A stretch of DNA of 29,458 nt from Aliarcobacter sp. (GTDB lineage: Bacteria; Campylobacterota; Campylobacteria; Campylobacterales; Arcobacteraceae), in the NCBI GenBank assembly GCA_023268955.1, contig JALRJW010000176.1, forward strand, positions 1 through 29,458, written 5' to 3'. How positions within the stretch are numbered: position 1 is the first letter of the stretch; each line of letters begins with the position of its first letter. The notes beneath the pieces are model-generated. The model saw nothing but the letters and a program-made list of their open reading frames with translations, was not told where the DNA came from and made no database searches. The translations under genes were made by a program, and so were the position numbers. Below, piece by piece: positions 1 to 29,458 of this stretch.

Positions 1-929
1 GCTTTATCTTCACCTAATGAGTATCTTAACATCATTGCAGCACTTTCTATTGTTGCAATTGGATTTGCTATTCCTTGTCCTGCAATATCAGGTGCTGAAC
101 CATGAATTGGCTCATAAATAGCTGTTTTATCTCCCGTTGAAGCTGATGGCAATAATCCAATTGATCCAACAACCATTGAAGCAGTATCAGATAAAATATC
201 TCCAAAAATATTTCCAGTTACAATAACATCAAATTGTTTTGGGTTTCTAACTAATTGCATTGCTGCATTATCTACATACATATGAGATAATTGAACTTCT
301 GGATAGTCTTTTGCAACTTCTTCCATTGTATCTCTCCATAATTGAGAAACTTCAAGAACATTAGCTTTATCTACTGAACATACTCTTTTATCTCTTTGCA
401 TTGCAAATTCAAATGCTTGTTTACCAATTCTTTCAATTTCTGGTTTTGTATATACCATTGTATTAAATGCTTTGAAACCATCATTTTCTCTTGGTTGTCC
501 AAAATAGATTCCACCAATTAATTCTCTAACAACCATGATGTCACAACCTTTGATAACTTCTGGTTTTAAAGTTGAAGCATTTACTAATTCATCATAAACA
601 ATAGCAGGTCTTAGGTTTGCATAAACACCCATTGCTTCTCTGAATTTAAGCAATCCAGTTTCAGGTCTTAATTCTCTTGGTAAAGTATCCCATTTTTCTC
701 CACCAATAGAACCAAATAAACATGCATCAGAGTTTAAAACACCCGTTACAGTCTCTTGAGGTAGTGGAACACCTGTTTCATCAATAGCAATTCCACCCAT
801 TAAGTATTCTTTATATTCTAAAGTAAAATCACAAGCAGCTGCAACTGTATCTAAAACTTTAATTGCTTCATCAACGATTTCTGGACCAATTCCATCACCT
901 TTGATTACTGATATATTATATTTTTTCAT
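1..929 (-). CDS. leuB: 3-isopropylmalate dehydrogenase (runs off the window start; C-terminus missing)
   Basis: Not in the ORF track. Manual translation from ATG at 929: [19 protein letters not shown]...[11 protein letters not shown]...RPETGLL...YANLRP...VDKANV...YVDNAAMQL...NIFGDILSD...[13 protein letters not shown], all IPMDH motifs. Starts 4 nt after the leuD stop. Confidence 0.97.
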
Positions 930-932
930 TAA

Positions 933-1445
933 TTATTTACCTTCTTTTTCTTTTGCAACTTCAAGATTTGCAAAATTAATTAATCCACCAGCTGCAATTA
1001 ATTCTTGCATAAACTCAGGAATTGGAATAAATTTGTAAGTTTTATTTGTAGTGTTGTTAGTAATCTCTCCAGCATCTACATCAATAGTAATATTTTCACC
1101 CTCTTTAATTTCTAAAGACTCAGGTAATTCAAAAATTGGTAAACCCATATTAAAAGCATTTCTATAAAAAATTCTAGCAAATGATGGTGCAACAACAGCA
1201 GCAACTCCAGCAGCTTTTAAAGCGATTGGTGCGTGTTCTCTACTTGAACCACATCCAAAGTTTTCACCAGCAACAATAATGTCACCTCTTTGCAATTTTT
1301 TTGGAAATTCAGGGTCTGCATCTTCCATAACATATTTTGCTAAATGCTCAGGGTCTGAACTGTTTAAGTATCTTGCTGCAATAATAACGTCAGTATCAAT
1401 GTTAGCACCAAAATTCCATACTTTTCCAGTAATTTTTTTCTCCAT
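933..1445 (-). CDS. leuD: 3-isopropylmalate dehydratase small subunit (short LeuD/HacB-like type)
   Basis: NIDTDVII and NFGCGSSREHA motifs, SFARIFYRNAFN; SD AAGGA upstream; directly upstream of leuB. Confidence 0.93.
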   Translation of the reverse strand: MEKKITGKVWNFGANIDTDVIIAARYLNSSDPEHLAKYVMEDADPEFPKKLQRGDIIVAGENFGCGSSREHAPIALKAAGVAAVVAPSFARIFYRNAFNMGLPIFELPESLEIKEGENITIDVDAGEITNNTTNKTYKFIPIPEFMQELIAAGGLINFANLEVAKEKEGK

Positions 1446-1510
1446 GTACTTATCCTTAACTCTTATAAGTGTTTATTTTCAAAACATTTTATTTTAACTT
1501 GTAAGGCGCA

Positions 1511-1518
1511 ATTGTATC
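1511..1518 (-). promoter_or_regulatory. Candidate sigma70 -10 element for leuD-leuB (gaTACAAT)
   Basis: Matches the Campylobacterota gnTAnAAT pattern about 65 nt upstream of the leuD ATG. Confidence 0.45.
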
Positions 1519-1576
1519 TAAATATTTAGTAATCTTTAATTAAAAGAATAAAATTAATCCAAGTTTTAACTGTTTT

Positions 1577-1585
1577 GGATATAAT
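1577..1585 (+). promoter_or_regulatory. Candidate sigma70 -10 element for rpoD (ggaTATAAT)
   Basis: Perfect TATAAT at 1580-1585, 32 nt before the rpoD ATG; SD AAAGGGG follows. Confidence 0.55.
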
Positions 1586-1617
1586 ATCAACAACTTATTA
1601 AAGGGGTTTTATCTTAT

Positions 1618-3516
1618 ATGAGCACAAAAGATTTAAACAAAGTAATAGAACAACTTATCAAAGAGAATAAAGACTCTGTCCTAACTTATGAAAAAATCAT
1701 AAAAATTTTCCCAAAAGCTCCATCTATTGCACACATTAAAAAACTAATTGCATTAGTTCAATTGTATAACGTAACAGTTATTACATCTCAAGAACAAGCA
1801 AAAAGACTTAATGCAGAAGAAGCTAAAAAGAAAAGAGAAGCTAGAGAAAAAATGATTGAAAACGAAGATGATGTTTTCGATTTATTAAAAAGTAAAGAGC
1901 TTCTAGAATGGTCAAGATCTGATTCTCCTGTTAGAATGTACTTAAGAGAAATGGGTCAAATTCCATTACTTACAAAAGAAGAAGAGATTGAAATCTCGAA
2001 AAGAATTGAAATTGGTGAAGATATCATCTTAGATGCTATTTGTTATGTACCATATTTAATTGACTTTATTTTAGATTATAAAGAGCCTCTTGTAAATAGA
2101 GAAAGAAAAGTTAAAGAATTATTTAAAAACTTTGATGATGAAGATAGTGATGATGATAACGATGACGATAGTGATGATGATTCAAATGATGATGAAGAAT
2201 TAGATGAAGATGGTAATCCTATAGAGTTAGATGATGACGATTCTGATTCTAAAAATAAAAAAGTTAAAAAACTTGATAAAAGAGCATTAGCAATTATTGA
2301 AGGTTTTAAAAGTTTAGATAAAGCTAAAAAAGAGTGGGTTAAATATCTTGCTAAAGAGACAGCTGAATCAGACGAAGAGTTAGATCAAATTAAATTTAAT
2401 TTAAATACTGCATTCAAGAAAAAAATCTTAAAAGAAGCATTATTAGACTTAGGGCCAACTTCTAAACTTATTACAGAAATCGTAAAAGCTATGGAAACTG
2501 CATTAAAATCTGATAGTGGATTTGACCAAGAATTAAAAAGATTAGAGTACAAATTACCATTATTTAATGATACTTTATTAGCAAATCATGAAAAGATTTT
2601 AAATAATATTGTTAATTTATCTAAAGGTCAAATTACAACTATGGTTCCTGAAGCTACAATGGTTTCTACATATATGGAAATCAAAAAGTTATTCCAAACT
2701 AAAGAAGCTTCAGCAGGTGGATTCGACCTTGAACCACAAGAATTAAAAGACGTTTTAGAACAAATCAAAAGAGGTAAACAAATTACTGATCAAGCTAAAA
2801 CTAGAATGGCAAAATCTAACCTTAGACTTGTTGTATCAATTGCAAAAAGATATACAAACAGAGGTTTACCATTCTTAGATTTAATTCAAGAAGGTAATAT
2901 CGGTCTAATGAAAGCCGTTGATAAGTTTGAATATAAAAAAGGTTATAAATTCTCTACTTATGCAACGTGGTGGATTAGACAAGCAATTTCAAGAGCAATT
3001 GCAGACCAAGCAAGAACTATTAGAATCCCTATTCATATGATTGAAACAATTAATAGAATTAATAAAATCATTAGAAAAGGTATCCAAGAAAATGGTAAAG
3101 AACCAGATGTAGAAGAAATCGCAAAAGAAGTTGGTTTACCTGTTGATAAAGTTAAACAAGTAATTAAAATTACTAAAGAACCTGTATCACTTGAAGCACC
3201 AATTGGTTCAGATGAAGATGGTAAATTTGGAGATTTTGTTCCTGATGAAAAAGCTCCAACACCAGTTGACAATATCATGAAAGAGGATTTACAAGGTCAA
3301 ATCAATCAAATCTTAGCTCAATTAAATGAAAGAGAACAAGCTGTAATCAGAATGAGATTTGGACTAATGGATGATGCTTCTGATAGAACTTTAGAAGAGA
3401 TTGGTAAGGAACTTTCTGTAACAAGAGAGAGAGTTAGACAAATTGAATCAAGTGCTATTAAGAAATTAAAGCATCCAAAAGTTGGTAAAAACCTTAAAAA
3501 TTATGTAGAGAGCTAA
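1618..3516 (+). CDS. rpoD: RNA polymerase primary sigma factor sigma70
   Basis: Region 1.2 [12 protein letters not shown], acidic non-conserved region, region 2 [12 protein letters not shown]...[17 protein letters not shown]...[13 protein letters not shown], region 4 RTLEEIG...[10 protein letters not shown]. Confidence 0.99.
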
Positions 3517-3519
3517 TAT

Positions 3520-4200
3520 ATGCCTTTATTTGAAAAATGGGTAGATGTGGATTTAAATCCTGTTATTACTTTCACATCTTCTGGAAGAATTGCTTACTCA
3601 AATTCTGAAGCACAATTTTTATTAAGTAGAATAAGTCAAAAAGAACTTTTTGACTTATCTGTTCAATATGCTTCACAAACTTATGGTATTAATACATCTT
3701 ATATTGATTTACAATTAAAAAACTATACTTTTTATGCAATTACTGTTATGTATGAAAATGATGAAGAAATTCATATGAAACTTTACAAAAGTGCTACTGT
3801 AAAAAAAGACAAAAAATTAACGACATCTAATACTAACACAACAAATATATTTACTTTAGTTGATTTATCTATTTCTACAAATAAAACTAAATCTTCAATT
3901 AATTATGTGAAAAACTATGATCCTTCAATTCCAGAATTCAAATTAAATGCTAGTGCTTTTATAAAGGTTCTAAATCAAATTTTTAGTAGTTTTCATTCTA
4001 GTTCAACTTTATATTGTTCTATATTATTAAAAATTGGGGAATATATTAGAATTGAAGGTAAAAAATATCCACTGATATCAGTTGAAATTTCAGCAGATGA
4101 GAAATATTCTTTTGATGAATTAAGAACTAAAGAATTTGAACACTTTATTGTAATTTGTGAATTAAATAAGGTTACAATAGATTTACCTCTTATTTCTTAG
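3520..4200 (+). CDS. PAS-like domain + degenerate NtrB-type HATPase domain protein (probable pseudokinase)
   Basis: N-terminal PAS-like start (NPVITFTSSGRIAYSNSEAQFLL); C-terminal YDPSIPE...IKVLNQI...IEGKKYPL...IDLPL resembles the NtrB C-terminal domain; no H-box and no G-boxes. Starts 3 nt after the rpoD stop. Confidence 0.6.
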   Translation: MPLFEKWVDVDLNPVITFTSSGRIAYSNSEAQFLLSRISQKELFDLSVQYASQTYGINTSYIDLQLKNYTFYAITVMYENDEEIHMKLYKSATVKKDKKLTTSNTNTTNIFTLVDLSISTNKTKSSINYVKNYDPSIPEFKLNASAFIKVLNQIFSSFHSSSTLYCSILLKIGEYIRIEGKKYPLISVEISADEKYSFDELRTKEFEHFIVICELNKVTIDLPLIS

Positions 4201-4221
4201 TATAAATCTATTAAATAAAAC

Positions 4222-4247
4222 CAAAAGCTATTTTAATATAGCTTTTG
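4222..4247. terminator. Inverted repeat between converging operons, probable bidirectional terminator
   Basis: CAAAAGCTAT-tttaat-ATAGCTTTTG, perfect 10-bp stem overlapping the stop of the minus-strand gene at 4228. Confidence 0.55.
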
Positions 4248-4779
4248 AAACTAACACTCCAAGTGGAACTAATCCTATTCCAACTAAAAATGCAATTGGT
4301 AAAAATATTTGATTATTATTTAAAGCAAAAAAACTAAGTAGTAATGTTCCATATCCAACTATTCTGTATATTGATACAAAACTACCTGAAGATTTTAAAG
4401 CATTTTTAACAGATGCTGTTTTAACTTTGGATTTCTCTTCTTGAATAATTTCTTTGATTTTTTCAGGTGTTAAATCTTCTTCTTTAATCTCTTCATACTC
4501 AGAATATAAATCAAAAGGATCATCAATTTGATCAATTTTATCTCTATCTTCTTTTAACTCGCCAGCAGTTACATCAATATTTTCTAATCTTTTTTCAACA
4601 TTTCTTTTATATGATAAAAAAGTTGCTAGAGTTATAATTAAACTTGAAATAAAACCAAGTTGAGCGTTTAAAACCCAATATTTATCTTTTAAAATAAAAA
4701 GAACTATAACTAAAACAATATTTAGAAAAATAAAGAGTTTTGCATACCTTAAAACTAAAGGATTAATCTTCATCATCAT
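4228..4779 (-). CDS. Four-TM membrane protein, AtpI-like partner (start may be 4779, 4776 or 4773)
   Basis: Two N-terminal and two C-terminal hydrophobic helices around an acidic loop; overlaps the upstream AtpZ-like gene by 17 nt. Confidence 0.6.
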   Translation of the reverse strand: MMMKINPLVLRYAKLFIFLNIVLVIVLFILKDKYWVLNAQLGFISSLIITLATFLSYKRNVEKRLENIDVTAGELKEDRDKIDQIDDPFDLYSEYEEIKEEDLTPEKIKEIIQEEKSKVKTASVKNALKSSGSFVSIYRIVGYGTLLLSFFALNNNQIFLPIAFLVGIGLVPLGVLVSKAILK

Positions 4780-5086
4780 CTAAAGCTTTATCACCATGCT
4801 TAGCTCTATATGCATATCTAGGGTCATTTTCCATTCCCTCATACTCTTTTTGAGCTCTTTTATATGCTTTATAAACATTTAAACCAGCAGCTGCAATTCC
4901 ATAAAATATACCTACCCATAAAGTCCAAGTATATCCTGTCCATTTCATTAAACCATAACCAACAGCAAATCCAATAGCAACAGCAACGACAATAGATATA
5001 CCTAAAGATAGGTTATCTAAAGCCATTAATTTACTTTGATGTTTTGGTTCTTGAAAATTAGTTTCTTGTTGTTTATTTTCTTCCAT
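4763..5086 (-). CDS. AtpZ/AtpI family protein (ATPase gene 1 type)
   Basis: Two glycine-rich TM helices: LGISIVVAVAIGFAVGYGL and WVGIFYGIAAAGLNVYK, the typical pattern of the family. Confidence 0.75.
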   Translation of the reverse strand: MEENKQQETNFQEPKHQSKLMALDNLSLGISIVVAVAIGFAVGYGLMKWTGYTWTLWVGIFYGIAAAGLNVYKAYKRAQKEYEGMENDPRYAYRAKHGDKALDDDED

Positions 5087-5096
5087 TATCTTCCAA

Positions 5097-5414
5097 TTAT
5101 GAAATAAAAGTACAACAGTAATCAGTGATTTCTAATACTTTAATATCAAAAGAACAGTTTGCAGGAACTTCAAAGTATCCACCAGCTTCAATAGTTTCCC
5201 AGTTTGAATCTCCACAAGCAACTAAAACTTCAACTTTACCAGCTATAATTTCCATATGCTCAGCATCAGCTGTGTTAAAAGTATATTCACCTGGCATCAT
5301 AATTCCAAGAGTTTTTTTAACTCCATTTTCATCTACAAATCCTCTTGATGTAACTTTTCCATCAAAATAGATATTTGCTTTTTTTGTTAATTCTACATTT
5401 TTTAATGTTGGCAT
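5097..5414 (-). CDS. ppnP: Pyrimidine/purine nucleoside phosphorylase (YaiE/DUF1255 cupin)
   Basis: KANIYFDGKVTSR, KTLGIMMPGEYTFNT, EHMEII, VPANCSFDIKV...DYCC. Confidence 0.9.
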   Translation of the reverse strand: MPTLKNVELTKKANIYFDGKVTSRGFVDENGVKKTLGIMMPGEYTFNTADAEHMEIIAGKVEVLVACGDSNWETIEAGGYFEVPANCSFDIKVLEITDYCCTFIS

Positions 5415-5513
5415 TTAATTTTTCCTTATTATTTTTTATTTTTTATCTACTTTTTAACATAAAATATAAAATTTTATTAAAAGTAGCCAGTTCTTAAACT
5501 CTCTGTGAGAAAA

Positions 5514-5541
5514 TCTAAAGGGCTTTAGAAAAAAGCCTTTT
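5514..5541 (-). terminator. Hairpin(s) at the hemL stop, possible weak terminator
   Basis: Overlapping inverted repeats AAAGGGCTTT/AAAGCCTTTT (5517-5541, imperfect) and TCTAAAG/CTTTAGA (5514-5529). Confidence 0.35.
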
Positions 5542-6823
5542 ATAAATTTTTCATGATTTCATCAGCTGCGATTATACAATTTTTTATATCATCTTCACTA
5601 ATTTCAGTACACATAAATCCAGCTTCATATTGAGAACATGCAAAATAGAAACCTTTTTTAATCATTTCCCTATGGAAAGTTGCAAATCTTTTAAAATCAC
5701 AGAAGTCTGTAACTTCTTTAAAATTCGTTGGCATTTTATCTGCAAAAAAGAATCCAAACATTGAACCTCTTGTATCAACTTGAAGTCCAATTCCATTTTT
5801 ATCAGCAACTTCTTTTAATCCATTCACTAATTTAACAGCTTTAGCATTTAATCCCTCATAAACTTCAGGATTTGCTTTTAGTTTTCTAAGACTTGTAAGA
5901 CCTGCAGCCATTGCAACAGGATTTCCACTTAATGTACCTGCTTGATAAACAGTTCCTTCAGGACTTAAGTGACCCATAATCTCTTTTGAAGCAGCAAATG
6001 CTCCAACAGGCATACCAGCACCAATTACTTTACCAAAAGTAATAATATCAGCTTGAGTTTCTAAAATACCACTTGCACCTTTTAAGCTAGCTCTAAATCC
6101 ACTCATAACTTCATCATAAATTAATAAAGCCCCATTTGCATCACATAATTCTCTACAAGCTTTTAAGAACTCAGGACTAGCTGGAACTAATCCCATATTT
6201 CCAGCGATTGGTTCTAAAATTACACATGAAATATCATCACTATCTTCAAAACATTTTTTTAAATTTTCTATATTATTAAATTCACAAAGTAATGTATGTT
6301 TTGTTAAATCAGCTGGTACTCCTGGACTACTAGGACTTCCAAAAGTAGCAAGTCCTGAACCTGCTTGAACTAAAAGTGAATCTGAGTGACCATGGTAACA
6401 ACCCTCAAATTTTAAAATATCATTTCTTCCTGTTACACCCCTTGCTAATCTAATAGCACTCATTACAGCTTCAGTTCCTGAACTTACAAATCTAACTTTA
6501 TCAATATTGTCAAACATTTCAACTATTTCATTTGCTAAATCTGTTTCAAGTAGAGTTGGTGCACCAAAAGACAAACCTTTTTTTGCAGTTGCAATTACAG
6601 CTTCTTCAATCTCTTTATTTGCGTGACCAAAAATCAATGGTCCCCAAGATTGAACAAAATCTACATATTTATTTCCATCAATATCAAAAAGATAAGCACC
6701 CTCACCTCTATCAATAAATGGTGGAGTTCCCCCAACACTTTTAAAAGCTCTAACAGGTGAATCAACTCCACCTGGTATTACTTCACACGCTTGCTCATAT
6801 GCCTTAATTGAATTTTCAAACAT
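5540..6823 (-). CDS. hemL: Glutamate-1-semialdehyde 2,1-aminomutase
   Basis: [51 protein letters not shown] (PLP lysine), [10 protein letters not shown]. Confidence 0.98.
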
Positions 6824-6855
6824 TTAAAATCCTATATTAATATTATATAAATGAT

Positions 6856-6868
6856 ATTGTACTATAAT
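6856..6868. promoter_or_regulatory. Back-to-back candidate -10 elements for hemL (TACAAT, minus) and tonB (TATAAT, plus)
   Basis: ATTGTA-c-TATAAT in the 51-nt divergent gap. Confidence 0.45.
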
Positions 6869-6874
6869 CCCGTT

Positions 6875-7678
6875 ATGAAACCAATTATACTAGCTGTTTT
6901 TATATCAATTGCCATACATCTTTTAATACTAAACAATTATAAAATCCCTAAACAAGAGATTACTGTTTCACAAAAAAATGACAATAATGCTAAAACAGAC
7001 GTTACTTTTGTGCAACTAAAAAAAGCAGAACCTAAAAAAATAATTGAAACACCTAAAAAAGAAGAACCAAAGCCTGTTGCAAAACCAGAGCCTAAAATTG
7101 AACCAAAGAAAATTGAAAAACCTAAAGTTATAGAAAAAAAACAAGAAATAAAACCAACACAAACACCAAAAATTAAAGAAAAGAAAATAGAACCTAAACC
7201 TGAAATTAAAAAAGTAGTTCCTATTGCCAAACCAAAACCTATCCAAGAAATTATTGAACCTAAGAAAACAATTCAAGATAAAACTTTAGAAAAATTTCTA
7301 GCACAAGAAGAAAAAGTTGATAAAGAAACCCTTGATACTATTGAAAGGCTTTATGGTAGAGAATTTGAAACTTTTACAAAAGTTCAAAAAGCCTTTATAA
7401 AAGATAATATCAATAATTTTGGAATAATAACTCAAAGGGTTTTAAACAGAATGGGCTATCCAAGACTTGCAGCTAAACTTGGAATTGGTGGTGTTAATGT
7501 TGTTGAGTTTACACTCTTTCCCGATGGAAGTATAAAAGGATTAAAGATTTCAGATTCATCTAGTTATTCAATTTTAGATGATTATACATTGGAATTGATT
7601 GAAATAGCTTACAAAGATTATCCAAGACCAAAAACACCCACAAAACTAAAATTTAATGTAATTTACAAACTTTATTAG
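6875..7678 (+). CDS. tonB: Energy transducer TonB family protein (start moved from 6851 to ATG 6875)
   Basis: N-terminal TM anchor with SxxxH (FISIAIHLL), Lys/Pro/Glu-rich spacer, TonB_C domain (YPRLAAKLGIGGVNVVEFTLFPDGSI...SSSYSILD). Confidence 0.88.
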   Translation: MKPIILAVFISIAIHLLILNNYKIPKQEITVSQKNDNNAKTDVTFVQLKKAEPKKIIETPKKEEPKPVAKPEPKIEPKKIEKPKVIEKKQEIKPTQTPKIKEKKIEPKPEIKKVVPIAKPKPIQEIIEPKKTIQDKTLEKFLAQEEKVDKETLDTIERLYGREFETFTKVQKAFIKDNINNFGIITQRVLNRMGYPRLAAKLGIGGVNVVEFTLFPDGSIKGLKISDSSSYSILDDYTLELIEIAYKDYPRPKTPTKLKFNVIYKLY

Positions 7679-7685
7679 GATTAAA

Positions 7686-8372
7686 ATGAAATATTTTGAA
7701 AAATTGAATTACTCTTTTTTATTTTGGTTTTATTTTGCTCTAATTACAATAATACTTAGAGAATATTACTTTGAAGAAAAGATATATATTTATCATATAT
7801 TCCCATCAAAAATTGATATATTATTTTCACTTGCTTTTTTTGGGTTTATTATATATTCATTTACAGTTTTTGTTTTAGTTTTAAAAAAATCAAAAAATAC
7901 TAAAACTAACTCTTTTTTAGTATTTATTGGAAACTTAACTATTACTCTTCATTTAGCTTATACAACTTATCAAAGTTACAGCCTAATAAATTTAACCTTG
8001 TTAAAGGATTATCATATCTCAACGCAAATTAAGGAATTAAGAAAAACTCTCCCTATAAGTGTAAATAGTTTTACTGATTTAATTGATATTTCCAAAAATG
8101 AAAATCAAATTTCATATATCTATAAACTTAATAAACTAAAAATAGATATAGAAACTTTAGATTTGAGAAGTTTTAAAAATGGTATCCATGAATCACTTTG
8201 CAATGAAAATTATAGTTTAGATGTTTTAAAACATAACTATACTTTAAATTACAAATATTTAGATAAAAACAAAGAAAAAATAATTGATGTTAATACTACT
8301 AAAGAGGATTGTGGTGATAGCATTTATGATTTAGATTATTTAAAATTAATAATGACTGATAAGAAAATATAA
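7686..8372 (+). CDS. Three-TM membrane protein with C-terminal AspS/PA3611-like two-Cys domain
   Basis: SD AGGA, 7 nt after the tonB stop; three hydrophobic segments, then LPISVNSFTDL...C...YKYLD...TKEDC. Confidence 0.5.
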   Translation: MKYFEKLNYSFLFWFYFALITIILREYYFEEKIYIYHIFPSKIDILFSLAFFGFIIYSFTVFVLVLKKSKNTKTNSFLVFIGNLTITLHLAYTTYQSYSLINLTLLKDYHISTQIKELRKTLPISVNSFTDLIDISKNENQISYIYKLNKLKIDIETLDLRSFKNGIHESLCNENYSLDVLKHNYTLNYKYLDKNKEKIIDVNTTKEDCGDSIYDLDYLKLIMTDKKI

Positions 8373-8392
8373 ATTTATTATCAGTTTTTTAA

Positions 8393-9499
8393 TTATAATT
8401 TTCTTTCAAAATTATACATGTCCATATATTTAAAAGCTATGAGATTTTCTAAAATAGCAAATATTATAACAAAATTTATAAATGAACTTCCACCATATGA
8501 AAACATAGGCAAAGGCAAGCCTACAACAGGTGCAAATCCTATTACCATTAAGATATTTACACTCATATTTAGAAATATCAATAATGCTAATCCTGATGCA
8601 AAAACCCGTATGACATAATCATCTTTGTAGTAATAATTCATGGTTAATAAATGCATAATTATTAAAATATAAATAAATAATAATCCTAATGCTCCTACAA
8701 AACCATACCTTTCAACTAAATATGCAAAAATAAAGTCACTAGTTGCAATTGGTAAAAATTTCAACTGAGTTTGTGTTGCATTTTGACTATCTTTTCCTGT
8801 TAATCCACCAGAACCAATTGCAATAATTGATTGTTGAACGTGATAACTAGGTTTTTCAGAAATAAAATCAACAATTCTCTTTTTTTGATAATCTTTTATC
8901 AAATATGTATAAATAAATGGTGAAGATATTCCAATAACTAAAATAATTGTCGCCCAAATTCTCCAATTTACTCCAACTATGAATAAAATTCCATAACCTA
9001 CCAACAACATTATAAGTGCAGTCCCTAAATCAGGCTCTTTAGCAATCAAAATAAAAGGTAATAATATGTAAAAAGAGATGTGCATAAAATCTTTTAAATT
9101 ATAACCTTCAGCGGGTGGTGGTTTTGAATGAATCAAATACCCAAGCATCAAAATATAAACAGGTTTTATAAGTTCAGATGGTTGCATAGTAGTACCTAAA
9201 AATGGAACACTAATCCATCTTTTAGCACCTAATTTTGTTACACCCCAAAACTCAACAGCTAAAAGTAAAAATATACCAATCCAATATAAAACTGGTATAA
9301 GTCTTAGTTTTTTTCTAATGGGTAAAATAAATACCACAAAAAATGCAACAATGCTAATAGTAAAGTACATTAATTGTTTATTTGCTAATATTTCATTTGT
9401 TTCACTAATTAAAATATGAGATAGTAAAATCAATGGTAAAATATAAATAATTAATAAATAATCAAAATGTGAAATAATTCTTTTATCAATAAATCTCAT
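8393..9499 (-). CDS. rodA: Rod shape-determining protein RodA (SEDS peptidoglycan glycosyltransferase); start moved to ATG 9499
   Basis: GAKRWI, QPSELIK, EPDLGTAL, YQKKRI, YHVQQSIIAIGSGG, TSDFIFA...E, GLPLPMFSYGGSS. Confidence 0.95.
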   Translation of the reverse strand: MRFIDKRIISHFDYLLIIYILPLILLSHILISETNEILANKQLMYFTISIVAFFVVFILPIRKKLRLIPVLYWIGIFLLLAVEFWGVTKLGAKRWISVPFLGTTMQPSELIKPVYILMLGYLIHSKPPPAEGYNLKDFMHISFYILLPFILIAKEPDLGTALIMLLVGYGILFIVGVNWRIWATIILVIGISSPFIYTYLIKDYQKKRIVDFISEKPSYHVQQSIIAIGSGGLTGKDSQNATQTQLKFLPIATSDFIFAYLVERYGFVGALGLLFIYILIIMHLLTMNYYYKDDYVIRVFASGLALLIFLNMSVNILMVIGFAPVVGLPLPMFSYGGSSFINFVIIFAILENLIAFKYMDMYNFERKL

Positions 9500-9518
9500 G
9501 ACGAAAGAGTAGCTAAAA

Positions 9519-10505
9519 ATGGATAAAAATTTTATTGTAACGCAAGCCAATAGACTTGATAAGTTCCTTGCTTTAAATATTGACGCATCTAGAAATCAAA
9601 TTGAACAACTAATTAAAAAAGGTTTTGTAAGTGTTGATGGTAAAGAAACTGTTAAAACTGGTTTAAAATTAAAAGAAAATCAAGAAATAACCGTAATTTT
9701 TCCAGAAGCAGAATTAAATCCTCTTAAAGATGAAAAATTTGTGCAAGAATCACTTGAAGGAAAAGATGTAGAAATTATTTATGAAGATGATGATATTTTA
9801 GTTTTAAATAAACCTTATAATCTAACTGTTCATGATGCCCCAAGTGTAAAAGATGCAACTTTAGTTGACTGGCTAAAACTTAAAAACATTTCACTTTCAA
9901 CAATTAGTGGAGAAGAAAGACATGGAATAGTTCATAGGCTTGATAAGGGAACAAGCGGTGTTATGGTTGTAGCCAAAAACAATAAAGCCCATGAAAAATT
10001 AAGTGAACAACTTCAAAATAAAACAATGGGTAGATACTATCTAGCAATTATAGACTTACCACTAAAAGATGATATCATTGTTAATAAGCCTATAGGAAGA
10101 AATCCAAATAACAGACTTAAAATGTCAATACAAGAAAATGGAAGAGATGCTAAATCTGCTTTTGCAAAACTAAATCTAAGTAATAACGAAAATTTTGAAT
10201 TAATAGCTGCTAAATTATTTACAGGTAGAACTCACCAGATAAGAGTACATTTAAATACGATAAATAGGCATATTCTTGGTGATAATTTATATGATTTTAA
10301 GGGCGAATTAAATAAAATAAATAGATTTTATTTACACGCATATAATTTATATTTAACTCATCCATCTTCAAATGAACAGATGAGTTTTAAAGCTAAATTA
10401 CCAGAAGATATGAATAATTTTTTAGAAAAAAACTTTGAGATTAAGGAAGTATATGAACAGATATCTACAGACAATATTCTTAGGCGCTTCGATAGCTTTA
10501 TTTAG
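9519..10505 (+). CDS. rluD: RluA/RluD family 23S rRNA pseudouridine synthase with S4 domain
   Basis: RLDKFLA...SRNQIEQLIKKG (S4), catalytic VHRLDKGTSG, TGRTHQIRVH, LGDNLY, LHA. Confidence 0.9.
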   Translation: MDKNFIVTQANRLDKFLALNIDASRNQIEQLIKKGFVSVDGKETVKTGLKLKENQEITVIFPEAELNPLKDEKFVQESLEGKDVEIIYEDDDILVLNKPYNLTVHDAPSVKDATLVDWLKLKNISLSTISGEERHGIVHRLDKGTSGVMVVAKNNKAHEKLSEQLQNKTMGRYYLAIIDLPLKDDIIVNKPIGRNPNNRLKMSIQENGRDAKSAFAKLNLSNNENFELIAAKLFTGRTHQIRVHLNTINRHILGDNLYDFKGELNKINRFYLHAYNLYLTHPSSNEQMSFKAKLPEDMNNFLEKNFEIKEVYEQISTDNILRRFDSFI

Positions 10506-11739
10506 TACAGGATGTACTACAAACTTAAACAACGCATTTAATCCATCTTCTCCAAAAATTAATCAAACATTAGAAGTTGTTGATTTTGATTCAATAAGAT
10601 CAATTCCAGATATTGATTCTATTGCATTTGAATGGAAAAAAGTTGATGATCCAAATGTTATAGGTTATAATTTTTACAGAGCAAATATGCACAAAGATGG
10701 TAGAAAACTTATTTTAATAGATCAAATAAATAATAAATACATTACTCATTTTGTTGATAAAAATCTAGAACCAAATACTAAATATGTTTATCAAATTACT
10801 GCAAAAGCAAACGATGGAAGTGAGTCTAAATCAACTATAGCTTATACAGTTCAAACATTACCAAGACTAGAAGCAGTAAGTTTTGTTCAAGCTTTATCAG
10901 AACTACCTAACAGAATTAAACTAGTTTGGAGACCCCATGAGAATCAAAGAATATCTCACTATGAAGTTGAAAAACTAAATACTAAAGATAATAGATGGTC
11001 TAAATTAGCAAAAATAGACGGAAGACTTAATGTTGAATACATTGATTATAAACTTGATAATAATGCTACATTTACATATAGAATTATAGCTTATACTCAT
11101 GATAATATTGCATCTATGCCTAGTGAGCAAGTTACAGCTACTACAAAACCTTTACCATTAGCTGCAACAAATGTTATGGCTTCACAAGATCAACCTAAGA
11201 AAATTATTTTGACTTGGAACTTGTCTTCTACACCAGATGTTGTGAAATATGAAATTTTAAGAAGTCCTTTTAGAAGTTTAGGATTTAGTAAAATTTACGA
11301 AACAGATAGTCAAACAACAAATTTTATAGATATGATTGATGAAGATGGGAAAGAGTATTTTTATAAAGTTATATCTATAGACAAAGATCTATTAAAAAGT
11401 AAAGATAATTTAGATTCAATCAAAGGTATAACTTTAACAAAACCTGCAAAACCAATAATGACATTAGCTCAAATCCAAGGAAATAAAGCTATCCTAAATT
11501 GGAATGCAGGTGATAACAGAGCAATATCATATAATATTTATAAAGAGACTAAAATTGGTTTTTTTAACTCAAAATTAGAAAAATTTACAGATATTAAAGA
11601 TTTAAGATTTGAGGACACTGATATTATAAGTGGAGTTGAATATAAGTATACTATTCAATCAAATGATGAATATGGACTTATGTCAGAGCAAACAGATAGC
11701 GCAAATCTAATATTACCAAAAAAAGAGATACTTCAATAG
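10453..11739 (+). CDS. Fibronectin type III repeat lipoprotein (FlpA-like); start moved to ATG 10453
   Basis: SD AAGGA before 10453; lipobox FSTGC; repeated FnIII patterns (W...Y.FYR, D..LEPNTKYVYQITA, YTYRIIA, YKYTIQS). Confidence 0.85.
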   Translation: MNRYLQTIFLGASIALFSTGCTTNLNNAFNPSSPKINQTLEVVDFDSIRSIPDIDSIAFEWKKVDDPNVIGYNFYRANMHKDGRKLILIDQINNKYITHFVDKNLEPNTKYVYQITAKANDGSESKSTIAYTVQTLPRLEAVSFVQALSELPNRIKLVWRPHENQRISHYEVEKLNTKDNRWSKLAKIDGRLNVEYIDYKLDNNATFTYRIIAYTHDNIASMPSEQVTATTKPLPLAATNVMASQDQPKKIILTWNLSSTPDVVKYEILRSPFRSLGFSKIYETDSQTTNFIDMIDEDGKEYFYKVISIDKDLLKSKDNLDSIKGITLTKPAKPIMTLAQIQGNKAILNWNAGDNRAISYNIYKETKIGFFNSKLEKFTDIKDLRFEDTDIISGVEYKYTIQSNDEYGLMSEQTDSANLILPKKEILQ

Positions 11740-12939
11740 ATGCCTCATATATTTACAGAATCATTAAACTTAATAGATACTCCATCTTCAAAAGATGGAG
11801 TTGATTTTGAATTCATTGCTAAGTCATATGAAATTCAAGAACATAGACAAACAGAATATAAAATCTCAACAAAAATTAATAATAAACAATATCTTATTAA
11901 TTTTAGAGATAAAGGAAATAGTTTTTTATTAAAACCTGATTTAATTACTAGAATATCACCAGTAGGATTATTAAAAAAAGGTTTAAATGCATATGTAAAT
12001 ATTTCAAATTCCAATGTTATATCTTCAAATACATCAGATTTAAAGATAAAAAAAGAGATTCAAGATGAATATCTAAAAGATATTAACTATTTTGTTGATG
12101 ATTTTAAAACTAATAAAGAGATTCAAATTGAAGTTGGATTTGGTAGCGGAAGACACTTAATTCATCAAGCAAAAAAAAATCCAAATGTTCAATTTATAGG
12201 TATTGAAATTCATACACCATCAATAGAGCAACTATTAAAAAATCTTCATATACAAGGTATTGAAAACGTTTTAGTCGTAAATTACGACGCAAGACTTTTT
12301 ATGGAATTTATTGACTCAAATCAAGTTGGTAAAATCTTTGTTCACTTTCCTGTTCCTTGGGATAAAAAACCCCATAGAAGAATCTATTCTAATGAATTCA
12401 TAAACGAAGCGTTAAGGGTTTTAAAAATTGATGGAACTTTAGAATTAAGAACGGATAGCCGAAAATATTTTGATTATTGCGTTGAACTTCTTACAAATCT
12501 TCCAAAAGGAAATATTTCTATAGATATTAACAAAGATTTAGAAGTTTCTAGCAAATATGAAGATAGATGGAAAAAAATGGGTAAAAATATTTATGATGTA
12601 GTTTTAACTTCATTTAATGAAGATTTACCTAGAAAAATTGACAAAGACTTCTCTTTTGATGGAAAAATTGAAAACTTCGATTTAATAAAATTATTTGATA
12701 ATTTACCAAGAAAATCTATGGTAATGGATGGATATTTTGTTCATTTCATTAATACATTCAAAATTTTAAATGAAGAAAATTCAGGTTTAATTGAAGTTAC
12801 ATTTGGAAATTTTGATAGACCTGTTAGCAAATATATTTTAGTAAAAGATGGTAAGTTTTCATACTATCAAGGAAATCCTATTCCAACTTCATCAAATAAT
12901 ATTGCCCATAAAAAAATAAAAGAGATACTTTTTACATGA
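11740..12939 (+). CDS. trmB: tRNA (guanine-N7)-methyltransferase, long Campylobacterota form
   Basis: IEVGFGSGRHL, IGIEIH, FPVPWDKKPHRR, LELRTD, SKYEDRW. Confidence 0.93.
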   Translation: MPHIFTESLNLIDTPSSKDGVDFEFIAKSYEIQEHRQTEYKISTKINNKQYLINFRDKGNSFLLKPDLITRISPVGLLKKGLNAYVNISNSNVISSNTSDLKIKKEIQDEYLKDINYFVDDFKTNKEIQIEVGFGSGRHLIHQAKKNPNVQFIGIEIHTPSIEQLLKNLHIQGIENVLVVNYDARLFMEFIDSNQVGKIFVHFPVPWDKKPHRRIYSNEFINEALRVLKIDGTLELRTDSRKYFDYCVELLTNLPKGNISIDINKDLEVSSKYEDRWKKMGKNIYDVVLTSFNEDLPRKIDKDFSFDGKIENFDLIKLFDNLPRKSMVMDGYFVHFINTFKILNEENSGLIEVTFGNFDRPVSKYILVKDGKFSYYQGNPIPTSSNNIAHKKIKEILFT

Positions 12940-13598
12940 TTACAGCTAAGAATATCTACTTATCATATGATGACAATAAATACGTTATAAAAAAAGGAAA
13001 CTTTTTTGTAAAACCTAAAGAGTTTATTTTTATAGGTGGAAATTCTGGTAGTGGTAAATCTACTCTTTTAAAATCATTTTACGGAGAAATACCATTAAAG
13101 CATGGTAGTTTAAAAATTGATGGTCAAGAAGTATTTGGAATTTCTGGTCAAAAATTAAGACAGTTAAGAAAAGATATTGGAATTATTTTTCAAGATTACA
13201 AACTTGTAAATGAGTTTACAATTGAAGAAAATATTATGATTCCATTAAAAATAAATGGCTATTCAAATGATATTTGTAAATCACAAGCAGCTAAATTATT
13301 ATCTCACGTTAAACTATCTCATAGAGCTGGTTTTCATCCAAATGAACTAAGTGGTGGGGAACAGCAAAGAGTTGCTGTTGCAAGAGCTTTAGCTCATAAT
13401 CCAAAAATTATTATTGCAGATGAGCCTACGGGAAATCTTGATGATTTTTCAGCTGATGTTGTATGGAATTTATTAAAGGGTGCAAATGAACAACTTGGAA
13501 TAACAATAGTTGTTGTAACTCATAGAGTGCCTAAAAATTTAGGTATTAAATTTAGACAACTTTCTATTGAGGATGGTATTATATATGAAGTCTCTTAG
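12936..13598 (+). CDS. ftsE: Cell division ABC ATPase FtsE
   Basis: GNSGSGKST, IFQDYKL, LSGGEQQRVAVARA, ADEPTGNLD; upstream of ftsX and envC. Confidence 0.92.
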   Translation: MITAKNIYLSYDDNKYVIKKGNFFVKPKEFIFIGGNSGSGKSTLLKSFYGEIPLKHGSLKIDGQEVFGISGQKLRQLRKDIGIIFQDYKLVNEFTIEENIMIPLKINGYSNDICKSQAAKLLSHVKLSHRAGFHPNELSGGEQQRVAVARALAHNPKIIIADEPTGNLDDFSADVVWNLLKGANEQLGITIVVVTHRVPKNLGIKFRQLSIEDGIIYEVS

Positions 13599-14403
13599 AA
13601 ATTTTCTTGCTTTTTTAATTCCATTACTTTCAATGTTAGTTACATTTTCAATTTTTTTATTGATTACTAATGTAGTTAATAGCTACAAAGAAAAAATTGC
13701 AAATGATTATTCAATAGTAATAGTTGCTAACACACCAATTATTGAAGATAATTTTAAATCATTAGCTGGAATAGATGTGGATAGAATAGAAGCTCTAGGA
13801 AAAGAAAATATAATCAATAATATCAAAAGTAATTTATCAAAAAGTTCAGTTGATTTACTTGAGAAAAAGTTGCCATTTTTTTATCAAATCTATTTAGAAG
13901 AGTTTCCAACTTCTACACAATTAAATCAAATAAATAATGAATTAAATAACAATAGAAATATTAGAAATGTAGAAATATTTTCAAAGGATCACAATCAAAT
14001 ATATTTATTATTATTGCTTTTAAACTCTATTTCTTTCATATTGTTTTTTATTATTACAATTTTTGCTATAATAATTTTGGCTAAACAAATAAAATTATGG
14101 TTCCATGAACATAGAACTAGAATAACAATTTTAAGGTTACATGGAGCATCTATTATTTACAGTGCATCTTCAATTATTAATTATGCAATATTAAGTTCAT
14201 TTACTGCATTTGTAATTGTTGCTGGTTTTTATTATTACACTATAAATAATTTAGGTGTTCTTTTCCCTATTGAATTGCAAGAGATTCTAGTTGTGAGAAT
14301 TGATTATATATTTGACATTATTAAAATGTTTTTATTATCTTTTATAATTTCAATTTGCACAATTTTTGGAGTATTATTCAAATATAAGATAGACAATGAC
14401 TAA
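13585..14403 (+). CDS. ftsX: Cell division permease FtsX (start moved to ATG 13585)
   Basis: One TM, periplasmic domain, then three TMs with the ITILRLHGAS motif; between ftsE and envC. Confidence 0.88.
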   Translation: MKSLRNFLAFLIPLLSMLVTFSIFLLITNVVNSYKEKIANDYSIVIVANTPIIEDNFKSLAGIDVDRIEALGKENIINNIKSNLSKSSVDLLEKKLPFFYQIYLEEFPTSTQLNQINNELNNNRNIRNVEIFSKDHNQIYLLLLLLNSISFILFFIITIFAIIILAKQIKLWFHEHRTRITILRLHGASIIYSASSIINYAILSSFTAFVIVAGFYYYTINNLGVLFPIELQEILVVRIDYIFDIIKMFLLSFIISICTIFGVLFKYKIDND

Positions 14404-15706
14404 AAAAATATTTATTTCGACATTACTTAGTATTTCACTGTTAACATCAAGTACAATAGATACTAAAATCAGTAATAACAAAAAAATATTAAATGAAAAT
14501 AGTTCTATTGAAAACAAAACAAAACTTAAAATTAAAGAATTAGCTGCAAGAATAGAAAAGCAAAACAGTGATTTAGAAAAACTTGAAGCAGATATAAATT
14601 CCATTGATAATGATATTAAAAAACATGAAGATTTATTAAATCAATCTCAACAAAGACTTGATGATTTAAAAGAAAAATCATCATATTTAAAAAAACAAAA
14701 GACTCAAAATGAGTCTCAAATTGTTGACACTATAATCCAAGACTTTACAAGTTCTATTGCCCTAAAACTTGCATCAAAAATTAATTTAAAAGAGATGTTA
14801 GATAAAGAAATCTATACAATTCTATCTGAAAATTCGAAGGATGAAATTTTAAGACTAGATAATTCTTATGAATTAGTTAGTAATAACACTTTTAAAAACA
14901 AAGAAACCATAAAAAAAATCACTGACTATATAAAAGAAAGAGAAGATACTAAAAAGACATTAAATTCTCTTGTTCTAAAGCATACTTCTTCTTTGGAAAA
15001 CCTTGAAATTCAACATAGGGTATATCAACAAGAATTAAAAAAAGTAATTCAACAGCAAGAATCTTTAAAAGATCTATTATCTGAATTAAATATCTTAAAG
15101 AAAAAAGAGATTGAAAAAGAAAAAGATAGACAAGAAAAACTTGCAAAATTAAAGTTTGAAAGAGAAAAAATTGCAAGGCAAAAACAAGAAGAGAAAAAAA
15201 ATTCAAATTCTAAAATAACTACTGCAAAAGAAATAAATGATTCTTATGCTAATAATGTTGATTTAGATGATGTTAGAAAAATTGGATCATCTACTTCAGG
15301 AATTAAAATAACTAGATACAATGGTGATAAAACTATCGCTCCATTAAAAGATTTTGAAGTTGTGAAAAGTTTTGGGACATATTATGACCCTGTTTATAAA
15401 ATTAAACTATTTAATGAATCAATTGTTTTAAAAACAAAAGAGCCTAAAGCAAAAGTTGTAACTGTTTTAAATGGTAAAATAGTTTATGCAAAGAAAAATG
15501 CAGGTATGTTAGAAAATGTTGTAATTGTTCAACATCAAAATGGATTGCATACTATTTATTCTCATTTAGATGAGATTGCTCCAACATTAAAAGTTGGGAA
15601 ATGGGTTAAAAAAGGTTATGTTGTTGGAAGAGTAAATGATAGTTTGATGTTTCAAGCAACAAAAAACTCTTATCATATTAATCCAGAAGACTTATTTAGC
15701 ATTTAA
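14396..15706 (+). CDS. envC: Murein hydrolase activator EnvC (coiled coil + degenerate M23/LytM domain)
   Basis: Signal peptide, long coiled coil, M23 fold (NVVIVQHQNGLHTIYSHLD...VKKGYVVG) lacking the HxxxD and HxH zinc ligands; follows ftsEX. Confidence 0.85.
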   Translation: MTKKIFISTLLSISLLTSSTIDTKISNNKKILNENSSIENKTKLKIKELAARIEKQNSDLEKLEADINSIDNDIKKHEDLLNQSQQRLDDLKEKSSYLKKQKTQNESQIVDTIIQDFTSSIALKLASKINLKEMLDKEIYTILSENSKDEILRLDNSYELVSNNTFKNKETIKKITDYIKEREDTKKTLNSLVLKHTSSLENLEIQHRVYQQELKKVIQQQESLKDLLSELNILKKKEIEKEKDRQEKLAKLKFEREKIARQKQEEKKNSNSKITTAKEINDSYANNVDLDDVRKIGSSTSGIKITRYNGDKTIAPLKDFEVVKSFGTYYDPVYKIKLFNESIVLKTKEPKAKVVTVLNGKIVYAKKNAGMLENVVIVQHQNGLHTIYSHLDEIAPTLKVGKWVKKGYVVGRVNDSLMFQATKNSYHINPEDLFSI

Positions 15707-15726
15707 TAAAGAAAAAAAGAGAACTA

Positions 15727-15912
15727 ATGAAATATAAACATATTATTTTAATAAGTCTTATTACACTTATGTTTCAAGGATGCATTGTAGGTGATGTTGT
15801 TGCATTGCCATTTAGAGTTACAGGTGCAGTTGTAAATGTTGTTGCGCCCGATGCAGTTGGTGATGCAATCTCTGGAACGGGTGATGTTCTAGATGCAGCA
15901 ATACCATTTTAA
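15727..15912 (+). CDS. Small lipoprotein (DUF6726-like)
   Basis: Lipobox MFQGC followed by a Gly/Ala/Val-rich mature peptide of about 43 aa. Confidence 0.65.
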   Translation: MKYKHIILISLITLMFQGCIVGDVVALPFRVTGAVVNVVAPDAVGDAISGTGDVLDAAIPF

Positions 15913-15968
15913 CAAAATTATATTTTCAAATAAACTAAGGATATACTATTATTTTACATGACAAAAAC

Positions 15969-16826
15969 TTGCAAGAACAATTTAAAGAGTTCTGCAAAAA
16001 AAATAAACCCACAGATATAATTCAAGCAATAGAATACTTCACAATATTTGGTGGTTTAGATATTACTTTAAATCTAAATAAACCTATTGAGCAATTAATT
16101 AAAGAGAGTATCTTAAATCAATATGATGAATTAAGAAATGAAATCAATTCATACACAAAAGGATATCATGTTCATCATGCAATTTTAAGTGCTGCTGCTA
16201 TTGGGGATAGAAGAACTCATTCTACATTTAAAAAAGCACATGTTAGTTCAGAAGAAGGAATTAAGTGTTTAGAAAGTTTAACTGATTTAGGAATTGTTGA
16301 ATTAGAAACTTCAATGCATTACTTAACTAAGCAGAGAAATGATGATAGTATTTCTAAAAAAATCATCTTTACTACTCCATTTTTTAGATTTTGGTTTGCC
16401 TTTGTATCACCTATTTATAAAGGTATAAAAGAAGGAAATTATGAAGAGTTTGATACTTTATATGAGAATAATAAAAATGAGTTTTCAGACCATATATTTG
16501 AAGAACTTTGTTTAGAATATTTGGTTGAATTTTACAAAGAAGATGAATTAGTTAAACTAGGTAAATATTGGGACAATAATAGTTCTATAGATTTACTTGC
16601 CAAAACTAAATCAGGTAAAATTATAGCTGGTTCATGTAAATATACAAATACAAAAATTAAAAAAAATGAATTAAACAAATTAATGGATAATTGCAAAAAA
16701 ATTGGCTTAGAAGTAGACGTTTTTGTTTTATTTTCTAAAGTGGGATATTCAAACGAACTAAAAGCATTAAAAAATGATCAAATCAAACTTTTTAATGCTA
16801 AAAGTTTAAAACTTTTAATTGACTAA
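15969..16826 (+). CDS. DUF234 domain protein (winged helix + DUF234 + PD-(D/E)xK-like C-terminus), no N-terminal ATPase domain; start uncertain
   Basis: YFTIFGG, PFFRFWFAFV, FEELCLEYL, GKYWD...IDLL...GSCKY...F.LFSKVGYS..L; TTG start without an SD. Confidence 0.75.
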   Translation: MQEQFKEFCKKNKPTDIIQAIEYFTIFGGLDITLNLNKPIEQLIKESILNQYDELRNEINSYTKGYHVHHAILSAAAIGDRRTHSTFKKAHVSSEEGIKCLESLTDLGIVELETSMHYLTKQRNDDSISKKIIFTTPFFRFWFAFVSPIYKGIKEGNYEEFDTLYENNKNEFSDHIFEELCLEYLVEFYKEDELVKLGKYWDNNSSIDLLAKTKSGKIIAGSCKYTNTKIKKNELNKLMDNCKKIGLEVDVFVLFSKVGYSNELKALKNDQIKLFNAKSLKLLID

Positions 16827-16861
16827 AAACTAAATGAGATTTATTAAATCTCATTTAGTTT
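16827..16861. terminator. Perfect 17-1-17 inverted repeat, probable bidirectional terminator
   Basis: AAACTAAATGAGATTTA-T-TAAATCTCATTTAGTTT; ends in a T-run on the minus strand. Confidence 0.65.
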
Positions 16862-18592
16862 ATCATCATACTCTTGAGTTAACTCTTCAAGTTTAATCTG
16901 TAAATCTAAAAGTTTAGATTCTAAACTTGCCTTGTCATTTCCACTAGCAGATGAAATTTTTTCTTCATACTCCTGAATCTCTTTTTTTATAGGAGCTAAA
17001 GCTTGACTTTTTTGGGCAACCATTGCTGCTCTAAGTCTTTTTCTCTCTTTTTTATCAAGTTTTGGCTTTTGAACCTTTGGTTTTTCTTTTTTATTATCAG
17101 ATGTTTCTTCATCGTCCCAACCAATCTTTTCTAAGAATTCATCATAAGTTCCATTGAAATAATCAGCTTCATCATTTCTAAATACAATTAATCTATCACA
17201 AACTTCTCTTAATAACTCTTCTGAGTGCGTTACAATTATACAAGAACCAGCGAATGCTTTTATAGCATTTGTCAATGCTTTGATTGAATCAATATCCAAG
17301 TGGTTTGTAGGTTCATCTAGAAATAGTAAATTTACATCTTGAGCGATAATTTTACCAAGCATTACCCTACTCTTTTCTCCCCCTGATAAAAGTGAAATTT
17401 TCTTTTTAGCGTTATCACCACTAAACATCATAATTCCACAGATATTTCTAATAAATGGTTCAGGAAGTTTATTGTTTACAGAGTGAATCTCTTCTAAAAT
17501 TGTATGGTCTTGATTTAAGTGAGAAATGTTTGTTTGTCCAAAGTGTCCAAATTCACAACTAGGATGAAAATCAACAGTTCCTGTTAATTGTTTTAATTCA
17601 CCAGCTAAAACATTTAAAAGTGTAGATTTACCCTTACCATTTTTACCTATAATTCCTAAAGTTTCACCTTTACTTAAAGCAAAAGTAATGTCTTTGAAAA
17701 GAATATTACTTTTTTCATATCCAAAACTCACATCTTTTACTTCAAGCAAAAACTTAGCAGAAGTATCTTTATAGTTAAAATCAAATTTTAAATCAGTTGC
17801 ATAATCTAAATCTTCTAAAATATCCATTTTTTCTAAAATTTTAACTTTAGATTGAGCCAAAGTTGCAGTTGCTGCTCTTGCTTTATTTTTTGCAATAAAC
17901 TCTTCAAGCTCTTTAACTTTTTTGTCTTGAGCAATTTTTTGCTTCTCATAATGCTCTTCATTAGCTGCAAGTTGCTCATAAAACTTTTGAGTTCCACCTT
18001 GTATTAAAAAAGCACTTCTTCTAATAATTCCTAAAGTATGAGTACAAACACTATCCATAAAATCTCTATCGTGAGTGATTAAAATAACTTCACCAGGAAA
18101 AGATTTCAAGAAAGCTTTTAGCCATCTAATTGATAAAATATCAAGGTAGTTAGTAGGCTCATCAAGTAAAAGCATATTTGGTTCAGTTAACAAAAGTTTT
18201 GCTAAATTAATTCTAATTTGATAACCACCTGAAAAAGAGTTTGGCTCTTTTTGTAAATCAGCTTCACTAAATCCAAGACCAAAAAGAATCTTTTCAGCTT
18301 TATAAATATTATATTTATCATCTTCACTTAAAGCTAAAGCTGTTTCATCAATCAATGTTTTTTCTGTAAAGTTAAAATATTGTTTTAAAGCACCAATCTT
18401 ATAACCTTTTGGAATAGCAATCTCTCCTGAATCAGCTTGTTCTTCACCTAAAATAAGTTTAAAAAGCGTTGATTTACCAGTACCGTTTCTTCCAACTAGA
18501 CCTATTTTATTACCAGAATTTAGTCTTAAACTTAGTTCACTATATAGCTGACTTGTTGGATAACCTTTTGATATGTTTATTAGTTCAATCAT
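16844..18592 (-). CDS. ABC-F family ribosome-associated ATPase
   Basis: Two NBDs (GRNGTGKST/FSGG/LLLDEPTNYLD and GKNGKGKST/LSGGE/FLDEPTNHLD), helical inter-NBD linker, C-terminal coiled coil, no TM segments. Confidence 0.93.
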   Translation of the reverse strand: MIELINISKGYPTSQLYSELSLRLNSGNKIGLVGRNGTGKSTLFKLILGEEQADSGEIAIPKGYKIGALKQYFNFTEKTLIDETALALSEDDKYNIYKAEKILFGLGFSEADLQKEPNSFSGGYQIRINLAKLLLTEPNMLLLDEPTNYLDILSIRWLKAFLKSFPGEVILITHDRDFMDSVCTHTLGIIRRSAFLIQGGTQKFYEQLAANEEHYEKQKIAQDKKVKELEEFIAKNKARAATATLAQSKVKILEKMDILEDLDYATDLKFDFNYKDTSAKFLLEVKDVSFGYEKSNILFKDITFALSKGETLGIIGKNGKGKSTLLNVLAGELKQLTGTVDFHPSCEFGHFGQTNISHLNQDHTILEEIHSVNNKLPEPFIRNICGIMMFSGDNAKKKISLLSGGEKSRVMLGKIIAQDVNLLFLDEPTNHLDIDSIKALTNAIKAFAGSCIIVTHSEELLREVCDRLIVFRNDEADYFNGTYDEFLEKIGWDDEETSDNKKEKPKVQKPKLDKKERKRLRAAMVAQKSQALAPIKKEIQEYEEKISSASGNDKASLESKLLDLQIKLEELTQEYDDKLNEI

Positions 18593-18615
18593 AAAAAATC
18601 TTTTGTGGGAATTTG

Positions 18616-18642
18616 AAAAAATGGCAAAGAATTGCCATTTTT
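18616..18642 (-). terminator. Intrinsic terminator after dapD
   Basis: Minus strand AAAAATGGCAA-ttct-TTGCCATTTTTT, 11-bp stem ending in a U-tract, 22 nt after the dapD stop. Confidence 0.75.
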
Positions 18643-18664
18643 ATATAGTTTATTTTAATTAAAA

Positions 18665-19852
18665 TTAATGTAGGTCTGCGTTTAACTTAACTTCTCTAGT
18701 CGATCTCATAGCTACTGTTTGACCAGTTTGAGAATTAACTCTGAAGTGTACTCCATTTATATCTTGGAAATCACTTCCTTTCATTATTGTAGAAATCTCT
18801 TTACCTGGATTAATCTCTTTAAGTGCAGCTACTGCTTTTTCTGATAAAGAAATTTTTGTTCCTGGTAAAATAGTCACACCAGCATCTAAGATACAAGAAT
18901 CAGCAATAGAAGTACCTGTACAAGAGTTAGCACCTAATAATGTGTTATCTCCAATAGTAACAGGAACACCATCTGTTCCACTTAATACTCCAAGAATTGA
19001 AGCACCACCACCAACATCAGAACCTTTTCCTACTTTTGCACTTGATGAAATTCTTCCTTCAACCATAACAGCACCTTCAGTTCCTGCATTAAAATTAACA
19101 TAAGCAGCACCAGGCATAACAGTTGTTCCAGCTGCTAATTGAGCACCCATTCTAACTTTGTTTGTATCTAAGATTCTTGTGTTATCAGCAGGAATTACGT
19201 GATCTAAGAATTGTGGGAATTTATCAACTTTTGTGATTGATGGATATTTTCCTGATAATTTTAATGCAATTTCATTTGCTCTTAACCAGTCTAATTCAAT
19301 TGGTTGATTTCCAACCCATGCACAGTTATGTAATTGACCAAATGCACCATTTAAATTTAAACTTCTTAATGCAGCTTTTCCTGTTGATAAAGCGTATAAT
19401 TTTAAATATACAGTTTCAGGGCTTTGTGGAGCTTCATCTTCAAAAATAAATACAACTCTATAATCATCAGCAGTTAATCCTGAATCAATAGGTAATGAAG
19501 CTAAAGTTGAAATAACTTGTACATTTTTATGATCTTCACCTTTTGCTTCAGGAATATATGGTCTAAACGCCTCAATACATTCAGTTAAGAAAGTATCTGA
19601 AAGTTTACAAACTAATTCAGATTTTGAAGTATCAACGTTTTCACCTGCAATTTTTAATGCATTTAATAAAATAGCTGCACTACCAAAGTTTTCGTTCCAG
19701 TTAATTAATGGATAGTTTGCTTGTAAAACTTTTTCTTTGTTTAATTGACCTCTGTCAATTTTTGCAATACCAAATCCGATTGGATTTCTATACCATGATT
19801 GTGCTTGAATATCTTCTACTAATTTTTTAAATTCATCTTTTGTATAAGCCAT
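18665..19852 (-). CDS. dapD: 2,3,4,5-tetrahydropyridine-2,6-dicarboxylate N-succinyltransferase (long form)
   Basis: YLKLYALS, DKFPQFLDHVIP, VRMGAQLAAGTTVMPG.YVNFNAGT, MVEGRISS...VG.GSDVGGGASILG.LSG, GANS. Confidence 0.93.
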   Translation of the reverse strand: MAYTKDEFKKLVEDIQAQSWYRNPIGFGIAKIDRGQLNKEKVLQANYPLINWNENFGSAAILLNALKIAGENVDTSKSELVCKLSDTFLTECIEAFRPYIPEAKGEDHKNVQVISTLASLPIDSGLTADDYRVVFIFEDEAPQSPETVYLKLYALSTGKAALRSLNLNGAFGQLHNCAWVGNQPIELDWLRANEIALKLSGKYPSITKVDKFPQFLDHVIPADNTRILDTNKVRMGAQLAAGTTVMPGAAYVNFNAGTEGAVMVEGRISSSAKVGKGSDVGGGASILGVLSGTDGVPVTIGDNTLLGANSCTGTSIADSCILDAGVTILPGTKISLSEKAVAALKEINPGKEISTIMKGSDFQDINGVHFRVNSQTGQTVAMRSTREVKLNADLH

Positions 19853-19909
19853 AAGTTCTCCTAAAATTTTTGAGATTATACTATAAGTTAAACAAATAAA
19901 ACTTTAAGC

Positions 19910-21757
19910 CTAAAAAATAGTGTCCATATCAATAGAAGCCATAAGTGAATCTACAGAGTGTAAAGCCTGCAAAAGGGCTTTTACATTTGAGGAACGTAGT
20001 AAAATTTCATATCTGTATTTATTAGATAATTTGAAAATTGGACTTTGTCCAAAACCAACAACTTCAATATTTTCTAATCTTTTTAGAAGTGCCACATACT
20101 TATCGAGTTCATCTTTAACTTTTAAGCCATTTGTATGGGCAAATGTAATTCTTGCCATTTTAACACTTGGTGGATAAAGCTCATGCCTAAACTCTACTTC
20201 ACCCTCTAAAAACTCTTTATAATCACTTTTTAATAAATAATGTGAAAAAAACTCTTCATTTTTTGTTTGAATAATAACTTCCCCATCATCTTTTCTACCA
20301 CTTCTTCCAGCAATTTGAATAAGTAAAGACAGAGCTTTTTCTCTAGATTTATATGAATTCATATTTAAAACAGAATCAATCCCTAAAACAACTGCAAGCT
20401 TTACATTATGATAATCATGCCCCTTTGAAAGCATTTGAGTCCCAACTAAAATATCAATTTTATTGTTATTAAAATCATTTAAAATATCTTTTAATTGTTT
20501 ATCAGTTTTTACAATATCCCTATCAAATCTTTTGATTATTTTATCTTTGAAAATATCTTGCAACTCTTCTTGAATTTGAGCAGTTCCAACTCTTAAATTA
20601 TGAATAATTCCCGTTTGACATGAAGGACATGAGCTTGGAATTTGTTGAGCATAACCACAATAATGGCACTTTAAAGCTAAATCATTTTTATGTAAACTCA
20701 TTGAAACAGAACAAAATGGACATTCAACTGATTTTCCACACGAAGTACATATCTGATATTTGTAATTCGCCCTAGTTGGTAAAAAAACGATTATTTGTTT
20801 TTGTTCATTTAAAACTGCTTTGATTTTGTTGATAATGTTTTCAGATAGATTAGCATCACTATCATCAAAATAATAGTTTTTATTTGAATTAAAATATGTT
20901 TTCGTAAGCCTAAAATATGGCAGTTTTGTAAAACTTCCTAAAGAAGCTGTAGCACTTCCAAGTATAAGTTGAATATCATATTTTTTAGCTATATAAATAC
21001 TTAAATCTTTTGCATTTAATCTAGGCTTTGAATCATTTTTATAAGAATCATCATGCTCTTCATCAACAATAATGCAAGATAAGTTTTTATATGGTAAAAA
21101 TAGTGCTGATCTAGCTCCTGCAATAAGCTTTATTTTTCCACTTAAAAGTTTTGTTAAGATTTCATCTTTTTTCTTTTTTGATATTTTAGAGTGCCATATA
21201 GCAACACTATCGCAAAATACTTTTTCTAATCTTTTTTGCATTTGAGGAGTTAAAGATATCTCAGGCATCAGTAAAACTGCTTGACCATTATTGTTTAAAT
21301 GTTTTTCAATAGTCTTGATATAAATCTCTGTTTTACCAGCACCAGTTGCTGCAAAAAGTAGTGCTTGTCTTTTCTCATTTAAAAAATCAAAAGCATCATT
21401 TTGTTCTTTAGAAAGTTCAATACCACTGTGAAATTTTAAATCTTCTTTTAAATCATCAATTTCACTATTAAAAGGTGTATAAACACTTAAAGCTTCACCA
21501 ATACTACATACATAATATTGAGAAATAAACTTGGCTGTTTCAATCATTTTTTCATCAAAATAGTAGCTTGAGATTTCTTCTATTTGTGAGCATTTAAAAG
21601 ATGGTTCTTCAACTTTTTTAAGGACAACTGCATCATCAGTTTTTTTTCTATTTCTTAAAGAAATTTTAACTAATTGCCCAATATTTAGTTCATCATTACT
21701 TTGAAAAGTCAATAGATTTAGAGGAGATTTTAAAAGTGCTAATTCATAATAAAACAT
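19910..21757 (-). CDS. priA: Primosomal protein N' (replication restart helicase)
   Basis: ATGAGKTEIY, LMPEISLTPQ, GARSALFLP, DEEHD, four CxxC zinc knuckles, GTQMLSKGHDY, QIAGRSGR. Confidence 0.97.
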   Translation of the reverse strand: MFYYELALLKSPLNLLTFQSNDELNIGQLVKISLRNRKKTDDAVVLKKVEEPSFKCSQIEEISSYYFDEKMIETAKFISQYYVCSIGEALSVYTPFNSEIDDLKEDLKFHSGIELSKEQNDAFDFLNEKRQALLFAATGAGKTEIYIKTIEKHLNNNGQAVLLMPEISLTPQMQKRLEKVFCDSVAIWHSKISKKKKDEILTKLLSGKIKLIAGARSALFLPYKNLSCIIVDEEHDDSYKNDSKPRLNAKDLSIYIAKKYDIQLILGSATASLGSFTKLPYFRLTKTYFNSNKNYYFDDSDANLSENIINKIKAVLNEQKQIIVFLPTRANYKYQICTSCGKSVECPFCSVSMSLHKNDLALKCHYCGYAQQIPSSCPSCQTGIIHNLRVGTAQIQEELQDIFKDKIIKRFDRDIVKTDKQLKDILNDFNNNKIDILVGTQMLSKGHDYHNVKLAVVLGIDSVLNMNSYKSREKALSLLIQIAGRSGRKDDGEVIIQTKNEEFFSHYLLKSDYKEFLEGEVEFRHELYPPSVKMARITFAHTNGLKVKDELDKYVALLKRLENIEVVGFGQSPIFKLSNKYRYEILLRSSNVKALLQALHSVDSLMASIDMDTIF

Positions 21758-21760
21758 ATT

Positions 21761-21976
21761 TTACGAAAATCTTTTTAATTTATCGTCAATTTTTTGAATC
21801 TCATCTTTAAATTGGTTGTACTCTTTTGAAAGTTTTATAAAAGCTGCAAACAAATCTTTTGTAGTATTATTTTTATTTTGATCTAAATGTCTTAATAACT
21901 CATCTTTAATATTTTCTTCTAAACTTACTGTATATCCTAGATTATCTATAATAAAAGTTACTTCTTCTTTTTTCAA
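21761..21976 (-). CDS. Small protein, ZapA-like (TTG start)
   Basis: SD AAAGGT; N-terminal beta-hairpin pattern EVTFIIDNLGYTVSL, then helices ending in a coiled coil. Confidence 0.45.
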   Translation of the reverse strand: MKKEEVTFIIDNLGYTVSLEENIKDELLRHLDQNKNNTTKDLFAAFIKLSKEYNQFKDEIQKIDDKLKRFS

Positions 21977-21995
21977 ATATTAAACCTTTAATTAT

Positions 21996-22187
21996 TTACT
22001 TTTTTTCTAATAGCGTTAGTGTGCTATCAATTTTTAAGAACATATCTTGATTGTTTCTTTTTAATGAATCGTTTTCATCTTTTACCAACTCTAACTGCAT
22101 TTTTAATTTCTGATTTTCAGCTAGTAAAAAATTATACTCTTCTATAAGTTTATCAACTTTGATATTTAGACTTTTTGTTGCATTCAT
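21996..22187 (-). CDS. Small coiled-coil protein, ZapB-like
   Basis: 63-aa continuous heptad pattern (LNIKVDKLIEEYNFLLAENQKLKMQLELVKDENDSLKRNN). Confidence 0.5.
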   Translation of the reverse strand: MNATKSLNIKVDKLIEEYNFLLAENQKLKMQLELVKDENDSLKRNNQDMFLKIDSTLTLLEKK

Positions 22188-22192
22188 GTCGT

Positions 22193-22200
22193 ATTTTATC
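22193..22200 (-). promoter_or_regulatory. Candidate -10 (gaTAAAAT) 5 nt before the ATG at 22187, leaderless configuration
   Basis: Minus strand reads GATAAAAT-acgac-ATG; no SD. Confidence 0.5.
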
Positions 22201-22281
22201 TAAAATATTTGCTAAATAAATTTAATCGTTAAAGATTTTGTAACTTTTTTTAATTATAATTCTCAAATAACAAGGAGTATC

Positions 22282-22581
22282 ATGTCAAAATCAGCACATA
22301 ATAGATTCAAAATCATATCAATTTTTGAAGGAATTTCATACTTAATCTTGGTATTCATAGCTATGCCTATAAAATATTTGGGTGATAATCCAATTCCTGT
22401 AAAATTTGTAGGTATGGGTCATGGAGTTTTATTTATAATTTTTTGCATATTTTTATTTGAAGTAACAATAAAAAACTCATGGAATAAAAGTTTTTCATTT
22501 AAAATGTTTGTTTTATCTTTATTTCCATTTGGTTTTTTACTAATTGATAAAGATATAAAAAATCCAGATATTCAAGGATAG
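22282..22581 (+). CDS. DUF3817 family membrane protein
   Basis: RFKIISIFEGISYLILVFIAMP.KY...G..HG.LF..F...W...LSLFPFG; SD AAGGAG; TATAAT at 22255-22260. Confidence 0.85.
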   Translation: MSKSAHNRFKIISIFEGISYLILVFIAMPIKYLGDNPIPVKFVGMGHGVLFIIFCIFLFEVTIKNSWNKSFSFKMFVLSLFPFGFLLIDKDIKNPDIQG

Positions 22582-22584
22582 AAA

Positions 22585-23058
22585 TTGATATTCGAACCTG
22601 GTTTTTTAGGAACAAAAGCACCATTATTTATGGATATAATCACTATCTTTTTTGCAGTGATGCCTATAATACTTTTAATTAGCGTAAGTTTTGCAAAAGC
22701 AAAAAATTACAAACTTCATTTTGCTTCACAAGCTATAGCTTTAGCATTAGCACTTGTAATAACTGTTTTCTTTGAAGTTTGCGTTAGAATTTCTGGTGGC
22801 TTTTTAGAGTGGTCTAAAAATGCAAACGTTAATTACGATTTTATTTTAACATTTTTAGTTATTCATATTTTTATAGCTATTTTAGCTGTTGGTGGTTGGT
22901 TATATCTATTTATTTCTTCATATAAAAGATATAAAGCTTTAGGTTATGAAGGTTTTAAAAACACAAACCACAAAAAAATCGGTTTATCAATCTTTTTAGC
23001 TTTAACTATAAGTTCTGCAATGGGCGTTTATATTTACTACGCCCTATTTATTTATTAA
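22585..23058 (+). CDS. DUF420 family membrane protein (TTG start)
   Basis: Four TMs with conserved-looking His residues (KLHF, LVIHIFIA, HKKIG), FFEV; SD AAGGA. Confidence 0.8.
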   Translation: MIFEPGFLGTKAPLFMDIITIFFAVMPIILLISVSFAKAKNYKLHFASQAIALALALVITVFFEVCVRISGGFLEWSKNANVNYDFILTFLVIHIFIAILAVGGWLYLFISSYKRYKALGYEGFKNTNHKKIGLSIFLALTISSAMGVYIYYALFIY

Positions 23059-23393
23059 ACTGATATTACACCTTTTGAGTCTTTAAGCCATGAGCTTAAT
23101 AACTCACCTGTGTAATAAATCTGCATATCACAAGATTTTAAGTTTTCCATTACACCTAAATTCTCAGCACATTTTTGACAAGCAGTTACTTTAACTCCAT
23201 CTTTAATCATCGCTTTTACTTTAGCTGCAACTTCAACATCATTTGCAATTAATTGTTGAGAAGCACCCCAAATCAATATCTCAACACCATCCATCCAGCC
23301 TAATTTAACTGCATTGTGAGCGTATAAGCAAACCATATTCATAGCTGTTTCTTTATTATCAGTTGTCCATAAGATTTTTGCAATATTTGCCAT
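23055..23393 (-). CDS. DsrE family protein
   Basis: VEILIWGAS, GVKVTACQKCAENLGV; 112 aa. Confidence 0.85.
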   Translation of the reverse strand: MANIAKILWTTDNKETAMNMVCLYAHNAVKLGWMDGVEILIWGASQQLIANDVEVAAKVKAMIKDGVKVTACQKCAENLGVMENLKSCDMQIYYTGELLSSWLKDSKGVISV

Positions 23394-23517
23394 ATTAAAT
23401 TCCCTATCCTTTGCTTTTATTTAAAATATGTAGAATGTAAAATATCTGCCAATAAATATACCATTAAAAGTAAAAAAATAATCTTATTGTAGCTAAAAGT
23501 TTTCATATTTATTTTGA

Positions 23518-23934
23518 CTAAAAAACAAAAGCAATATCAGTTATGCCAATATTATAAATATTTACTTTTACACCACTGCTATCTAAAATACTATAAGAAA
23601 TAATTAGCTCATTTGGATTTTGAATTTCAGAATTAAGCTCTACAAACTCTTTGTATTTATCATAATCTATAATGCTATAAATAAACATAGCTTTTTCTTT
23701 AAATTGTTTATTATTTATGTATCTATCATAAACTTCAGCATATTGATCTTTGTCATATTTATCATAAAAATTCTTTTTATACATCTCTTCACAATAATCT
23801 TTTTTAGAAAAATCTTTTGTATCCCAAAGATTGTAATCAGGGGCAATCAAAGCTTCTAAATCAGGATGTATTTCAAAAAAATTGTATTTTATATAACCAT
23901 TCTCATTTGATATTTCATGTGTTGTTTTAATCAT
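23518..23934 (-). CDS. Hypothetical soluble protein, Tyr/Asp/Lys rich
   Basis: SD AAAGGT and extended -10 TGCTAAAAT (23960-23968, minus); no family recognised. Confidence 0.7.
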   Translation of the reverse strand: MIKTTHEISNENGYIKYNFFEIHPDLEALIAPDYNLWDTKDFSKKDYCEEMYKKNFYDKYDKDQYAEVYDRYINNKQFKEKAMFIYSIIDYDKYKEFVELNSEIQNPNELIISYSILDSSGVKVNIYNIGITDIAFVF

Positions 23935-24001
23935 CAGTAACCTTTATTTTGTGTATTGAATTTTAGCATATATGGATTTTAAGAGATATAAAAATTAGCA
24001 T

Positions 24002-24034
24002 AAAAAAAAGGGAAGTGATAAACACTTCCCTTTT
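24002..24034 (-). terminator. Intrinsic terminator after acnB
   Basis: Minus strand AAAAGGGAAGTG-tttat-CACTTCCCTTTTTTTT, 12-bp stem with 8-U tract. Confidence 0.9.
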
Positions 24035-24055
24035 AATTTAGATATATAGATAAAA

Positions 24056-26632
24056 TTATCTAGAAGTAACTAGAGTAGTTAATTCCTCTGAAGAAACTTG
24101 GTGGAAGTTTAAGTATTTATAAACACCATCTTTGTTTGAATCGTTGATTTTAGCAGCAACAATATCCATATATTCTTGAACAGTTGGTAATTTACCTAAT
24201 AATGCAGCAACAGCAGCAACTTCAGCAGAACCTAAATAAACTTTAGAATTTTTACCTAATCTGTTATCAAAGTTTCTAGTTGAAGTAGAGAATACTGTTG
24301 AACCTTCAGAAACTTGTGCTTGGTTACCCATACATAATGAACAACCAGGAATTTCAATTCTAGCACCAGCAGCAGCGAATGCAGCGTAGTAACCTTCTTG
24401 AGTTAATTGAGCTTCATCCATTTTTGTTGGAGGAGCAACCCATAACTTAGCCTTAGCAACACCTTCACCTTTTAATACTTCACCTAATGCTCTGAATAAT
24501 CCGATGTTAGTCATACAAGAACCTACGAATACTTCATCAATATTTTTTGGTCTTGAATCATCAGCTAAGATTTCAGATAATTTAGCAACATCATCTGGAT
24601 CGTTTGGACAAGCTAAGATTGGCTCTTTGATTTCATCTAAGTTAATTTCAATTACAGCTGAATACTCTGCATCTGCATCTGGCTCTAATAACTCAGGATT
24701 TGCTAACCATGCTCTCATTTTGTCAGCTCTTCTTTGTAACGTTTTAGCGTCTTCATAACCTTCAGCAATCATTTTTTCAATTAATGCAATGTTAGAGTTT
24801 AAGTATTCAATAATTGGCTCTTTGTTTAATTGAACAGAACAAGCTGCTGCTGATCTTTCAGCTGATGCATCAGATAATTCGAATGCTTGCTCAACTTTTA
24901 AATCTGGTAAACCTTGAATTTCAATGATTTTTCCAGCAAATACGTTCTTTTTGTTTTTCTTAGGAACTGTTAATAATCCATCTTGAATTGCTTGGTATGG
25001 AATAGCATTAACTAAGTCTCTTAAAGTGATACCTGGTTGCATTGTTCCTGTGAATTTAACTAATACAGATTCTGGCATAGTTAAAGGCATCATACCTGTA
25101 ACACCTGCAAATGCAATAAGACCTGATCCAGCTGGGAATGAAATACCAATTGGGAATCTTGTATGAGAATCTCCACCAGTACCTACAGTATCTGGTAAAC
25201 ATAATCTATTTAACCATGAGTGAATAACACCGTCACCTGGCTTAAGTGTAACTCCACCTCTTGAGTTGATGAAATCTGGTAATGTATGTCTTAAGTTAAT
25301 ATCTGCTGGTTTTGGGTAAGCAGCTGTGTGACAGAATGATTGCATAACCATATCAGCACCAAATGATAATGCTGCTAATTCTTTAATCTCATCTCTTGTC
25401 ATTGGTCCAGTTGTATCTTGTGATCCAACAGTAGTTGCGATTGGCTCAACATACATACCTGGTTTAATACCTTCAACACCACAAGCTTTTCCAACCATTT
25501 TTTGTGCTTGAGTAAATCCTTTACCGTTATCTGCTGGTTGCTCAGGAGCTAAGAACATATCAGATGCTGCTAATCCTAAAGCTTCTCTTGCTTTTGCAGT
25601 TAAACCTTTACCAATAATTAATGGAATTCTTCCACCTGCTCTCATTTCATCTGTTAATGTATTTGGAGCTAAAGAGAATGTAGAAACAACTTGTCCATCT
25701 TTTACGATTTCACCAGCATATGGTTTTAAAGTAATAACATCACCAGTTTCAATTGAATCAACGTTAGCTTGAATTGGTAAACATCCTGAATCTTCTGCAG
25801 TATTGAAGAAAATTGGAGCAATAATAGAACCAATTACAACACCACCTGTTCTTTTATTTGGAACACCTGGAATATCTCTACCCATGTGCCATTGAACAGA
25901 GTTGATACCTGATTTTCTTGAAGAACCAGTTCCAACAACATCACCAACGTATGCTAAAGGATGTCCTTTTTGTTTTAAAGTTTCCATCATTTCTAATGGT
26001 TTTTCCATTCTAGATTGTAACATTGCTGTTGCGTGTAATGGAATATCAGCTCTTGTAAATGCAACTGTTGCAGGAGATAAATCATCTGTATTAGTTTCAC
26101 CAGGAATTTTGTATACTGTTAAAGTAATTTCTTCTTCTAAAGCAGGTTTGTTTGTGAACCACTCAGCATTTGCCCATGACTCGATAACTTCTTTAGCTTT
26201 AGCATTACCAGCATCCATTAATTCTTTTACATCATTAAATGAGTTATAAACTAAAATTGTGTTTTTTAATTGCTCAGCAGCAGCATCTGCAACTTCAGCA
26301 ACTTTTAAAGCTTCTACTAATGGTGGTACGTTGTATCCTCCCATCATTGTTCCTAAAATTTCAATAGCATCAACTTTTGAAATTACAGAACAAGAAACAT
26401 TTCCTTGAACGATATCATTTAAAAAAGCAGCTTTAACATAAGCAGCATCATCAACACCTGGGTTAACTTTGTTTTTGAATAAATTTAAACAATACTCAGC
26501 TTCAACAACTGAATCAGATTTTAATAATTCAACTAACTCTGCAGTTTGTGCAGCAGTCAAAGCTAATGGAGGTAATCCACCTTGACTTTGTCTTTCTTCC
26601 GTGTGTGCTTTATAATCAGCAATTAAACTCAT
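24056..26632 (-). CDS. acnB: Aconitate hydratase B / 2-methylisocitrate dehydratase
   Basis: N-terminal HEAT-like domain, [74 protein letters not shown]. Confidence 0.99.
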
Positions 26633-26667
26633 ATAGTATCTCCTATCTAATTTTGAAAGTTTGACTG

Positions 26668-26676
26668 ATTATATCA
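26668..26676 (-). promoter_or_regulatory. Extended -10 for acnB (TGATATAAT)
   Basis: Exact TGnTATAAT 35 nt upstream of the acnB ATG; SD AGGAG. Confidence 0.7.
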
Positions 26677-26783
26677 TAACACCTAATAAAACACTTGTAC
26701 AATTATTGTATTTAAAGCTCAAGTTTAATATTATGTAAACAAAAGTTACACTATTGCTACGATTAGCCCCAAAACTTATATTT

Positions 26784-26792
26784 TGATATAAT
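26784..26792 (+). promoter_or_regulatory. Extended -10 for the thioesterase gene (TGATATAAT)
   Basis: Exact TGnTATAAT about 100 nt upstream of the TTG at 26892. Confidence 0.55.
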
Positions 26793-26891
26793 TAGACAAC
26801 ATTATTATGCACTTAACTTACAAAGATTGATGTTCAATTTCTTTGCATAGTTCAGGGACAAATGCACAATAATTGTACATAAAGGATAAAT

Positions 26892-27350
26892 TTGAATTTA
26901 GAAAAAATAAAAAAACTTGAATGTAAAATTCATGATGAAATTCCAATGACAAGACTTATGAATCTTGAATTAAAAGAAATAAATGAAAATTTTTTAACTA
27001 CTACTGCTCCATTAGATATAAATATAAATGACAAAGGAAGTGCATTTGGTGGAAGTTTAGCTTCAATAACTATTATTTCCTCTTGGTGTTTAGCAAGACT
27101 TATCGCAAATGATTTAGGATATGAAGATTTTGATATTTTAATAATCAAAAATGAAAGCTCATTTTCAAAACAAGTTTTAAAACAAATTGTTTGTGAATGC
27201 ACAATTCCTACACAAAAAGAGATTAATATTTTAAAAGAAAAATTAACTACTAAAGGAAGTGCATCTCTAAAAATTTCTGCAAAAATAATTGAAGATGGAA
27301 ATATTTGTATGAATTTTGATGGAATTTATGTAATTAAACAAAAAGATTAA
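26892..27350 (+). CDS. YiiD C-terminal-type hot-dog thioesterase (TTG start)
   Basis: IHDEIPMT..M, APLDININDKGSAFGGSL; SD AAAGGA. Confidence 0.85.
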   Translation: MNLEKIKKLECKIHDEIPMTRLMNLELKEINENFLTTTAPLDININDKGSAFGGSLASITIISSWCLARLIANDLGYEDFDILIIKNESSFSKQVLKQIVCECTIPTQKEINILKEKLTTKGSASLKISAKIIEDGNICMNFDGIYVIKQKD

Positions 27351-27373
27351 AACAACTAAATTGATGTTCATGA

Positions 27374-27407
27374 AAAGAAATTGAAGGTTAAAACCTTCAA
27401 TTTCTTT
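27374..27407. terminator. Bidirectional terminator between the thioesterase gene and yebC
   Basis: AAAGAAATTGAAGG-ttaaaa-CCTTCAATTTCTTT, perfect 14-bp stem between converging genes. Confidence 0.85.
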
Positions 27408-27415
27408 AATCTAAA

Positions 27416-28123
27416 TTAAGCGATGTTTGTATAAACAGCTTGAACATCATCATCATCTTCAAGCTTTTCTAATAATTTTCCAATGTCATCTTGTTGAGCT
27501 TCTGTGAATTCTTGAGGATTATTTGGAATTCTTTTTAGTTCAGCTTTTGTTAATGAAATTCCTAACTCTTCAAATTTATGGTTCATATTTCCAAAATCAG
27601 TATATTCAGCAATAGCGATGCATACACCATCTTGCTCTTCAATTTCTTCTAAACCAGCGTCAATTAACTCTAACTCTAATTCTTCTAATTCCATATCAGG
27701 TTTAGTAAATTCAAAAATCGCTTTTCTATCAAAGAAAAACTCTAAAGAACCAGTTGGAACAACTTGACCACCATTTTTATTGAAATGCATTTTTACATTT
27801 GCTACTGTTCTTGTATTGTTATCTGTTGCTGTTTCAACAAAAATTAAAACACCATGAGGCCCTTTTCCTTCAAAATTTACATCTGAATAATTTGCGGCAT
27901 CTTTACCTGTTGCTCTTTTAATTGCTGCATCAATATTTGTTTTAGGCATATTTTCAGATTTTGCATTTAAGATAGCTGTTCTTAAAGCAGAGTTCATTTC
28001 AGGATCTCCACCTCCTGATTTAGCTGCCATTTCAATAGCTTTAGCAAGTTTAGGGAAAACTCTAGACATAGCTCCCCATCTTTTCATCTTAGCTGCTTTT
28101 CTATATTCAAATGCTCTACCCAT
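27416..28123 (-). CDS. yebC: YebC/PmpR family protein
   Basis: [50 protein letters not shown]. Confidence 0.95.
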
Positions 28124-28159
28124 TCTATCTCCGATTAATTAATAATTAAATTTTCGCGC

Positions 28160-28168
28160 ATTATATCA
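28160..28168 (-). promoter_or_regulatory. Extended -10 for yebC (TGATATAAT) followed by GCGCG
   Basis: Exact TGnTATAAT 36 nt upstream of the ATG; SD GGAG. Confidence 0.65.
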
Positions 28169-28269
28169 AGTTTGCAATAAATCTTTCTTTTAAGTGAAAT
28201 AATCTATTTAAACATTTTCTTCACAATAATTAAATATAATATTAAAAAATTTAAGAAACGGATTGTAAA

Positions 28270-29067
28270 TTGACAAGAAAATTACTTATTACTTTAACTA
28301 TAATTTTTTCACTTCAAAACCTAAATGCAAATGATTTCAAAGATTCAAATGAACCATTAAATAACAATTTTACGATTGAAGATTCATCATTTGCCAATGA
28401 ATTTAATTCTGATTCTCTTGTAGAAACATATAAAGAAGATTTTGATCCTTTAGAAGGTTATAACCGATTTATGACAGGATTTAATGATAAAGCATATGAA
28501 TATATTTTAATACCTGTTTCAAATGGTTACAGAACTGTAACACCAGAATTTTTTAGAGATGGTTTATCAAATGTACTTGATAACTTAATGTTTCCAATTA
28601 GATTTGTAAACAATATTTTGCAACTAAAATTTGAAAATTCGGGTATTGAACTTTCAAGATTTCTTATAAATTCTACAATTGGTGTGGCTGGTATTTTCGA
28701 TGTTGCTAGTTCACAATTTGATTTAAAACCCAAAAAAGAGGACTTAGGTCAAACATTAGGTCACTATGGTGTTGGTGAAGGTTTTCACCTAGTTCTACCA
28801 ATTTTAGGTCCATCTAATCTTAGAGATATTGTTGGACTAAGTTTTGATAATGTTTTAAATCCATTAAATATGTATTACGATGAAAAACTTGGATATAAAA
28901 TTCCTGATACATCTAAACAAGAGTTAATCTATAATAGTATTTATACAGTTAATGGATTACCTGAAAAAATGGATCAATATGAAGCTGTGAAAGCTGGAAC
29001 AATAGATATTTATCCGGTATTAAAAGAGTTTTACAATAAAAAAAGAGAAAAGGAAATCAATGAATAA
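28270..29067 (+). CDS. mlaA: MlaA/VacJ family protein (TTG start, no cysteine)
   Basis: DPLEGYNRFMTGFND, RFLINSTIGVAGIFDVA, EDLGQTLGHYGVGEG..LVLPILGPSNLRD. Confidence 0.93.
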   Translation: MTRKLLITLTIIFSLQNLNANDFKDSNEPLNNNFTIEDSSFANEFNSDSLVETYKEDFDPLEGYNRFMTGFNDKAYEYILIPVSNGYRTVTPEFFRDGLSNVLDNLMFPIRFVNNILQLKFENSGIELSRFLINSTIGVAGIFDVASSQFDLKPKKEDLGQTLGHYGVGEGFHLVLPILGPSNLRDIVGLSFDNVLNPLNMYYDEKLGYKIPDTSKQELIYNSIYTVNGLPEKMDQYEAVKAGTIDIYPVLKEFYNKKREKEINE

Positions 29068-29458
29068 GAATATTTTCGCAAAATTTCTACTAATTTTTGC
29101 ATTAGTAACAACGACTGTTTTTGCATTAGAAAAAGAGACTTTAAAAAGTGACATGACTAATAAAATGAATCAAGTTGTTAAAATTTTAGACAACAAAGAA
29201 TTAAATATTGAAACTAAAAATAATGAAATAATCAAAGTTATGGATGAAGTTTTTGATTACTCTTTAATGTCAAAAATTGCTTTAGGTAGAAATATCAAAA
29301 AGATTAAAGATATGGCTCAATTTAATGAATTTTCAAAAGCTTTTGAAAACTCGTTAAAAAAATCTTATTCAGATAAATTACACTTGTATGATAATCAGAA
29401 ACTTGAAATTGGTGATTTAGCTCCATATAAAAATGGAAGATTGCAACTTCAAACAAAA
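29060..29458 (+). CDS. mlaC: MlaC/Ttg2D phospholipid-binding periplasmic protein (runs off the window end)
   Basis: Not in the ORF track. ATG 29060 with SD AAGGA; MNKNIFAKFLLIFALVTTTVFA signal peptide, then FDYSLMSKIALG...F..AFENSLKKSYSDKL.LY; overlaps mlaA by 8 nt. Confidence 0.85.
   Translation, partial: MNKNIFAKFLLIFALVTTTVFALEKETLKSDMTNKMNQVVKILDNKELNIETKNNEIIKVMDEVFDYSLMSKIALGRNIKKIKDMAQFNEFSKAFENSLKKSYSDKLHLYDNQKLEIGDLAPYKNGRLQLQTK

Follow-up and report, generated by a model that had tools for sequence, protein, structure and literature searches.

What does a small protein that resembles part of a sensor kinase do directly behind the gene for sigma-70, and on which protein does it act? 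The question arises in an Aliarcobacter sp. genome (G000), where a 226-aa gene that we call T (P0001) lies on the plus strand at positions 3520-4200 of the window, by which we mean the whole 29,458-nt stretch of DNA that was analysed (contig JALRJW010000176.1 of assembly GCA_023268955.1). A first-pass annotation of this DNA had described T as a PAS-like domain joined to a defunct NtrB-type kinase domain, and had put it forward as a candidate sensor linked to sigma-70. We describe here the gene, the protein and their relatives in the Campylobacterales, together with an NtrC-derived partner gene, termed c1.

T and rpoD at the Aliarcobacter locus

The open reading frame of T proved to be real and to stand right behind rpoD, as first annotated. 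Its ATG is located 3 nt past the rpoD stop codon (rpoD ends at 3516), and upstream of it is a purine run that is, by its sequence and place, a possible ribosome-binding site for the coupled translation of T. The features of the locus are as follows.

1618-3516, plus strand: rpoD (sigma-70, 632 aa), the first of two genes in the unit (ORF call)
3508-3512, plus strand: GAGAG purine run, 8-12 nt 5' of the T ATG and within the 3' end of rpoD (read from the sequence)
3520-4200, plus strand: T, NtrB-derived, 226 aa, stop codon included (ORF; 542 homologues; present in 149 of 201 genomes)
4221-4248, no strand assigned: hairpin with an 11-bp stem between the convergent genes T and 4228-4779, with a T-run on the minus-strand side only

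The genes on both flanks, leuD/leuB-like genes on the 5' side and a convergent membrane-protein gene (4228-4779) on the 3' side, are on the opposite strand, and rpoD and T therefore constitute a two-gene unit. The terminator that the two genes had been thought to share was confirmed only as a structure: the hairpin exists, and its T-run is on the side that serves the convergent minus-strand gene. It is at best a bidirectional stop and not clearly the terminator of rpoD.

Contigs identical to window positions 3520-3768 and 3534-3652 were present in two wastewater metatranscriptome runs, and the stretch 3820-4185 had no cover in four RNA runs. The rpoD/T junction was bridged by RNA-library contigs of relatives in two studies. 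These bridging contigs fit co-transcription of rpoD and T; a single transcript, or a level of expression, lies beyond what such contigs can tell.

The C-terminal 238 aa of RpoD gave one match at 81-98% identity in 197 of 201 genomes of the Campylobacterales. In RpoD, the non-conserved region holds a long insert of low complexity and acidic character at residues ~175-210 (window 2140-2250), made up of D, E, S and N.

Domain anatomy of the T protein

An AF2 model of T was built from 68 diverse family sequences (pLDDT 91.9) and replaced an earlier model from a shallow alignment, which was poor in the N-terminal half (pLDDT 66.6). The protein has two domains.

3520-3807, plus strand: PAS-like N-terminal domain, residues 1-96, with a conserved D-x-N-P...F...N..A motif (AF2 topology, alignment columns, hhalign)
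3826-4197, plus strand: degenerate histidine-kinase CA (Bergerat) domain, residues 103-226 (VIA, NCBIfam, hhalign, alignment columns)

The best structural match of the CA domain was the C-terminal domain of NtrB, 1R62 (VIA Z 13.9, rmsd 2.7 A over 117 residues), which led ThkA, ZraS, HK853 and RetS by less than 1 Z and so is tied with them, many other kinase CA domains scoring Z 12-13.7. Foldseek likewise matched the C-terminal half to kinase CA domains (E 7.7e-6). The top 50 structural matches were kinases; anti-sigma factors are absent from those 50, and a likeness to them may still exist. By sequence, the sole NCBIfam match of T was NR(II) NF008293 (E 6.6e-5, residues 122-156 on profile positions 213-247), at 22.3 bits far below the 240-bit family cut-off. 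Alignment by hhalign to E. coli NtrB, the reference sequence for which was taken from NC_000913, placed T residues 126-186 on NtrB 217-280 and paired DYDPSLPE, the helix after it and the long hairpin (GERYRL/KKYPLI), with weak profile similarity (E 0.002, probability 12-13%). This is exactly the stretch of NtrB that the first-pass annotation had relied on in calling the C-terminus NtrB-like, a call that the structure, the NCBIfam match and the alignment all uphold.

T has no DHp domain and no phospho-accepting His; between its domains are some 12 low-confidence residues (91-102, pLDDT ~63), the hhalign coverage is limited to NtrB 16-46 and 216-280, and HisKA had no Pfam match in T or in any of the 68 family members. 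The column aligned to N248 of NtrB, the N-box Asn, is variable across the family. The G1 and G2 boxes are absent, the residues after the hairpin reading SADEKYSFDELRTKEFEH instead of DNGPGI...GGTGLGL, and T is ~29 residues shorter than NtrB where the ATP lid and the G2 helix would sit. Alignment columns and model thus agree that the H-box/DHp region, the N-box Asn, the DxGxG and GxG motifs and the ATP lid have been lost, as was first noticed in the sequence.

The assignment of the N-terminal domain as PAS-like was retained in a weaker form. Six of its residues, D11, N13, P14, F18, N28 and A31, are nearly invariant and are the most conserved of the family, and the order of elements in the model (two strands, two helices, three to four strands) is that of a short PAS domain. 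A Pfam scan of T itself returned chance matches only; at E < 0.01, PAS matched 4 of the 68 family members and PAS_8 matched 1 of 68, and the hhalign match to NtrB PAS residues 16-46 was weak (E 3.5e-4, probability 37%). Nothing meaningful came from PDB sequence searches with T, with the family profile or with the N-domain profile.

As far as alignments and model can tell, T is most likely a non-catalytic descendant of NtrB which kept the CA fold and the PAS domain, lost the DHp/His and ATP-binding parts, and would have no capacity for phosphorylation. An anatomy without DHp and ATP motifs bears out the idea of a kinase-derived scaffold that acts through protein contact and not by phosphorelay.

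Distribution of the T family

A set of 5.8 billion proteins contained 542 homologues of T. A profile search of 1.84 billion representatives yielded 138 clusters at 50% identity, all of them 267 aa or shorter, with no full-length kinase or fused form of T among them. The homologues are annotated at source as "hypothetical protein", and in IMG as "nitrogen-specific signal transduction histidine kinase". Within the Campylobacterales, T was detected in 149 of 201 sampled genomes, and 60 of 76 genera are represented among these. Searches of the sampled genomes of families f11, f25, f26 and f3, and of genus g2 within the window's own family, gave no T. With few exceptions the listed matches have an open frame of full length, and 20 Arcobacter-type sequences share 92 invariant positions.

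In six genomes of family f16, the T profile gave an additional match of lower score (E ~1e-17 in the listed examples, such as G036:C6:23389-23940 and G111:C55:6183-6653). The one in G036 is ~3 kb from a PII gene (G036:C6:27059-27376).

T is found behind rpoD or beside c1

A survey of rpoD neighbourhoods revealed that the coupling of T to rpoD is both tight and wide. T lies behind rpoD in ~12 families (f1, f2, f4, f5, f14, f15, part of f17, f18 and f21-f24). Of 20 such loci that were fetched, representing at least 8 families, 19 had a spacing of -4 to +16 nt between the two genes. The two genes are far apart in f6, f8, f10, f12, f13 and f16, in most of f19, and in one genus each of f17 and the window's family.

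Where T is not at rpoD, it has another constant neighbor. In 17 of 20 such loci it directly adjoins c1, a gene for a protein of 220-260 aa, which precedes T on its strand in 14 (gap -23 to +5 nt) and is convergent in 3. This arrangement, often with overlapping genes, is seen in Nautiliaceae (f13, identified by exact match to Nautilia proteins) and in at least seven other families, and in many of these loci amtB (PF00909) and PII (PF00543) genes are near. In two f10 genomes (G010 and G048; loci L032 and L033), T is beside neither rpoD nor c1 and is part of a conserved block of unannotated genes, c1 being on a different contig.

A tree of T required two changes of gene order, with one possible; its backbone is weak, and the number and direction of moves were left unsettled. 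Because Nautiliaceae, many further families and one genus of the window's own family (G047) have T behind c1, a move of T from c1 to behind rpoD, making the rpoD placement the derived state, is the likelier course.

c1 is related to NtrC

Judged by its sequence, c1 is an NtrC descendant with a Walker-A AAA+ core and a Fis-type HTH. Alignment by hhalign placed c1 residues 1-241 on residues 140-468 of E. coli NtrC (probability 98%, E 2e-13), with no receiver domain and with the GAFTGA stretch deleted. The NCBIfam family with most members matching was TIGR01818 (ntrC), matched by 17 of 17 c1 members. HTH_8 is present, the Walker A motif G-x-x-G-x-GK is invariant, and conservation does not extend to the Walker B acidic pair.

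The c1 gene of G000 (C249:133-885) is behind a gene for a 285-aa membrane protein and a small ORF that, by the look of its sequence, may encode a NirD-type Rieske protein. In four complete genomes of the window's family, c1 is divergent from one or two amtB-PII pairs, and in three of the four it is then followed by glnD, encoding the PII uridylyltransferase. In these three loci (L061:7404-9947, L062:5879-8413 and L064:5772-8306) c1 overlaps the start of glnD (GlnD_UR_UTase, HD and ACT domains), which therefore places the NtrC-derived regulator and the PII-modifying enzyme in a common operon. In f15, f23, f4 and part of f17 (L065-L072), c1 is found in a tolQRAB-pal-ybgF ... fabD-mtnN cluster, with tol-pal-ybgF on one side of it and fabD, a CN-hydrolase gene and mtnN on the other, a setting that has no obvious nitrogen link.

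T and c1 occur together

The counts of T and c1 per family were almost identical across the 201 genomes, also where the two genes are unlinked. Neither gene was found in the sampled genomes of genus g2 (0/6), f3, f11 (0/14), f25 (0/6) and f26 (0/14), and nearly all other groups have both. All families with the pair encode PII, as do a few without it, and a PII gene is present in G000. With PII in every pair-bearing family, and amtB, PII and glnD near c1 in relatives, the link to PII that was first suggested on the strength of the NtrB likeness is plausible.

The first-pass annotation had also pointed to the reported lack of sigma-54 in Arcobacter butzleri. The 85% complete G000 assembly yielded neither a Sigma54_DBD nor a true sigma-54 activator. 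Scored by Sigma54_DBD, rpoN is present in many of the families that have the pair and absent from several others, and with the pair occurring in rpoN-positive and rpoN-negative families alike, loss of rpoN was rejected as the explanation of T.

The six genomes of genus g2 (G009, G031, G078, G092, G119 and G158), which are complete or near-complete, have neither T nor c1 and keep one PII gene. Three of the six were searched for rpoN, and none was found. Nitrogen control in this genus must be organised differently.

Predicted complex of T and c1

One prediction of a complex between the T and c1 proteins of G000 gave an ipSAE of 0.77 (runs 0.76, 0.77 and 0.78), versus 0.00 for the best of three controls. 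Among solved complexes 58 of 80 attained that mark, and among mismatched pairs 2 of 110 did; these counts hold only roughly here, our own alignments having been used. The runs agreed on 100% of contacts, and the partner pLDDT was at least 82. T residues 106-124 and 144-152 were placed against the N-terminal helix (10-27) and AAA+ residues 116-120 of c1. The two segments of T are the following.

3835-3891, plus strand: CA helix 1, residues 106-124, predicted c1 contact (complex prediction); its consensus NIxxLID is among the better conserved segments
3949-3975, plus strand: start of the N-box-equivalent helix, residues 144-152, second predicted c1 contact (complex prediction)

The prediction supports binding of T to c1. 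In NifL, the GHKL and DH domains hold the AAA+ domain of NifA (PMC12998190). A contact of this type, with the GHKL side on an NtrC-family AAA+ domain, is seen in the predicted complex of T and c1, and the model might echo the low-resolution NifL-NifA structure (PMC12998190), although the sequences are remote.

A palindromic box upstream of nitrogen genes

The intergenic regions around amtB, PII and c1 genes were inspected in three relatives, and TGTATA-N5-TATACA was present in 6 of 6. G000 has four exact copies, and three of these are 65-120 nt upstream of glnA, of ureD and of a gene for a Peripla_BP_5 (urea/amide-type) binding protein. Copies with one mismatch precede gltB and a molybdopterin oxidoreductase gene, the latter possibly encoding an assimilatory nitrate reductase. 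Enrichment of the box was considered and rejected: four exact copies are not unusual at 28.6% G+C, permuted half-sites giving a median of 1 and, in 8 of 60 cases, four or more. At one mismatch, G000 has 25 sites versus 18 for the control. The number of boxes is unremarkable, and the argument from them is therefore one of position. The window has no copy at up to one mismatch, so that rpoD-T is probably outside the control of the box.

The fourth exact copy (G000:C132:2022-2038, L074) is between a 363-aa gene with no Pfam match and prs, recognised by its ribose-phosphate pyrophosphokinase N-domain. No nitrogen gene is evident in this context.

A proposed binding switch for nitrogen assimilation

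On the basis of the domains of T and c1, their shared distribution, the gene neighbourhoods, the places where the boxes lie and the predicted complex, we propose that T and c1 are a phosphorelay-free NtrB/NtrC pair which controls nitrogen-assimilation genes in the manner of NifL-NifA, a reading that we hold to be fairly probable. T would grip the AAA+ core of c1 with two helices of its CA domain and thereby set c1 activity, as NifL holds NifA; here we infer both the actual binding and the sign of the regulation. The c1 protein would bind the TGTATA-N5-TATACA boxes before nitrogen-assimilation genes and would work with sigma-70 RNA polymerase. Nitrogen status would probably be signalled by GlnD and PII. 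The likeliest point of entry would be T, in the manner of PII acting on NtrB, or else the PAS domain of T. In this lineage the T gene would have moved from behind c1 to behind rpoD, where it would be translationally coupled and expressed at a housekeeping level independent of the nitrogen regulon. The rpoD linkage would then probably amount to constitutive expression of T. For a coupling that is long-conserved and tight, nothing stronger than this expression argument has come forward.

The contact of NtrB with PII involves the ATP-lid region, which is missing from T, and the PII step is therefore the weakest link in the proposal. One may instead suppose that T is a ligand or redox sensor that has no need of PII, its PAS domain binding a metabolite such as glutamine or 2-oxoglutarate, or a cofactor, and alone deciding the hold of T on c1. 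Both the deletion of the lid and the concentration of the family's most conserved residues (D11, N13, P14, F18, N28 and A31) in the PAS-like domain speak for this. The domain is however short, ~85 residues, with no cofactor motif recognised in it, and PII is found in every family that has the pair, with c1 co-located with PII, amtB and glnD. We regard a PII-free sensor as unlikely.

The position behind rpoD was the reason for viewing T as a sigma-70-linked sensor in the first place, one that would bind RpoD or RNA polymerase directly, be it in the way of an anti-sigma factor, as the GHKL proteins SpoIIAB and RsbW do with their sigma factors, or as a co-activator, and perhaps bridge c1 to sigma-70. 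The rpoD-T order has indeed been kept over a large evolutionary distance, in ~12 families and, for 19 of 20 loci, at a spacing of -4 to +16 nt, the junction is bridged by RNA contigs of relatives in two studies, and since c1 has no sigma-54 loop the T-c1 system must work with sigma-70. T is nevertheless remote from rpoD in Nautiliaceae and no fewer than seven further families, in which its coupling is to c1; its distribution tracks that of c1 and not that of the universal rpoD; its top 50 structural matches are kinases and not anti-sigma factors; and it is c1 that T is predicted to bind. Beyond gene order, RpoD or RNA polymerase as the target of T found no support, and we consider it quite unlikely.

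A version in which T is an adaptor between c1 and sigma-70 appears improbable to us. T would be made together with RpoD through coupled translation, would bind one or more regions of RpoD as well as c1, and would replace the sigma-54/GAFTGA route. Were this so, T would be a kinase-derived, sigma-70-specific co-activator that recruits the sigma-70 holoenzyme to nitrogen promoters.

It is very improbable that T is still active as an atypical kinase or ATP-binding protein with non-canonical motifs. Its Bergerat fold is intact, and some pseudokinase-like CA domains retain nucleotide binding, but the N-box Asn of T is not conserved, G1 and G2 are absent, ~29 residues of the lid and G2 helix are missing, no His-bearing DHp is present, and c1 has no receiver domain. 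That T is a decaying, functionless remnant is scarcely credible: all catalytic parts are lost, yet the gene is kept in 149 of 201 genomes, nearly always as a full-length open frame among the listed matches, with 92 invariant positions in 20 Arcobacter-type sequences and identical contigs in RNA libraries.

Comparison with known regulatory systems

Two-component systems are defined by His-to-Asp phosphotransfer. The proposed pair of T and c1 would be NtrB and NtrC stripped of the modules that carry the phosphate, and the two are still together in about three-quarters of the sampled Campylobacterales genomes. NtrB itself (NR(II), GlnL of E. coli) shares with T the order of PAS then CA, the DYDPSxPE before the N-box helix, the long hairpin with a (K/R)(K/R)Y turn, the best structural match (1R62) and a nitrogen-gene context with an NtrC-type partner, PII, amtB and glnD. 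It differs in its length (349 aa versus 226 aa for T) and in having the DHp/His region, the N, G1 and G2 boxes and the ATP lid, all missing from T, which would accordingly be unable to phosphorylate and whose partner c1 has no receiver domain.

The closest parallel in mechanism is NifL-NifA with GlnK of Azotobacter vinelandii and Klebsiella, in which a non-phosphorylating protein of PAS and GHKL domains contacts an NtrC-family AAA+ protein and PII provides the input (PMC12998190). NifL has two PAS domains, one of them with FAD, and a DH domain and ADP binding, whereas T has neither the DH domain nor nucleotide motifs for an ADP-binding GHKL domain. NifA is a sigma-54 activator of nif genes, whereas c1 has no GAFTGA and its proposed regulon is general nitrogen assimilation.

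Models for c1 are the GAFTGA-less NtrC proteins of Rhodobacter capsulatus and Caulobacter, along with VpsR, which have lost the sigma-54 loop and serve sigma-70 promoters; NtrCs of this kind act with sigma-70 (bioRxiv 10.1101/2023.06.06.543975). Unlike c1, all of these keep a receiver domain with its Asp site, and the two NtrCs keep a real NtrB kinase.

SpoIIAB and RsbW are likewise small Bergerat-fold proteins that are encoded beside a sigma-factor gene and act by protein contact, binding their sigma factor, but they have no PAS domain, they bind ATP and use it to phosphorylate a STAS anti-anti-sigma factor on Ser, and their genes precede that of an alternative sigma factor. The pseudokinases DivL and RetS, both among the structural matches of T, are derived from histidine kinases and signal by partner binding; they keep the DHp domain as an interaction surface, whereas T does not have one.

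Literature searches found no paper on the T-c1 pair in Campylobacterota. Many of the Campylobacterales that have the pair are sulfur-oxidising bacteria of vents, sediments and wastewater. If the proposal is right, T-c1 would be the general nitrogen regulator of this group and the second example, independent of NifL-NifA, in which a kinase has become a switch that works by binding. It would also be a clean system for studying how the PII signal is read when no phosphorylation takes place. The separation of the two genes, with T in the rpoD operon, indicates that the pair works when its genes are expressed separately, and it raises the question of whether the sigma-70 linkage is about expression only.

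A membrane-protein gene at the c1 locus

The 285-aa protein encoded directly before c1 has a soluble N-terminal part, a multi-pass membrane C-terminal part and no Pfam match. Its gene was found in G000 (C249:904-1761, L050), and of the four complete genomes inspected in the window's family three have it as well (L061:5781-6641, L062:4234-5097 and L064:4127-4990). It occupies the locus that T would have left, and the protein may be a further input module.
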